This document shows positions 1 through 64,000 of a stretch of 64,000 bases of DNA, in pieces; position 1 is the stretch's first letter; each line of letters opens with the position of its first letter. The DNA is from Bdellovibrionota bacterium (lineage in GTDB: Bacteria; Bdellovibrionota_C; UBA2361; JBIKWN01): contig JBIKWN010000001.1 of the NCBI GenBank assembly GCA_044356295.1, positions 32,001 through 96,000 on the forward strand. Reading direction: 5' to 3'. Under the pieces are notes generated by a model. That model saw only the letters and a list, made by a program, of their open reading frames with translations. It had not been told where the DNA came from and ran no database searches. The translations under genes and the position numbers were made by a program.

Positions 1-1
1 T

Positions 2-55
2 GAGTACTTCTCAAATTCAGAACTAGATAGAATTGTTGAAAAAATCTGCCTGTAA
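2..55 (+). CDS. parB: 3' end of ParB/Spo0J chromosome partition protein (partial)
   Basis: Manual translation EYFSNSELDRIVEKICL* resembles the ParB C-terminus (I.Y.S.EELERI). Position before a bactofilin and the atp operon fits common synteny. Only 17 residues are visible. Confidence 0.6.
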   Translation, partial: EYFSNSELDRIVEKICL

Positions 56-232
56 ATTTAGGGCTGTAAATTAGCAAAAATGAAAATTGGTGATGTTTAT
101 GTGCGCAATCAAAATAATCATGATACTCACTGCTAACTTGCTGAATAATTGACATAAAACCAAAATCAAAATTTGATTTTTTTAGCAGGACAAACTAGTC
201 TCAGTTAAACGAAATCTACTAAATTTCCCATT

Positions 233-682
233 ATGAGCTTTGGAAAACCTAAAGACGATTCAGACGATAAAAGAAATGCTTCTGCAGCTCTTCGACCGTC
301 ATTTGGCGCAAATGTTTCAACAGCAGCATCGGATGCAGTGCTTGGAAGAGGATCAAAAGTTGTTGGAGCTCTTACATTCACAGGATCTGTAGAGATAGAT
401 TGTGAAGTAGAAGGTGAGATTCATTCAAAAGAAAGACTAACTATTGGTGAAGCAGCTCAAGTGAAAGCTAAAGTTCACGGAACTGATGTCATCATTCGAG
501 GAACTGTCATTGGTGATATCTTCGCTACGAAATCTCTTCAGTTGAAAAAACCAGCAAGAGTAAGTGGCAATATATCAAGTCCGACTTTATCTATCGAAGA
601 AGGAGTTATCTTTGAAGGTAAATGTGCGATGACTTCGAATACTCAGGCAAGACCGGCCGAAATCAAAGTTGCACAAAACTAA
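233..682 (+). CDS. Bactofilin (polymer-forming cytoskeletal protein)
   Basis: Beta-helix repeats (VLGRGSKVVGALTF..VEIDCEVEGEI..LTIGEAAQVKAKV) and the terminal LSIEEGVIFEGKCAM motif. Confidence 0.9.
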   Translation: MSFGKPKDDSDDKRNASAALRPSFGANVSTAASDAVLGRGSKVVGALTFTGSVEIDCEVEGEIHSKERLTIGEAAQVKAKVHGTDVIIRGTVIGDIFATKSLQLKKPARVSGNISSPTLSIEEGVIFEGKCAMTSNTQARPAEIKVAQN

Positions 683-710
683 AATTCTAAGATTTACGAT
701 TTAAGGATCA

Positions 711-1769
711 ATGGAAACAATACTAAAGTTCCTCAATATCACTGAGCGCGAAGCCCAAGGAATTGCATTTGCAGTACCAATCTTTTTTCTTTATTGGAAA
801 CTATTAAACGCATACGTAGTAAAACATTTCGTCGCTCTCTTTGAAGAGAGAGAAGCATTAACTACAGGTGCTCAATCTGCTTCGCATGATACCTACGAAG
901 AAGCTAAAAAAATCACTGCACAAACAGAAGCAAAAATTCATCAAGCACGAGTACAAGCAAATCAACGCCGTAACGATGAAATTCTAGAAGCAAAAAATGC
1001 TGCTTTTACTATTGTGCAAGAAGCAGAGAAGGAAGCGGCTAATCATGTTCATAAAACAAGAGCAAGCCTTGATGCAGAACTAAAACTTCTTAATGGAAAT
1101 ATTGAACAAACTGTTAATCAACTTGCTAACGAATTGGCAGCAAAAATTCAGAAGCCAACTTCATCTGCTGTCCAAATATTTGCTCTGATTCTTTCTGCTT
1201 CTGTGTTTTCTATTCTTATAAGTACGCCAAGTTTTGCTTTCGCATCGGAAGGTCACAGTGCGGGTCATCATAGCGGTACCCCTGCAGACCTTATTCCTTT
1301 TGCCGTAAACTTTTTTATCTTCATCAGTCTTCTCATTCATTTCACAAAGAAGCCAATCGCAGATGCTTGGTCTAATCGTCTTAATGCTATCAGTACAGCA
1401 GTTTCAAAAGGTCGTACTGAAATGGAGCAAGCTCAAAAAATTCTTAGTACTGCAAAAGCTAGAGCTGGGTCTGTTGAAACAGAGATTGAGAGAATTAAAT
1501 TTGAAATTTCAAAAGGTGCAAAGACTGAATCACAGGAACTTTTAAAAGATGCACACGAAAGGGCACTTCGAGTTCGACAACAAGGTAAAAGTCTTGCTGA
1601 AGGTGATATTAATCACACGAAAGAAGAATACAGAACAAAACTTTCTAAACTTGTTGTTGAAAAAGCAACTGAGCTCCTTACATCTCAGGTTACAGAAAGT
1701 TCTGATCAAGTTCTGCGAAAAAATGCATTAAATCAGTTTGAAGGTCGAGTAAATACTATTATTCAATAA
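711..1769 (+). CDS. atpF: ATP synthase peripheral stalk, fused subunit b' + subunit b
   Basis: Two tandem b-type units (TM helix, then ER/NR motif, then A/E/K-rich coiled coil) joined by a signal-peptide-like segment (..SFAFA-SEGH..). Lies directly upstream of atpH. Confidence 0.85.
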   Translation: METILKFLNITEREAQGIAFAVPIFFLYWKLLNAYVVKHFVALFEEREALTTGAQSASHDTYEEAKKITAQTEAKIHQARVQANQRRNDEILEAKNAAFTIVQEAEKEAANHVHKTRASLDAELKLLNGNIEQTVNQLANELAAKIQKPTSSAVQIFALILSASVFSILISTPSFAFASEGHSAGHHSGTPADLIPFAVNFFIFISLLIHFTKKPIADAWSNRLNAISTAVSKGRTEMEQAQKILSTAKARAGSVETEIERIKFEISKGAKTESQELLKDAHERALRVRQQGKSLAEGDINHTKEEYRTKLSKLVVEKATELLTSQVTESSDQVLRKNALNQFEGRVNTIIQ

Positions 1770-1786
1770 GGATAGAAGAAAATACC

Positions 1787-2338
1787 ATGACCATACGAAC
1801 AACAAAGACATCAAAAAAATTTGCTAAAGCGCTTTTCGAGCTGTTGAAGCCTGAAGAAATTGAAGCAGTAAATGAACAGTTAAAAAAAGCTTCAGATATT
1901 TTTCTTTCTAAATCAGAACTCCTTTTAGCCCTTGTTGATCCAAGATATTCACTTTCAGACAGACTGCATGTAGTTGAAACTGTCCTTGAAAAAAGTGGGG
2001 CAAATAATATTAAAACATTAAACCTCATTAAGACTCTTACTGAATCCAGAAACCTTTCCGAGTTACAAGCAATAGCTGAATATTTCGATCGATTAGTTCA
2101 AGCACTGAAAAAAAGTCTTCACGTTGAAGTTGTAAGTGCGTTTCCAGTTAAAGCTGAAGAGATTGAGAACCTAAAGTCTTCGATAACAAAGAAATATGCT
2201 GGACTTGCAACTATTACAACTGAAATTGATAAAACATTAATCGGTGGAATGCAGGTAAAGGTCGGAGATAACGTTTTTGATAGTTCAGTTAAAGGAGCGC
2301 TCGAGAAAGTAGGGGCTTCACTGAGCGCAGGAAATTAA
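1787..2338 (+). CDS. atpH: ATP synthase F1 subunit delta
   Basis: KKFAKALFEL N-terminus, DKTLIGGMQVKVGDNVFDSSV C-terminus, operon position. Confidence 0.93.
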   Translation: MTIRTTKTSKKFAKALFELLKPEEIEAVNEQLKKASDIFLSKSELLLALVDPRYSLSDRLHVVETVLEKSGANNIKTLNLIKTLTESRNLSELQAIAEYFDRLVQALKKSLHVEVVSAFPVKAEEIENLKSSITKKYAGLATITTEIDKTLIGGMQVKVGDNVFDSSVKGALEKVGASLSAGN

Positions 2339-2368
2339 AAAAGAAAAGATTTTACGGAGTGAAATAGT

Positions 2369-3940
2369 ATGAGCATAGGTGCAAACGAAATTAGTCAAAT
2401 TCTTAAAGATAAAATCTCGAACTTCGATGCGAAAGCTGAAGTAAATGAGACGGGAAGCGTTATCTCTGTCGGAGATGGTATTTGCCGTGTCTATGGACTT
2501 TCAAAAGTTGCTTCAGGTGAGCTTGTTGAGTTTTCATCTGGTGCAAAAGGAATTGCTTTTAACCTTGAAGAAGACAACGTCGGTATCGTTATTATGGGTG
2601 AGACCTCTGAAATCCGTGAAGGCGATGTGGTTAAACGAACTGGTAAAATTGCTGAAGTACCAGTTGGTGAAGCACTTATTGGACGAGTTCTTGATGGACT
2701 TGGAAATCCAATTGATGGACTCGGAGATCTTAAAACAGACAAATTCAGACGTATCGAAATTAAAGCTCCTGGTATCGTAAACAGAAAATCTGTTCATGAG
2801 CCTATGCAAACAGGCTTAAAATCAATTGATGCGATGACTCCTGTAGGAAGAGGTCAGCGAGAACTTATCATTGGTGATAAAAAAACAGGTAAAACTGCTG
2901 TAGCACTCGATACGATAATTAACCAAAAAGGAAATGGAGTTATCTGTATCTATGTAGCAATCGGTCAGAAAAGATCTTCAGTAGTTCAAGTTGTAGAAAA
3001 ATTAAAAGAACACGGCGCAATGGATCACACGATTGTTGTTGCTGCGACTGCTTCTGAACCAGCTCCACTTGCATTCCTTGCACCATTTGCAGGATGCGCG
3101 ATGGGTGAGTACTTCATGGAAAATGGCAAACATGCTCTTATTGTTTATGATGATCTTTCTAAACACGCTGTAGCATACCGAAGTGTTTCACTTCTCTTAA
3201 GAAGACCACCAGGACGTGAAGCGTATCCTGGAGATGTATTCTATCTTCACTCTCGTCTTCTTGAGCGTGCTGCAAAACTAAGTGATGCAAAAGGTGCTGG
3301 TTCTCTTACAGCTCTTCCAGTAATTGAAACTCAGGGTGGTGACGTATCTGCCTATATCCCAACCAACGTAATTTCAATTACAGATGGACAAATATTTCTT
3401 GAATCAGATCTTTTCAACTCAGGAATTCGTCCAGCAGTAAACGTTGGACTTTCAGTATCTCGAGTAGGTGGTGCTGCACAAGTTAAAGCAATGAAAAAAG
3501 TTGCAGGAACTCTTCGACTTGACCTTGCACAGTTCAGAGAGAAACAGGCGTTTGCTCAGTTTGGATCAGATCTTGATGCAGCTACACAAGCACAGATTGC
3601 ACGTGGTGAAAGACTTGTTGAGATCTTAAAACAAGAACAATACAAACCAATGCCTGTTGAGTTTCAAGTTATCTCAATTCTTGCTGTAAACCTTGGATAC
3701 ACTGATAAATTAGCAGTATCACAAGTGCGTGATTTTGAAAGAGGGCTTCATGCTCATCTTAAAACTCACCATGCAATATTTGTTGAAGCACTTAGAACTA
3801 AAAAAGAGCTTACTAAAGATATCGAGGAAGAATTCAAAAAAATTACTTCTAAGTTTCTTGAAGACTTCTCTGCTGGAAAGACAGAAACAGTAAGTACTGC
3901 TACTTCAAATACTACTGATCAAGCTAAGAAGGCGGCATAA
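2369..3940 (+). CDS. atpA: ATP synthase F1 subunit alpha
   Basis: [47 protein letters not shown]. Confidence 0.99.
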
Positions 3941-3943
3941 ACC

Positions 3944-4843
3944 ATGGCAGGACTTCGCGATATTAAAAGACGATTAACGTCGGTAAAGAATACAAGAAAA
4001 ATTACCTACGCTATGAAGCTCGTTTCTGCAGCAAAGTTGAAACGCGCTCAAGATGCAGTTGTGCGGTCTCGTGATTATACGAAGTCATTAAAACGGCTTG
4101 TAACTGAACTTACAGTAGAACTTGGTGCAAAAGAATTTTCTCATCCATTGTGTGAAAATCGATCAGTTGTAAAAAACATTGCATTAGTAGTCGTAGGAGC
4201 TGGAAGGGGACTTTGCGGTGGTTACAATACAAACGTAAATCGTAAAATTGAAAGCTTTTCTAAAGAGATTAGAAAAGAATTTCCAGATGCTACTATTAAA
4301 AATTTTGCGATCGGTAAAAAACCTGCGGAATATTTAAGAAGAACTAATAAACAGATTGAGCTTTCACTTGAATCAATTCCTGAAGATCCTACTAAGTGGC
4401 CTCTTGAAGAAGTGCTAGAGAAAATTGAAAAACAATTCTTATCTGGTGAGTTAGACAAAGTATATATTATGTATACTCAGTTTCGCTCAGCTCTTTCAAT
4501 GACTGTAGAAGTTGAAACACTACTTCCAATGGCAACAACAATTTCATCTGAAGATGCATTGTTTGCACCTAAGAATAGTTTCCCAGGACAAACAATTATT
4601 GAACCAACTTTAGAAAATGCATTTTTAGCTGCACTTTCAAGAGTGTTTCGAGTCAGACTACTTCAAGCTTCGCTCGATGCGAAAGCATCAGAGCTAGCAA
4701 GTCGTATGACAGCTATGGATTCTGCAACGAAAAATGCAGGTGATCTTATTAAGCGACTTCAGTTGCAATACAACAAACTTCGACAAGCAGGTATTACTGG
4801 TGAACTTCTTGATATCATCGGTGGTGCAGAGGCAATTAACTAA
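3944..4843 (+). CDS. atpG: ATP synthase F1 subunit gamma
   Basis: KITYAMKLVSAAK, RGLCGGYN, SELASRMTAMDSATKNA, YNKLRQAGITGELLDI. Confidence 0.98.
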   Translation: MAGLRDIKRRLTSVKNTRKITYAMKLVSAAKLKRAQDAVVRSRDYTKSLKRLVTELTVELGAKEFSHPLCENRSVVKNIALVVVGAGRGLCGGYNTNVNRKIESFSKEIRKEFPDATIKNFAIGKKPAEYLRRTNKQIELSLESIPEDPTKWPLEEVLEKIEKQFLSGELDKVYIMYTQFRSALSMTVEVETLLPMATTISSEDALFAPKNSFPGQTIIEPTLENAFLAALSRVFRVRLLQASLDAKASELASRMTAMDSATKNAGDLIKRLQLQYNKLRQAGITGELLDIIGGAEAIN

Positions 4844-4852
4844 TTTTTTTGA

Positions 4853-6310
<1,458 letters not shown>

Positions 6311-6345
6311 TGTTTCTGGAATATTAAAAGATAAGGCGAATATAT

Positions 6346-6603
6346 ATGTCGTTTAAATTTAGACTACTTACTCAGGCAGGGCTTGTTACTGAAGTAAAAG
6401 CTACATCTGTCACATTACAAGGTGCTGATGGAGAGCTTGGTATATTCGATAATCATGCTGATTATATTGGTGTGCTTGGGAATGGAACATTAACGGTTAA
6501 TCTTTCCGAGGCTGGATCTTCGCCACTTAAGTTTTCTGCTACTGGTGGATTATGTCAGGTAAAGGCTGGGGATCTTGAGGTTCTTGCTGATTTAGTTGCT
6601 TAA
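6346..6603 (+). CDS. atpC: ATP synthase F1 subunit epsilon, N-terminal beta-sandwich only (85 aa)
   Basis: GADGELGIFDNHA and GGLCQV motifs, last gene of the atp operon, no C-terminal helices. Confidence 0.88.
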   Translation: MSFKFRLLTQAGLVTEVKATSVTLQGADGELGIFDNHADYIGVLGNGTLTVNLSEAGSSPLKFSATGGLCQVKAGDLEVLADLVA

Positions 6604-6790
6604 CTTAAGCTACTTGTTTCCCTTATTATAACACCTTCAATTGATTAGGTAGTTGCGACTGCTTGGCTGGGCAGCGTCACCATTTTAATCTTAGGAAATT
6701 CTGCCAAATTTAATATCTTTTTAAGATTACGATTCTGGTCTAAATTGACCAAGCATTAATTTAAATATGTAATTTTTCAAAGGGCCATGT

Positions 6791-7426
6791 ATAAAACATC
6801 CGTATAAAGCAATCTTAAAAACATTCTTAGTCTTTGCTTCGACCATATGCATTACGCAGACAAATAATTCCTTTGCAGATCCTATTTTAAATTATTCGTT
6901 CGTTGAAGCAGTTCATTCATCAACAAGTGATAACCTTGGGTTCGGATCAGGAAGTATTCCAGCGTTTGGTGTTAATGGATCATGGTCTCCATCAGAAAAT
7001 CTTTTTGTTCGCGGGTCATTTTTTCATCAAGATGATACTGGATACAATGCACATGGATTTTCATATTCATTTGGTGGATATGTTCCTTTAAGCAAATCTG
7101 TTCATCTTCTTGGTTCTTTTGGTTGGATAGATGAAAGAGCAAGCACAGATGCTGGTGACTCTGACAACGTACTCCCGAGAGATGTATTTAATAAGACTGA
7201 CTCGTTCATCAGCCCAGAATTGAGAATTAGCCTTTTTGATTCAACCGAACTAAATCTGGGATATACTCGTTTTCTAGACGAAGGAACAATTAATTCTACA
7301 AGCCAAAATAGCTATAAAATTGGAACAGTAATAAGAACAAGCCAAGACACTGCACTAGTTTTAGGTTGGGATATTTACGATTCTAATGCTCAAAAGTTTT
7401 CTGCAGGGATAAGAGCTTCATTCTGA
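6791..7426 (+). CDS. Outer-membrane beta-barrel protein (Ax21/YfaZ-like), probable ATA start
   Basis: The frame of ORF 7220-7426 is open back to 6773. Manual translation (M)KHPYKAILKTFLVFASTICITQTNNSFA-DPILNYSFVEAVH...FSAGIRASF* shows a signal-like N-terminus, alternating beta strands and a C-terminal Phe (BAM signal). The start codon is uncertain. Confidence 0.7.
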   Translation: MKHPYKAILKTFLVFASTICITQTNNSFADPILNYSFVEAVHSSTSDNLGFGSGSIPAFGVNGSWSPSENLFVRGSFFHQDDTGYNAHGFSYSFGGYVPLSKSVHLLGSFGWIDERASTDAGDSDNVLPRDVFNKTDSFISPELRISLFDSTELNLGYTRFLDEGTINSTSQNSYKIGTVIRTSQDTALVLGWDIYDSNAQKFSAGIRASF

Positions 7427-7455
7427 TTTTTCTAAAATCATCCTACGGTGCAACT

Positions 7456-7494
7456 AATCTCCTTAATTTCGTAAATGAAATTAAGGAGATTTTA
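7456..7494 (+). terminator. Perfect 15-bp inverted repeat, probable terminator
   Basis: AATCTCCTTAATTTC-gtaaat-GAAATTAAGGAGATT followed by T residues, 30 nt after the beta-barrel stop. Confidence 0.65.
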
Positions 7495-7519
7495 AAGTTT
7501 GTAGAGAATACTGTTTTTA

Positions 7520-7560
7520 GGTCACGCTCACGCCTAAGGTCACGTTCAAGGGTTACGTTA
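7520..7560 (+). repeat. Hexamer-periodic (GNTCAC-like) element, single arm of the repeat at 63755-63836
   Basis: GGTCAC GCTCAC GCCTAA GGTCAC GTTCAA. The 17-mer GGTCACGCTCACGCCTA is identical to 63801-63817. Confidence 0.75.
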
Positions 7561-7695
7561 TCTCCACTCTAAGGGCGAAGAGCCATACTTCTCTATCTGA
7601 TTGAAAATACAAACAAAATCAATGACTAACCTCGGTTAGTTATCAATGAATTTACTACCGACAAGACTCGTCTGTTAGTAGTATATTGAGAATGT

Positions 7696-8058
7696 ATGCA
7701 CAAGCTTAGCTACTTCAAGAAATTGTCATGCCTGGTTATTTGCCTGTATGCGGTAGTCGTATTCGTACCGAACTGCAATTGTGCTTCAAGAGAGAACCAT
7801 TGTCATAAACATACAACATCTGAAAAAAAACAATCCGAGAAAAAGTGTTGCATCAATCTTGCAACAGCGATTAATACACCTCCTTTACTATCTGAGACAA
7901 ACCTAGATCAGAGCGACTATCTTTCAACCAACAGTTTTCATGTACCTGTAATTTATAATAAAGCTTCAGATTCTCTGGTTGAGAAAAATCTAGAATTTGC
8001 AAACCGATTCAATCCACAATTTTTCTATAAAACTCGCGGTCCCCCATCCCTCGTTTAA
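7696..8058 (+). CDS. Membrane-targeted Cys/His-rich leader protein with C-terminal RGPP ribosome-arrest-like motif (DUF2946/CutF/CruR-like architecture)
   Basis: Basic N-terminus plus hydrophobic helix (aa 10-24), CxC 27-29, HCHKH 35-39, CC 51-52, RGPP at aa 114-117 three codons before the stop. Confidence 0.75.
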   Translation: MHKLSYFKKLSCLVICLYAVVVFVPNCNCASRENHCHKHTTSEKKQSEKKCCINLATAINTPPLLSETNLDQSDYLSTNSFHVPVIYNKASDSLVEKNLEFANRFNPQFFYKTRGPPSLV

Positions 8059-8102
8059 ATAATCTTCTTTATTTTAAAAAATTTATTTATTGGAAACTTA
8101 TT

Positions 8103-8333
8103 ATGAAAACTTTAAAACGTTTATTTACTCTTTCAGCTTTAACATTAGCTATGACTGCAGGTGCTCAATCTGTTTTTGCAGATTCGCATTCATGTAATGG
8201 TGACTGTAAAGACAAAAAAGAGTGCCATTGCAAAGACTGCAAATGTGGCAACGAAAAAGAGTGTACCTGCGACAAAGAGTGTAAAGCTGCAAGTTGCAAG
8301 GATCACCATAAAGGTCATGACGATAAGAAGTAA
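8103..8333 (+). CDS. Secreted metallothionein-like protein
   Basis: Sec signal MKTLKRLFTLSALTLAMTAGAQSVFA, then a 50-aa mature peptide with 10 Cys (three CxC) and 5 His, K/D/E-rich, no aromatic residues. Confidence 0.8.
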   Translation: MKTLKRLFTLSALTLAMTAGAQSVFADSHSCNGDCKDKKECHCKDCKCGNEKECTCDKECKAASCKDHHKGHDDKK

Positions 8334-8347
8334 CGTCTGATAGCTTG

Positions 8348-8385
8348 GCGAGGTTATGGATCTTGAAGAAGTAACCTCGCTTTTT
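8348..8385 (+). terminator. Rho-independent terminator
   Basis: GCGAGGTTA...TAACCTCGC stem followed by TTTTT, just after the metallothionein-like gene. Confidence 0.75.
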
Positions 8386-8410
8386 CCCTTTGATTATCTC
8401 AATGAACGTC

Positions 8411-9724
8411 TTAGGAATCTGACAGAGATAACATCTTTCCAACACGAAGCCCTTCTCGAACTGCGTAATTAGTACCTCTATCCTCAGGATAAACTTGTGC
8501 CATTGTTGTTAGGTAAAGATTCTCAATTGGCGTTTTTTCGGCTGGAATAAAAGAAGAGTAGTGTTTCGTAATAACAGGCTGACTATACGTTGCGCGCCAG
8601 CAAGAATATCCATGAAGCCAACTTTCTTGAAACTCTGGAAATATTTTCTTAATAAACGGAAGGCAGTATTTAAAGTATTCTTCATCTGAAAGCTTAAAGA
8701 GCTCTTCATCTGTTCCAAGATATTTTGAAATATAAGCGATATGCTCCCCTGCATAGTGAGATTTATCATCCATATTTGTGTGCTCAATGACTCCAACGAA
8801 AGGAAATGAAGGGTCTGAAACATTCAACCAGTACGTTGAAGAAAGTGATCTCTTTAATCGAAGAACTAAACAAACATTCCCAAGATACCTAATTGATTCG
8901 CACTGTTTTCGATACGCATCGGGTAGGGATTGAGTCATTTTGGTAAAAACAGGAAGAGGAACAGTCGCAAGCACGGTTTCTGCAAAGTGCTCAGTACCAT
9001 TTGCGCGCACACCGATAGCTTTTCCATCTTTTACAATAATCTCGGAAACTGAAGTATTTTTATGAATAACAGCACCATGAGAAACTAAAAACTTTTCAAG
9101 CGTATCTGTTACCCCTTTAAATCCTCCACGAATATACAAAAGCTCTTCTTTCGCTTTTTCATTTCGCGAAGCACCTCGTAGCTTTAACTTATTCCAAAAC
9201 CATACAGCAGAAATATTTTCAGCTTCTCTTCCAAACTTTCCTTTTAAAAGAGGTTTCCAAATAACTTCAAAGCTATCTTTTCCTGCAACTTTTCTTATCC
9301 AATCATACGCAGAGATATCCTCAAGATACTTCCAATCGGTAATATATCTAGCATAAAGAGCCATAATTCCAGTTCGAACTCGTGCAAAAAATGGAATTGG
9401 ATTGAATGAAAGAAGGTCAAACGGTTTTGCTAAACGAAATATAGAGTTTGCATAGAAAAGCCCTGTATTGGTTTCAACACGTTGTATAGCTGGTTCAAGT
9501 CCAAGCTCTTTAATAAGTCCAAGTATGTGTACATCGTTTGAAAACCAATGGTGATAAAACTTTTCAATAATAATGCCAGGCGAGATTTCAAATACACCTG
9601 CTAGTCCACCAATTTGAGATTCACTTTCAAAAATAGTTACAGGGATATTTTTTTTTACTAATTCAAACGCTGCAGAGAGTGCAGTATACCCACCACCAAC
9701 AATAATGACTGATTTTTCTGACAT
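8411..9724 (-). CDS. FAD-dependent oxidoreductase (protoporphyrinogen oxidase/amine oxidase-like family associated with glycosylation loci)
   Basis: IIVGGGYTALSAA dinucleotide-binding motif, IGGLAG, EKFYHHWF, YPEDRGTNYAV. Confidence 0.8.
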   Translation of the reverse strand: MSEKSVIIVGGGYTALSAAFELVKKNIPVTIFESESQIGGLAGVFEISPGIIIEKFYHHWFSNDVHILGLIKELGLEPAIQRVETNTGLFYANSIFRLAKPFDLLSFNPIPFFARVRTGIMALYARYITDWKYLEDISAYDWIRKVAGKDSFEVIWKPLLKGKFGREAENISAVWFWNKLKLRGASRNEKAKEELLYIRGGFKGVTDTLEKFLVSHGAVIHKNTSVSEIIVKDGKAIGVRANGTEHFAETVLATVPLPVFTKMTQSLPDAYRKQCESIRYLGNVCLVLRLKRSLSSTYWLNVSDPSFPFVGVIEHTNMDDKSHYAGEHIAYISKYLGTDEELFKLSDEEYFKYCLPFIKKIFPEFQESWLHGYSCWRATYSQPVITKHYSSFIPAEKTPIENLYLTTMAQVYPEDRGTNYAVREGLRVGKMLSLSDS

Positions 9725-9745
9725 GATTAATACGAAATAAAAAAA

Positions 9746-10717
9746 TTAAAGCTTTGGATTTCCAGCTATTGAATCCACTAAGTATAACGGACGATTTTGA
9801 CCTTGCTCAAAGATCCGGCCGATATACTCACCCATAATACCAAGAACCAATAATTGCGATCCACCAAGAAGTAAAATAGTTGCCATCATTGAAGTATATC
9901 CAGGAACATTTATTCCCATAATTTTTAAACCTATGATGATCACAATATACATTGCTGCAAAAATAGACACACCAAATCCAAGATAGGAAGCAATACGAAG
10001 CGGAATATAAGAAAAAGAAACAATAGCATTAAACGCCAATATTAAACTTTTTCTGAATGGATATTTAGTCTCACCGGCAAAACGTTCCGACCGTTGATAA
10101 TGAATAGGGGTCTGTGCAAAACCGACCCAAGAAACCATGCCACGAATAAATCGGTGACGCTCTCGAAGAGAGAGCAGTGCATTTAATGCAGGGCGGCTTA
10201 CTAATCTAAAGTCTCCAGTATCTTCAGGGATTGAAACTCCAGCGATTCTTGTAAGAATTCTGTAAAATGCGTAAGCGAAAAACTTTTTCGCTGCAGTTTC
10301 ACCAGCTCTTCCACTTCTTTTTCCGTAAACAACATCATAACCTTCGTTCCATTTTTCAATCATCTTTGGAAGAAGCTCAGGTGGATCCTGAAGATCTGCA
10401 TCAATGACTAAAATTACTTCACCTGCTGCTTGATCGAGTCCGCAGGTAAGTGCCATTTGATGTCCGAAGTTTCTTGAAAGCTTTATACATTTAAGATGGC
10501 TATCACTTGCGGCAAGACCTTGCATCAACTCCCAAGTCCTATCTCGACTACCATCATCCACAAGTACTATTTCATAAGGAATATTTACTGATTTTAAAAC
10601 CTCAGTAAGTCTTGAAAGAAGCGTGTGTATTACCTCTTCTTCATTATAGCAAGGAGCAACCACTGAAAGAGACTTTGGTGCGGCACTTCTGGGTGTAAGA
10701 GATGAAGTCATTAACAA
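9746..10717 (-). CDS. GT2 bactoprenol glycosyltransferase (GtrB/YfdH-like), start possibly ATG 10711
   Basis: PCYNEE, VDDGSRD, SRNFGHQ, DADLQDPPE, DTGDFRL, two C-terminal TM helices. Confidence 0.9.
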   Translation of the reverse strand: MLMTSSLTPRSAAPKSLSVVAPCYNEEEVIHTLLSRLTEVLKSVNIPYEIVLVDDGSRDRTWELMQGLAASDSHLKCIKLSRNFGHQMALTCGLDQAAGEVILVIDADLQDPPELLPKMIEKWNEGYDVVYGKRSGRAGETAAKKFFAYAFYRILTRIAGVSIPEDTGDFRLVSRPALNALLSLRERHRFIRGMVSWVGFAQTPIHYQRSERFAGETKYPFRKSLILAFNAIVSFSYIPLRIASYLGFGVSIFAAMYIVIIIGLKIMGINVPGYTSMMATILLLGGSQLLVLGIMGEYIGRIFEQGQNRPLYLVDSIAGNPKL

Positions 10718-10856
10718 ACCGTAATTATTAAGATTATTGCTTCAAAAAGTTACCACGATAAAGCGTACTTTGGATAGTCAAAAATCTTAAGAAAAACAAG
10801 AAGATATCTAACTAATAAGAGGAAACATTGAATCCTTTTACTTCGAATACATCACC

Positions 10857-12272
10857 ATGAAAAAGAATGAATTCTGCCTTGATAAGAGCCTTGAAGCTCT
10901 AGAAACATTAACTGCATATGACCTAAGCAGATGCTCTACCCAAAAAGCACGAGAGCTCATCCCTTTTACTGAAGCTAGTAAGGCTAAAATTCTTCCACTT
11001 GGTACAATGACAATTGGCACACAAAAAGATTGCCTTCTCATCGTAGCTACTTCTGATACAACTCCAGAAAAATTAAAAGAGATAAGATATTTATCTCAAG
11101 GATTAGAAATAAGAGCTGTAAAAATAGATGAAAAACCCCTTACTGAAGCGATATTCAAAGCATATAAAAAAGATTCTAACAGTATAGAGAGTGCATTAGA
11201 AAAATGCTCCCCTGGAAAAAAAATCTCAATCACCTCAACAGTTTCAGGATTAAACGAAGTGACCACTCCAGAAAACTCACTTTTGTGTAGCCTCTTTGAT
11301 CATGCAATTGCATGGGGGGCTTCAGACCTTCACATCACTCCAACAAAGCAAGGCTTAGTTATTTCAATAAGGGTAGATGGTGAAATTCGAACGAAAGAAA
11401 CTGAGGTAAGAAATGAATCATTATACGCACGACTCTTGCAAAGAATTCGTATAATTGCAGCAATTGATATCGGCAGAAAAGAACCGGCTCAAGAAGGAGC
11501 TTTAGTTATTCCGTACCTTGATAAAACCATTACCGCAAGAGTCAGCCTCGTGCCATCTCTGTTTGGAGAATCACTTGCAATACGTTTCTTAAGTAAGAAC
11601 AGTCAGATATCAATTGATAAGTTACATGCAAGTTTAAAAATGAATCACCAATTGCACGAAATTACAAAGCTTGATTCGGGACTTGTGTTAATAAGTGGTG
11701 CCACTGGTAGCGGCAAAACAACAACGCTGTATGCGTTAGCAAGTGAAATAATAAAACGTAACAAACGAATAATTTCAATAGAAGATCCAGTAGAGAGCAT
11801 CCTCGCCAATGTTACCCAGATTCAAATCGATCCAAAAAGACATATTACATTTGAAAGTTGTCTTAAAGCTGTACTACGACAAGATCCGGATGTACTTATC
11901 ATCGGAGAAATCCGAGAAGCACATATTGCAAAAGCAGCGCTACAGTTTGCGATGACGGGCCATTTGGTGCTTGCAACTATTCATGCAGGTTCTGTTACTG
12001 AAACGAGAGCTCGATTTTCATATCTTGTAGAAAATCCTCAATATGAAAATCAAATAAAAGCAGTACTATTTCAAAAGCTGTTAAAAAACCAACGAGAACC
12101 TGGAAAAAGAGTCCTTTTTATGCAAATAAATGAGGTTTTTGATGACTTAGCTGAACTGCTAGAAATTGGAATCTTGTCAAAAGAAGATTACACTACACTG
12201 AAAATACATGAACCAGTCCATCCAATCACATCTTCCGTACAGACAGAATGTCTGCATGATTCTCTTCAATGA
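10857..12272 (+). CDS. GspE/PilB-family secretion/pilus ATPase
   Basis: ASDLHI, RVDG, GATGSGKTT, SIEDPVE, LRQDPDVLIIGEIR, TGHLVLATIHA. Confidence 0.88.
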   Translation: MKKNEFCLDKSLEALETLTAYDLSRCSTQKARELIPFTEASKAKILPLGTMTIGTQKDCLLIVATSDTTPEKLKEIRYLSQGLEIRAVKIDEKPLTEAIFKAYKKDSNSIESALEKCSPGKKISITSTVSGLNEVTTPENSLLCSLFDHAIAWGASDLHITPTKQGLVISIRVDGEIRTKETEVRNESLYARLLQRIRIIAAIDIGRKEPAQEGALVIPYLDKTITARVSLVPSLFGESLAIRFLSKNSQISIDKLHASLKMNHQLHEITKLDSGLVLISGATGSGKTTTLYALASEIIKRNKRIISIEDPVESILANVTQIQIDPKRHITFESCLKAVLRQDPDVLIIGEIREAHIAKAALQFAMTGHLVLATIHAGSVTETRARFSYLVENPQYENQIKAVLFQKLLKNQREPGKRVLFMQINEVFDDLAELLEIGILSKEDYTTLKIHEPVHPITSSVQTECLHDSLQ

Positions 12273-12687
12273 TAAAAAACAAATTTTATTAGGAGAAAGA
12301 TTCCGACAAGCTGGTATTTGGCAATTTCCGCAAGGAGGCGTTGAATCAGATTTCTCTCTTGAAGAAAATGTATATCGAGAACTCGAAGAAGAGTTAGGCC
12401 TTGCTAAAAGCAATGTGGAAATTATTAAAAAACTAAATGCAACACACCGCTATGAGTGGGAAGTCACTCCACCTCAATTTGAGAATAAGTTCATTGGTCA
12501 AGAACAAACTTTTTGGTTAGTACGTGTTAAAGATGCTACCGCTATTAAACTAGACAACGAAGAGCAAGAGTTTCAAGATTTCAAGTGGCTCGATCCTGAA
12601 GTTGTACTTGCCTCTGTTGAGCCAGTAAGGATTAAAGGTTACGCTGATCCAATGTCAGAAGTTAAAGAAGTGTTATCATCGCTATGA
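12208..12687 (+). CDS. rppH: RNA pyrophosphohydrolase (Nudix)
   Basis: YRQNV, WQFPQGGV..RELEEELG Nudix box, GQEQTFWL. Confidence 0.88.
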   Translation: MNQSIQSHLPYRQNVCMILFNDKKQILLGERFRQAGIWQFPQGGVESDFSLEENVYRELEEELGLAKSNVEIIKKLNATHRYEWEVTPPQFENKFIGQEQTFWLVRVKDATAIKLDNEEQEFQDFKWLDPEVVLASVEPVRIKGYADPMSEVKEVLSSL

Positions 12688-14405
12688 ACTCTTCAGGGCT
12701 TGTCACTACCGCTCATAAAAAAATTAAAGTACGTGCTATTGATCAAAAAAATCTAAAAGAGATTCAATCGAAGCTTAGCGTTCATCCAGTAACATCAAGA
12801 GTTCTTGCAGCAAGAAATTTTCTTCCTGGTTCTGCATTAGATGTTTTTCTTCAACCGACTCTCAAGCAAGGTCTTCCTCATGCTGAGAAACTGGTTGGAC
12901 TTGTCGATGGAGCAAAACTTACAGCTGAAGTTTTTGCGCGTAAAGAAAAAATTGCACTAGCATGTGATTTTGATGTTGATGGACTTTCTGGTGGTGCCCA
13001 GGCATTTCACTTCTTAAAGCAGATTGGCTCTGACGTTAAAATTTATGTTCCTGATCGATTTAAAGATGGGTACGGCTTAAATGAAAACATGATTCGCCAA
13101 ATGCACGAAGAGGGTCATCGCTTACTCATTACTATCGACTACGGCACGACAAATATAAAAGAGATTGAGCTTGCCAGGTCTCTTGGCATGAAAACTATCG
13201 TTATCGATCACCATCATGTGGCAGAACAGCACGCCAATCCGGATGTCTTTATAAATCCTAATCAACCATCGTGTGGATTTGCCGATAAAATTCTATGTGC
13301 TGCTGGACTTGTTTGGTATTTCTTAAATGGCTTAAAGAAAGCAATTCCAGAAGCGTCCTCTATTGATCTAAAAGACTATCTAGATCTGGCTTGTCTTGGA
13401 ACCATTTGTGACATGGTTCCTCTTACTGGAGTTAATAGAGTTATTGCTAAAAAAGGCCTTGAAGTTCTTACGATAACGAAACGGCTTGGACTTATTTCAC
13501 TAAAAAATGTTGCTGGTATCAAAGGTACAGTCAACTGTCATGATGTTGGTTTTGGAATTGGTCCACGAATTAATGCGGCTGGCAGAATGGTGCACGGTGA
13601 AGTTGTTATTGAGCTACTAACTACAGATCAAACAGATAGAGCAGAAAAGTTGGCTGGTAAACTCAACCGATTAAACAACGATCGACAAGACACAGAGCTC
13701 TTGGTTAAAGACCAAGCTATAAAAATGATTCAAAAACGTGGCATTCTTGAAGCTGGACTTGTTGTATTTCATCCTGATTTTCATACAGGTGTAGTTGGAA
13801 TTGTTGCTCAGCGCCTGGTTGAAACATTTTACCGTCCTGCTGTTGTTATGGGAGTGGATTCGGATGGAATGTACAAAGGATCGGTTCGAGGTATTAAAGG
13901 ATTTAATGTTGTTGAAGCATTACATGCAATTGCCCCAACAATGATTAAGTTTGGTGGACACAGTGGGGCAGGGGGAATGTCAGTAGCGCCTGATAAGATG
14001 CCAGAATTTGTTGAGTTATTTAAAGCAGAATGCGTAAAGCGTTTAGAAAAAATCGAGACTGTACCTTACGTAGAAGCTGATACGGAAGTAGTGCTTGATG
14101 AGCTTGATTTTAGTGTCACTGATGAGCTTCAAGGTTTTGCACCGTTTGGCATGGGAAATCCTACTCCAATTTTATTGGCTAAAAATTTAAATATTATTGA
14201 AGTTGCCGTAATCAAGAAGGCTCATACAAAAGTTATCTTCTCAGATGGTAAACGACATATGACTGGAATGTTTTGGAGGAATCCCTCGCACCCAGCCCTC
14301 GTTACTGGAAGTGCCGTAGATGTGGCTTTTAAACTCGATAAAAGCACTTTTAATGGGCGTACAGACCTTCAAGCTACGATTCAAGCTGTAGAGCAATCAA
14401 AGTAA
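12684..14405 (+). CDS. recJ: Single-stranded-DNA-specific exonuclease RecJ
   Basis: DFDVDG, PDRFKDGYG, IDHH, GTICDMVPL, PRINAAGR, FGGHSGAGG, PFGMGNP. Confidence 0.97.
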   Translation: MNSSGLVTTAHKKIKVRAIDQKNLKEIQSKLSVHPVTSRVLAARNFLPGSALDVFLQPTLKQGLPHAEKLVGLVDGAKLTAEVFARKEKIALACDFDVDGLSGGAQAFHFLKQIGSDVKIYVPDRFKDGYGLNENMIRQMHEEGHRLLITIDYGTTNIKEIELARSLGMKTIVIDHHHVAEQHANPDVFINPNQPSCGFADKILCAAGLVWYFLNGLKKAIPEASSIDLKDYLDLACLGTICDMVPLTGVNRVIAKKGLEVLTITKRLGLISLKNVAGIKGTVNCHDVGFGIGPRINAAGRMVHGEVVIELLTTDQTDRAEKLAGKLNRLNNDRQDTELLVKDQAIKMIQKRGILEAGLVVFHPDFHTGVVGIVAQRLVETFYRPAVVMGVDSDGMYKGSVRGIKGFNVVEALHAIAPTMIKFGGHSGAGGMSVAPDKMPEFVELFKAECVKRLEKIETVPYVEADTEVVLDELDFSVTDELQGFAPFGMGNPTPILLAKNLNIIEVAVIKKAHTKVIFSDGKRHMTGMFWRNPSHPALVTGSAVDVAFKLDKSTFNGRTDLQATIQAVEQSK

Positions 14406-14460
14406 ACTATTTTAACCCTCTTCTGTTGATTTTTATAAATAAAATCAATACCTTCTACAC

Positions 14461-15150
14461 ATGAAACTAACGATTGTTATCCCCTGCTACAACGAGAAAA
14501 ATACAATTCACGATATTATTAAAGCTGTTAACGAGTGTCCAGTTGTAGATAAAGAGATCATCATTGTTGATGACTATTCAACTGATGGTTGCAGAGATAT
14601 TTTAAAAAACGAAATTGCACCTCACGTTGCAAAGATTGTGTATCATGATTTCAATCAAGGAAAAGGCGCAGCGCTTAGAACTGGTTTCCAACACGCAACA
14701 GGAGATATCGTTGTCGTTCAAGATGCCGACCTTGAATACGATCCGAAAGAGTTAGCACTCCTTATGGATCCAATTGTTCGCGGCAAAGCTGATGTTGTTT
14801 TCGGTTCAAGGTTTATGGGTGGACAACCTCACCGTGTTGTTTACTTCTGGCACATGGTTGGAAATAAGTTCTTAACACTTCTTTCTAATATGTTTACCAA
14901 TATTAATCTTACCGATATGGAAACATGTTACAAAATGTTTCGTCGAGAAATCATTCAAAGTATAAAAATTGAAGAGAATCGATTTGGATTTGAGCCTGAA
15001 ATCACCGCTAAAATTTCTAAACTTAACTGTCGGATTTTTGAGATGGGTATTTCTTACTACGGAAGAACCTATGCTGAAGGTAAGAAAATCGGAATGAAAG
15101 ATGGATTCCGCGCGATATATGCAATTATTAAATATAATTTGTTTTCATAA
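14461..15150 (+). CDS. GT2 polyprenol-phosphate glycosyltransferase (DPM1-like)
   Basis: [47 protein letters not shown]. Confidence 0.9.
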
Positions 15151-15200
15151 ATAATCTGGCTCGTAGGTTTTTGCACGTTGTCTTGTTTAAGTAGTTATAG

Positions 15201-15527
15201 ATGCCAACTTGTACACAGTTAAAACCACCGAACGGTCTGTCGGATATTCCAGAGGATAACGTCTGGATTCACACTCATGTTCTCTCTACGGAATATTTTG
15301 GTGTGGTAGGATTAGCTGTATACAGCATTGAGGAACTAGCAAAATTAGTATTCCCAGATTGGTCTGACCCAGTAGTTAAAAAAACTTTTAAAGTAATTGA
15401 GATACCCTTCGAGGAGGCCCGAGAGATTGCAAAAACTACATTAAACTCGGATGGAGAACAATTAATTGCCGTACATATTCATGACGAAAGTCCCATGATA
15501 CCTTCTCGGACACATTGGGTAGATTAG
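15201..15527 (+). CDS. Hypothetical protein
   Basis: 108-aa ATG ORF with protein-like composition and no recognised motif. Confidence 0.55.
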   Translation: MPTCTQLKPPNGLSDIPEDNVWIHTHVLSTEYFGVVGLAVYSIEELAKLVFPDWSDPVVKKTFKVIEIPFEEAREIAKTTLNSDGEQLIAVHIHDESPMIPSRTHWVD

Positions 15528-15754
15528 CAGCTAGACGATAACGGAATTTAGTTACGAGATGGAAAAGATCAAAGTAATTTAATTCTTGAAAAAAAATCAT
15601 TTTCTAATTAAGTACTAGCGCCTCCTACCGAATCTTTAACTTTTTATAATGATCTCTTGTTAATCAAGATCGCCTCTTTTGTATTCTGCGAATTCAGATT
15701 TAAATACCTTCGGTGATGGGAAAAGTCGAAAAACATCGGACATAGAATAACTAT

Positions 15755-16102
15755 ATGAAGAAAATTCTCTTTGCTTGTTTTTTTATCTTAATAGACACAT
15801 CTTTAGCCTTTGCAAAAATTGGAGATCCTAAACCAATCACGATTAATAATGTCACATATCAAAGCCATGCTAATTATGTTGAGGCATTGAATGCCACTAC
15901 CCAAGGCCAAATATGGCGAACCACTTTCCCTGGCAGCATAAAACCTGATTCAATTAATCCGAATCTTGAAGAAGACGTTCAATGGCATATAGTATGTTGC
16001 CTAAAAGTTACAGACGACTTCGTAGAGGCAAAATTCAGGCAAATTACTTATCGCTTGAATAGAGTAACGGGTAAAATTGTCTCAGCAATTCCGGCAGAGT
16101 AA
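15755..16102 (+). CDS. Exported hypothetical protein
   Basis: Sec signal MKKILFACFFILIDTSLAFA, small beta-rich mature region. Confidence 0.7.
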   Translation: MKKILFACFFILIDTSLAFAKIGDPKPITINNVTYQSHANYVEALNATTQGQIWRTTFPGSIKPDSINPNLEEDVQWHIVCCLKVTDDFVEAKFRQITYRLNRVTGKIVSAIPAE

Positions 16103-16201
16103 GATTTTTCGCAAATAAACTGGATTTATTTAAAATAGTGTCGTTTATTATTAGCACATGATTTGCAATAAGTTCTTAACGCTTCTTTCTAATATGTTTC
16201 G

Positions 16202-16284
16202 GTGACTTTTACTGATTTACGAATACCTCCAGCCAATAGGCTAGAGAAACTTCATGGTAATCGTGCCGGACAGTGAATTATCAC
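16202..16284 (+). pseudogene. higB: Decayed HigB (RelE-family) toxin fragment
   Basis: Manual translation VTFTDLRIPPANRLEKLHGNRAGQ* matches the HigB core (DLRIPPGNRLE.L.G.R.GQ). VNYH (typical HigB ending VDYH) follows in another frame, just before higA. Confidence 0.8.
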
Positions 16285-16294
16285 GAGTTAAATT

Positions 16295-16591
16295 ATGAAA
16301 AAAAAGAAATTAAATCCTATTCATCCTGGTGAAGTCCTTATGGAAGAATTCTTGACTCCCATGAATCTAAGCCAAAACAGGCTCGCTCTTGCTCTTGGTG
16401 TGCCAGCTCGCCGAATTAATGAAATTGCTCTCGAGAAAAGAGGGGTGAGCGCGGATACTGCCTTAAGGCTTGCGGCTTACTTTGGTAATTCAGCTACTTT
16501 CTGGCTTGGACTACAAATGGACTACGATCTCGATTGTGCGAGAATAGAAATTGGAAGTTCTATTGAAAAAGATGTTCGAAAAAGAGCATAA
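16295..16591 (+). CDS. higA: HigA-family antitoxin (HTH-XRE)
   Basis: PIHPGEVLMEEFL..LSQNRLA..VPARRINEI..SADTALRLA.YFG....FWLGLQ..YDL. Confidence 0.95.
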   Translation: MKKKKLNPIHPGEVLMEEFLTPMNLSQNRLALALGVPARRINEIALEKRGVSADTALRLAAYFGNSATFWLGLQMDYDLDCARIEIGSSIEKDVRKRA

Positions 16592-16730
16592 CTTAGATTT
16601 TATAGTCAAAGAAGTCAGCCAAAAAAATAGGACTGTCCTTCATCATATCTTAGAACTAATGAATCTATAAACAATACTAAAAAAAACTACTCCGTTACAG
16701 TTTAAGCTACAAAAAACTGCAGGTAGGGCT

Positions 16731-17180
16731 TTGGAAGTTCAGTCAATTAAAGATTACTCGCCATCTTTTTCTAAAGCTACTCTCATTGGAGGTGGTGTAG
16801 ATGCTTTTACTTTTAGTAGTTTTGAATCTGAAAAATATGGAATTATTGCTTTCTTAGTTAAAGGATCATTACTTTATTGTGATGTTAGCACTCAAACGGT
16901 GAATCCAAAGCAGCTAGAAGAAGCAAAAGCAGACAGTGAAAGTTTTCGCAGTGCTTCTGATATTGTTTCAGCAATAAAAGCTATCATTGATATCTATAAA
17001 AGGCCCCCAAATGATGTTTCCGAATTGAGCACGTATCTTAAAGATCAAATTTCATTAAAGAATTTTGAATTTCGCCCTCTTAACGGTGAGGACGGAACTA
17101 TTCGAACACTGCCCTTGGTGGGGGGAAGTATTTCAATTCAATATATCAATGGGGAAGTTCGTATATGTGCAGTAAAATAA
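16731..17180 (+). CDS. Hypothetical protein (start uncertain, possibly 5' truncated)
   Basis: 149-aa ORF from a TTG start; the frame is open a little further upstream; no recognised motif. Confidence 0.5.
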   Translation: MEVQSIKDYSPSFSKATLIGGGVDAFTFSSFESEKYGIIAFLVKGSLLYCDVSTQTVNPKQLEEAKADSESFRSASDIVSAIKAIIDIYKRPPNDVSELSTYLKDQISLKNFEFRPLNGEDGTIRTLPLVGGSISIQYINGEVRICAVK

Positions 17181-17254
17181 ATTAGAATTCAATTCTGTGG
17201 AATCAAGAACTAATCTCTTAAAATTACTCAGTTCTAGTATCTAAAAAAGGGGAT

Positions 17255-17281
17255 TAAGTACTTAATATAACATGCCGATTA
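17255..17281 (+). promoter_or_regulatory. sigma28 (FliA) promoter of the hybrid kinase
   Basis: TAAG-N15-GCCGATTA versus consensus TAAA-N15-GCCGATAA, 22 nt before the ATG. Confidence 0.7.
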
Positions 17282-17303
17282 TACCTCACTGGCGAGTTAT
17301 ATA

Positions 17304-19751
17304 ATGAAAGCTGATTTACCTATCAATGAGAATGAAAGATTAGACGAATTATATTCGTTGGATATTCTAGACACTGAATCGGAAAAAATATTCGATGAGC
17401 TTGTTGCATTAGCTGCAAGGCTCTGTGATACACCGATCGCACTGATTTCTATTGTTGATAAAGATAGGCAGTGGTTTAAAAGTAAACTTGGTCTTACTGC
17501 TAGTGAAACTCATCGAGACTTAGCTTTCTGTGCACATGCAATACACTCGACCGAGCCTCTTATTGTCAATGATGCTACTAAAGACTCAAGATTCTCTGAT
17601 AACCTACTTGTAACCGGAGATCCAGAAATCCGGTTCTATGCTGGAATACCGCTGGTAACATCTAAAGGCTACGCTTTAGGAACGCTCTGTACCATTGATA
17701 CAAAACCAAAAGAGATCCCTGAACTAGCCATAGAAACATTAAAAGTATTAGCGAAAAATGTAATTTTTCAACTTGAATTAAAAAAGAAAAATAAGGAAGT
17801 TCAAAAAGCGTGTATCGCTTCGATTGCAAGTGAAAGAAAACTTGAAAAAATCCTTAGTACAACTTCTGTTTTTGTTTGGACTTCTGGAGTAGATAAAAAA
17901 TGTGACTACTTTAATCAGTCATGGCTTGATTTCACTGGAAGAACTCTTGAACAAGAATTAGGAGACGGATGGGTTGAAGGAGTGCATCCTGCCGATCGTC
18001 AAAGATGCTTCAGTACATATAGTGACGCGTTCGAAAAAAGAGCCCCTTTCTCGATGAATTATCGCTTAAAATATAATGATGGTACCTTTCGTTGGATAGA
18101 GGGCAATGGAAACCCTTGGTTCTTTGATAATGACGATTTCGGTGGTTACGTTAATTGTTGTCATGATATTCATGAAAAAGTTCGCATCGAAGAAGAATCA
18201 AAGTTTATCAACGAGAGATATGACCTTGCAGTACAAGGATCCTCCGACGGAATCTGGGACTGGATAGATGTAAAATCAGAAGATGAGTGGTGGTCAAAAA
18301 GATTCTATGAGCTACTGGGGTATGCGGATCAAGAGATTCCTTCGACTCGTTCTACTTTTAAATCTCTCCTTCATAAAGATGATGTCGATAAAACTTTTAA
18401 AGCAGTGAATTCAGCTTTTGAATTTGACGAACCATTCAATATTGAATACAGATTAAAAACGAAAAGTGGGGTTTACCGTTGGTTTCAAGGTAGGGCAAAA
18501 GTAGTTCGTGATGAAATAGGGAATCCAACAAGAATGTCGGGTTCAATAACTGACATCACCGCTAGAAAACGTGCTGAAAACGACCTCAAGGAAGCAGTCA
18601 TAAAAGCTGAGTCGGCAACGAAATCAAAGGCGTTATTTCTAGCTAATATGAGTCATGAAATCCGCACTCCTCTGACTGCAATAATTGGATTTACTGAAAC
18701 CGCAAAACTTCCCGATTGCTCACCCGAGCTTATGCAAGAAGCTTTGGATGTCGTTAGTTCAAGTAGTCAACACTTACTTGGTATCATTAATGATATTTTA
18801 GATTTATCAAAGCTTGATGCAGGCGCAGTCGTATGTGAGAAAATAAATTTCTCTGTTGTAAAAATATTACTAGACACTCAAAAACTCTTTCAGCTTAGGG
18901 CAAAAGAGAATGGGCTTTCGCTTAATTATCATTATAATTGGCCTTTGCCATCAACAATCACAGGGGATCCTCTTAGGCTAAAACAGGTACTATTAAACCT
19001 AATAGGTAATGCAATAAAATTTACAAAGAGTGGTTCGGTCGATGTAACAACATCTTTTAATCAAGCAACTAACAAGATCCAAATCTCTATTAAAGATACT
19101 GGAATTGGACTAACAACAGATCAACAAGCCACTTTGTTTACTCCATTTACTCAGGCTGATACTTCAACAAGCAGAAAATTTGGTGGAACTGGACTTGGCT
19201 TATCAATTACAAAACAACTTCTAGAGATGATGTCAGGTACTATCTCGGTAAACAGTATACATAACAAAGGCTCAGTTTTTACCGTTGAATTAGATACTTC
19301 TAGCAGTACTGGATTTACGATGCTTTCTTCAGTAGAACAGAGCACGAATGATTTCGTACAAAAAGAAAATAATTCCACGCTTCCAACTTTAAAAGGTAAA
19401 ATCTTAATAGCTGAAGATGTGGCAGCTAATAGAAGACTTCTTGAAGTTATTCTTAGAAAAACAGATTTAGAGATTGTATTTGCTCTGAATGGAAGAGAAG
19501 CTATTGAAGCTACTACTAAAAATAATTTTGATCTTATCCTTATGGATATGCAAATGCCTGAAGTTGATGGATTCGAGGCAACTAAAGAGATTAGGAGCAA
19601 AAATAAGAAAGTTCCAATTATTGCCTTTACTGCAAACGCTTTAAATGAAGATATTATTAGAACACAAGAAGCAGGGTGTAATTCGCATCTTGATAAACCT
19701 TTAGATCGTAAGCAATTTATAGAAACGCTTATGCTCTACCTTTCAAAGTAA
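17304..19751 (+). CDS. Cytoplasmic hybrid sensor histidine kinase (GAF-PAS-PAS-HisKA-HATPase-REC)
   Basis: GAF (AFCAHAI, IRFYAGIPL), two PAS/PAC domains, FLANMSHEIRTPL, NLIGNAIKFT, DTGIG, GGTGLGL, ILMDMQMP; no TM segment. Confidence 0.95.
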   Translation: MKADLPINENERLDELYSLDILDTESEKIFDELVALAARLCDTPIALISIVDKDRQWFKSKLGLTASETHRDLAFCAHAIHSTEPLIVNDATKDSRFSDNLLVTGDPEIRFYAGIPLVTSKGYALGTLCTIDTKPKEIPELAIETLKVLAKNVIFQLELKKKNKEVQKACIASIASERKLEKILSTTSVFVWTSGVDKKCDYFNQSWLDFTGRTLEQELGDGWVEGVHPADRQRCFSTYSDAFEKRAPFSMNYRLKYNDGTFRWIEGNGNPWFFDNDDFGGYVNCCHDIHEKVRIEEESKFINERYDLAVQGSSDGIWDWIDVKSEDEWWSKRFYELLGYADQEIPSTRSTFKSLLHKDDVDKTFKAVNSAFEFDEPFNIEYRLKTKSGVYRWFQGRAKVVRDEIGNPTRMSGSITDITARKRAENDLKEAVIKAESATKSKALFLANMSHEIRTPLTAIIGFTETAKLPDCSPELMQEALDVVSSSSQHLLGIINDILDLSKLDAGAVVCEKINFSVVKILLDTQKLFQLRAKENGLSLNYHYNWPLPSTITGDPLRLKQVLLNLIGNAIKFTKSGSVDVTTSFNQATNKIQISIKDTGIGLTTDQQATLFTPFTQADTSTSRKFGGTGLGLSITKQLLEMMSGTISVNSIHNKGSVFTVELDTSSSTGFTMLSSVEQSTNDFVQKENNSTLPTLKGKILIAEDVAANRRLLEVILRKTDLEIVFALNGREAIEATTKNNFDLILMDMQMPEVDGFEATKEIRSKNKKVPIIAFTANALNEDIIRTQEAGCNSHLDKPLDRKQFIETLMLYLSK

Positions 19752-19808
19752 CACTGCTGAAATTAAGTCTTTTCGTGTAAAGGATATAATTCCATTGCCC
19801 AATAAATT

Positions 19809-20576
19809 TCATCTCCCTCGATGAATCATCCGAAACCGAAAAATATCCCGAAACATTCTTATCGAATCAAGAACTAAGTTTACTTTGGAACCAGGGACGT
19901 TTTCCCAGTTGATCGGCACTTCAGCAATCTTCATTTTAAATTTTCTTGCTAAGTATAAAAGCTCAACATCAAAACTAAATCGCTCTGCTGTTTGTAGTGG
20001 GAAAAGTTTTTGCGCAGCTTCAAAAGTAAACATCTTAAAGCCACACTGAGTATCAGTGATACCGGGGAGGATAATAAAATTCACATAATTATTAAAAATT
20101 CTTCCAAGAAGCTTCCGGTACCAAATGGTTTTTATCTGTGTATCACTACTTTTCATTGCACGTGAACCAATTGCAACATCGGCTCCATCTTTAATTGCCG
20201 CTTCCAGTCGTTCTATTTCTGCGATTGGAGTTGCTCCGTCAGCATCTACAAATATTATTCTTGAACCAGTTGCATTCTCTGCTCCGGTTCTTACAGCGTG
20301 TCCCTTACCTCTGTTCTTTGGAAGCCGAATACATTTGACTTCTTGCGGTCGCACTCGTTCAAACTTTCTAACAATCGATGAAGTCTCATCTGTACTTCCA
20401 TCATCAACGACGATGACTTCGTAGTTAATCTCTCGCTTTTCAATGTAATCAATAATGTCGATAAGGGTTGGTGGTAGGCGCCAGCGCTCGTTATAGGCAG
20501 GTATAATTATTGAGAGTTCTATCCCTGTTTTTTGAAGGGGCTGCCCCTTTATCCACTCTTCGACAACATCAGACAT
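19809..20576 (-). CDS. GT2 dolichyl/polyprenyl-phosphate beta-glucosyltransferase-like protein
   Basis: IPAYNE, VDDGSTD, NRGKGHAV, DADGAT, DTQCGFK, FSFDVELL. Confidence 0.9.
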   Translation of the reverse strand: MSDVVEEWIKGQPLQKTGIELSIIIPAYNERWRLPPTLIDIIDYIEKREINYEVIVVDDGSTDETSSIVRKFERVRPQEVKCIRLPKNRGKGHAVRTGAENATGSRIIFVDADGATPIAEIERLEAAIKDGADVAIGSRAMKSSDTQIKTIWYRKLLGRIFNNYVNFIILPGITDTQCGFKMFTFEAAQKLFPLQTAERFSFDVELLYLARKFKMKIAEVPINWENVPGSKVNLVLDSIRMFRDIFRFRMIHRGR

Positions 20577-20707
20577 GTAGTAATTTCAGTATGTTAGGTA
20601 TCTTTTACCGCCCAGAAATTGCTTTCTTAGCCTCTAATGAATTAGAATCATTAAACAATATACATTATAGCGAAACATAAGATCTTCAAGTCAGGGCTTT
20701 ACACACT

Positions 20708-20869
20708 ATGAAACGAACCTACCAACCAAGTAAAAAGAGCAGAAAAACTACTCATGGTTTCAGATCAAGAATGGAAACTAAAGGTGGACAGAAAATATTG
20801 AATGCTCGTCGTGCTAAAGGCAGAAAGAGAGTTTCTGTAACTGCGCCTAAGAAAGGTCACTATAAATAA
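20708..20869 (+). CDS. rpmH: 50S ribosomal protein L34 (53 aa, below ORF-track cutoff)
   Basis: Manual translation [53 protein letters not shown]. Confidence 0.97.
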
Positions 20870-21194
20870 GCTTAAAAAATCATTTGAGTTCCGTCGCGCC
20901 AAAAACGCCCCTCTCAAACTTCAAAGCTACAATTTATCTCTGCAACTCACTGAAAGTGAGCACGATTCTTGGCGTCTAGGCATTACTGTCTCAACTAAAA
21001 TTGATAAACGTGCTGTCATTAGAAATCGTATCAAAAGAATCCTTAGAGTTGCTTTTCAAAGCCTCCTTCCAAAATTGCAAGGGTCATTTGATATCGTCAT
21101 AATTGCACGTAAGGATTTCTCGGCGATGTCTTCTCAAGATATAGCCAAAGAACTTCAAAAACTCTTGCAAGGAAAATCGCTATTAAAAGCTTAA
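20862..21194 (+). CDS. rnpA: RNase P protein component, non-canonical start (probably ATA 20862, alternatively CTG 20841)
   Basis: Manual translation (I)[11 protein letters not shown]...[26 protein letters not shown]...FDIVIIARK contains the RNR motif and sits between rpmH and yidD. It is absent from the ORF track because no ATG/GTG/TTG precedes the conserved region. Confidence 0.93.
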
Positions 21195-21214
21195 ATTCGC
21201 TTCTTTCACTTATC

Positions 21215-21427
21215 GTGATAAGCCTCATTAAAGGGTATAAATACTTTGTCAGTCCGCTCTTTGGACAACACTGTAGATTTCATCCGACGTGTAGTGAATA
21301 TGCGATTGATGCGATAAAACACTTTGGAATTTTTAAAGGATTATTCTTAGCAATAATACGAGTTATACGGTGCAATCCCTGGAGCACTGGTGGCATCGAT
21401 CCTCATCACCTACATACAAAGAAATAA
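21215..21427 (+). CDS. yidD: Membrane protein insertion efficiency factor YidD
   Basis: SPLFGQHCRFHPTCSEYA..AI...G..KG......RCNPW..GG.DP. Confidence 0.95.
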   Translation: MISLIKGYKYFVSPLFGQHCRFHPTCSEYAIDAIKHFGIFKGLFLAIIRVIRCNPWSTGGIDPHHLHTKK

Positions 21428-21458
21428 AACTTAGACTGAATTTTGAGAAGAAAAAACT

Positions 21459-23165
21459 ATGGAAGATAGAAAAAACTTATTTGTAATCGTTTTCATCCTG
21501 TTCTTTGTAATGATGTATGTCCAGGTAATGTTTCCTACACCTGCACCGTTGGCTCCTGCTGTATCTAATACGACAACAGCACAAGTTCAAAATTCAGGTC
21601 AAGCTATTGCACCAAGCACCACAACGCAAACAATAACTCAAGTTTCCAACACATTTCACAACGACACTGTTCCAAGCTTAAAACAACTTGATGAAAGTCC
21701 TCAAACGTTTATCAATACTGGTATTGCTTTGATTGGTATTAACCACCTCGGGGGGAGAGTCCAGTCAATAAGTTTAAAAAAATATACTGAAAAAGTAGGG
21801 AGTACTGAACCGCTTCAACTAATTTCTAAAGCGGAAGGATCTGCTCTGCCACTGGGAATTATTGCTGATGGTGCAACTGATGATTTTACCCTGTACCAAC
21901 TCGATCAAACGAAACTGCCACAGATGGAAGGGCAGTATTATGTCATCAAAGAAGGAGAGCCCGCAGAATTTACTTTCACTGGTGAATTACCAAGCGGATT
22001 AAAGGTTCAGAAAAAACTTACATTCACGGCTGGATCGTACGTAATAAAGACTGATATTAGCTTTGATAGATTAACTGGCGGCAGTGTTCCGATGCTCCTT
22101 CAATGGACACGACCAACAACTGCTGAGCAAGTAACAACTGAAGGACTGACTAGACTTTTCAGCCATCTATCGACTGAAGATAAACTTTTATCAACACCAT
22201 TTGCTTCACAAAAAGATGCCAAGACATCGAACGAATCATCAAAATGGATTTCAATCTGTGATTTTTATTTTATCGAGGCTTTAATAAATCCAAACAACCC
22301 TGCTCCGGTTTCACAAGGAAAAGTAGGGGATACTTTTTTCATGCAATCGAGTGGGAACTCACAAGGTGGATCGTTCCAAATCTATGTTGGTCCTAAGGAT
22401 GTTGATATTTTACGTGGTGTCGGGTTCTCGCTTGAAAGAAGTATCGACCTAGGAATGTTTTCGTTTCTAGCTCACCCAATATTAGCACTGATGAAATTCT
22501 TTTATTCATTTATTGGAAACTATGGGCTCAGTATTATTCTTTTAACACTTTTAATTAAACTTGGATTTCTGCCCCTAACTCAATCAAGTTTTAAATCAAT
22601 GAAGGCAATGCAAGATCTACAACCTGAAATTGCAGCCCTTCGTGAAAGAGTTACCGATCCAAATATTTTGAACCAAGAATTAATGACCCTTTACAAAAAA
22701 AGAGGGGTTAATCCTCTTGGTGGTTGCTTTCCAATGCTTATTCAAATTCCAGTTTTTTTAGGTCTTTATAACGCATTACTGAATTCAATTGATTTAAGAC
22801 ATGAGCCGTTTGCGTTATGGATTAATGACCTGGCAACACCAGAGAGCCTACAACTTTTTGGTATCGGTATTCCGCTGATGATTATTCTTATGGGTGCTAG
22901 CATGTTCGTTCAACAACTCACACAACCATCCACAATGGATCCTCAACAGAAAAAAATTATGCTGTTTATGCCCGTTATTTTTACAGGGATGTTTATTCTG
23001 CATCCAATGCCTTCAGGACTTGTTCTGTATTGGCTTACAAATAACTTAATTAGCATTGTTCAGCAGTATTCAATTCGTGAGGATCGAAGAATTACTCCTA
23101 TTCAAGCTACTGCATATGCAAGCCTTGTAATTTTTTCATTTGGATTCATCCTGACGAAGCTTTAA
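21459..23165 (+). CDS. yidC: Membrane protein insertase YidC
   Basis: N-terminal TM plus periplasmic domain, GNYGLSIILLT, NPLGGCFPMLIQIP, LWINDL, PSGLVLYW. Confidence 0.97.
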   Translation: MEDRKNLFVIVFILFFVMMYVQVMFPTPAPLAPAVSNTTTAQVQNSGQAIAPSTTTQTITQVSNTFHNDTVPSLKQLDESPQTFINTGIALIGINHLGGRVQSISLKKYTEKVGSTEPLQLISKAEGSALPLGIIADGATDDFTLYQLDQTKLPQMEGQYYVIKEGEPAEFTFTGELPSGLKVQKKLTFTAGSYVIKTDISFDRLTGGSVPMLLQWTRPTTAEQVTTEGLTRLFSHLSTEDKLLSTPFASQKDAKTSNESSKWISICDFYFIEALINPNNPAPVSQGKVGDTFFMQSSGNSQGGSFQIYVGPKDVDILRGVGFSLERSIDLGMFSFLAHPILALMKFFYSFIGNYGLSIILLTLLIKLGFLPLTQSSFKSMKAMQDLQPEIAALRERVTDPNILNQELMTLYKKRGVNPLGGCFPMLIQIPVFLGLYNALLNSIDLRHEPFALWINDLATPESLQLFGIGIPLMIILMGASMFVQQLTQPSTMDPQQKKIMLFMPVIFTGMFILHPMPSGLVLYWLTNNLISIVQQYSIREDRRITPIQATAYASLVIFSFGFILTKL

Positions 23166-23174
23166 AATTTACAT

Positions 23175-24554
23175 ATGTCACATACAACTACTACGATTGC
23201 AGCCCTTGCAACGGCTCCTCAGCCTGCAGGAATTGCAGTTGTGCGCGTCAGTGGTTCGCGTGCTCATTCAGCAGTACACGCTGTCTTTAAAGGTAAAAAA
23301 GACCCTACAAATAGGCCTCGAGAGATGGTCTATGGTGTGATGCTCGATTTTGAAACACATGAAGAGATTGATAAAGCACTTTGCGTCTTTATGCCTGGTC
23401 CACATTCCTTTACCGGTGAAGATATTGCTGAGTTTCAATTTCATGGAAGTCCCCTCATTGTTGAAAAAGTCCTCAGATCCCTTTTTTCATGTGGAATGAC
23501 TCCGGCAGAGCCCGGTGAGTTTACTAAACGGGCTTTTTTGCATGGAAAACTTGATCTACTGCAAGCTGAAGCCATTGCAGATGTTATTAATGCAACAAGC
23601 GACCGGGCACTGACCGTTGCAAGTGAGCAACTGAGTGGTCACTTAAGTCAAACAATAGAAACTCTCGGTGAACCGTTAAAAAATATTCTTGCTGAACTTG
23701 AAGCGCATATAGATTTTCCTGAGGAAGATATTGAACCAAGTTCTCTTCTGAGAATGAGGAGTGACATTGCTGCAACGAAAGAGGAGATCTCTGGATTACT
23801 TTCTACTTTTAGATACGGACAAACGGTTAAAGATGGTTTTCGAGTGCTGCTTTGCGGCAGACCAAACGTAGGGAAATCTAGTCTTTTAAATCTTTTACTT
23901 GAAAAAGAACGAGCAATTGTTACCCCAATTCACGGAACGACCCGAGACATTATTGAAGAAAGTTGCAATCTAGGAGGTTACACATTCATTTTTTGTGACT
24001 CTGCCGGTATCAGAGAAACTGATGATGAGGTCGAAAAAATTGGTGTTTCTCTAACGAAAGGCAAGATTGATTGGGCTGACCTTATTTTATTTATTACCGA
24101 TGCAACCGACCAGTCTGGCGAATGGAAAGAGGTCATAGAAGAATTTAGGGGTCGAGGAAAACCAGTGTGGATGGTCACCAATAAGATAGATCTCAATCCA
24201 AAAGCAGTAGGAGAATTTTTCTGTGAATCAGGTATCTGCCAGCAAAATATTTACCTGTCTGCAAAAACTAAAAATGGGTTCTCTAATCTTATTAAAGAGC
24301 TTATTGAAGCTGTTAAAAATACTGCCCATACAAGTGCTGAAAGCTCTTTAGTTATTACAAATGAACGTCAGCGAAACTGCCTTTATCAGGCTGAACAGTC
24401 TCTTGCGAGAATTGAAAAAGATAAAAATCTTCCTTTAGAGATAATGAGCGAAGATGTACGCACCGCTCTTGGAGCGCTCTCTGAATTAGTTGGAAAAACT
24501 ACTACCGAAGATATCCTAGGTAGGATATTTTCGAAGTTTTGTATTGGCAAATAG
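23175..24554 (+). CDS. mnmE: tRNA modification GTPase MnmE
   Basis: SFTGED, AEPGEFTKRAF, GRPNVGKSS, GTTRD, NKID, terminal FCIGK. Confidence 0.98.
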   Translation: MSHTTTTIAALATAPQPAGIAVVRVSGSRAHSAVHAVFKGKKDPTNRPREMVYGVMLDFETHEEIDKALCVFMPGPHSFTGEDIAEFQFHGSPLIVEKVLRSLFSCGMTPAEPGEFTKRAFLHGKLDLLQAEAIADVINATSDRALTVASEQLSGHLSQTIETLGEPLKNILAELEAHIDFPEEDIEPSSLLRMRSDIAATKEEISGLLSTFRYGQTVKDGFRVLLCGRPNVGKSSLLNLLLEKERAIVTPIHGTTRDIIEESCNLGGYTFIFCDSAGIRETDDEVEKIGVSLTKGKIDWADLILFITDATDQSGEWKEVIEEFRGRGKPVWMVTNKIDLNPKAVGEFFCESGICQQNIYLSAKTKNGFSNLIKELIEAVKNTAHTSAESSLVITNERQRNCLYQAEQSLARIEKDKNLPLEIMSEDVRTALGALSELVGKTTTEDILGRIFSKFCIGK

Positions 24555-25458
24555 TATTCGTACACCACAGTTTGCAGGGAGGGTCTATCACTCTGACCCA
24601 GCCGTCTTGAAATCAGACGTGATGGAGATACTTGCTCTAGAGCCACTGCAATCGATTCCAAATCCTAAAAATCTAAAACTACTTAAAGTACCTCATATTG
24701 ATTATTTTCGTGGTCACAGAAGTTACGGTAAAGGATATCAATTACTTCAAAATTCAGAGTTAGAAGTAATTTTTTTAATGGGCACCTCTCATCAGCTAGG
24801 CGATTCATTATTTATTGGCACAAAAAACTTATACTCGACACCTCTTGGTATTCAACAAAACGCTGATGATATTATAGAGAAATTGATAGATCTTTATGGT
24901 ACGCGCTTTCTAGAAGAAGCCTCTCTCCATACTCACGAACATTCACTTGAACTTCAAATGCCTTTCATTACAACGATTCTTCCAAATGCCAAAATAGTTC
25001 CGATTCTTGTAGGAAGTCTTTATCCTTTTTACAACATAGAACGATCTCATTTCGAACCATATGAAAAATTTATTAAATCGATGGTTGAAATCATTTCCGA
25101 TCTTGAAAAAAAGAATATTCGTTACGGATTTATTGCAGGTGTTGATATGGCACACGTTGGTCAAGCTTTTGGAGATACAGCAAAGACAACCAAAGAAAGA
25201 CTTGAGCAAGTGCAAAAACTCGATGAACAATATCTAAACTACATTATTGAAAATGATCCTGACAAACTCTTCTTGCACTGCGTAAAGGATAATGATGCTC
25301 AAAGAATCTGTGGACACTCCACAATGATGACAATTTCAGATATTTTAAAAAGACAAAAACAAGTAACAAGTTATTGCTTTGCATCTTATGAACAGTGCTT
25401 TAGTGAACAAAATGATTGCTTGGTAAGCATAGCAAGCCTTGGTATTTATTCGAAATGA
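24544..25458 (+). CDS. amrB: AmmeMemoRadiSam system protein B (MEMO1 family)
   Basis: RTPQFAG, PHIDY, GTSH, EHSLELQMPF, DMAHVG..FGD, RICG. Confidence 0.88.
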   Translation: MANSIRTPQFAGRVYHSDPAVLKSDVMEILALEPLQSIPNPKNLKLLKVPHIDYFRGHRSYGKGYQLLQNSELEVIFLMGTSHQLGDSLFIGTKNLYSTPLGIQQNADDIIEKLIDLYGTRFLEEASLHTHEHSLELQMPFITTILPNAKIVPILVGSLYPFYNIERSHFEPYEKFIKSMVEIISDLEKKNIRYGFIAGVDMAHVGQAFGDTAKTTKERLEQVQKLDEQYLNYIIENDPDKLFLHCVKDNDAQRICGHSTMMTISDILKRQKQVTSYCFASYEQCFSEQNDCLVSIASLGIYSK

Positions 25459-26525
25459 GCATCTATATTCGGAAATACTTACAAAGTAATTCTACTCAGA
25501 AAAATCAAAAATCATCTATACGATATTCAGTTAAAGATATCTTCTTTGTAAAAGACTCCCCTTGCAGCTTTGGTATCAAACCAGAATATATTGCATGCGC
25601 AAAATCTTCGAGCATACTTATTGGAACTCTCAATAAACATTTTACTCTAATAGGTTCAGTAAATCTGTCACCGCTGTGCCTAGACAGTACTGCTAAAAAC
25701 CCATTTTTTGGAGATGGGCACGTTGCAGAAGTTGTAGATGAGGGAAAAGTTTTATACGGATCATCATTTGGTTCTGCTTTATCTGTTGCTACTAAAAATC
25801 TTGAAGATAAAGTTGATTTTAGTATCGGTTCCGATTCTGGTGGAAGTATTCGTGCTCCTGCTGCAGGACTTGGACTGTACGCCATACGCTTAAAAAGTAA
25901 TGTCGTATCTAAAGAGAATTCACTTCTACTAAAAACAAATCTTGATTCAGTTGGCGTTATTTCTGATAAGAAAAGTACACTCAGAGAGGTTGTAAGAATA
26001 TTAACTCCACAGATCCCATATACACGCTCTCGGTCTATCTATATCCCTCATAATGATGAATTAACTCAACTTTCGAATGAGCACTATGATTATTTTTTCA
26101 AGCTCATTGAATTCATTTCCAAAACATATGAAATTAAAGTTTGTTCCCAAGAATTTTTTAAGAACTTTTTTAACGAAAGAAAAAAAATACTACAGAACGA
26201 ATTAAGAAATTTACTTTTTCAGGACGAACTGCAAGAAGCAATTGAAGCGATACCTCAAGCTAAAGCACTACAAGTATCACTTGCCCAAACACAGTCCCTT
26301 GAATATGTGCAACAAGATTTTATATTCGATCAAAATGCTATGCTTCTCCACCCCACAATTTCTTCTAAAGACCCAATAAACTTCTATCTTCCTGCAGCTA
26401 ATGTTTTAGATTTATTCTCAGCATCTTTTTTCCTCGAAAAAGACACGTTATTTTCTTTATGTATTAGTGGACATAACGACACTGAGCTGCTTGATTTCAT
26501 TGACGAAATTCAGAAGAGCCAGTAA
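25455..26525 (+). CDS. Amidase-signature family protein, compact and divergent
   Basis: SVKDIF (Lys), YGSSFGSA (cis-Ser) and GSDSGGSIRAPAA (nucleophile Ser). ATG 25455 overlaps the previous stop (ATGA). Confidence 0.78.
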   Translation: MSIYIRKYLQSNSTQKNQKSSIRYSVKDIFFVKDSPCSFGIKPEYIACAKSSSILIGTLNKHFTLIGSVNLSPLCLDSTAKNPFFGDGHVAEVVDEGKVLYGSSFGSALSVATKNLEDKVDFSIGSDSGGSIRAPAAGLGLYAIRLKSNVVSKENSLLLKTNLDSVGVISDKKSTLREVVRILTPQIPYTRSRSIYIPHNDELTQLSNEHYDYFFKLIEFISKTYEIKVCSQEFFKNFFNERKKILQNELRNLLFQDELQEAIEAIPQAKALQVSLAQTQSLEYVQQDFIFDQNAMLLHPTISSKDPINFYLPAANVLDLFSASFFLEKDTLFSLCISGHNDTELLDFIDEIQKSQ

Positions 26526-26691
26526 TAAATAAAAATTCACTAGATACTTTCTAAGAAGATTTCGTAGAACGCCGTACAAGAATTTTTGTATTTTGAATCT
26601 CAGCACAAATTGCTTACAATTTCATGAATCAATCTTCAAGCCCCCGCTGATATGTGTGTATTAACATCTCGTAATTAATAAAAGGGATTAC

Positions 26692-27009
26692 ATGGAAAAT
26701 AAAGAAAACTTCTTCGAAAAATTTGGTCTTGAAGTAACCTCTGGTGACGTTGAGATTGGTCAAACATATCCAATCTACGGGATGATAACAAAAGTTTTGA
26801 GCGAAGCTCCTGGTGCAGTAATTGTTGAGATAAACTTCTCAATTAAAGCAACAATGACAGTGCCTGATGCTGTTAAAATTGAGCTACTTAAAGAAAGAGC
26901 TTTTGAACCTGGAATTTTCGTCTCAACAGTAACATCAAAAGATGATGCTGGATTAAACGTAGATTGCTCAACAGTCGTATTCGGAAAAAGACAGGACTAC
27001 GCAGCATAA
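26692..27009 (+). CDS. Hypothetical protein
   Basis: 105-aa ORF with AAGGGA SD and its own terminator; no recognised family. Confidence 0.75.
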   Translation: MENKENFFEKFGLEVTSGDVEIGQTYPIYGMITKVLSEAPGAVIVEINFSIKATMTVPDAVKIELLKERAFEPGIFVSTVTSKDDAGLNVDCSTVVFGKRQDYAA

Positions 27010-27049
27010 TAATACAGATTTTCTCTCTTGTACTCTCTATTCTCTCTCG

Positions 27050-27074
27050 AGGACACCTAAAAAGTGTCCTTTTT
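27050..27074 (+). terminator. Rho-independent terminator
   Basis: AGGACAC-ctaaaaa-GTGTCCT followed by TTTT. Confidence 0.65.
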
Positions 27075-27130
27075 CATTTTTTGTTCAGCATTGCACATAT
27101 CCTTATCATCTTCTAAACTTTCGACTTCTT

Positions 27131-27751
27131 ATGAATGATTCAGGGCTAAAAAAACTTTGGCAAGAAGCGGTATCTTTTGTTGTAACAGTAGGGCTCCTTC
27201 TTGGTTTAGCATTTTTAATAATTCGCCCGACTTTTATCGAGCCATTTCAAATTCCATCTTCTTCGATGGTTCCGACACTACAAATTACAGACAGGATTTT
27301 GGTCAATAAACTTGCCTACGGATTTCGTATCGCTTTTATGACCAATACACTCTTTGATTGGAAAATGCCCTCACGTGGAGACGTTGTTGTTTTTACCCGT
27401 CCAGATGAAGAATCTACCTCTCAAAATGAAGATGAAACAAATTTCATTAAACGAGTTATTGGACTTCCTGGTGATAAGGTTGAAGTCCGCGGCACTGAGC
27501 TCTATGTAAACGATGCTCTACAATCTGAAAACTACGCAAGATACAGTCGAGGTGGCATTGAAGTTGGAGACTTTGGCCCTGATATTGTCCCAGAAGGTCA
27601 TATATTCCTGCTTGGAGACAATCGAGATGATTCAAAAGACTCCCGATTTTGGGAACAGCACTATCTTGATGTCAGACGCGTTAAAGGAAGGGCTTTTATC
27701 GTCTATTGGTCGTGGGCTGGATTTGATCGACTAGGAACAATTATACGATAA
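27131..27751 (+). CDS. lepB: Signal peptidase I
   Basis: IPSSSMVPTL (catalytic Ser), FIKRVIGLPGD (catalytic Lys), GDNRDDSKDSRFW. Confidence 0.96.
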   Translation: MNDSGLKKLWQEAVSFVVTVGLLLGLAFLIIRPTFIEPFQIPSSSMVPTLQITDRILVNKLAYGFRIAFMTNTLFDWKMPSRGDVVVFTRPDEESTSQNEDETNFIKRVIGLPGDKVEVRGTELYVNDALQSENYARYSRGGIEVGDFGPDIVPEGHIFLLGDNRDDSKDSRFWEQHYLDVRRVKGRAFIVYWSWAGFDRLGTIIR

Positions 27752-27804
27752 TCTTCTTAAGTGAAGTCCAATAATTGGGTCTTCATTCATGAAAGCCTCC
27801 TATC

Positions 27805-28674
27805 GTGAAATACTACTATATCTCTACAGCAATTATTCTTGAAGTAAGTGGGAAAGATTCTCCAAGATACTTACAATCTCGCCTAACGAATAATATCAAA
27901 AGTTTATCAGTTAACAGCAGCTGCCCCGCAGCTCAAATTACTCCCCAAGGAAAAACTCAAGGTATTTTTACAGTTTATAAAGTAGAAGAAACAAGATTTA
28001 TTCTTGTTTGTAACAGAGGAAACCCTGATGAAGTAATATCAGCATTTAAAAAATATATAGTTGCAGACCGAGTCACTGTTGAAAATATAACAGAGAAGGG
28101 TGCAAAGGTTTTTTGTGTATCAAAGACTTTGTCAGTTCCACTAACAGATTCTTTATTATCAACGACAAATAATAGTAATGATTTCAGAGTTATCATTACT
28201 TTAAATTCTGAGTCAGAGAATCAATTATTAGATATTTTTGACAAAAATAACGTCAGATTAATGTCAGAAGATGAATACGATTATTTAGAATTTACTGCAG
28301 GCATCCCACGATTTGGCAAAGAGCTAACAGATCAAGTCCTTTTTAGCGAAAGCGGCTACGACGATGCAATTGCAGCTAATAAAGGATGTTATGTTGGTCA
28401 AGAAGTAGTTGAAAAGATTGAAAGCTTTGGAAAAACTCCAAAAATATTCAAAAGACTTATTACCGACAATTCTTCAGAGTTGCAAGAAGCTATCCCCGAA
28501 CAAACAAGCATATTATTAGACGGCACTGAAATAGGGCGTGTTGTCTCTGCTCACTATGATAAAAATTCAAATCATCATTTAGTTTTTGTTCGTATAAAAA
28601 ACGATGAAAGAATAGATATGAGTAACGTTATAATTGCTGGAAATAAGGTGCTTGATAATGTTGATACAAATTGA
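27805..28674 (+). CDS. ygfZ: Folate-binding Fe-S cluster repair protein YgfZ
   Basis: SGKD..YLQ..LTN, TPQGK, KGCYVGQE signature. Confidence 0.9.
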   Translation: MKYYYISTAIILEVSGKDSPRYLQSRLTNNIKSLSVNSSCPAAQITPQGKTQGIFTVYKVEETRFILVCNRGNPDEVISAFKKYIVADRVTVENITEKGAKVFCVSKTLSVPLTDSLLSTTNNSNDFRVIITLNSESENQLLDIFDKNNVRLMSEDEYDYLEFTAGIPRFGKELTDQVLFSESGYDDAIAANKGCYVGQEVVEKIESFGKTPKIFKRLITDNSSELQEAIPEQTSILLDGTEIGRVVSAHYDKNSNHHLVFVRIKNDERIDMSNVIIAGNKVLDNVDTN

Positions 28675-29347
28675 AGAATATCAAAAATCATTTATTAGGT
28701 TTCTCTTACAAGAGAAAGCTCTGCTCTTTGGGGAATTTAAAATCAAAAGTGGCAGACTGTCTCCGTACTTTTTAAACTTCGGAAAACTTCATTCAGGAAG
28801 CGCATTAGTTGAGCTTGGTAATACCTATGCAGCTGCAATGAAGCACCACCTGCCAGAACTTCCTTCAATAGTATTTGGGCCGTCATATAAAGGCATACCG
28901 CTCTCTGTAGCAACGACATCTGCTCTTTATAAAAATTATCAACATAACGCCGACTACTGCTTCGATCGGAAAGAAGCAAAAACGGCCGGAGAGGGCGGAA
29001 TGCTTGTTGGAAAAGTTCCAACTCAAGGGGATACCGTAGCTCTGGTTGAAGACGTTATTACTGCGGGAACAACAATCAAGAAAATCGTTCCAATACTTTT
29101 AAATGAATTAAAAGTAACATTACTAGGAATCTGTATTGCTGTTGATCGATGTGAAGTAGGGGAAGGAACTATTTCTGCAAAACAAGAAATGGAGAATCTA
29201 TTTAAAATTCCCATACACCCACTTGTTTCTATACACCATATCATTTCATATTTGTCAGGATCAGAGGCAGGTGAATATGCTTTAGGCATTGAACAGCAAG
29301 AAGCAATTAAGAATTATCTTTCTCAATACGGTGCAAAGGAATCATGA
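28658..29347 (+). CDS. pyrE: Orotate phosphoribosyltransferase
   Basis: FGEFKIKSGRLSPYF, FGPSYKGIPL, DRKEAK..GEGG, VEDVITAG; ATG 28658 preferred. Confidence 0.96.
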   Translation: MLIQIEEYQKSFIRFLLQEKALLFGEFKIKSGRLSPYFLNFGKLHSGSALVELGNTYAAAMKHHLPELPSIVFGPSYKGIPLSVATTSALYKNYQHNADYCFDRKEAKTAGEGGMLVGKVPTQGDTVALVEDVITAGTTIKKIVPILLNELKVTLLGICIAVDRCEVGEGTISAKQEMENLFKIPIHPLVSIHHIISYLSGSEAGEYALGIEQQEAIKNYLSQYGAKES

Positions 29348-29736
29348 AAAATAAGCGATTCAATCTATCCGTGCTTTTTTTAATAGCACTATCTTCGTCT
29401 ACTTTCTTATATGCCGATGAGCAGATAATTGAATCAAACGCTCAGTCTATTTTTACTTCCGTGATGAGCCCCTACTGTCCAGGAAAACTTTTATCAGATT
29501 GTCCAAGTGCTAAAGCAAGTGAATTAAAAAAAACAATTCGCGAGGAATTATCTAAGGGACTTAGTAAAGAAGAAGTTATCACCAAATTAAATGATGATTA
29601 TGGTGAAGAAACCCTTAAAGCAGTTCCAGATAGTTCTGGATTTGGAATGCTTGCTTGGTTGGTGCCGATATTATTTTTGATTAGCGGACTAGGTCTTGGT
29701 ATAAAATTCCTGACTAAACTTACCAAGAAAAAATAG
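29344..29736 (+). CDS. ccmH: Cytochrome c biogenesis protein CcmH/NrfF-like
   Basis: Signal peptide, MSPYCPGKLLSDC, G.S.EEV......YGE..L..P..G...LAWLVP, C-terminal TM. Confidence 0.8.
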   Translation: MKNKRFNLSVLFLIALSSSTFLYADEQIIESNAQSIFTSVMSPYCPGKLLSDCPSAKASELKKTIREELSKGLSKEEVITKLNDDYGEETLKAVPDSSGFGMLAWLVPILFLISGLGLGIKFLTKLTKKK

Positions 29737-29759
29737 TTAACCTCACCAGCGAGCTATCT

Positions 29760-30077
29760 ATGAAGCCAACAGATATAACTTTTAAAGCAACGAGTATGGC
29801 AAAGCCGCTCATTGAATCGATTGCACACCTCCCAGAGTTCGATCAATTCATGAAAAGTTATTTTTTATTCTGGAAAAATCCTCGTATGCATTATGCACCT
29901 GGTGGAAAATCAGAAGGCATTCATGAGGAATTAGGCTTTGCGGCAATTATGAAAACACTTCAAGACAGAAGTCAGATAGTTGAATTCTATCATATATCGG
30001 AAGTAGAAAAAGTTGGTACCTCAGTTGAGCCACGCGTAGAAGCAACTTTATCCGTATCTTTAGGAAAACTTCAGTAA
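29760..30077 (+). CDS. Hypothetical protein
   Basis: 105-aa ATG ORF continuing the operon; no recognised motif. Confidence 0.65.
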   Translation: MKPTDITFKATSMAKPLIESIAHLPEFDQFMKSYFLFWKNPRMHYAPGGKSEGIHEELGFAAIMKTLQDRSQIVEFYHISEVEKVGTSVEPRVEATLSVSLGKLQ

Positions 30078-30092
30078 GAAACCGTACTTCTA

Positions 30093-30962
30093 TCAATATA
30101 TTCCTAGCCCTACATCTAGAGCTAAGAGAATAAACAAAAGCGGTAAGTATAAAATTGAATATCTAAAAACTGTCTTAGCGGCGGCGTTTTGATGGGTTCT
30201 GCTACTTTGCTCACAGTAATAGATCATTATAAAGCCAAGAATGGTCGAGCCAATCGCATAAACAACCCCTGCAGCCCCTATACAATAAAGAGCCAATGTG
30301 GAAAGAAGCATTAAGTATGAAAACCATCTAATTTGTCGAAAGGTACTGATGCCATCTGGCTCAATACAAGGGAGCATTTTAAAACCTCCACGGGCGTAAT
30401 CTTCTCGAAGCATCCATGCAATCGCATAGAAATGTGGATGCTGCCAAGTAAACATTATGGCAAACAAAATCCATGCTTCAATAGATATATGATTTGTAGC
30501 AGCAACCCATCCTCCCATAATAGGTAGTGCTCCCGGGATAGCTCCAATAGCGGTATTTAACCATGTTTGTCTTTTTAAAGGAGTATAAACAAGTGCGTAA
30601 AGAAATGTGGTCATTAATGCAAGAAATCCTGAAAGCAGATTTACTTGCCAAGCAAGGAGTGTGCACCCAAAGATTGTGCACAAAATTCCATAAGCAAAAG
30701 CTTCTTGTGCCGAGACTCTTCCACTTGGAATCGGACGGTTTTTTGTACGATTCATTTTTGTATCAACATCACGCTCTAAGAAGTGATTGAGAGCGCCAGC
30801 TCCAGCAGCACAAACTGTTGTGCCAACTAACGTAATAAAAAGAATATAAAAATTTGTTGCAGCACGCTCAGCAAGAACAAAACCAAGAGCAGTTGATACA
30901 AGAACAAGAATTAAAATTCCTGGCTTTGATAATTCAATATAGTCTTTAATCTTTTGACGCAT
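30093..30962 (-). CDS. cyoE: Protoheme IX farnesyltransferase (heme o synthase)
   Basis: LSKPGI, ERDVDTKMNRTKNRPIPSG, YTPLKR, GAIPGALP, WQHPHFYAIA. Confidence 0.96.
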   Translation of the reverse strand: MRQKIKDYIELSKPGILILVLVSTALGFVLAERAATNFYILFITLVGTTVCAAGAGALNHFLERDVDTKMNRTKNRPIPSGRVSAQEAFAYGILCTIFGCTLLAWQVNLLSGFLALMTTFLYALVYTPLKRQTWLNTAIGAIPGALPIMGGWVAATNHISIEAWILFAIMFTWQHPHFYAIAWMLREDYARGGFKMLPCIEPDGISTFRQIRWFSYLMLLSTLALYCIGAAGVVYAIGSTILGFIMIYYCEQSSRTHQNAAAKTVFRYSILYLPLLFILLALDVGLGIY

Positions 30963-30980
30963 GTAGTTCCGAAAGTATAC

Positions 30981-31976
30981 CTATTCTTCTCCAGCTGGAC
31001 GAGACATAAGAAGTCCTACCATCTCTTCAGGTTGGATGGCGCCGTGTAATACGCGATGAAGCGCCTCTGTTATAGGCATTGAAATTCCATGTTTCTTAGC
31101 AATTCTATCAACAACTGGAGTTGAAAATACACCTTCAGCCGTAGAACCTACTTCATCTGCTGCTTTTTCTGCTGTAAGACCTTCTCCAATCTTATAACCA
31201 AAAGAATAATTTCTGCTGGTTATTGAAGAAGTGGTAAGAATCAGGTCTCCAAGCCCAGAGAGACCAGATAACGTTTGAGGTTTACCTCCGAAGTACAGTG
31301 AAAACCGTGTCATCTCTGCAAGACCTCTAGTAATGAGGGCAGCTTTCGTAGAATCACCAAGTTTTAAACCTGCACAAATTCCACTCGCGACAGCTATAAT
31401 ATTTTTTAAAGCACCACCAAGCTCAACTCCAATAACATCGTCTGAAGGATAAACTCTCATTGAGGAGGACTGAAAAAGTTCAGAGATCAGTTGGGCATCC
31501 TGTTTTTGAGCAGAAGCAATACTTACCGCAACAGGAGTCTTAGTCATAACATCAATTGCAAAACTTGGTCCAGAAAGACTACAGAGCTTTGCCTTTGAAC
31601 CTTGCTCTTTATAATAAGCACAAGGAGTAAGGTTCGTCAGTGGCTCAAACCCTTTCATAACACTGACAAGGTACTGTTTGTCATCAAGCCTTGAGGCAAA
31701 GTCATACTCACTAATTACGCGAGTTGGAAGAGCTACTAAAATTATTTCACTTTTTGAAATTATGCTCAGTTCAGTTGTTGCACTAAATAAAAGAGCAAAC
31801 TGTGAAAAACAGTATGGATGCTTTTTAGTTTGTGTAATAGATCGAACTATCTCTTCTTCGCGAGACCATCCAGTAACAGTATGACCAAGTCGAGCAAGAT
31901 AGTGTGCTAGCGCAGTACCCCAGTGTCCGAGACCAACTACCCCAATACTGCGCTTTTGCATGCCATTTTTTGCCAC
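30981..31976 (-). CDS. gpsA: NAD(P)H-dependent glycerol-3-phosphate dehydrogenase
   Basis: GLGHWGTALA, LSGPSFA, GVELGGALKNIIA, GLSGLGDLILT..S..SRN. Confidence 0.96.
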   Translation of the reverse strand: MAKNGMQKRSIGVVGLGHWGTALAHYLARLGHTVTGWSREEEIVRSITQTKKHPYCFSQFALLFSATTELSIISKSEIILVALPTRVISEYDFASRLDDKQYLVSVMKGFEPLTNLTPCAYYKEQGSKAKLCSLSGPSFAIDVMTKTPVAVSIASAQKQDAQLISELFQSSSMRVYPSDDVIGVELGGALKNIIAVASGICAGLKLGDSTKAALITRGLAEMTRFSLYFGGKPQTLSGLSGLGDLILTTSSITSRNYSFGYKIGEGLTAEKAADEVGSTAEGVFSTPVVDRIAKKHGISMPITEALHRVLHGAIQPEEMVGLLMSRPAGEE

Positions 31977-31982
31977 AAAAGA

Positions 31983-34439
31983 TTACTCAGCTTCCCCATC
32001 AAAGAGATGGCAAACAGCAACTACTTTTTCACCCTCTTCTAGATCAATAAGCCTTACACCCATTGTATTTCTGCCTATAACAGAAATACCTTTGCATTCT
32101 ATTTTAATAATTTTTCCTGAAGAAGTAACAAGCATTCCAGAAGATTCATCATCTACGATAAACGCTCCAACAACATTACCATTACGCCCCTCTGTTTGAA
32201 TATCAATGACTCCTTTTCCAGCTCTCCCTTGAGTTCGGTAGTCATCAATTTTTGTTCTCTTTCCAAAACCATTTTCGCATACAGTCATAAGAGTTTTTGG
32301 ACTTGCATTTGTTTCATCGGCAGCAGAAACAACAGTCATACTGACTACTAAATCATTATCATCAAGATTAATTCCAGTTACGCCTCGTGCTGTTCTTCCA
32401 ACTGCACGAACATCAGTGCTTGCAAAACGTATCGACATTCCTGTTTGAGTAGCTAAAACGACCTCGTCTTTCTCTGAAGCAATCGAAACTCCAACAAGTG
32501 AATCACCTTCACCTAATGTGCATGCAACAATCCCCGTCTTTCGTGAACGACTAAATTCCATCAATTCAATTTTCTTAATGTAACCAGATTTAGTTGCCAT
32601 TAAGACATACTGATCAGGGGTATAACTCTTCACAGGAAGAATTGTTGAGATAGCTTCATCTGCTTTAAGATTTAAAAGATTGACGAGAGCACGACCTTTT
32701 GCAGTTCTTCCGGACTCTGGAATTTCATACACTTTAAGCCAATAAAGTCTTCCAAGAGTGGTAAACACTAATAATTCATCTTTCGTTGATGCAACAAATA
32801 AATGTTCTGTGAAATCTTCATCTTTGCTCGATGCTCCAGTAACGCCTTTTCCACCACGACGCTGAGCTCGGTATGCATTTGTAGCAATTCGTTTAGCGTA
32901 GCCAGTATGACTTACGGTTACGACCATCTCTTCATCTTCAATAAGGTCTTCAACGTTGATCTCTGCACCATCGTCAACAATCTCTGTTCTTCGCTTATCG
33001 CCGTATTTCTCAACTATCGCTTGTAGCTCTCCGACAATAATAGTGTCGACTTTTTTGCTGTCTCTAAGGATTGAAAGCAGCTCTTCAATTTCTTTAGCAA
33101 GCTCTGCATATTCTTGCTCAATTGCAAGACGCTCCATTCCTGTAAGTTTTTGTAGTCGAAGATCGAGGATTGCTTGGGCTTGTATCTCGCTCGTCTTGTA
33201 GTGAGTACAAAGATTATCTTTTGCTTCTTTTGGTGAATCACTCTCTTTAATAAGTTTAATCACTGCATCTATATTAATAAGGGCAATTCTAAATCCTTCT
33301 AATAAATGCATTCGCTCATTTGCTTTTCTGAGCTGGTACTGAGTGCGTCTTGTTACCACGTCACGTCGGTGATCGATGAAATGATTAAGCATTGGAATAA
33401 GCCCAAGAACGACAGGCTTACCTTCTACAATCGCAAGATTGATAATTCCAAAACTTACTTGGAGTGGTGTTGTTTTATAAAGCTGATTGAGAACAACTTC
33501 AGGAGTAGCATCTCGTTTCAACTCAATAACAATTCTCATACCAGATCGATCTGATTCATCACGGAGCTTTGAGATTCCTTCAATTGTTTTATCGTTTACA
33601 AGCTCTGCAATTTTTTCGAGTAATCGTGATTTATTCACTTGGTATGGGATCTCATGAACGATAAGAGCTTGGACATCTCTATTCTTCCCCTCAAGTGCTT
33701 CTATGGATGTTTTTGCACGAAGCTGAATAATTCCTTTTCCAGTTGAATACGCTGATACAAGTGCTCCGCGCCCATAAATAGTTCCCCCTGTAGGAAAATC
33801 TGGACCAGGGATATGTTCCATAAGCTGCATGAAGTTCATATCAGGATTTTGAATCAATGCCATAGTGCCATTGATGACTTCACGAAGATTATGGGGAGGG
33901 ATATGTGTTGCCATTCCAACTGCAATTCCATCACTTCCATTCACCAAAAGATTTGGAATCATGTTTGGAAGAACAACTGGTTCTTGCCTTGATTCATCAA
34001 AATTTGGAATAAAATCAACTGTGTCACTTTCAATATCAGCAAGAAGTTGTTCGGACACCGAGGTCATTCGACACTCTGTATATCTATATGCCGCAGCAGG
34101 ATCACCATCTATAGAGCCAAAGTTACCCTGACCATCAACGAGTGGATAACGTAAGTTCCAAGGCTGTGCTAAACGAACAAGAGCTTCATATACTGAAGAG
34201 TCACCGTGTGGGTGATACTTACCAAGTACTTCACCTACAACGTTTGCACATTTTAAATGTTTACGATTCGATAAAAGGCCGCTGTCGTACATCGCATAAA
34301 GCACTCGACGTTGCACTGGTTTTAAACCATCACGAACATCTGGAAGCGCTCTTCCAACAATAACGCTCATTGCATAGTCCATATAGGACTGACGCATTTC
34401 TTCTTCAATATTTACTAGTGATACTTGTCCGTTTTCCAT
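31983..34439 (-). CDS. gyrA: DNA gyrase subunit A
   Basis: [29 protein letters not shown], GyrA-box QRRGGKG, beta-pinwheel repeats. Confidence 0.98.
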
Positions 34440-34442
34440 ATT

Positions 34443-35975
34443 TTACCGTTGATTTAAAATCATTCTTGTTAAAGTTCTTACAGCAAAACCAACTCCGCCT
34501 TGCTTTATATATCCACTGCTCCTATCTGAATCAGATGGTCCTGCAATATCGAGGTGAGCCCATCTGGTGTCAGTGACAAACTCTTTTAAAAACAGAGCAG
34601 CAATCGTAGCGCCCGCCCATCGGTTCCCTGAAATATTTTTCAGATCTGCAACGGGACTTTTGATTGATGCTGCATATTCTGGAGCAAGTGGAAGTTGCCA
34701 AAAACGTTCCCCTGCAATTGAACCTTGATCGATTATCTCTTTAGAAAGCTTTTCATCATCTGAAAAAAGACCAGCATACTGCATACCAAGAGCTACCATA
34801 CATGCTCCAGTCAATGTTGCTATATCAATAACAATATTCGCTTTATCTTTACATGCAAGGGTCAGTGCATCTGCTAAGATTAATCTTCCTTCAGCATCTG
34901 TATTTAATATTTCAATAGTTTTACCGTTCATTGCTTTAACGATATCCCCAACACGTGTTGCTTCACCGTTAATCATATTTTCGGTTGTTGGGATATAACC
35001 ACGAACTTCAATATTTGGCTTTAAGGTCGAAACTGCTTGCATAACACCAAGCACACACGCAGCACCTGCCATGTCCCCTTTCATCCCAATCATTGAATCG
35101 CCAGGTTTTAAAGAATATCCACCGGTATCATACGTAATGCCCTTTCCTACGAGAGAGACTACCTTTGTTTTCGAATTCTTTTTTATGGGCTGATAGGTAA
35201 GCTTAATTAAAAATGGAGGTAATGACGTACCTTTTGAAACTGAAAGGAATGAATGCGCTCCCATTTTTTCAAGTTGCGCTCTTTCAAATATTTGAATTTT
35301 AAGTTTTCCCTTACTCGCAATTGTTTTTGCAACAGAAACTAAATATGGCGGAGTGCAATCATTAGGTGGCATGTTGATGAGGTCTCTTGCAAACGAAGTT
35401 GACTCACTCAATGTTATTGCTCTCTGCAGAATACGTTCGTCAATTTTTTTATGATTAACAAAAATAATCTCTTCTAATTTTAAGGGGTCAGCTTTTTTTG
35501 ATTTATATTGTGAGTACTCATAACCACCAAGTGAAATACCTTCAATCATCGCGCAAAATGAAGATTCTTTTTCTAAAGATAGGTGTGAAGTTAAAATTGA
35601 AGTAGACTTAACATGAAGTTCTCTAGCTGTTGAAGATATCAAAGCACCGATAAAGCGAAGTGTTTCATGTTTTGAAAAAACATCCTGGTTCTGAGTATCA
35701 AAACCTATAACTAAAATATTAGGAAAGTCCTCTGAGAGCCCTGAAATCAGTACGGATTCTCCAGATTGAGCTTTAAATGATCTTTTAGAGAGAAGATCTC
35801 GAAGCTTTCCACCTACTAAAAGATTCAAGGATAGGAAGGTAAAAGTTCCATAACTACCTGTATTTGTAGGCTTTTTTCCAGTTTGTGCTTTAGAAATTTC
35901 GGTTTCGTTTACAGTAACGACAATGAGCTCTGAAGTGAACTTAGTAGGAATTGAGGGCAGGGATGTGAACTTCAT
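34443..35975 (-). CDS. pepA: Leucyl aminopeptidase (M17)
   Basis: VGKGITYDTGG, MKGDMAGAA, NTDAEGRLILAD, ATLTGA, WAHLDIAG. Confidence 0.96.
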   Translation of the reverse strand: MKFTSLPSIPTKFTSELIVVTVNETEISKAQTGKKPTNTGSYGTFTFLSLNLLVGGKLRDLLSKRSFKAQSGESVLISGLSEDFPNILVIGFDTQNQDVFSKHETLRFIGALISSTARELHVKSTSILTSHLSLEKESSFCAMIEGISLGGYEYSQYKSKKADPLKLEEIIFVNHKKIDERILQRAITLSESTSFARDLINMPPNDCTPPYLVSVAKTIASKGKLKIQIFERAQLEKMGAHSFLSVSKGTSLPPFLIKLTYQPIKKNSKTKVVSLVGKGITYDTGGYSLKPGDSMIGMKGDMAGAACVLGVMQAVSTLKPNIEVRGYIPTTENMINGEATRVGDIVKAMNGKTIEILNTDAEGRLILADALTLACKDKANIVIDIATLTGACMVALGMQYAGLFSDDEKLSKEIIDQGSIAGERFWQLPLAPEYAASIKSPVADLKNISGNRWAGATIAALFLKEFVTDTRWAHLDIAGPSDSDRSSGYIKQGGVGFAVRTLTRMILNQR

Positions 35976-36201
35976 AATTTATTCAAAAAAATCAAACAGT
36001 TATAGTCTATTTTTGCCTTCTAAGGGAGCCGAAATTATACACTTTTTCAGACTATCTTCACAGCTCTAAACCGTAGTAATACTGAGAAAAATTAGTAGTA
36101 ATTCCTCTGTATTTTTGGGCTTTTGCAAGAGTGGGAATCTCTTTAAGGTCTGACTACTCAAGAAAGATTGCTGTAGCGGCGAACTAAATCAGTAAGAAAA
36201 T

Positions 36202-37605
36202 ATGAACCGTCAATTATTTATAATTCAAAAATCTCAGAATCTACCTGAAGGGCTGCGTCAGGCTCTGAAAACAAAAGGATTCCCTTCAACAATTATTGAA
36301 AGTGTTAGTGAAATAGAGGCAGCAGTTGGAAGTATTAATGACTTTATTACGCTCGTCTACTGCGATGAGAACACGGATAAACAAACACTACTCGGTGAAC
36401 TGGTAGAGCTAAAGCTACTTCATCAAAATCCAATCGTTTTAATCGGAAATAATTTAGATTCTTCCGAATCATTCCTCAATAGACATTTTATTTTAGCAAC
36501 AACTCTTACATCTCCTTGTTCAAACAACGATGTCGTATCTGCTGTTACGTATGTTATCAAATATGTAGATAGGATTCGAAAGCAGAGAAAGCCATCTGAA
36601 GCTACCGAGCAAGAATCATCGCGTGCATTTTATAAAGAGTTTAAACTTGTACCCCATGGTATCTTTAAAAAGTTAGATGAACTTGGGCTGTTTGAAAAAA
36701 TCCTAGGTGGGGCAGAGTATGCCACAACGTTTCGCCCACAAAACTTAAAAGAAAAATATTTCTATCCACAAGATGAATATCGCCGAGAATGTGTTGAAGA
36801 GATAACTGACAGTCTCGACGAATCACAATTAAGTCGATTTACAAGAATAGCATTACTGAGCCATAAAATTTTAACTGCTGTAGGGCTTTCAGAGAATATC
36901 TTTCAAGATGCACTGACTGCCGCAAATCTATATTCATACGGATTTTTTCTAAACTCGAAAACTTCGGCAAGTTCTGAATATTTTTCTGAATCTAAAATAG
37001 CCATGCGTAAAGAAGTCTGTAGCTTGGTAAAAGATGCTCTCATTTCGATACCAGCCCTTAGTCAGTTTGGTGAAACAAAAGAGATTATTAAACGAGTCGG
37101 TAAATTTATAGGAGAGGAAGATACCCCTGACGAAAGTTCTCTTTCTATCGCTGCCTCTGCGATTGCAACTGCTGATGCAGTAGACCGAGTTGTATTTAAT
37201 AGAAATGTTTTTCAACCAGTAGCTGCTTATTGTCTTCTTTCTAAGTTCAAAAGAGAGCAGATTCCATTTATGCATCCTCTTGTCCTAGGGATAGTTGTCA
37301 AGATTCTTGCCGAAGCTGCAACGTCAAATGCATCTGGAATCGCTATTACTAAAAAGATGAAAGATGTTGCTCGTCTTACGCAAGCAGCTTCTCTTATTGA
37401 AAACCAAATTATCAAACAAGATGAAGTCGCCATTTCAATTAGCCAACTGGCACCTGGTATGAAACTAACTCAGGGTGTCATTACCTATGATGGAAAATCT
37501 GTTCTTGATGAACCAGTTATACTCGATCAGGATCTGATCTGGAGACTGTGGCAGTTATCTTCAATTCGCCCACTACAAGAAAAAGTAGTGGTAGAAAAAG
37601 AGTAG
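36202..37605 (+). CDS. Degenerate REC-like + HD-GYP-like signalling protein
   Basis: N-terminal receiver-like alpha/beta pattern; helical HD-fold region with AANLYSYG in place of AALLHDIG and AIATADAVD; C-terminal ISQLAPGMKL...DG..VL.....L....I.RL motif typical of HD-GYP accessory domains. Confidence 0.55.
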   Translation: MNRQLFIIQKSQNLPEGLRQALKTKGFPSTIIESVSEIEAAVGSINDFITLVYCDENTDKQTLLGELVELKLLHQNPIVLIGNNLDSSESFLNRHFILATTLTSPCSNNDVVSAVTYVIKYVDRIRKQRKPSEATEQESSRAFYKEFKLVPHGIFKKLDELGLFEKILGGAEYATTFRPQNLKEKYFYPQDEYRRECVEEITDSLDESQLSRFTRIALLSHKILTAVGLSENIFQDALTAANLYSYGFFLNSKTSASSEYFSESKIAMRKEVCSLVKDALISIPALSQFGETKEIIKRVGKFIGEEDTPDESSLSIAASAIATADAVDRVVFNRNVFQPVAAYCLLSKFKREQIPFMHPLVLGIVVKILAEAATSNASGIAITKKMKDVARLTQAASLIENQIIKQDEVAISISQLAPGMKLTQGVITYDGKSVLDEPVILDQDLIWRLWQLSSIRPLQEKVVVEKE

Positions 37606-37640
37606 GGAGCACAAAGGAGCACTCCCCAAAAAAGCATACG

Positions 37641-37898
37641 TTAGAATAATTCAACAAATAGCTTTTGAGCTATCTTTTCAGAATCAACCTTATACGTACC
37701 TTTTTCATATTGCTCTCGGATACTACTAACTTTCTCTGAGCTATTAGGTTTATCAACTCCACCAGTATTCGAAGCAAAAGAAACTTTTGCTGCGTCATCT
37801 GTTGTTGATAGGGTTTTGCTTCTTTCCGTTTGTGCTGATGCACGTTCTGGTAAGCGCACGACATTCGATACCGCTGAGTTCAGCGACTTTATTTCCAT
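37641..37898 (-). CDS. flgM: Anti-sigma28 factor FlgM
   Basis: D.AKVS, EKVSSIREQYEKGTYKVDSEKIAQKL signature. Confidence 0.9.
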   Translation of the reverse strand: MEIKSLNSAVSNVVRLPERASAQTERSKTLSTTDDAAKVSFASNTGGVDKPNSSEKVSSIREQYEKGTYKVDSEKIAQKLFVELF

Positions 37899-38006
37899 GT
37901 TACACCTCGTCCTTGACGAATAGGGCTTCTTTCTGCAAAAGCACTATCCTCTTAATCCGTTTCAGCCATCCTTAGCCAATGACGAGAATCCTTTCTACAA
38001 TTAATT

Positions 38007-38033
38007 ATTTCGACTTGTAACAAAATTGTCTTA
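38007..38033 (-). promoter_or_regulatory. sigma28 (FliA) promoter of flgM
   Basis: Minus strand TAAG-N15-GTCGAAAT, about 110 nt upstream of flgM, a classic sigma28 target. Confidence 0.65.
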
Positions 38034-38066
38034 AGCTCAATCTTTCAGAAGGGCATACGAAAAATC

Positions 38067-38477
38067 ATGAAATTTAAGATCATCACTGAATCCGTTGTAA
38101 AACAGAAATTCGTTCTATCAGGAGAAGAAGAATATAAAATTAGATTACAATCGAGCGCTCCTATTGAAATGAGCGTAGGAGGTATCGAAAAAATACCAGA
38201 CAGAAGTTTTGTAATCGCTCTTGATGAAAATGGGAAAGAGCACTCCTCGGAAGATTTTGCCGAGTTCCTCCGTAAAAAAACAGTTTCAGGAACGAGTCAT
38301 TTTACATTTCTTATAGGTGGGGCTTCGGGACTGACCGATGCAATGCGGAAAAGAGCGAACGCAACCATTGCGCTTTCAAAGTTAACCTTTACCTATCAGA
38401 TGACACGACTTATTCTTGTTGAACAATTGTACCGCGCGGTCACTATAATTCAGGGCAAGCCCTACCATAAGGAATAA
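38067..38477 (+). CDS. rlmH: 23S rRNA (pseudouridine1915-N3)-methyltransferase RlmH
   Basis: LDENGKEHSSEDFA, FLIGGASGL, LSKLTF...RLILVEQLYRA..I..G.PYH. Confidence 0.93.
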   Translation: MKFKIITESVVKQKFVLSGEEEYKIRLQSSAPIEMSVGGIEKIPDRSFVIALDENGKEHSSEDFAEFLRKKTVSGTSHFTFLIGGASGLTDAMRKRANATIALSKLTFTYQMTRLILVEQLYRAVTIIQGKPYHKE

Positions 38478-38965
38478 TGTATATGGGAAAAATTAAAAAA
38501 TTTGCAGCACTTAATATTAAAAAAATTGTTGGTGGACGTGATCCGTTAAGAGTGGTTGAAGAGTTCCTTTTAAAGTTAAATGTCGATCCGGATAAAGTTT
38601 TAAAAGATAAATCACTTGATGCTGCTCGGTGGCTTGTGCCTCTCAACGAAGAAAATGAATTAGAAGTTTTGATTGAGAATGCTCGCTCTGCGCAAGAGAC
38701 TACTTTTTATCTTGGGGTTAATATTATTACGGTTCCTCTAAGAGGTTCTGCTGATTTTATAGCAGCTGCACTTGAAATTGCAGATGGACTCGTTGGTATC
38801 AAACTAAGCCTTGTTGGATATTATTTAGTACTGAGCGCGACTCTTGGAGGTGCTGATATAACTGTTGATGATCTTGAGTATCACTACCGGCTTATTACTG
38901 CGCAACGACGGTGGTTTCTTGATGCTTTAAGTGATGAGCTCTCTCCACTTGAGGAAGGAGAGTAA
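38477..38965 (+). CDS. YbjN/type III secretion chaperone-fold-like protein
   Basis: Acidic 162-aa protein with an alpha-beta3-alpha-beta2-alpha pattern; fold assignment by eye only. Confidence 0.45.
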   Translation: MYMGKIKKFAALNIKKIVGGRDPLRVVEEFLLKLNVDPDKVLKDKSLDAARWLVPLNEENELEVLIENARSAQETTFYLGVNIITVPLRGSADFIAAALEIADGLVGIKLSLVGYYLVLSATLGGADITVDDLEYHYRLITAQRRWFLDALSDELSPLEEGE

Positions 38966-38972
38966 TTTCTAA

Positions 38973-40089
38973 TTATACTTTAACCCCATCAACAAGATAC
39001 GCTTCGATAAACCCATCGATATCACCATCCATAACTTTATCAATGGATGATGTTTCAAAATTAGTTCGAAGATCTTTCACCATTTGATACGGCTGAAACA
39101 CGTAGGATCGAATCTGACTGCCAAAATCAATCTTCATGCGCGCACCCTTTATTGCGTCCATCTTCTCTGCGTTAATCTGCTGCTCTCTCTCATACAGTTT
39201 TGCTTTTAACATCTTCATGGCTCGCTCTTTATTTTTATGTTGAGAACGATCAATTTGGCATGCGACCACAAGTCCGGTAGGAAGGTGTGTTAATCGAACA
39301 GCCGAATCTGTTTTATTCACGTGCTGTCCTCCTGCACCTGATGAACGATAGGTATCAATTCGAAGGTCTTTCTCATCGATGACTATTTCTACGTCTTCTT
39401 CAATTTCAGGAGTAACAGAAACAGATGCAAAACTTGTATGCCTTCTTGCATTCGAATCAAATGGAGAAATTCTAACTAAACGGTGTACTCCTTGCTCTGA
39501 TCGTAGAAGCCCATAGGCAAAATCACCTTGGATAGAAATAGTGGCAGACTTAAGTCCTGCAACTTCGCCAGGAAGATAATCAACTATCTCAGTTTTAAAT
39601 CCTTTTTTCTCTGACCACCTAATGTACATTCGAAGAAGCATCTCAGCCCAATCCTGCGCTTCGGTGCCACCGGATCCTCCATTTACTTCTAAAAGGACAT
39701 CGGCACGGTCGTGTTCTCCATTCATTTTTAGGAGAAATTCTTGTTTTGATAATATAACTTCAAGGGAGTCCATTGAAGCCTTTGCTTCTAATAAAAAATC
39801 ATCTTCTCCGGCTTCAACTGCAAGCTGCAGAGCCGTTTCTGCATCTGAGAATTTATCAGTAAGTGTTTTTGAAAGTTGAATTATCTCTTGGCATTGAGAT
39901 CTCTCTTTTAAGAGATTTTTCGCAACTTCTGCATCATTCCAGAAATCTGGTGCTTGGGTTTGAACTTCAAGCTCTCCTAATTTTCTTTCTTTTGTTTCAA
40001 CGTCAAAGAAACCCCCTAAGAGCTTCAGTGCGCTCTTTTAACTTTGTAAGGTTTGATTTAATAGTGGTGGCATCAAGGTGCTCTGACAT
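38973..40089 (-). CDS. prfB: Peptide chain release factor 2, translated via programmed +1 frameshift
   Basis: ATG 40089 MSEHLDA..ALRGFL then CTT TGA C. The +1 frame continues DVETKE..PDFWND into the ORF containing SPF and GGQ. Confidence 0.97.
40002..40017 (-). other. prfB +1 frameshift site
   Basis: Minus strand AGGGGG TTT CTT TGA C: internal SD, 3-nt spacer, slippery Leu codon and UGA. Confidence 0.96.
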
Positions 40090-40115
40090 ATGAAGGGTAT
40101 CATGCCAAATATCGA

Positions 40116-40143
40116 TAAAGTTTTCTACGAATCTTACCGATAT
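40116..40143 (+). promoter_or_regulatory. Probable sigma28 promoter of the HDOD gene
   Basis: TAAAGTTT-N12-ACCGATAT versus TAAAGTTT-N11-GCCGATAA; spacer is one nt long. Confidence 0.5.
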
Positions 40144-40150
40144 TCTTACT

Positions 40151-41548
40151 GTGGAGTACCGATTAAACAATTGGCATCATATACCCCTCGATAAGAGGCG
40201 ATTGAGTCGTGCTGTGGAGCACGTCAATACTTTCTGGCTTCCTATTGAAACCTCAACTCATTATCAAGTACTTCGATTATTGGATGAACCAGAATCGTCT
40301 GAAATCTCTGTTAGAGACGAGGTCAAAAAAGACCCCTATCTTTATCTGTATATTTTACGTGAATTATCAGCAAAAAAAATTTGTTTTCATCGAGCTTCTA
40401 AAACCCAATTAAACGTAATACTGGAAAAAAATATTTCTCAAATTTCTACACATAATGGGGAACGGGGAGCACATTTTCAAATAATTCTAAGAAAACAACT
40501 GCAACTTGAACTGGCAACACTAACAACTCTTTCTGAGGCAGCATTGATTGACTCAAATACTTCTTATGAAGCAGGCGCTCTTAATCAGCTTGGAATAAAT
40601 TTAATTTGCTGGAACTATCCACAAATGTATCAAGAAGCAATTTCGGAAGCACGTCCTTCTTTTTCAATCGAAAAAATACTCACAAGAAAATTAGGCTTTT
40701 CACCACTCGAGCTGGCAAAGGCAGTTGTAGATGAATGGGAAATTGGTGATTTTTCTCGAGCGCTTATAAACCCTCATTATCTTCCTCTTAAGATCACTGA
40801 AGAATTCGAAGTATTCACTGAAACAGTAAAAAATCTTAAAAAGATATGCGACATTAGTACTGCATTTTCAAGGGCGCATCATCCAGAGATGTATGCATCT
40901 GCAAAAAGAGATTTTAGAAATTCATACCAAGAAATCTATAGATCGCTCGGTTCCGAAGGAATCGACAAAATTCAGAAACAATACTACTCGCTCATTGGTG
41001 AAGTTGCGCCAATTCTTAGTAGTGATTCGCTGTACAGTCAACATCCACAGATCGCATCTTTTGAACCACCACGGAAGGTCTATCAATTAAATAGAGAGCT
41101 TAAGACAAAGTTTTTTGAATTTTACGAAGAGATAAATCATGTTTCTGTACATTCATCACTAAAAAAAATTACAAAAGACATTCTTTCATCATCTCAGTTT
41201 GACGGATTAGAACTCTTAACGTTTGATCCTGTTACTAGAGCTCTTTCTTCTCAATTTTCAACAGGTGAGCTTTTTTATAGAGAACAAGAATTATATGATT
41301 CTGAAAACTCCAAACCTCTTCAAGCATTCCTTAATCCTGATCAAATAGTTCTTACAGCAGTTACCCCAGAGGAATTTGGACTCATAGAGCGGACTGCATT
41401 GTTTACTTGCTTAATAATCAATGACCGAACGATAGGCGTTCTTCATGTAGAAGGACCTTTCTTAATTCATGATATTCTCTCTGGTCAGCATAGGGATGAA
41501 CTCGTCTCTGTAAAATTAGCATTAGAGGATGCTCTTCACTTAGCCTAA
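40151..41548 (+). CDS. HDOD-domain protein with C-terminal GAF-like region
   Basis: W.P......LRLLDEPESS...V...VKKDP.L...ILR (HDOD start), EAGALNQLG in place of AGLLHDIG, LGFS..ELAKAV...W. Confidence 0.65.
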   Translation: MEYRLNNWHHIPLDKRRLSRAVEHVNTFWLPIETSTHYQVLRLLDEPESSEISVRDEVKKDPYLYLYILRELSAKKICFHRASKTQLNVILEKNISQISTHNGERGAHFQIILRKQLQLELATLTTLSEAALIDSNTSYEAGALNQLGINLICWNYPQMYQEAISEARPSFSIEKILTRKLGFSPLELAKAVVDEWEIGDFSRALINPHYLPLKITEEFEVFTETVKNLKKICDISTAFSRAHHPEMYASAKRDFRNSYQEIYRSLGSEGIDKIQKQYYSLIGEVAPILSSDSLYSQHPQIASFEPPRKVYQLNRELKTKFFEFYEEINHVSVHSSLKKITKDILSSSQFDGLELLTFDPVTRALSSQFSTGELFYREQELYDSENSKPLQAFLNPDQIVLTAVTPEEFGLIERTALFTCLIINDRTIGVLHVEGPFLIHDILSGQHRDELVSVKLALEDALHLA

Positions 41549-41586
41549 ACTATTGAAATTACTAGGTTTAATTTGAAATTTGTTGG

Positions 41587-41616
41587 TCTAACAGGCGTTT
41601 GATACACTTGTTTGAT
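41587..41616 (+). promoter_or_regulatory. Putative TetR operator upstream of the RND operon
   Basis: TCTAACAGGCGTTTGATACACTTGTTTGAT matches 52924-52953 at 22/30 positions, and both abut the start codon. Confidence 0.6.
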
Positions 41617-41617
41617 T

Positions 41618-42733
41618 ATGTCAAAAGCTCAGGTAAAAGTTCTCATCGGTTTTATAGTTATTGTAATTTTATTTGGAGGCATAAAAGGCTGCCAAATATA
41701 CAAAGCAATGCAAGCTGGCATGTTTACTCCTCCACCAGAAGCTGTAACCACTGCAACTGCACAAGATGCAGATTGGAATACGACATTTGAAGCAGTAGGT
41801 AATGTGGCTGCGGTAAGTGGAGCAACCCTTAGTTCTCAACTCGCAGGAACGGTAACTAAAGTAAATTTTGAATCAGGATCAACTGTAGAAGAAGGTGCGA
41901 CTCTTCTTGAACTTGATAACAGCGTTGAAATTGCACAATTAAAAGGAGCTCTTGCTCTTCAAGCTCGCATGAAAAAAGGTTTTGACCGTGCAGTATCACT
42001 TCGTCAAAAAAATGCTATTTCAATTGATGAATATGACAATACATCGGCTCTCTATGATCAAGCTATCAGTGCTGTTGATGCTCTCAAAGCAACTATTGCA
42101 AGGAAAAAAATCATTGCTCCTTTTTCAGGCAAAGCTGGAATTCGCATGGTAAATATCGGTGACTATGTTAAAGAAGGACAAGAGATAGTTCCGCTGTATA
42201 ACTTATCATCTATACACGTTAACTTCTCTGTTCCTCAAAACTTTATCTCTAAAGTAACAGCTGGAAGTTTAGTGACTGTCTCAGTTGATGAAAAAGCAAC
42301 TGCTTCTTTTACCGGAAAAGTCACAGCGGTCAATCCAAATGTAATGGAATCAACTCGTAACGTCAGTGTTCAAGCTACTATTGTAAATTCAGCTGATGAA
42401 CTCCTACGTCCGGGAATGTTTGCACATGTCTCGCTCTCTTTAAATGAATCAGTAAAAGGTCTAGTGATACCAATTACAAGTATTAACTATGCTCCTTACG
42501 GTGATTCTGTCTATGTTACTGAGAAAGGTGAGGGGGATACTAAAAAAGTAAGGCAACAATTTGTGAAAGTCGGTGCTAAGAAAGGAGATCAAATTCAGAT
42601 TCTTAGCGGAATTGCTGCAGGCGATGAAATAGTTACAAGTGGACTTTTTAAGTTGCGCCCTGGTGTTTCTATCTCAATTAATAACAATTTAGCCCCTGCC
42701 TCTTCTGATAACCCACAACCAAAAGACACATAA
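41618..42733 (+). CDS. RND efflux periplasmic adaptor (MexH/MexV-like)
   Basis: N-terminal TM anchor, lipoyl halves (GTVTKVNFESG..V..G..LLEL; IIAPFSGKAG), LRPGMFA. Confidence 0.93.
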   Translation: MSKAQVKVLIGFIVIVILFGGIKGCQIYKAMQAGMFTPPPEAVTTATAQDADWNTTFEAVGNVAAVSGATLSSQLAGTVTKVNFESGSTVEEGATLLELDNSVEIAQLKGALALQARMKKGFDRAVSLRQKNAISIDEYDNTSALYDQAISAVDALKATIARKKIIAPFSGKAGIRMVNIGDYVKEGQEIVPLYNLSSIHVNFSVPQNFISKVTAGSLVTVSVDEKATASFTGKVTAVNPNVMESTRNVSVQATIVNSADELLRPGMFAHVSLSLNESVKGLVIPITSINYAPYGDSVYVTEKGEGDTKKVRQQFVKVGAKKGDQIQILSGIAAGDEIVTSGLFKLRPGVSISINNNLAPASSDNPQPKDT

Positions 42734-42754
42734 TTATTCTAAAAAATAAAAACC

Positions 42755-45700
42755 ATGAGCAGTTTTACTGATATATTTATTCGACGTCCTGTTCTTGCAA
42801 CCTGTATTAACTTAATGTTGCTTATTGTTGGGATACAAGCATATTACGCACTTAATGTCCGCCAGTATCCAAAAACAGATCTTGCTATCGTAAAAGTTAC
42901 CACTGCATATATAGGAGCAAATGCAGATCTTGTACGAGGCTTTCTAACTACTCCATTAGAGCGTGTTATAGCATCAGCAGATGGCATTGATTACATGGAG
43001 TCAGAGAGTAGGCAGGGTGTTAGTACGATAACTGCACATTTGCGTCTAAACTTTGATACAAATGCAGCTCTAACCCAAATTCAAGCAAAAGTTGCGCAAG
43101 TAAGAAACGAACTTCCTCGAGAAGCAGAAGCTCCTATTATTGATGTTGAAACAAGCGATAATAGATTTGCTTCGATGTATCTTGGTTTTTCATCTCCTGA
43201 TTTGGCGCAAAATGAAATTACTGACTACTTAACCAGAGTTGTGCAACCTCAATTATCTGCAGTTGCAGGAGTTCAAAAAGCAGACATTTTAGGGGCAAGA
43301 ACTTTTGCAATGCGTATTTGGCTAAAACCAGAAAAACTTGCCGCTTATAATCTATCACCTTCTGCAGTCCAAGCAGCTCTTGAGAATAATAACTTTCTCT
43401 CTGCAATCGGATCTACAAAAGGCAATATGATTACAGTAAATCTTGTTGCTAATACTGACCTAAAATCAAAAGAAGAATTTGGAAATCTGGTTGTAAAAGA
43501 AAAAAGTTCGACACTTGTTCGGCTTTCAGATATTGCAGATATACAATTAGGTGCAGAAAATTACGATGAAGATGTTCGGTTTAGTGGTCAAACTGCCACA
43601 TTTATGGGCATCTGGGTTCTTCCAAATGCCAATAGTTTAGAAGTAATAAAAAGAGTTCGAAAAATTCTTCCTAATATTCAAGAGAAACTGCCATCAGGTA
43701 TGAAAGTTGGTATTCCTTATGACTCAACGGCATATATTGAAGATGCAATCAGTGAAGTTATTCAAACACTTCTTGAAACTATTGCTATTGTAATTGTTGT
43801 TATCTATTTATTTATTGGTTCACTTCGCTCAGTCATTGTTCCAGTTGTCGCAATTCCACTTTCACTACTTGGAGCATTACCGTTAATGCTGGCACTTGGC
43901 TTTACGATTAACCTCTTAACGCTGCTTGCAATTGTTTTAGCAGTGGGGCTCGTCGTTGATGATGCAATAGTGATGCTTGAAAACGTTGAGCGTCATGTTG
44001 AAGATGGGATGACTCCATTTGATGCTTCCATAAAAGCAGCAAGGGAGCTTGTTGGTCCTATCATCGCTATGACTATTACATTAGCTGCTGTGTATGCACC
44101 AATTGGAATTCAGGGTGGTTTAACTGGTACGTTATTTAAAGAGTTTGCATTTACATTATCAGGTGCTGTCTTTATCTCTGGATTTGTTGCTTTGACTCTT
44201 TCTCCGATGATGTCTTCAAAACTTGTAAAAGCAAATCAAAATCCAAATGCCTTAAAGAGAAAGCTTGATTCATTTTTTTACTCTCTGAAAACTACATACG
44301 AAAACAGCTTGATAAAAAGTCTTCAGTATCGATCTTCTGTCGTACTTTTGATTGGACTAATAGTACTGTTGATTGTTCCGTTCTATATGTTTTCAACAAA
44401 AGAGCTTGCCCCACGAGAAGATCAAGGAATTGTATTTTCTATTATTCAAGCACAACCAAATTCCTCTATTGAGCAAACACTAACGTATACAAAAGAAACT
44501 CAGAAAGTTTTTGAGACCTATCCTGAATATTCTCAAAGTTTTCAACTGATAAGCGCAAATTTTGGATTCTCTGGAATGCTTACTAAGCCGTGGGCACAAA
44601 GAAAACGAACTACTCAAAATTTAGAAGAGTTGATGTGGGGCCAGATGTCAGTAATTCCAGGCATTAGGGTTATCGTCACTACACCGGCTCCACTTCCTGG
44701 TGGATCGGACTTTCCAATTGAAATGGTGATCTCTTCAACTGATGAGCCAAGAAGAATATTTGAGTATACCCAGCAGATTGTTGGTGCAGCATTTGAATCT
44801 GGGCAATATATGTTTGCTGATTCTGATTTAAAGTTCGATCTTCCTCAAAGTGAAGTTGTTTTTAATCATGATAAAGTGGCAAGTCTTGGAATTAATCTTT
44901 CACAGGTCGGAAAAGATTTAGCTGTCTTACTCGGTGGAAATTATGTTAATCGATTTAATATCCAAGGAAGAAGTTATAAAGTTATTCCTCAAGCAAAAAG
45001 AGTTGATAGATTAAATCCTGAGCAATTAAACTCATACTATGTCTCTGGTCCGAATGATTCTTTAGTTCCACTGTCTACTTTTGCATCGATCCGAACGACA
45101 ACCGAGGCTCGTTCTTTAAATCGATTTCAACAGTTAAACTCAGCTAAAATTCAAGGTGCTATTATTCCAGGTGTTTCGATTGATCAAGGTCTTAAAGTCC
45201 TAGAAGACGCTGCAGCTAAAGTGCTTCCATCGAATTACATAATTGATTACGCAGGTGAATCAAGACAGCTTCGTAATGAATCGAATGCATTATTAACTAC
45301 ATTAATTTTAGCACTCATATTAATCTTTCTTGTTCTTGCTGCTCAATTTGAAAGCTTTCGAGACCCTTTTGTTATTCTTGTTGGTTCTGTTCCTTTAGCG
45401 CTCTCAGGTGCATTGATGTTTGTATTTTTTGATTTTACTTCTTTAAATATCTATTCACAGGTTGGTTTAGTGACGCTTGTAGGATTAATCTCTAAAAACG
45501 GTATTTTGATTGTTGAATTCGCAAACGTCCTTCAGGAAAATGGTAAAAATAAATTTGAAGCTGTTATTGAAGCTGCATCAACACGACTTCGTCCAATCTT
45601 GATGACAAGTGTTGCAACGGTAGCAGGGCACTTTCCACTCATCCTTGCTTCCGGGGCAGGGGCGGGGGCAAGAAACAGTATTGGCTGGGTGCTTGTTACT

Positions 45701-45826
45701 GGTATGATAATTGGAACATTCTTTACACTCTATATGGTTCCATCTCTTTATACCTATATTGCGGGGGATCACTCTCGAAGAGAGAATGAAGAAGAGTACA
45801 AAGAAAAATTACATCATGCCGCATAA
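42755..45826 (+). CDS. RND efflux transporter permease (AcrB family, MexI/MexW-like)
   Basis: FIRRPVLA, GLVVDDAIVMLENV, ALTLSPMM, KNGILIVEFA, RLRPILMT. Confidence 0.96.
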   Translation: MSSFTDIFIRRPVLATCINLMLLIVGIQAYYALNVRQYPKTDLAIVKVTTAYIGANADLVRGFLTTPLERVIASADGIDYMESESRQGVSTITAHLRLNFDTNAALTQIQAKVAQVRNELPREAEAPIIDVETSDNRFASMYLGFSSPDLAQNEITDYLTRVVQPQLSAVAGVQKADILGARTFAMRIWLKPEKLAAYNLSPSAVQAALENNNFLSAIGSTKGNMITVNLVANTDLKSKEEFGNLVVKEKSSTLVRLSDIADIQLGAENYDEDVRFSGQTATFMGIWVLPNANSLEVIKRVRKILPNIQEKLPSGMKVGIPYDSTAYIEDAISEVIQTLLETIAIVIVVIYLFIGSLRSVIVPVVAIPLSLLGALPLMLALGFTINLLTLLAIVLAVGLVVDDAIVMLENVERHVEDGMTPFDASIKAARELVGPIIAMTITLAAVYAPIGIQGGLTGTLFKEFAFTLSGAVFISGFVALTLSPMMSSKLVKANQNPNALKRKLDSFFYSLKTTYENSLIKSLQYRSSVVLLIGLIVLLIVPFYMFSTKELAPREDQGIVFSIIQAQPNSSIEQTLTYTKETQKVFETYPEYSQSFQLISANFGFSGMLTKPWAQRKRTTQNLEELMWGQMSVIPGIRVIVTTPAPLPGGSDFPIEMVISSTDEPRRIFEYTQQIVGAAFESGQYMFADSDLKFDLPQSEVVFNHDKVASLGINLSQVGKDLAVLLGGNYVNRFNIQGRSYKVIPQAKRVDRLNPEQLNSYYVSGPNDSLVPLSTFASIRTTTEARSLNRFQQLNSAKIQGAIIPGVSIDQGLKVLEDAAAKVLPSNYIIDYAGESRQLRNESNALLTTLILALILIFLVLAAQFESFRDPFVILVGSVPLALSGALMFVFFDFTSLNIYSQVGLVTLVGLISKNGILIVEFANVLQENGKNKFEAVIEAASTRLRPILMTSVATVAGHFPLILASGAGAGARNSIGWVLVTGMIIGTFFTLYMVPSLYTYIAGDHSRRENEEEYKEKLHHAA

Positions 45827-47213
45827 TTTAGTCTCTGATGAAGAGGCGCTCTTATTAATAAAGGAAGCATCCCAAGGGATTTTTACTGAAGATCTGACAT
45901 CCCAGTGGTTAAAGATCTTCGCTGCTCGTCCTCAACTAAAAAACTTTGTTAGGCAAAACGCATCCATGACTCTTGCAGAGTATGGAAAATCGCTCTTTTC
46001 TACCGAATCAAAAATTAGCAATACGTTGAAGGAGATTGTTACAAAAAAAACATCTTCTCTTTTTGGCACAGAGGCATCAGAAAAAGCTTCTAAAAGCTTA
46101 GATCTGCTTGGAAATATTGATACTTCTTCACATGGAGGAATTTTTTCAGAGGATACTCTTGTACAGAGCCATCTTGTCATAGCCTCTGGAGCTTCAAGTC
46201 ATCAGTCGTCATCACTTGTGTCACTAGCATGCGGTGTTGTGCCGATGAATAATGCGACATGGCCTCGAGGTTTTTTTCGTTTAGGTAATCGTGAGTCTCT
46301 ATTCCCTAAGTCTTTTGACCGTATTGCAGTGCATGAATGTAGTACCTTTACTAAGGAACACATTGATAAAAGACTAGATGATGCTTCCATTGACTCATGC
46401 ACCAAAGAGATTTACGAATCAATAAAAAGTATTCCTCAAATTTTTGAGCATCGTTATTTTTTTGATCAGATGACAGTTATTAATCACGAGCTTTGGAAAA
46501 GGTCTTGTTCAATTTCTGGTGTTTCTCAATTTTACCATCTTCTTCTTGAAGATATCACTGCAGAGCTTGTAATAAAGAGCATTGAATCTAAAGACGCACT
46601 ATCAAAGCTCATATTCTGTGCTGACCAAAGAGCGCACTTTATGGAACTTTTTTCGAATCTGCCTGGCACATGGAGCCTCGATAAGAAAAAAGGTACTTTC
46701 CTTTTCTGGGCATCAACAGGTGATTTTAGAGCAGCTAGTGTTTGGCCTTCAGAAAATGGCGCATCATTGGTAACCGCACAACGAACAATTCCATTTACTG
46801 AAGAAGAAATTAAAATTGCTCTAGAAAAGCGAGAACTTGTCCCTTCAGTGTTTCTCTCTCTCGTAACATTACTCCTTAATGGAGTTCGACCATCTGGTGG
46901 ATACCATCAAATTGCTTATCTTCCAGAGTACGCAAAACGTCTCGAAGCTTTTTCTGCTCACCTCGAAGAGGTTCGGTGTCCTTTATTTCTTGGGCAAATG
47001 CAAACTGCAGATCTTTTTCAGCTTGGTTACGGATTTACTTTTATCAAAGATGCAGCTTCTTCTACTGGATTTGCAGGCATTGATACTCTTATCTGTAATC
47101 CAATTTCAAAAGAAGACTTTACCGCGAAGCTTGAATCCACTTCAGTGGCAGCTTCATTACTTGGAAACTCTTCAAGACTTTTTTCAGAAATAGTCCCCAA
47201 AAATCAGCAGTAA
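45816..47213 (+). CDS. Hypothetical protein, possible BshC-like/Rossmann-fold enzyme
   Basis: Long ORF; ATG 45816 overlaps the RND 3' end; motifs DTSSHGG, PMNN..WPRG, GTFLFW, SGGYHQIAYL. Functional guess is weak. Confidence 0.6.
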   Translation: MPHNLVSDEEALLLIKEASQGIFTEDLTSQWLKIFAARPQLKNFVRQNASMTLAEYGKSLFSTESKISNTLKEIVTKKTSSLFGTEASEKASKSLDLLGNIDTSSHGGIFSEDTLVQSHLVIASGASSHQSSSLVSLACGVVPMNNATWPRGFFRLGNRESLFPKSFDRIAVHECSTFTKEHIDKRLDDASIDSCTKEIYESIKSIPQIFEHRYFFDQMTVINHELWKRSCSISGVSQFYHLLLEDITAELVIKSIESKDALSKLIFCADQRAHFMELFSNLPGTWSLDKKKGTFLFWASTGDFRAASVWPSENGASLVTAQRTIPFTEEEIKIALEKRELVPSVFLSLVTLLLNGVRPSGGYHQIAYLPEYAKRLEAFSAHLEEVRCPLFLGQMQTADLFQLGYGFTFIKDAASSTGFAGIDTLICNPISKEDFTAKLESTSVAASLLGNSSRLFSEIVPKNQQ

Positions 47214-47665
47214 CCTTCTTTTTGTAGGATACGAAGGATTCTTTTTTCGCTTCTCCTCATCTGTGCTGCTTTTGTTGCTGAAACTTTTTCATGATCAAAA
47301 CCAAGAAGATGGTGGATTCCGTGAACTATCAGTCTGGTAAGTTCCTCATTGAATGTGACTTCAAATTCTTTTACTTGTTTTTTTAAAGTATCAACAGAGA
47401 TAACGAGTTCACCAAGGGCTACCTCCCAGGGCTGTAAACGTATGCCTTCAATTTGAGAAAATGAGAGCACATCAGTCGGTTTATTTTTCAACCGATATTT
47501 TTTATTAAGTGTTTGAATCTCTTTATCATCACAAAAAAGAATTGAAACTTCACAAATTTGCTTGGGGACAATATTAGATACCGAGTCTTTTAAGATCCTC
47601 TGTACTAGTTTTTTTATCTTCAATGGACGGATCTCGATCCATGTTTTTCTTGTGATGACCGTCAC
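47204..47665 (-). CDS. ybeY: rRNA maturation endoribonuclease YbeY (start uncertain, GTG 47665 chosen)
   Basis: LNKKYRLKNKPTDVLSF, LGELVIS, HGIHHLLGFDH. Confidence 0.93.
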   Translation of the reverse strand: MTVITRKTWIEIRPLKIKKLVQRILKDSVSNIVPKQICEVSILFCDDKEIQTLNKKYRLKNKPTDVLSFSQIEGIRLQPWEVALGELVISVDTLKKQVKEFEVTFNEELTRLIVHGIHHLLGFDHEKVSATKAAQMRRSEKRILRILQKEGYC

Positions 47666-49157
47666 TGTCCAGGTCTTTAACTTTTTCTGCAGGTTCCGCA
47701 TATGCAACTCTTTGATGATATATCCCTGTTAGTACTCTCGTAAAGGATTTAGCAATACGGTGAAGCTCTTGAAGAGTTAACTGACATTCATTGAGTTGGC
47801 CTGAAGAAAATATCTTATTAATAAGCTTTTGAACCATTCCCTGTATTCTATCAGCCGTTGGGTCGCTTAAAGTACGAGCAGCTGCTTCTATAGAATCAGC
47901 TAACATAAGAATTCCTGCTTCTTTCGTTTGAGGTCTTGGCCCAGGATAGGTGTATAAACTTTTATCGACTGAATCTATCTCTTGATTATGTTCTTTCGCC
48001 TCTTTGATTGCCTTATCATAAAAATATTCAATCACTGAAGTTCCATGATGCTGAGGAATCATATCTTGAATCACTAAAGGCAGATGATGCTTCTTTGCCA
48101 TTTCAAGGCCATCTTTTACATGAGCTCTAATAATCAAAGCCGACATAGAAGGCGAAAGTTTATCATGACGATTGTCTTCACCACCCTGATTTTCTGCAAA
48201 ATAGAGCGGTTTTTTAACTTTTCCAATATCATGAAAATACGCACCAACTCTTGCGACTACTGAATTCGCACCAACTGCTTCAGCGGCACTCTCTGCCATC
48301 ATTCCCATAACCATTGAATGATTCCAAGTTCCAGGTGCTTGAACACTTAATTCTTTTAAAAGAGGATGATCAAGGGTAGCAAGTTCAATCAGCCTCATAT
48401 CAGTGACATACTCACCGAAATATTCAAACAGTGGCGTTATACCAGCAGCAAGAAACGCAGCAATTATGCCTCCAGAAAAACCTGCAATAATTCTAATTGG
48501 AATCTCTGCGTTAGAAATATCAGGGGTTAATAAAAAAGAGGTAATGGTTAACGGCATTGCAATAATACCGACATAAAATCCTGCTCTAATATAACAGGAG
48601 CGCGAACGAAATTTTACAAGACTAAGCGCTGCAACGAGTGTTGTACAAAATACATAGGGAACAAGCATTGCATCCTGTTCAAAATAAATACCTGCATAAA
48701 GAGCCGTAATGACTGAGGCAATAAATGCATACTCTATTCCGATTATCGCTTGAAGAATTAAGACACCAGTGCTCCAAGGTATCGCAAAAAGAATAGTTTC
48801 AGGTGTAATTTGAGAGATGAGATGTGATTGCTTGCTATATGTAGAGATTCCAATAGCAATAATTCTTCCAAACCAAATAATAATGACGGTACCAAATAAA
48901 ATAATACCTAGAGTGAATAAGTTTTTTCTTGTTCCTAATCGAAATGAGGGCAGGGCTCGTAGTGCAAAACGGTGAAAGATAAAACAGGTGACAATGATTG
49001 AAGATACACGTGCCAAGCTGGTTGGAATATCAATCCAACCAAATGAAGTTCCGAGAACAAGCTCAGTTAGAACGCTTAAGATAATGCTGAATAACAGACC
49101 ACTAAAAATATGAAGAGACTCTTTTTTAGTATAGTTAGGAGTTATCTCGGAGCTCAT
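47574..49157 (-). CDS. 7TM-HD phosphohydrolase (PgpH-like cyclic-di-AMP phosphodiesterase family), lacking the large extracellular domain
   Basis: Multiple TM helices then APGTWNHS, YFHDIGK, YFAENQ, QHHGT, YPGPRP, MLADS; phoH-HD-ybeY synteny. Confidence 0.9.
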   Translation of the reverse strand: MSSEITPNYTKKESLHIFSGLLFSIILSVLTELVLGTSFGWIDIPTSLARVSSIIVTCFIFHRFALRALPSFRLGTRKNLFTLGIILFGTVIIIWFGRIIAIGISTYSKQSHLISQITPETILFAIPWSTGVLILQAIIGIEYAFIASVITALYAGIYFEQDAMLVPYVFCTTLVAALSLVKFRSRSCYIRAGFYVGIIAMPLTITSFLLTPDISNAEIPIRIIAGFSGGIIAAFLAAGITPLFEYFGEYVTDMRLIELATLDHPLLKELSVQAPGTWNHSMVMGMMAESAAEAVGANSVVARVGAYFHDIGKVKKPLYFAENQGGEDNRHDKLSPSMSALIIRAHVKDGLEMAKKHHLPLVIQDMIPQHHGTSVIEYFYDKAIKEAKEHNQEIDSVDKSLYTYPGPRPQTKEAGILMLADSIEAAARTLSDPTADRIQGMVQKLINKIFSSGQLNECQLTLQELHRIAKSFTRVLTGIYHQRVAYAEPAEKVKDLDSDGHHKKNMDRDPSIEDKKTSTEDLKRLGI

Positions 49158-50121
49158 ACGCTTTCACGATTTCAGAAACAAGTGGGTGTCTTACAACATC
49201 TTCATCAGTAAAATCTACAACTGATACCGCATTGATTCTTTTAACAATATGAAGCGCATCACTTAACCCGGAAGGAATTCCGCGTGGAAGATCTATCTGC
49301 GTAGGATCTCCGGTTACGACACACTTCGACCCAAATCCAAGCCTTGTTAAGAACATCTTCATCTGAACAGGGGTGGTATTTTGAGCCTCATCTAAGATGA
49401 CAAAAGCATTTGAAAGTGTTCGACCCCTCATAAATGCAAGTGGGGCTACTTCAATCTGTCCTTTTTCTACCATCTCTTTTGCTCGCTCAGGTTCAACCAT
49501 ATCGTGCATAGCATCATAGAGAGGTCGCAAATACGGGTTTACTTTCTCTGCCATATCTCCAGGAAGAAACCCAAGTTTTTCTCCTGCTTCAACAGCTGGG
49601 CGACAAAGGACAACTCTTTTCACTTCTTTTTTCAAAAGTGCAGAAACTGCCGCAGCCATTGCAAGATAGGTTTTTCCAGTTCCGGCAGGACCTACACCAA
49701 AAATAATATCGTGCGTCTTCATTGATTCAAGATACAATTTTTGTCGAAATGTTTTAGGAACGATTGAGAATTTTCGACCTGCAATCTTTACCTGATCGCG
49801 AAAGAGATCTTCGAGGCGGAGTTTGCGATTTCCTGAAAGCATTCTTAGTGCGCGCTGAATATCAGTTTCCCAAATATTTTCACCTTTTTCAGCAAGTTCT
49901 TTCAGTTGGGTAAATAAGTCCTGAGCAAGTTCTACATCCGAATCAACACCGATGAATCGAAGTGTTTGTCCATCATGAGATATTTTTATATCCAGCTCTT
50001 TTTCAACAAACTTTCCATGCTTATCAAGATCGCCCAAAAGGCTTCTCATGACATTAGGATCTGCAAAGAATAGGGTTAACTCTTTTTGTTCTGCTCTTAA
50101 TTGTCCGTTTTTTGCTCCCAA
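49135..50121 (-). CDS. phoH: PhoH-family ATPase
   Basis: GPAGTGKTYLA, RPAVEAGEKLGFLPG, MRGRT, LDEAQN, DVVRH. Confidence 0.95.
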   Translation of the reverse strand: MGAKNGQLRAEQKELTLFFADPNVMRSLLGDLDKHGKFVEKELDIKISHDGQTLRFIGVDSDVELAQDLFTQLKELAEKGENIWETDIQRALRMLSGNRKLRLEDLFRDQVKIAGRKFSIVPKTFRQKLYLESMKTHDIIFGVGPAGTGKTYLAMAAAVSALLKKEVKRVVLCRPAVEAGEKLGFLPGDMAEKVNPYLRPLYDAMHDMVEPERAKEMVEKGQIEVAPLAFMRGRTLSNAFVILDEAQNTTPVQMKMFLTRLGFGSKCVVTGDPTQIDLPRGIPSGLSDALHIVKRINAVSVVDFTDEDVVRHPLVSEIVKAYELRDNS

Positions 50122-50225
50122 AGAATTTCCTTAAAAAATATAAATTTTGCTCTTAACTACTATTCTAACTCCAACTGAGCGTTCGTGCGAATACTAATTA
50201 TATTGATATAAAATAACTCTAATTA

Positions 50226-52871
50226 CTACTGAACTAACTCTAAAAACCGCTTCAGTCCTGCTTCAATCCCAGATAATTGAAGTCCACCTGCTTGTGCAAA
50301 ATCAGCACGCCCTCCACCCTTTCCACCAGCAGCCATGGCAGCTTCTTTGATAAGGTTTCCTGCATGAACAGTTTTTACAAGATCCGAAGTGACTCCTGCA
50401 ACAAGGATGGCTGAATCACCACTTTTTGCAGCAAGAGCTACAATGCCCGATCCAAGCTTTAATCGAAGTCTATCAACAAGCGTTTTTAAAGTTTCTATGT
50501 CTGTTTCTGGAACCATTTCAACAATTACTTTAAATCCTTTGGAGGAAGTAATTGCATTGGTAGTTAGATCGCCAACGCTTGCTTGAGCTGCTTTTGTTTT
50601 TGAGCTTTCAAGCTCTTTCTCTAACAATTTAGTTCTTGCGATAAGTTTTTCAACACGGTCTTCGATAAGTCGCTCATCAGCTTTTAATGCCGCTGATAGT
50701 TTTCCTAGAATTGCTCTTCTGTCATTAAAGAAATCAAGCGCTGCGCTCCCTGCAACACACTCAATTCTTCTTGTACCAGCAGAAATACCACTTTCAGAAA
50801 GAATAGAGATTAAACCAATATTTCCAGAATTACCGACATGCGTTCCTCCGCAAAACTCAAGCGACCGATCTCCGATCTGTACAACGCGAACGGTAGAGCC
50901 ATACTTTTCACCGAATAAAGCAGTTGCTCCAGTTTTCTTTGCCTCTTCTATATTCATAACTTTTGTTTCGACTGGAAAGGAATTTCTGAGATATTCATTT
51001 GCAAATGATTCTATCTCTGAAAGTGTTGCCGATGTGACAGCTTCATAATGTGAATAATCAAAACGAAGACTTGATTCTGAAACTCGAGAGCCCGCTTGTT
51101 TTACGTGGTCTCCTAAATACTTTTTAAGAGCAGTGTGTATAACGTGTGTTGCTGAATGGTGAGCTCGGATTCGGCTTCTTCGGTCACTATCGACTGAAAG
51201 CGCTGCAACTTTTCCAATATAGCCACTTGAAAAGTGACCTTCTTTTATCTCTGCAGTATGAACTATAAATCCATCTTGGATTTTTTGAGTATCAATCACT
51301 TCTAGACGAAGATCTGAGAATACTATTTCACCAGTATCCCCAACTTGACCACCAGATTCAGCATAAAAAGGAGTTTCTTTAAAGCAGAGCTGAATAAGTG
51401 AGCCAACTCCTCCAGTACCTTCTGCTATCTCAGCAAACGTGAGTACAGATTCAGCAAAAAGATTTTCATATCCAATAAAGATAGATTTTTCACCTGATAT
51501 TGTAGAGCCAGTATATTGAATTCCTTTTGATTTCCTATCCTCTCTTGAGCGAGTTTTTTGCTCATTCATTGCCTTGGTAAAAGCAGCACCATTAACTTTA
51601 AACCCATCAACTTTTAGTGCGTCCTCTGTTAAATCAAGTGGAAATCCAAATGTATCATGTAATAAAAATGCAGTTTCTCCAGGAAAAAGGTCACCTTTTT
51701 TGAGTTTTTCAACTTCCTTTCGAAGCACTTCTAATCCACCGCCAAGTGTTTCATGAAATTTTTTCTCTTCGCTTTCGACAACTTTTTTTATGAGCGATTC
51801 TCTTTCACGAAGTTCTGGATACGTATCGCCCATGAGGCTAATAACTTCTGTGCATACAGAGGCTAGAAATGATTCTTTCAGATCTAAGCTTTGAGCATGA
51901 CGAACAGCACGCCTTAGAATTCTGCGAAGAACATATCCACGACCATCGCTACCTGGATTGACTCCATCTGCAATCAAAAAAGAAATTGTTCTACAGTGAT
52001 CTGCAATGACACGCATTGCAACATCTCTTGCATATGGTTTATCTGTTTTTAGATCACGCACTTCATATGATGAGCCATCATAGGTAAAGCCTGAAAGTGA
52101 TTCGACTTTTGAAATTAAAGAACGAAGTAAATCAGAATCATAATTTGATTTCTTACCTTGCATTACCGATGCAATTCTTTCTAGCCCCATTCCCGTATCA
52201 ACAGAAGGTTTAGGAAGTGGTACAAGGGTTCCATCGACAGAGCGATTAAACTGCATGAAGACAAGGTTCCAAATTTCAAGGTAGGAACCATCGTCTTTTA
52301 AAAACCCTTCTTTGCTTTGACTGGAAAGATCTTCCCCTAAGAAGTAATGAATCTCTGTGCATGGTCCACATGGTCCGGTGTCACCCATCGCCCAAAAATT
52401 ATCTTTCGCACCTAGTTTTAAAATTCTTCCATCAAGGACTGATGTTTCTTTTTTCCAAAGCTCTCCGGCTTCGTCATCATCTTCAAAGATTGTTACCCAA
52501 AGTCTTTCCTTAGGAAGCTTTAAGTTTTCAGTTAAAAATTCCCAAGCAAAACGAATAGCTTCTTTTTTAAAATAATCACCAAAAGAGAAATTACCGAGCA
52601 TTTCAAAAAATGTATGATGCCTTGCTGTAACTCCAATATTTTCTAAGTCATTGTGCTTACCAGAAACACGCATACACTTTTGACAGGTTGTGGCTCGAAC
52701 ATACTCTCTTTTTTCACCACCAAGAAAACAGTCCTTAAACTGATTCATCCCCGCATTAGAAAATAACAGAGTAGGATCGTTTGAGGGGACAAGTGATGAA
52801 CTCCCTACAACCGTATGCTGTTTGGACTTAAAAAACTCAAGAAAACTCTTTCTAACTTCGCTGCCTTTCAT
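50226..52871 (-). CDS. alaS: Alanine--tRNA ligase (true start MKGSEVRK at 52871)
   Basis: LLFSNAGMNQFK, RHHTFFEMLGNFSFGDYFK, DTGMGLER, HSATH/CGGTH editing site, GGKGGGR. Confidence 0.98.
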   Translation of the reverse strand: MKGSEVRKSFLEFFKSKQHTVVGSSSLVPSNDPTLLFSNAGMNQFKDCFLGGEKREYVRATTCQKCMRVSGKHNDLENIGVTARHHTFFEMLGNFSFGDYFKKEAIRFAWEFLTENLKLPKERLWVTIFEDDDEAGELWKKETSVLDGRILKLGAKDNFWAMGDTGPCGPCTEIHYFLGEDLSSQSKEGFLKDDGSYLEIWNLVFMQFNRSVDGTLVPLPKPSVDTGMGLERIASVMQGKKSNYDSDLLRSLISKVESLSGFTYDGSSYEVRDLKTDKPYARDVAMRVIADHCRTISFLIADGVNPGSDGRGYVLRRILRRAVRHAQSLDLKESFLASVCTEVISLMGDTYPELRERESLIKKVVESEEKKFHETLGGGLEVLRKEVEKLKKGDLFPGETAFLLHDTFGFPLDLTEDALKVDGFKVNGAAFTKAMNEQKTRSREDRKSKGIQYTGSTISGEKSIFIGYENLFAESVLTFAEIAEGTGGVGSLIQLCFKETPFYAESGGQVGDTGEIVFSDLRLEVIDTQKIQDGFIVHTAEIKEGHFSSGYIGKVAALSVDSDRRSRIRAHHSATHVIHTALKKYLGDHVKQAGSRVSESSLRFDYSHYEAVTSATLSEIESFANEYLRNSFPVETKVMNIEEAKKTGATALFGEKYGSTVRVVQIGDRSLEFCGGTHVGNSGNIGLISILSESGISAGTRRIECVAGSAALDFFNDRRAILGKLSAALKADERLIEDRVEKLIARTKLLEKELESSKTKAAQASVGDLTTNAITSSKGFKVIVEMVPETDIETLKTLVDRLRLKLGSGIVALAAKSGDSAILVAGVTSDLVKTVHAGNLIKEAAMAAGGKGGGRADFAQAGGLQLSGIEAGLKRFLELVQ

Positions 52872-52894
52872 AAACAGCCCATTATGCCCAGCTA

Positions 52895-52923
52895 TTGTGA
52901 TAGCTACAATTAAACAGTATAAT
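52895..52923 (+). promoter_or_regulatory. sigma70 promoter of the TetR-efflux operon
   Basis: TTGTGA-N17-TATAAT. Confidence 0.7.
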
Positions 52924-52953
52924 TCAAACGCCCGTTTGAATCGCTTGTTTAAT
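52909..52953. promoter_or_regulatory. Palindromic TetR operator
   Basis: ATTCAAACG-cc-CGTTTGAAT (52922-52941) nested within ATTAAACA...TGTTTAAT, overlapping the -10/+1 region. Confidence 0.8.
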
Positions 52954-53586
52954 ATGAATGATGATATAAAAGATACCAGACTAAAGCTTTTAGAGATTGC
53001 GGGTGAAGTCTTTGCTGAAGAGGGATTTAGGCTCGCAACCGTTCGAGAAATCTGTAAACGTGCAAATACTAATATCGCTGCTATCAACTATCACTTCGGG
53101 GATAAAGAGAAGCTTTATGAGGAAGTTTTTCGATATATTCATGCCTTTGAGTGTAGTTCACCTGAGCCAGAAAAAGAGCTCATCGATATCAATAAAGATC
53201 CCAAAGGTGCTCTTAATCAGTTTATAGACGAGATGCTTTGTCGAATGCTCAATCCTGGAAAGTTTTCTTGGAAAGGAACACTTATGGCGAGAGAGATGGT
53301 TGAGCCGTCCCCAGCGCTAGACGTTATCATTGAGCTTTGGATTAATCCTTGTTGGAATCGACTAAAAGAAATCACTTCTTCAATTATTAATAAACCAATA
53401 ACTTCTCATGAAAATCATATCGCTGCATCCTCTGTCATGGCTCAGTGTTTTTTTCATAAACATGCAACTGCAGTGCTTACAAAAGTAAATTCAGAGTTTG
53501 TATACAATCCTGAGCAGATCGATCTGCTTTCAAAATATCTTTCCGCTTTTGCTTTCGGGGGCCTCGAAGCCGTTAAAAACCTATGA
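52954..53586 (+). CDS. TetR-family regulator (CecR/YbiH-like, DUF1956 C-terminus)
   Basis: TRLKLLEIAGEVFAEEGF..ATVREIC..A..NIAAINYHFGDKEKLY, REMVEPS; ATG 52954. Confidence 0.93.
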   Translation: MNDDIKDTRLKLLEIAGEVFAEEGFRLATVREICKRANTNIAAINYHFGDKEKLYEEVFRYIHAFECSSPEPEKELIDINKDPKGALNQFIDEMLCRMLNPGKFSWKGTLMAREMVEPSPALDVIIELWINPCWNRLKEITSSIINKPITSHENHIAASSVMAQCFFHKHATAVLTKVNSEFVYNPEQIDLLSKYLSAFAFGGLEAVKNL

Positions 53587-54746
53587 TGCATATTGCAATC
53601 AAAATGCTCGTAGGGAACCGAGGAAAGTACTTCGGCATGGTCTTTGGTGTATTCCTCTCTGCAATGATTATTACCCAGCAATCATCAATCTTCACAGGAC
53701 TTATGTCTCGAACCTTTGGGTTTTTAGTAGATACAAAATATCCAGATATCTGGGTGATGGATCCAATGGCTCAGTATGTAGATGATTTCAAGCCTATGAC
53801 TGATACAAAACTGCTTCAGGTTCGAGGAATTGAAGGTGTTGCGTGGGCAGTACCACTCTATAAAGGATTATTAAGAGCAAGACTAGAGGATGGAAGTTTT
53901 CAACAAACAAATGTTATTGGTCTCGATGATGCTTCATTAACAGGAGCACCACCTATCATGCTTCAAGGTAATGTTTCAGATCTTAGAAGATCAGATGGAA
54001 TCATTATTGATGAAGCAGGTAATCAAAAAAGATTTGCAAAAAAAAACCCAATACCAGGTGGCCCTAAAATCCCACTAAAGATTGGCGATACTTTAGAAAT
54101 CAACGATAAACGTGGAGTCGTTGTTGGTATCACAAAAGTCCAAAGGACGTTTCAAACTAATCCTGTCATTTATACTACCTACACGCGTGCTTTGAGCTTT
54201 GCTCCGAAAGAAAGAAAGTCATTAACTTATATTTTGGTTAAGGTAAAAAAAGGACAAGACCTAAACGAAGTAGCAAACAGAATAACAAAACTTACCAAAC
54301 TTAAAGCTGTTACAAACGACGTATTTGCTGATTCAACAGTACAATATTTTTTAAAAAATACTGGGATTCCAATTAACTTCGGCATTGCAGTTATTCTTGG
54401 GCTTATTATCGGCACTGCAATCTGCGGGCAAACATTTTATAGCTTTACCCTAGATAATGTTCGCTATTTTGGAGCCCTCAAAGCGATGGGTGCTTCGAAT
54501 TTCGTTTTACTAAAAATGATTTTTCTTCAAGCAATCATTGTTGGATGTATTGGATACGGCGCAGGAACAGGAGTTGCATCACTTTTTTATTATCTCTCAA
54601 AGAATAGCGAACTTGCATTTAGATTAACCTGGCAAATACTCGCTATCACTGGATGTGCCGTAACGTTTACCTGTCTTGTTGCAGCTCTTCTTTCGATGCT
54701 CAAAGTATTTTTTCTTGAACCGGCTATCGTGTTTAAGGGGGAATAA
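53583..54746 (+). CDS. ABC exporter permease (DevC/FtsX-like)
   Basis: N-terminal TM, periplasmic domain (DIWVMD), three C-terminal TMs, FGALKAMGA, LEPAIVFK. Confidence 0.9.
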   Translation: MMHIAIKMLVGNRGKYFGMVFGVFLSAMIITQQSSIFTGLMSRTFGFLVDTKYPDIWVMDPMAQYVDDFKPMTDTKLLQVRGIEGVAWAVPLYKGLLRARLEDGSFQQTNVIGLDDASLTGAPPIMLQGNVSDLRRSDGIIIDEAGNQKRFAKKNPIPGGPKIPLKIGDTLEINDKRGVVVGITKVQRTFQTNPVIYTTYTRALSFAPKERKSLTYILVKVKKGQDLNEVANRITKLTKLKAVTNDVFADSTVQYFLKNTGIPINFGIAVILGLIIGTAICGQTFYSFTLDNVRYFGALKAMGASNFVLLKMIFLQAIIVGCIGYGAGTGVASLFYYLSKNSELAFRLTWQILAITGCAVTFTCLVAALLSMLKVFFLEPAIVFKGE

Positions 54747-54747
54747 C

Positions 54748-55446
54748 ATGGCGGCAATTTCATGCAGGAATATCGTAAAAAATTATGTATCAGGACAAAC
54801 GATAACTCCTGCACTCCAGGGAATAGATCTTGATATCAATGCAGGTGAGCTTTTCATGTTAGTTGGTCCTTCCGGATGTGGAAAAACAACACTGATATCA
54901 GTTATTGCAGGAATTTTAATGCAAGATTCCGGCGAATGTATGGTGCTTGGAAAAAATTTTAAAGAGATGAAAGACAGTGCAAGAACACACTTCCGTGGCG
55001 CTTCAATCGGATTTGTTTTTCAATCATTTAATCTTATCCCAACCCTTAATGCCCTTGAAAATGTATCAATCCCGCTTCTTTTATTAGGGGCAAGCAGAAA
55101 AACAGCAGAAGAAGCGGCTGCTAATATTCTTTCAAGAGTTGGGCTCTCTGGTCGAGAACGCTCACGACCTTCGCAGTTATCAGGTGGGCAACAGCAGCGT
55201 GTGGCAATTGCAAGAGCACTTGTTCATGATCCAAAAGTTATCGTCTGTGATGAGCCTACAAGCGCACTCGATAAAGATTCAGGTCACAGAATTATGGAAC
55301 TTTTTAGAGATGTTGCACTAAAAGACAACAGAACTCTTGTTATTGTTACACATGACAACAGAATTTTTTCATTTGCAGATCGCATTGCGTCTATGAGTGA
55401 TGGAAAAATAGAACAGGTTACATCTGAGGTAAATAATCTCCATTAA
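54748..55446 (+). CDS. ABC transporter ATP-binding protein (DevA/LolD-like)
   Basis: GPSGCGKTT, LSGGQQQRVAIARA, CDEPT, VTHD. Confidence 0.93.
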   Translation: MAAISCRNIVKNYVSGQTITPALQGIDLDINAGELFMLVGPSGCGKTTLISVIAGILMQDSGECMVLGKNFKEMKDSARTHFRGASIGFVFQSFNLIPTLNALENVSIPLLLLGASRKTAEEAAANILSRVGLSGRERSRPSQLSGGQQQRVAIARALVHDPKVIVCDEPTSALDKDSGHRIMELFRDVALKDNRTLVIVTHDNRIFSFADRIASMSDGKIEQVTSEVNNLH

Positions 55447-55455
55447 TAAAAATTT

Positions 55456-56403
55456 ATGAATACTATTCCAATGACAATTATATCGTTCTTAAAAAAAGGG
55501 GCTCAACTTCTAGGAACCTACCTCATTCCAGTTATTGCTGTGATTGGTTTCCTTACAGCACTTTCAGTAGTTCGTGCAGGAAATCAACCACCTCCAACGT
55601 CTGCTCCAGTTATTGAACCTGCAATTGCTCCCTTTGAATATTACGTTGCCGGTGCAGGGCTTGTTGAATCGAGTGGAGAAAATATTGCAATTTCGGCACA
55701 GGTTCCAGGTGTTATAGAAAATATTTTTGTATCAGTTGGACAAAAAGTAATAAAAGATGAGCCTCTTTTTCAGATCGATACCAAAGCAGCAAAAGCGCTT
55801 GTTGAAACACGTTTAGCATCTGTAGAAGTTTCAAAAGCCCAGAGTACTGACGCGAAGAATCAGCTTGATTTCATCACATCACTTTCCGATAAAAGAGCCG
55901 TTAGCGTTGAAGAACTTACAAAAAGAAAAAACGCTTTTTTCATATCGCAAGCAAAACTTCAGTTAGCAGAAAAAGAGCTCGAAGCTGCAAAGACCGATCT
56001 TGAAAGACTAATAGTTCGCGCCCCAAGAGACGGAACAGCGCTTCGAATCAATACTAGACCGGGTGAATTTGCTGCTGCACAAAATATGGCAGCCCCGTTA
56101 TTAATATTTGGAAATATCGAACAACTCTGGGTGCGTGTTGATATCGATGAAAACGATGCATGGCGTGTAAAGGAAAATGCAAAAGCAGTGGGAAGCCTCC
56201 GCGGCAATGCTTCCATGAAAACGAATCTTGAGTTTGTCCGATTTGAACCCTATGTCATTCCCAAAAAATCACTTACCGGTGATAATTCAGAGCGCGTTGA
56301 TACAAGGGTCCTTCAGGTGATCTATTCTTTTAACCCAAAGACATTACCTGTGTTTGTCGGACAACTTATGGATATTTATATTGAAGGTGAAAGAAATGGT
56401 TAA
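55456..56403 (+). CDS. Efflux membrane fusion protein (DevB/HlyD-like)
   Basis: TM anchor, GAGLVE, lipoyl halves, SERVDTRVLQV. Confidence 0.88.
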   Translation: MNTIPMTIISFLKKGAQLLGTYLIPVIAVIGFLTALSVVRAGNQPPPTSAPVIEPAIAPFEYYVAGAGLVESSGENIAISAQVPGVIENIFVSVGQKVIKDEPLFQIDTKAAKALVETRLASVEVSKAQSTDAKNQLDFITSLSDKRAVSVEELTKRKNAFFISQAKLQLAEKELEAAKTDLERLIVRAPRDGTALRINTRPGEFAAAQNMAAPLLIFGNIEQLWVRVDIDENDAWRVKENAKAVGSLRGNASMKTNLEFVRFEPYVIPKKSLTGDNSERVDTRVLQVIYSFNPKTLPVFVGQLMDIYIEGERNG

Positions 56404-57877
56404 TTTTCAAAATTCAACAAAAAAACTCTCAAGCATTGTATTAATCGCAATATTTAGTGGATGTAGTCTTATTCCTTCAGTAGGTCCTGACTATGAGCGT
56501 CCAGCTGATCCAACAGTTGCAGGCTGGATTCTAGATGAAAATGGTCAGAAGCTTTTTTCCACAAGCATGGACAGCAGAGCAGCGTGGTGGAAAAAATTTA
56601 ACGATCCTGTACTTGATGACATTGTTAAAAAAGCAATTGATAAAAATCTTAATTTACAAATTGCTCAATCAAGACTTCAGCAAGCGCGTGCTGGCGAGTA
56701 CGGTGCTCTGTCAGCTTTTCTTCCGACAGTTGATGGAATATACGGTATGAATCGCCAGATTCAATCTCAAAGAACCCCCTTTGGACAGTTTATTCCTAAT
56801 ATTATTAACCAATATCAATTAGGTGGAGACGCTGCATGGGAGATCGATATATTTGGTGGAAACCGCAGAGGTCTTGAAGCAGCAGAAAGCATTACTGAAG
56901 CTGCCGAAGCAGGTCTTGACGATACTGGTGTCACCATTGCATCAGAAGTTGCAAAAAACTATTTAGAGTACCGCGCATTTTCAAGAAGAGTCTTGATTGC
57001 CGAGAGCAATAAAAGAACACAGCTTAGCTCGTTAGATCTTGTTCAAGCTAAATTTGATGCAGGAGTTGTCAGTGAGCTAGACCTTCAACAACAAAAATCA
57101 CAGCTTGAAACTACGTCATCATTTATTCCTGCTCTTGTCGCCGCTCGTGAACAACGTCTGTATAGAGTCGCTGTTTTGCTAGGAGAAATTCCTCAAAGTT
57201 TCTCTATCACTGATGATGCCAAAAAGAATGATCCATTTACTTTTAGAGATGTTGTATCAGTATCTCTTCCAGCTGAGTACCTTCGGGTACGCCCTGATGT
57301 TCGAGTTGCTGAACGTCAACTTGCAGCTCAAACAGCAGAAATTGGTGTTGCGATTGCCGACATATTTCCTAAGGTAAATATTCTAGCAGGGATAGGTGTA
57401 CAATCTATCGATTCAAGTAAACTAACAGAAAGAGCAAGTAAGTATTGGTCGTTTAATCCAAGCGTTTCTATTCCAATTTTTCAACCAGGAAGAATCTTTG
57501 GTGCTATTAAAAATGCCAGAGCTAAAGCTGAAGAAGCATTAAAGAATTACGAAGTAACTGTATTAACTGCACTTGAAGACGGTCAAAACTCACTCAACGG
57601 TTATAAATATGGACTTGATAGAATTAGTAATCTTGAAGGTGCATACAATGCTAGTAAACGAGCCCTAGAAATTTCGCAAGATTTGTATGCTCAGGGGCTT
57701 ATTGATTTTCAACGAATTCTCGAATCACAAAGACAGGTATTTAGTGCAGAAGATAGCCTACTTCAAGGGCAGCTCGACACCTATCTTTCGGCAATTGCTG
57801 TTTACAAAGCTTTTGCAGGCGGACTTCCAAATGAAGAAGCAGTAGATTCTGAAAAAAAACCTAACGAAAGTGTTTAA
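56396..57877 (+). CDS. Outer-membrane efflux lipoprotein (NodT/OprM family)
   Basis: Lipobox FSGC, VGPDYERP, WWKKFNDPVL, WEIDIFG, RPDVRVAE, YKAFAGG. Confidence 0.93.
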   Translation: MVNFQNSTKKLSSIVLIAIFSGCSLIPSVGPDYERPADPTVAGWILDENGQKLFSTSMDSRAAWWKKFNDPVLDDIVKKAIDKNLNLQIAQSRLQQARAGEYGALSAFLPTVDGIYGMNRQIQSQRTPFGQFIPNIINQYQLGGDAAWEIDIFGGNRRGLEAAESITEAAEAGLDDTGVTIASEVAKNYLEYRAFSRRVLIAESNKRTQLSSLDLVQAKFDAGVVSELDLQQQKSQLETTSSFIPALVAAREQRLYRVAVLLGEIPQSFSITDDAKKNDPFTFRDVVSVSLPAEYLRVRPDVRVAERQLAAQTAEIGVAIADIFPKVNILAGIGVQSIDSSKLTERASKYWSFNPSVSIPIFQPGRIFGAIKNARAKAEEALKNYEVTVLTALEDGQNSLNGYKYGLDRISNLEGAYNASKRALEISQDLYAQGLIDFQRILESQRQVFSAEDSLLQGQLDTYLSAIAVYKAFAGGLPNEEAVDSEKKPNESV

Positions 57878-57894
57878 TTAGTAGTTTTTACATT

Positions 57895-58890
57895 ATGAAA
57901 AAACCAACACTTAAAGTTCAAATTCTTTTTTTATTAGTCTCTATAGCAGTAACTGGCTGCACAAAGAGTGCGCCAGTTCTTACAAAGAAAGCAGAGAGAA
58001 AAAGTATTGAAGAAGTCATTACAGGTGTAAATTCTGGAACAGTCCTAGCAGAGCAAGACACAGAACTTGCATTTGGGTCAGTCGGCAGAGTATCTGCACT
58101 TCATATTTCTTTAGGAGATACAGTTAAAAAAGGGGATGTGTTAGCTGAACTTGAAAATGACGACCTTAAAACAACTCTTTCAGTCGCATTAAAAGAAGAA
58201 TCAAGACAAAACAGCTTAAAAGATATTAAAGCTGTAAGCTCATCAGAGATAGATAAAGCCAGACAAGTAAGAAGCCTTGCAACGGTGGCACTTGAAAAAA
58301 CTTTTATACGAGCTCCCTTTGACGGATTTATTGCAGAGCTTAATTTAGAAGTAGGTCAGTTAGCCCAAATTACAGCCGTACTTCCAAAGCCCCCTATTCG
58401 ATTAGTTGATACAACAACTCGGTACATAAAAGTTCAATTCGATGAGATAGACCTTGTAAAAATAAAAGAGGGGACTCGTGCACGAATTAAACTTCTGGCT
58501 TCTCGAAGCGAACCTTTTGAAGGTGTTGTTCGAAGGGTTATCCCCTATATTAGCTCCATAAAAGAGCAAGATAGGACTGCTGAAATAGAGGTTACAATCA
58601 ATGCATCAACGCTTCTTCCCGTTGGGGCTTCTGCTGATGTAGAGCTTATTCTTAACAAAAAAGAGGGTGCATTAGTTGTTCCAACAAAATCAGTGCTTGG
58701 TAATTCAACAGGACGGTTCCTCTATCTTTTTAAAGATAATAAGGCAATCAAAACGAGTATTAAAGCCGGCATTACAAACTTTGATCAAATTGAAGTTCTA
58801 GAAGGAATAGGCGAGCAAGATCTTGTGATTGTACCTGATGACAAGAATGCGATTAAAGATGGGCAATCTGTCACGATAAGAGAATCGTAA
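57895..58890 (+). CDS. MacA-like efflux adaptor
   Basis: Lipobox-like VTGC, GDTVKKGDVLAEL, IRAPFDG, PVGASADV. Confidence 0.85.
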   Translation: MKKPTLKVQILFLLVSIAVTGCTKSAPVLTKKAERKSIEEVITGVNSGTVLAEQDTELAFGSVGRVSALHISLGDTVKKGDVLAELENDDLKTTLSVALKEESRQNSLKDIKAVSSSEIDKARQVRSLATVALEKTFIRAPFDGFIAELNLEVGQLAQITAVLPKPPIRLVDTTTRYIKVQFDEIDLVKIKEGTRARIKLLASRSEPFEGVVRRVIPYISSIKEQDRTAEIEVTINASTLLPVGASADVELILNKKEGALVVPTKSVLGNSTGRFLYLFKDNKAIKTSIKAGITNFDQIEVLEGIGEQDLVIVPDDKNAIKDGQSVTIRES

Positions 58891-59567
58891 TGACAACGGT
58901 TCTTTCTTTATCAAATATTTCAAAAGTATTTAAAAGAGGAGATGAGGAAGTACGTGCTCTCTCTGATATTTCTTTTTTAGTAGAAAACAAAGAATTTATT
59001 TCAATTACTGGCTCTTCAGGAAGTGGTAAATCGACTCTACTTTATTTGCTTGGGCTTCTCGATTCACCAACAAGCGGAAATTACTTACTCGACGGCATCA
59101 ATGTTTCAACCCTTGATGATAAAGCTCGAACAATTGTAAGAAATAAGAAGATAGGCTTTATTTTTCAAAGTTTTTTTCTGCTTCCAAGATATTCAGCCAT
59201 AGAGAATGTCGCCCTTCCACTCCAGTATTCTACTGATGCTCTTTCAAAAAAAGAGATATTTGAAAGAGCAAAAGAAAAACTCGTTGAAGTAGGGCTTGAA
59301 AATAGAATGTATCACCTACCTAATCAGCTCTCAGGTGGTCAAAGACAACGTGTCGCAATTGCAAGAGCACTTATCAATGAACCGACAATTCTTTTAGCAG
59401 ATGAGCCCACTGGAAATCTTGATTCAAAAACTGGGGAAGATATTTTAAATCTATTTTTTGAGCTCAATTCGCATGGCTCAACAATTATGTTAGTTACACA
59501 TGATACAGCGATTGCCAACCGTACTGGTCGTATCATCCAATTAAGAGATGGAAGGATTCAGGTATGA
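58890..59567 (+). CDS. MacB/LolD-type ABC ATP-binding protein
   Basis: GSSGSGKST, PNQLSGGQRQRVAIARA, ADEPTGNLD, VTHD. Confidence 0.93.
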   Translation: MTTVLSLSNISKVFKRGDEEVRALSDISFLVENKEFISITGSSGSGKSTLLYLLGLLDSPTSGNYLLDGINVSTLDDKARTIVRNKKIGFIFQSFFLLPRYSAIENVALPLQYSTDALSKKEIFERAKEKLVEVGLENRMYHLPNQLSGGQRQRVAIARALINEPTILLADEPTGNLDSKTGEDILNLFFELNSHGSTIMLVTHDTAIANRTGRIIQLRDGRIQV

Positions 59568-60772
59568 AGCTTTCCGATGTTTTCAATAATTGCTACCGAT
59601 CGCTTTCTGCCCACAAACTGAGAACAATCCTTACTATCTTAGGAATGGTTATCGGTGTTTTTGCAGTCGTAACACTGGTATCAGTCGGACAGGGTGCGAA
59701 ACGATTTGTTCTTTCTACATTTGAATCATTAGGAACAAACGTCATTATCATTCAACCAGGAAAATCAGATACAAGAAGCAAACTAGGCCCCCCAGTTGGA
59801 TCAGCAAAAAGAAAGATGACCCTTGCAGATGTTACAGCGCTGCAGAAAAAAACTTTTCACCTTGATGCAGTCAGTGGACTTCTTTTAGGCTCTGCTTCAA
59901 TTTCACAAGAAGAGTATCAAGCCAATATTAGTGTTTTTGGGTGCGCGGAATCCTTTATTAATATTATCAACATTCAAATTGATGACGGACGTTTTTTTAC
60001 AAAAGAAGAAGACGAATCAGGCAGGCGCTTTGTTATATTAGGAGCAATTATAAAAGAAAAACTTTTTGGAAAAGATCCTGCTCTTGGAAAATCAATAAAA
60101 TTAAATCAAACAGAATTTAAAGTTATAGGTGTTGCAAAATCAGCAGGTGATAAACTTGGATTTAACATTGATGAGTTTGCTTTTATTCCAACCTCTACTT
60201 CGATGCGGCTTTTTAATGACGATAAATTATTCGGTATTCGTGCAAAATCTTCTTCGCGAGTTTCGATTGATACTGCTGTTGATGAGATAAAAGAAGTACT
60301 CAAAGAGCGCAGAAACGGTGAAGAAGATTTCACTGTTGTTACCCAAGTTGCAATTATGGATTCTCTTGAAGGCATTTTAGGAATGCTTAGTTATGTTCTA
60401 GGAGCTATTGCTTCAATTTCAATGCTTGTAGGAGGGATTGGAATCATGAATATTACACTAGTCAGTGTTTCTGAACGTACACAAGAAATTGGAATAAGAA
60501 GGGCTCTTGGGGCAAGTCAAAAAAATATCCTTTTTCAATTTCTTTTAGAGAGCTTACTGTTAAGTGTGCTTAGTGGAATTATAGGAATATTAGCGTCTCT
60601 TGTATTGAGTAGTGGGTTATACCTATTTTTTCCTTCATTTGATATGAGCCCTCCTTCCTGGATTTATCTTCCAGCATTTTCACTCTCTGTAATTATTGGA
60701 GGGTTGTTTGGTGTTCTGCCTGCGGTGAAAGCTTCTCGTATTGAGATTCTTGATGCGCTTCGGCATGAGTAG
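59564..60772 (+). CDS. MacB-type ABC permease
   Basis: HKLRTILTILGMVIGV, VGGIGIMNI..VSVSERTQEIGIRRALGA, DALRHE. Confidence 0.93.
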   Translation: MKLSDVFNNCYRSLSAHKLRTILTILGMVIGVFAVVTLVSVGQGAKRFVLSTFESLGTNVIIIQPGKSDTRSKLGPPVGSAKRKMTLADVTALQKKTFHLDAVSGLLLGSASISQEEYQANISVFGCAESFINIINIQIDDGRFFTKEEDESGRRFVILGAIIKEKLFGKDPALGKSIKLNQTEFKVIGVAKSAGDKLGFNIDEFAFIPTSTSMRLFNDDKLFGIRAKSSSRVSIDTAVDEIKEVLKERRNGEEDFTVVTQVAIMDSLEGILGMLSYVLGAIASISMLVGGIGIMNITLVSVSERTQEIGIRRALGASQKNILFQFLLESLLLSVLSGIIGILASLVLSSGLYLFFPSFDMSPPSWIYLPAFSLSVIIGGLFGVLPAVKASRIEILDALRHE

Positions 60773-60783
60773 ATGTATGCACC

Positions 60784-61740
60784 TTAAATCCGGCCAAGAT
60801 AATCCGCAACCGAATCCTCAAGACTCGTAAACTCCTTCTTATACCCTGCACGCCGAAGCTTAGTCATATCAGCCTCTGTATAATCTTGATACTGACCAAC
60901 AAGGCTCTGATGCATATCGATATACTGAATCGATACCGGTTTATTTAAAACTTTAAAAGCAGCAGCAGCAAGATCGTTCCACGTTCTTGCTTTTCCAGAA
61001 CCAAGATTAAAGATTCCATTTACTTTTGGTTTATCAAGAAGCCAAAGCATGACATCAACGCAGTCTCTCACATAAATAAAATCTCGCATCTGTCCACCGT
61101 CTTGAAACTTTGGATTATTAGATTTGAAAAGTTTTATTTGTCCTGTGCCAAGGATCTGCTCATAGGCTTTTATAACCATTGAGCGCATATTTTCTTTATG
61201 AAATTCTTTTGGCCCAAAAACATTAAAAAACTTGAGCCCTACAATTTTACTTAGATGCTTATGCTTTAACGCCCATTGGTCAAAGAGGTGTTTTGAGTAT
61301 CCATACATATTAAGGGGTCGCAGCGTATCAAGCTCTTTGTGCTCGTCAAGGTAGCCTTGCTCTCCCAATCCATAGGTTGCAGCACTACTTGCATAAATAA
61401 ATCTTACATTAGATTTTATTGCAGCTTCGGCAAGTGAAATAGAATAGTGCACATTATTTTGCATCAAATAATCAGCATCAAGTTCAGTTGTTGCAGAGCA
61501 GGCGCCTAAGTGAAAAATTGCACCAACATCTTTTAGATAGTTTCGTTGACTGACCTTAGATAAAAAATCATTTTTATGGATAAAGTCTTCGAATGTTAAG
61601 CCTACAAGATTTTTCCATTTGGGTCCTGAACGAAGCGCATCAACAATAGTAATATTAGTAAAACCTTTTTGATTTAACCCCTCAACAAGGTTTGCACCAA
61701 TAAAACCAGCTCCTCCTGTGACGATAATTCTTTTTTTCAT
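60784..61740 (-). CDS. hldD: ADP-L-glycero-D-manno-heptose 6-epimerase
   Basis: VTGGAGFIG, FHLGACSATTE, YASSAATYG, PLNMYGYSK, FNVFGP.E.HK..M.S, YQDYTEAD. Confidence 0.95.
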   Translation of the reverse strand: MKKRIIVTGGAGFIGANLVEGLNQKGFTNITIVDALRSGPKWKNLVGLTFEDFIHKNDFLSKVSQRNYLKDVGAIFHLGACSATTELDADYLMQNNVHYSISLAEAAIKSNVRFIYASSAATYGLGEQGYLDEHKELDTLRPLNMYGYSKHLFDQWALKHKHLSKIVGLKFFNVFGPKEFHKENMRSMVIKAYEQILGTGQIKLFKSNNPKFQDGGQMRDFIYVRDCVDVMLWLLDKPKVNGIFNLGSGKARTWNDLAAAAFKVLNKPVSIQYIDMHQSLVGQYQDYTEADMTKLRRAGYKKEFTSLEDSVADYLGRI

Positions 61741-63722
61741 TGAGAAAGTACCCTTATCGATTTAATTGCCACTCCTAATCTTCGCTGGTCCGTAGAAAGT
61801 CCTTCACTTTCAGGACTTGAAAGTTTTGGAAGAGTAAGGAAAAAACCTTTTTCATCTTTTAGCTCTTGATACGGAAGTTTAACGACAATTTTTTCAAATT
61901 TATTAACTTCTTTTAAAGGTGGAAGGGCAACATCGGCTAAAAAGTCTCTAAAAGAGGCAAAAAGCGGCAGATTCTCTTTCCAGGGGGTCATAAGTTCAAT
62001 CTCAATAGTTGAGAATCCATTAATTCCTCCAAAGAAATGGTCATGAATAATATCTGGAATTGAGACTTTTGAAATTCTTGTTTGTAGCCAGCAATAAGGC
62101 TCACTTGCAGTTGAACATACAAATAAATCATCTTTCGCAGACAAGGGAACCTCTGAAATATCCTTACTTTCAGCCATAGCTCTTTTTTGATCGCTTGTTA
62201 AAAGATCTTTTGAGAGAGATACAACAAATAGCTTTGGATCGTGGACGATTCGAGCTCCTTTTTCTTGTGAGCCAAGAGTGAAAGAAACAGGATAATTCTT
62301 GGTAGCATCAGCAGTAGCAGTAATTAAATAATCAAATCCACGAAGCCTTGCAGCAGAAGCATCGGTAAGTGAAGGAACTTCTTCAAGCTTATTTTCAATC
62401 ATACTAATCTTTGCAATTTGTAAGTCCTGTGAAACTGCAATATTAGAAAGATGCTCTGATTTAATTTTTTCTATAACTTCAATTCTGCTCTCTGTTGAGG
62501 CATCTGCAGGACTTAAAACCCCTGAAACATACGGTGGAATAATAAATCCAATGCCAAGAATTCCAAGAAACAAGAATAAAATTTTTGAACGCTCTTGAGC
62601 CCAATGAAGTGTTATTCCAAAGAGGATGCTTAAATAGGGAATCATCACGAGCATATTTCTAGTAAAATTTGCTTTCTGACTCGACATGAAAATCAAATAG
62701 ATAATTGGAAAAACAAGAATGGTGGCTGCTGCTTTTTTATGCATTTTAAAAGAGCAAAGCACTCCGAGGGCTGCAAGTATTACGACACCCCATCCAAGCG
62801 CATTTTTAACAAACCAGTTGATAAAGAATAAGAATTGGGAAAAGCCAGGGGTTCCTGAATTACCTTCATGTCCTGCAATTTTGTAGTGCCATATTTCGTA
62901 TGCAAACTGATCAAGAAACAGAGGGAGATGTTTGAAAATAAAAGGAGACCCAATGAAGAAACTTATAATGCTCACAACGAAAGCAACTACGGCTCCGCCG
63001 ATACCGATGGTGCTCGTTGAAAGAGCTGCAACGATAGGAACTAAAATTATTGGAAGAGCATTATACTTTGTTGAAACAGTTAATCCTGCAACTATTGCTG
63101 CAATCAATAATCCTTTTGCTCCGTCTCTTGATTGAACACTAACAACGGAAAGAAGCGTCGTAAGAATCGCCAAAAATACAACAACAACATCAACACCAAT
63201 GACGGCTGATTCGCTTACTAAAGCAGGAGACAGTGCACATGCAGCGCCTACAAAAAAACTAACGATAGGTGAAAGCTCTAAGGTGCGAGCAAGGATAAAG
63301 GTCAAAAGCACTGTAAGAACACTTAACAATACAGAGAAAGCCCTGTTCCATTTAACAATGCCAGGGTGGGACGCACTAAATGCATATTTCCCGACGCCAT
63401 TTTCGCTTGTCGTAATAATTTCTTTTGTAGATCTTATTCTTCCCTTACTGACTTCGAATAAAAATGAAGTCGCAACAACCGGCATGCGAAGATAAAAATG
63501 GAGGGATGGTTTATGAAAGTACTCTGGGTCAAAGCTTCCGGATTTGACCATGTTTACTACTCGGTTGAAGTGGTGGGCTTCGTCCTCGTTATAAAAATAG
63601 GGGAGATCTTTTGAGATATATGGGGATCGTACCCAGGCTGCGACAAGGAGAAGTAGGAGTAGTGATATGGCTCTCATAATGTGGGTGAATAATACCGATC
63701 TCTCTCGAGCAAATATAGTCAC
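61737..63722 (-). CDS. GT-C superfamily (GT39/ArnT/PMT-like) polyprenol-phosphate-sugar-dependent glycosyltransferase; start may be ATG 63677
   Basis: First-loop NEDE acidic motif, multiple TM helices, STKYN, RNML, C-terminal periplasmic domain ending D.RRLGV. Confidence 0.8.
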   Translation of the reverse strand: MTIFARERSVLFTHIMRAISLLLLLLVAAWVRSPYISKDLPYFYNEDEAHHFNRVVNMVKSGSFDPEYFHKPSLHFYLRMPVVATSFLFEVSKGRIRSTKEIITTSENGVGKYAFSASHPGIVKWNRAFSVLLSVLTVLLTFILARTLELSPIVSFFVGAACALSPALVSESAVIGVDVVVVFLAILTTLLSVVSVQSRDGAKGLLIAAIVAGLTVSTKYNALPIILVPIVAALSTSTIGIGGAVVAFVVSIISFFIGSPFIFKHLPLFLDQFAYEIWHYKIAGHEGNSGTPGFSQFLFFINWFVKNALGWGVVILAALGVLCSFKMHKKAAATILVFPIIYLIFMSSQKANFTRNMLVMIPYLSILFGITLHWAQERSKILFLFLGILGIGFIIPPYVSGVLSPADASTESRIEVIEKIKSEHLSNIAVSQDLQIAKISMIENKLEEVPSLTDASAARLRGFDYLITATADATKNYPVSFTLGSQEKGARIVHDPKLFVVSLSKDLLTSDQKRAMAESKDISEVPLSAKDDLFVCSTASEPYCWLQTRISKVSIPDIIHDHFFGGINGFSTIEIELMTPWKENLPLFASFRDFLADVALPPLKEVNKFEKIVVKLPYQELKDEKGFFLTLPKLSSPESEGLSTDQRRLGVAIKSIRVLSQ

Positions 63723-63754
63723 AACTCAATGGGGTTAGTTTTAGCGATTTGTTT

Positions 63755-63836
63755 TATCCCGTGAACGTGACCATGAGCGTAGGCGTGAGCGAAGATGCTT
63801 GGTCACGCTCACGCCTACGGTCAAGGTCACGGGATA
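63755..63836. repeat. Imperfect palindrome built from hexamer units (REP/MITE-like hairpin)
   Basis: CGTAGGCGTGAGCG (63778-63791) pairs with CGCTCACGCCTACG (63806-63819), and TATCCCGTGA pairs with TCACGGGATA. GC-rich within an AT-rich context. Confidence 0.8.
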
Positions 63837-63865
63837 GTAATGGCGGAGGAAAACTTAACCAGACT

Positions 63866-64000
63866 TTAAGCCAGGATATCTAACACGCTTTGGATCATCT
63901 CCTGACCTACCTGTAACACTTTTTGATTTGCCTTGACCTGTCGAAGATCCGATGAAAGCCCAACAATATCGACGATTACTGCATCATCCGAGGTTTCAGA
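63866..64000 (-). CDS. 3' end of a protein with a flagellar basal-body rod/hook C-terminal-like motif (partial)
   Basis: Manual translation ..DIVGLSSDLRQVKANQKVLQVGQEMIQSVLDILA* resembles Flg_bbr_C (MV.L....R.F.AN.KV....DEM..S.LDI.A). Confidence 0.6.
   Translation of the reverse strand, partial: SETSDDAVIVDIVGLSSDLRQVKANQKVLQVGQEMIQSVLDILA

Follow-up and report, generated by a model that had tools for sequence, protein, structure and literature searches.

A two-gene unit in a 64,000-nt stretch of Bdellovibrionota DNA (referred to here as the window) probably consists of an arrest leader and its target: ORF1 resembles the regulatory leaders CutF and CruR while belonging to a separate family, and it would control ORF2, which encodes an exported metallothionein-like peptide. 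The anatomy of the unit, its recurrence in two phyla, and an invariant Pro-Pro in the leaders are directly visible in the sequences (coordinates are given in Table 1). The explanation that would account for the whole, namely, that the two genes together make up a self-contained sense-and-respond cassette operating by nascent-chain arrest, we regard as an even call.

Table 1. Features of the ORF1-ORF2 unit, in window positions
Feature	Position	Strand	Description
Promoter-like site	7658..7687	+	CCGACA, 18 nt, TATATT
ORF1	7696..8058	+	120 aa; hydrophobic N-terminus, Cys/His clusters, spacer, RGPP, 3-residue tail
Putative sensor module	7774..7851	+	CNC (C27, C29), HCHKH (C36), CC (C51, C52)
RGPP codons	8035..8046	+	CGC GGT CCC CCA; candidate arrest site, 3 codons before stop
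Intergenic spacer	8059..8102	+	44 nt, A/U-rich; weak Shine-Dalgarno-like GGA at 8092-8094
ORF2	8103..8333	+	76 aa, secreted, metallothionein-like; start 44 nt past ORF1 stop
ORF2 signal peptide	8103..8180	+	ends VFA
Terminator-like hairpin	8347..8386	+	hairpin 8347-8381, then U run; closes two-gene unit

An earlier note on this DNA had described gene 1 as having an export or transmembrane segment, CxC, HCHKH, and CC clusters, a spacer of about 60 residues, and RGPP three codons before the stop. All of these are present in ORF1. The N-terminus has a Lys-rich start, a 15-residue hydrophobic stretch (best 12-residue Kyte-Doolittle mean, 3.24), and then Pro and small residues, and it could be either a cleaved signal or an uncleaved anchor. 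ORF1 contains 7 Cys and 5 His; C12 and C16 lie within the hydrophobic segment (residues about 10 to 25). The distance from C52 to the first RGPP Pro is 64 residues, and the spacer between the Cys clusters and RGPP is poorly conserved. The protein ends in K-T-R-G-P-P-S-L-V followed by a TAA stop codon (8056-8058), with the two Pro residues at positions 116 and 117. Two of the RGPP codons, CGC (9%) and CCC (8%), are the rarest or near-rarest synonyms in the genome.

The terminal RGPP of ORF1 exceeds chance, because R[AGSP]PP tails are so rare among the ORFs of this genome: the motif falls within the last 10 residues in 3 of 6284 ORFs of at least 60 aa and in 0 of 2204 ORFs of at least 150 aa, while PP occurs within the last 10 residues in 1.6% of the 6284. 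Of those three ORFs, ORF1 alone combines Cys clusters with an N-terminus that is hydrophobic. According to passages of PMC12992588, no tetrapeptide is more depleted from bacterial proteomes or more prone to cause arrest than RGPP, which is also the most robust, EF-P-refractory arrest core, and its surviving copies are found at the C-terminal end of small secretory leaders; all seven of the small Streptomyces lividans proteins with C-terminal RAPP/RGPP that were tested there caused arrest. ORF1 fits the R-[A/G]-P-P arrest-peptide layout, being a small secretory or membrane protein with a C-terminal core and a codirectional downstream gene, and in these respects it is like ApdA, ApdP, ApcA, and the S. 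lividans set, as portrayed in excerpts of PMC7897499, PMC10951233, and PMC12992588. The peptides tested in those excerpts precede sec/yidC, sigma-factor, and similar genes, unlike the metallothionein-like target of ORF1. Genes for both Rho and EF-P are present in the window genome.

The second gene had been noted as a Cys/His-rich secreted peptide encoded 44 nt downstream, and this description holds: behind the signal peptide is a 50-aa mature part with 10 Cys, 5 His, 24 K/D/E, and no F, W, or Y. ORF2 is small and Cys-rich with CxC/CxxC clusters and is free of aromatic residues, as expected of a metallothionein. Its score against the Pfam family Metallothio_Euk (PF12749), 19.9 bits, is under the 22-bit cutoff, and an NCBIfam search gave nothing meaningful. 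The nearest ESM Atlas clusters, which serve as leads only, are annotated as “metallothionein family protein” (score, 0.85) and “putative metallothionein” (TM, 0.62); the Atlas models themselves are poor (pLDDT of 0.50 for ORF1 and 0.30 for ORF2). A single-sequence search of a 5.8-billion-protein set with ORF2 returned only ORF2 itself, and tblastn against plasmids returned no match. Bacterial metallothioneins include those of the SmtA/BmtA type, and the classical ones are cytoplasmic; export is not known for the bacterial proteins. ORF2 is like these proteins, and like bufferin-type peptides, in being small, Cys/His-rich, and aromatic free, but it differs from the classical bacterial metallothioneins in having a Sec-type signal peptide. 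Our literature searches found no description of a secreted metallothionein-like peptide in bacteria, and they are consistent with the suggestion in the earlier note that the pairing of such a leader with a metallothionein has not been described.

A small secreted Cys-rich peptide with a small membrane protein beside it is a layout common among toxin/immunity pairs. ORF2 could accordingly be a disulfide-rich bioactive peptide, either bacteriocin-like or a RiPP precursor, with ORF1 as its immunity or accessory protein, and the class does contain other secreted Cys peptides. An ORF2 profile matched in 7 of the 124 genomes of the class, and we set aside two of these matches (G063, locus L030; G096, locus L029) as secreted Cys peptides of a different type. 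The L030 peptide adjoins a confirmed MbnB/TglH/ChrH RiPP enzyme gene, and the L029 peptide lies at the start of a contig, with a neighboring gene judged by eye only. Bufferin-type secreted Cys peptides are made with MbnB-family enzymes, however, and no MbnB/TglH/ChrH enzyme (PF05114) is encoded beside the ORF1-ORF2 unit or elsewhere in the window genome, which is 93.6% complete. Mature ORF2 is also highly charged and has no aromatic or hydrophobic core, and the tail of ORF1 is of the arrest type. We therefore consider a bioactive-peptide function very unlikely.

The −10 element of the promoter-like site ends 8 nt upstream of the ORF1 ATG, and the ORF1 mRNA is therefore probably leaderless or nearly so. 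By reading of the sequences, a −10-like hexamer lies 6 to 8 nt before the ATG at all four leader loci; a hexamer at that distance precedes 104 of 2197 ORF starts (4.7%) in the window genome. The unit measures ~700 bp from promoter to terminator. Hairpins had been reported on both sides of it, at 7456 and 8348, and both do fold. The upstream hairpin (stem, 7456-7491) has a free energy of −20.5 kcal/mol (z, −6.3) and is most readily interpreted as a terminator for the OMP-like open frame that lies before it (6791-7426). The downstream hairpin has a free energy of −17.0 kcal/mol (z, −1.9), and a hairpin lies 3′ of ORF2 at 4 of 4 Bdellovibrionota loci. No Rfam family matched region 6300-8700 at an E value of 1.

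No RNA switch is visible in the ORF1-ORF2 region of the window. The 44-nt spacer contains no significant structure: the minimum free energy (MFE) fold of positions 8020-8125 has an energy of −4.5 kcal/mol (z, +1.54), and 190 of 200 shuffled sequences fold at least as well. The earlier note had proposed that positions 8053-8062 pair with positions 8087-8097, but this pairing is missing from both the MFE and centroid folds of 8020-8125. Its corollary, a helix masking the Shine-Dalgarno sequence that an RGPP-stalled ribosome would free, is likewise unsupported in the window, since in an anti-ribosome-binding-site (anti-RBS) scan of all ORF1 windows, the RGPP window came only 130th of 346 for pairing with the ORF2 ribosome-binding site.

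Single-sequence searches of 5.8 billion and 1.8 billion proteins with ORF1 found no homologue; they returned ORF1 itself and, in one search, two repeat-rich proteins whose matches we judged to be spurious. The loci of relatives were therefore located through ORF2 similarity alone and not through ORF1. ORF2-like genes with an upstream leader ORF on the same strand were present in G011, G010, and G104, which represent three other Bdellovibrionota families. These loci share one layout: a hydrophobic N-terminus, CxC, CC, a variable spacer, a Pro-Pro tail, a gap of 44 to 60 nt, a secreted Cys-rich peptide, and a hairpin. The leaders end in RPPP plus 7 residues (G011), TGPP plus 1 (G010), and RSPP plus 4 (G104), and a leader among metagenome proteins (P0005) ends in SGPP plus 6. 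In the five leaders (those of Bdellovibrionota and P0005), the distances from the last Cys to the first Pro are 58, 58, 64, 69, and 77 residues. Near identity between the G010 leader and P0005 is confined to residues 1 to 38 and the final 13 residues through GPP; the middle diverges, and overall identity is 57%. Of two weaker ORF2-like matches in G011, one proved on translation not to contain such an ORF.

ORF2 also occurs on its own. In the same-genus relative G002, a homologue of ORF2 (58% identity) is encoded but ORF1 is missing, and a related metagenome contig likewise has an ORF2 homologue and no leader; the leader is thus dispensable for ORF2 in these cases. A wider search for ORF2-type loci returned only leaderless loci of the G002 type (L020 and L022) and a Cys/Lys-rich HMBD protein of Bacteroidota (L021 and L023). 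The missing leader in G002, together with the failure of ORF1 to retrieve a homologue from either protein set, is what one would expect if ORF1 were a chance open frame and ORF2 the only gene. Against this, the same architecture, with invariant Cys and Pro positions, is found ahead of the ORF2 homologues of three further families and of Bacteroidota, and we regard a chance frame as extremely improbable.

The relatives differ in how the leader might be coupled to ORF2. In G104, and in that relative only, the stall codons mask the next ribosome-binding site: the R-S-P-P codons pair with the ORF2 Shine-Dalgarno sequence at a probability of about 1.0 and are the best anti-RBS window of the ORF (rank 1 of 412; −11.8 kcal/mol). 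At loci L011 and L012, the stall codons ranked 93rd of 382 and 29th of 262, respectively, which is unconvincing. The family thus offers an internal contrast between stall codons that double as an anti-RBS (G104) and a unit with no RNA switch (the window).

A profile built from the Bdellovibrionota-type leaders (A5) matched 4 of 401 sampled genomes, all four matches being in Bacteroidota. Three of these genomes carry a leader-peptide pair followed by genes for a YHS lipoprotein and an HMA-DUF4396 protein; the fourth match (L049) has internal stops and no matching ORF and was dropped. Alignment of the Bdellovibrionota and Bacteroidota leaders with hhalign gave a probability of 90.4% (E value, 1.4e-6) over the N-terminal sensor part. 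C27, C29, C52, and PP are invariant in 8 of 8 leaders, and Arg at the R-x-P-P position is found in 3 (those of the window, G011, and G104); besides RGPP, the tails are RPPP, RSPP, TGPP, SGPP, YSPP, and SSPP. In the Bacteroidota leaders, Y/SSPP stands 11 residues before the C-terminus, and the tail beyond it is hydrophobic. Conservation of RGPP and of the gene pairing had been named as a check on the leader reading, which it largely passes: the pairing (3 Bdellovibrionota families and 3 Bacteroidota genomes) and PP are conserved, whereas RGPP itself varies and G002 has ORF2 without ORF1.

The form of the Bacteroidota tails, which have no Arg and run on for 11 residues, together with the lack of a visible RNA switch in the window, would suit a stable protein. 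ORF1 would then be a membrane-anchored or periplasmic Cys-rich partner of ORF2, a chaperone or metal binder, whose Pro-Pro tail has no regulatory role. We think this unlikely. A middle that evolves freely while the sensor module and tail are kept would be unusual for a folded partner, and the Atlas model of ORF1 is of low confidence (see above). Moreover, RGPP, as treated in the excerpts of PMC12992588, is a sequence that proteomes avoid and that survives at the ends of small secretory leaders.

CutF and CruR are the nearest functional precedents. CutF (Rhodobacter capsulatus, cutFOG) and CruR (Bp2923 of Bordetella pertussis) regulate downstream genes via Pro-type tails, according to portions of PMC9973294, 10.1101/2025.02.05.636593, and PMC9426467. 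Passages of PMC9426467 identify CruR as the prototype of Pfam family DUF2946, whose members have a conserved CXXC, ~45 residues from there to RAPP (constant within 1 to 2 residues), and an RAPP-type motif about three residues from the C-terminal end. The earlier note had suggested comparing the leader with DUF2946, and membership in that family was not borne out. The DUF2946 HMM (PF11162; gathering score, 23.7 bits) matched none of five leaders even at an E value of 10, while it matched 6 of 6 true DUF2946-like ORFs of the same class, used as a positive control. A DUF2946 scan of the 124 genomes gave no match at the leader loci of G000, G010, and G011, and the match in G104 is on a contig other than that of the leader. 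In hhalign comparisons with DUF2946 members (A6), the five-leader profile A5 reached a probability of 11%, over the signal segment only, and the Bacteroidota leader trio reached 0.2%. CXXC is absent from ORF1, whose exported Cys residues are C27-x-C29, C36, and C51-C52, and the spacing of 58 to 77 residues in the present leaders is variable. In the DUF2946-like ORFs of the class, the second Cys of CxxC lies 47 to 49 residues before the first Pro. Two other family assignments were rejected: a match of ORF1 to the DUF1980 N-terminal domain fell below the cutoff (21.6 versus 25.9 bits) and was absent from the other 4 leaders, and the Atlas lead DUF6769 (score, 0.95) was found in 0 of 124 genomes of the class.

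The tail nevertheless is of the DUF2946 type: the true DUF2946 leaders of the class end in RAPP/RGPP plus 1 to 3 residues, one of them in RGPP-AL. Among these six leaders, L032, L037, and L038 each precede a gene whose product contains a TonB-receptor Plug domain. The gene after L036 is porin-like and matches a beta-barrel porin model at a borderline level, and those after L031 and L041 have no significant Pfam match. In excerpts of PMC9973294, CutF-like proteins are those of <150 aa that are exported and have a Cys motif behind the signal and Pro-Pro in the last 15 residues; ORF1 falls within the rules for size (120 aa), terminal PP (116-117), and downstream gene (ORF2 at 44 nt). Since the hhalign comparison with DUF2946 was negative, retrieval of ORF1 by jackhmmer from CutF itself is unlikely, while the Bacteroidota relatives may already be among the CutF-like proteins of Öztürk et al. 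(2023).

ORF1 is like CutF in being small and putatively exported, with a Cys motif near the presumed signal, a C-terminal Pro-Pro, and a same-strand gene after a short spacer, and the logic that we propose for it is that of CutF: on sensing a periplasmic ligand, the nascent chain would stall the ribosome, and this would lead to translation of the next gene. It is unlike CutF in showing no DUF2946 similarity, in having CxC/CC rather than CxxxC and RGPP rather than PPP, and in its target, a 76-aa secreted peptide rather than a multicopper oxidase. As in cutF-cutO, a helix masks the ribosome-binding site of the next gene in G104, whereas the window has no masking stem-loop. CruR also heads a metal-related transcription unit. 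There, the stall blocks Rho and an RBS-masking helix is not needed, a mechanism that would suit the unstructured spacer of the window; however, the CXXC and constant 45-residue spacing of CruR are absent from the leaders described here, its spacer is 162 bp and G+C rich rather than 44 nt and A/U rich, and its target, a TonB-dependent transporter, differs from ORF2.

We propose the following sequence of events. ORF1 would be translated from a leaderless or nearly leaderless mRNA, and its N-terminus would lead the nascent chain into the Sec translocon. Given the roughly 58 to 77 residues between the last Cys and Pro-Pro, the Cys/His clusters would be outside the membrane when the ribosome reaches RGPP, with the ORF1 C-terminus still inside the ribosomal tunnel. 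RGPP would then halt the ribosome, its two Pro codons occupying the P and A sites, as passages of PMC12992588 report for CruR. The state of the exported Cys/His module, whether metal bound or free to fold or oxidize, would set the duration of arrest, and this in turn would set the amount of ORF2 made from the shared mRNA. In the direction that we favor, metal would prolong the stall and raise ORF2 levels, as in CutF. The stall might be linked to ORF2 in G104 through the stall codons that mask the ORF2 ribosome-binding site; with no masking helix in the window, an effect like that of CruR, on Rho or on the fate of the mRNA, is just as possible there. We infer arrest at RGPP, metal binding by ORF2, and the direction of control. 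Metal as the signal is suggested by the Cys/His motifs, by the YHS and HMA-DUF4396 neighbors in Bacteroidota, and by the analogy with CutF and CruR, and because of those neighbors, copper is our first guess for the metal sensed.

The same arrangement could instead report periplasmic thiol-redox state or oxidative folding and export capacity (Dsb/Sec). Disulfides forming in the exported Cys clusters would pull on the chain and release the stall, and the 10-Cys ORF2 would be made according to redox state. The model for CutF, as outlined in part of 10.1101/2025.02.05.636593, invokes disulfide formation as the force that releases the stall. RAPP/RGPP leaders precede metal-homeostasis and thiol-redox genes in the relevant passages of PMC12992588, with enrichment upstream of DsbA-family and thioredoxin-domain genes. 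The conserved elements in the leaders are CxC and CC and not a classical CXXC copper site, and no metal-homeostasis gene lies beside the unit at any of the four Bdellovibrionota loci. On the other hand, the homologous Bacteroidota pair adjoins the metal-linked YHS and HMA-DUF4396 genes, and ORF2 is metallothionein-like in composition, with His as well as Cys. A redox signal is in our view improbable, and we favor a metal.

The general class to which ORF1 would belong, that of exported RAPP/RGPP or Pro-rich leaders before metal genes, has already been published (PMC9973294 and PMC12992588); the excerpted text of PMC12992588 contains 0 occurrences of “metallothionein” or “cysteine-rich”. Only two exported metal-sensing arrest leaders have shown translational control, CutF and CruR, and both are counted in DUF2946. 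The present locus suggests that a sensor family of unrelated appearance, found in Bdellovibrionota and Bacteroidota, follows their logic as well and that a secreted metallothionein-like peptide can be the product under control. More tentatively, and with greater doubt than we attach to the cassette itself, we suggest a cross-phylum family of nascent-chain sensors (signal, CxC, SCC/CC, free spacer, and x-P-P) carried in a minimal and mobile two-gene “sense and sequester” cassette. In such a cassette, a leaderless mRNA would encode a leader that senses metal outside the cytoplasmic membrane, a DUF2946-type arrest tail would have been gained independently or by modular recruitment, and the exported metallothionein would be the sole output. 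If this is true, arrest tails and extracytoplasmic sensor modules function as exchangeable units, and bacteria buffer periplasmic metal by means of dedicated secreted thiol peptides. The unit is tiny and could be moved whole into a reporter strain.

Natural variation at the locus can be seen in other lake sequencing runs. Contigs from four of these cover parts of the stretch and are mostly identical to it, and thus they are uninformative on selection acting on ORF1. In another lake run, ORF2 has two natural variants, both of which are synonymous.

ORF1, the candidate arrest leader, and ORF2, which encodes a secreted metallothionein-like peptide, lie exactly where the earlier note had placed them when the window is read again (table). 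The ORF1 product opens with Lys-rich sequence and a hydrophobic stretch of 15 residues, and CNC, HCHKH, and CC come next. A span of 64 residues leads from C52 to the first Pro of R114-G-P-P117, and three further residues (RGPP-SLV) lie before the stop codon. ORF2 starts 44 nt after the ORF1 stop, and the 50 mature residues of its product include 10 Cys, 5 His, and 24 K/D/E residues and no aromatic residues. The match of ORF2 to metallothionein was below the cut-off, which counts against the arrest-leader reading; the ESM Atlas names for ORF2 are of the metallothionein type and were used only as leads. The only variants seen in other lake metagenomes, two synonymous substitutions in ORF2 and an intergenic one at 8099, are uninformative for ORF1.

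Positions of the two-gene unit, its surroundings, and related loci
Feature	Sequence	Position	Strand	Details
Outer membrane protein (OMP)-like open frame	window	6791-7426	+	211 aa
Strong hairpin	window	7456-7491		-20.5 kcal/mol, z -6.3; 3' of OMP-like frame
Repeat region	window	7514-7553		ORF1 promoter region
Promoter-like site	window		+	CCGACA, 18 nt, TATATT; ends 8 nt 5' of ORF1 ATG
ORF1	window	7696-8058	+	120 aa; ends TAA
Nine-base complement	window	7933-7941		in ORF1; complementary to 8103-8111
ORF2	window	8103-8333	+	classical signal peptide + 50-residue mature part
Hairpin + U run	window	8347-8386	+	downstream of ORF2
FAD amine-oxidase-like gene	window	8411-9724		downstream of ORF2
Apparent operon	L046	3-1743	-	Bacteroidota; likewise L047, L048
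HMBD fusion locus	L023	727-3580	+	Bacteroidota; likewise L021
Repeat peptide locus	L030	614-1767	-	
DUF2946 leaders	L031, L032, L036, L037, L038, L041			genomes G084, G003, G047, G012, G094, G117

The strong hairpin upstream of ORF1 lies downstream of an OMP-like frame and is therefore likely to be the terminator of that gene, marking the upstream edge of the unit. The frame itself encodes a signal peptide and a C-terminal GIRASF, as is typical of outer-membrane beta-barrels; ATG, GTG, and TTG starts are absent, the available starts being ATA or ATT alone, and no Pfam match was found at 1e-5. By eye, a -10-like hexamer ends 6 to 8 nt before the ATG in 4/4 Bdellovibrionota leaders, compared with 4.7% of ORF starts in the window genome, and this spacing suggests that ORF1-type transcripts may be leaderless. 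The ORF1 promoter region also contains repeated GGTCACG/CTCACGCC-like units that are matched, with 4 to 5 mismatches over ~35 to 39 nt, by many unrelated contigs from other lake metagenomes (depth of 38 to 51 versus 4.4 alongside); this looks like a dispersed short repeat.

A C-terminal Pro motif of this kind is rare in the window genome (G+C content, 38.6%). Among its 6,284 ORFs of at least 60 aa, 1.6% have PP within the last ten residues and only three have R[AGSP]PP there (0/2,204 among ORFs of at least 150 aa); of these three, ORF1 alone combines a hydrophobic N terminus with Cys clusters.

Searches with the ORF1 sequence alone found no homologue in the genomes of 40 relatives or among 5.8 billion clustered proteins, and exhaustive phmmer against 1.8 billion representatives returned ORF1 itself and two repeat proteins, which we judged spurious. 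ORF2 was more informative, with a 58%-identical homologue in the same-genus relative G002 and weaker matches in G011 and G010, which belong to different families of the order. When the DNA upstream of the ORF2-like genes in G011 and G010 was read, each was found to be preceded by a same-strand ORF built like ORF1 (hydrophobic N terminus, CxC and CC clusters, spacer, and Pro tail), with gaps of 47 nt and 52 nt, respectively, and a hairpin follows the peptide gene in both. An ORF2-like peptide profile searched over 124 genomes of the class matched 7 and added a fourth pair, in G104, where the leader ends in RSPP and 4 further residues, 60 nt before the peptide gene. In G063 and G096 the matched peptides are of another type and were rejected; the G063 gene adjoins a confirmed MbnB-family RiPP enzyme gene, and that of G096 is at a contig start, its neighbour read by eye. 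Among such false relatives of ORF2 are the secreted peptides with CSGDKKCSG-type repeats at L030 and L029. The L030 gene is directly 5' of an MbnB/TglH/ChrH RiPP enzyme gene (Pfam) in a bufferin-like cluster; L029 begins at the start of a contig, and the gene beside it was read by eye.

Conservation of RGPP and of the gene pairing, as the earlier note's reading implied, thus holds in part: the leader is present in four of the five genomes with a true ORF2 homologue, whereas G002, the closest relative, keeps ORF2 with no leader upstream, which counts against the reading, and RGPP varies. At G002-type loci (L010, L020, and L022), the ORF2 homologue keeps its downstream FAD amine-oxidase-like neighbour, and divergent genes resembling QueD and GTP cyclohydrolase I (by eye) take the place of ORF1, so the leader was lost or gained within the genus. 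The four Bdellovibrionota units have unrelated neighbourhoods, which shows that the pair moves as a cassette; no metal gene adjoins any of the four, a further point against. A profile built from three leaders recovered no others, first in 91 genomes and then in 124; it also matched P0005, a metagenome protein of the G010 leader type that ends in SGPP plus 6 residues. P0005 and the G010 leader are 57% identical overall: residues 1 to 38 and a 13-residue stretch up to and including GPP are nearly the same in both, and the part between them has diverged. This is the pattern to be expected if a sensor module and an important tail are joined by an unconstrained spacer.

In the ESM Atlas, ORF1 was nearest to unnamed Bacteroidota clusters. 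Following this lead, we ran a five-leader profile against 401 sampled Bacteroidota genomes and obtained four matches, one of which contains stops and was rejected. The other three (L046 to L048) are ORFs of 120 aa in which a hydrophobic segment is accompanied by CQC, SCC, and CC; they end in [Y/S]SPP plus 11 residues, a tail longer than the Bdellovibrionota type (counted against). The gene 77 nt downstream in L046 encodes a secreted peptide of 58 aa with 13 Cys, and genes for a lipoprotein with a YHS domain and a membrane protein of the HMA-DUF4396 type come after it (Pfam, L046 only); gene order in L047 and L048 is the same by eye. This apparent operon looks like a compact copper-type cluster, and its metal-domain neighbours, in Bacteroidota, are the only contextual support for a metal link. 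The Bdellovibrionota leaders aligned with the trio by hhalign over the N-terminal 55 columns (90.4% probability, E 1.4e-6). In the eight-sequence alignment, C27, C29, C52, P116, and P117 are invariant; the motif Arg is present in only 3/8 leaders (counted against). At L023 and L021, a 184-aa secreted protein has a Cys/Lys-rich N-terminal half with CKDKKEC, resembling ORF2, fused to an HMBD heavy-metal-binding domain; its gene has neighbours that encode an HlyD_D23 protein of the CusB type and a further HMBD protein.

The comparison with DUF2946 (PF11162), the family of CutF (Rhodobacter) and CruR (Bordetella), came out negative. No leader had a match to PF11162, the hhalign probability against the class's six true DUF2946-like ORFs was 11% (0.2% for the trio), the defining CXXC is absent, and the span between the last Cys and the Pro site varies from 58 to 77 residues; thus, ORF1 was not assigned to DUF2946 and, by sequence, appears to lie outside it. 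In the DUF2946 ORFs of the class, the second Cys of CxxC is 47 to 49 residues before the first Pro, in agreement with the constant spacing described for the family (PMC9426467). What ORF1 shares with these six is the tail, RAPP or RGPP plus 1 to 3 residues. The gene that follows encodes a TonB-receptor Plug domain for three of them (L032, L037, and L038) and is porin-like for L036 (borderline beta-barrel porin match); for the long ORFs downstream of L031 and L041, Pfam gave nothing significant. ORF1 agrees with the rules by which PMC9973294 defines "CutF-like" proteins (<150 aa, PP among the last 15 residues, and a co-directional gene next to it), its hydrophobic N terminus being a putative signal sequence or perhaps an uncleaved anchor, and it fits the description of C-terminal RAPP/RGPP secretory leaders in PMC12992588.

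Arrest leaders as a mechanism class are published and said to be widespread (PMC12992588, PMC9973294). What appears new is the arrest-leader layout before a secreted metallothionein-like peptide, of which literature searches, including full text, found no description. "Metallothionein" occurs 0 times in PMC12992588 and PMC9973294, and "cysteine-rich" 0 times in PMC12992588; in PMC9973294, its sole use refers to the leaders' own Cys motifs and not to a downstream peptide. The supplementary CutF-like list of that paper may include the Bacteroidota relatives.

In the proposed mechanism, the state of the exported Cys/His clusters would set the length of a pause at RGPP, and pause length would set ORF2 output; the spacer of ~60 residues would be long enough to place the clusters past the translocon with the ribosome at RGPP. 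Each step has published support for other proteins and probably extends to ORF1-ORF2 by analogy. RGPP is described as the most robust, EF-P-refractory arrest core and RSPP as arrest-permissive and depleted from proteomes; 7/7 small S. lividans proteins tested with C-terminal RAPP/RGPP arrest, and on CruR the arrested ribosome has the two Pro codons in its P and A sites (PMC12992588). Copper occupancy of the exported CutF Cys motif leads to a stall at the PPP tail, opening a helix over the next ribosome-binding site (PMC9973294; 10.1101/2025.02.05.636593), and the CruR stall blocks Rho-dependent termination (PMC9426467).

For the window, the arrest-leader reading is weakest at the step that would connect the pause with ORF2. 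The earlier note had suggested weak pairing over the ORF2 Shine-Dalgarno region; folded in silico, the spacer RNA was less structured than shuffled sequence (z +1.54), and the RGPP codons ranked 130/346 as a partner of the ORF2 initiation region. The ranks in G011 (93/382) and G010 (29/262) are unconvincing for an RNA switch. In G104, the R-S-P-P codons outrank all other partners in the ORF (rank 1/412, -11.8 kcal/mol) and pair in silico with the ORF2 Shine-Dalgarno sequence with a probability of ~1.0, so G104 is the one relative for which an RNA switch of the CutF type is shown in silico. In the window, the link may be of a Rho type or act through mRNA fate; rho and efp are present in its genome. 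Within ORF1, AGTTTTCAT is perfectly complementary (in reverse) to the nine bases with which ORF2 begins, ATGAAAACT, and is the top partner there of the ORF2 initiation region (-7.3 kcal/mol); the two are 160 nt apart, and their complementarity may be due to chance.
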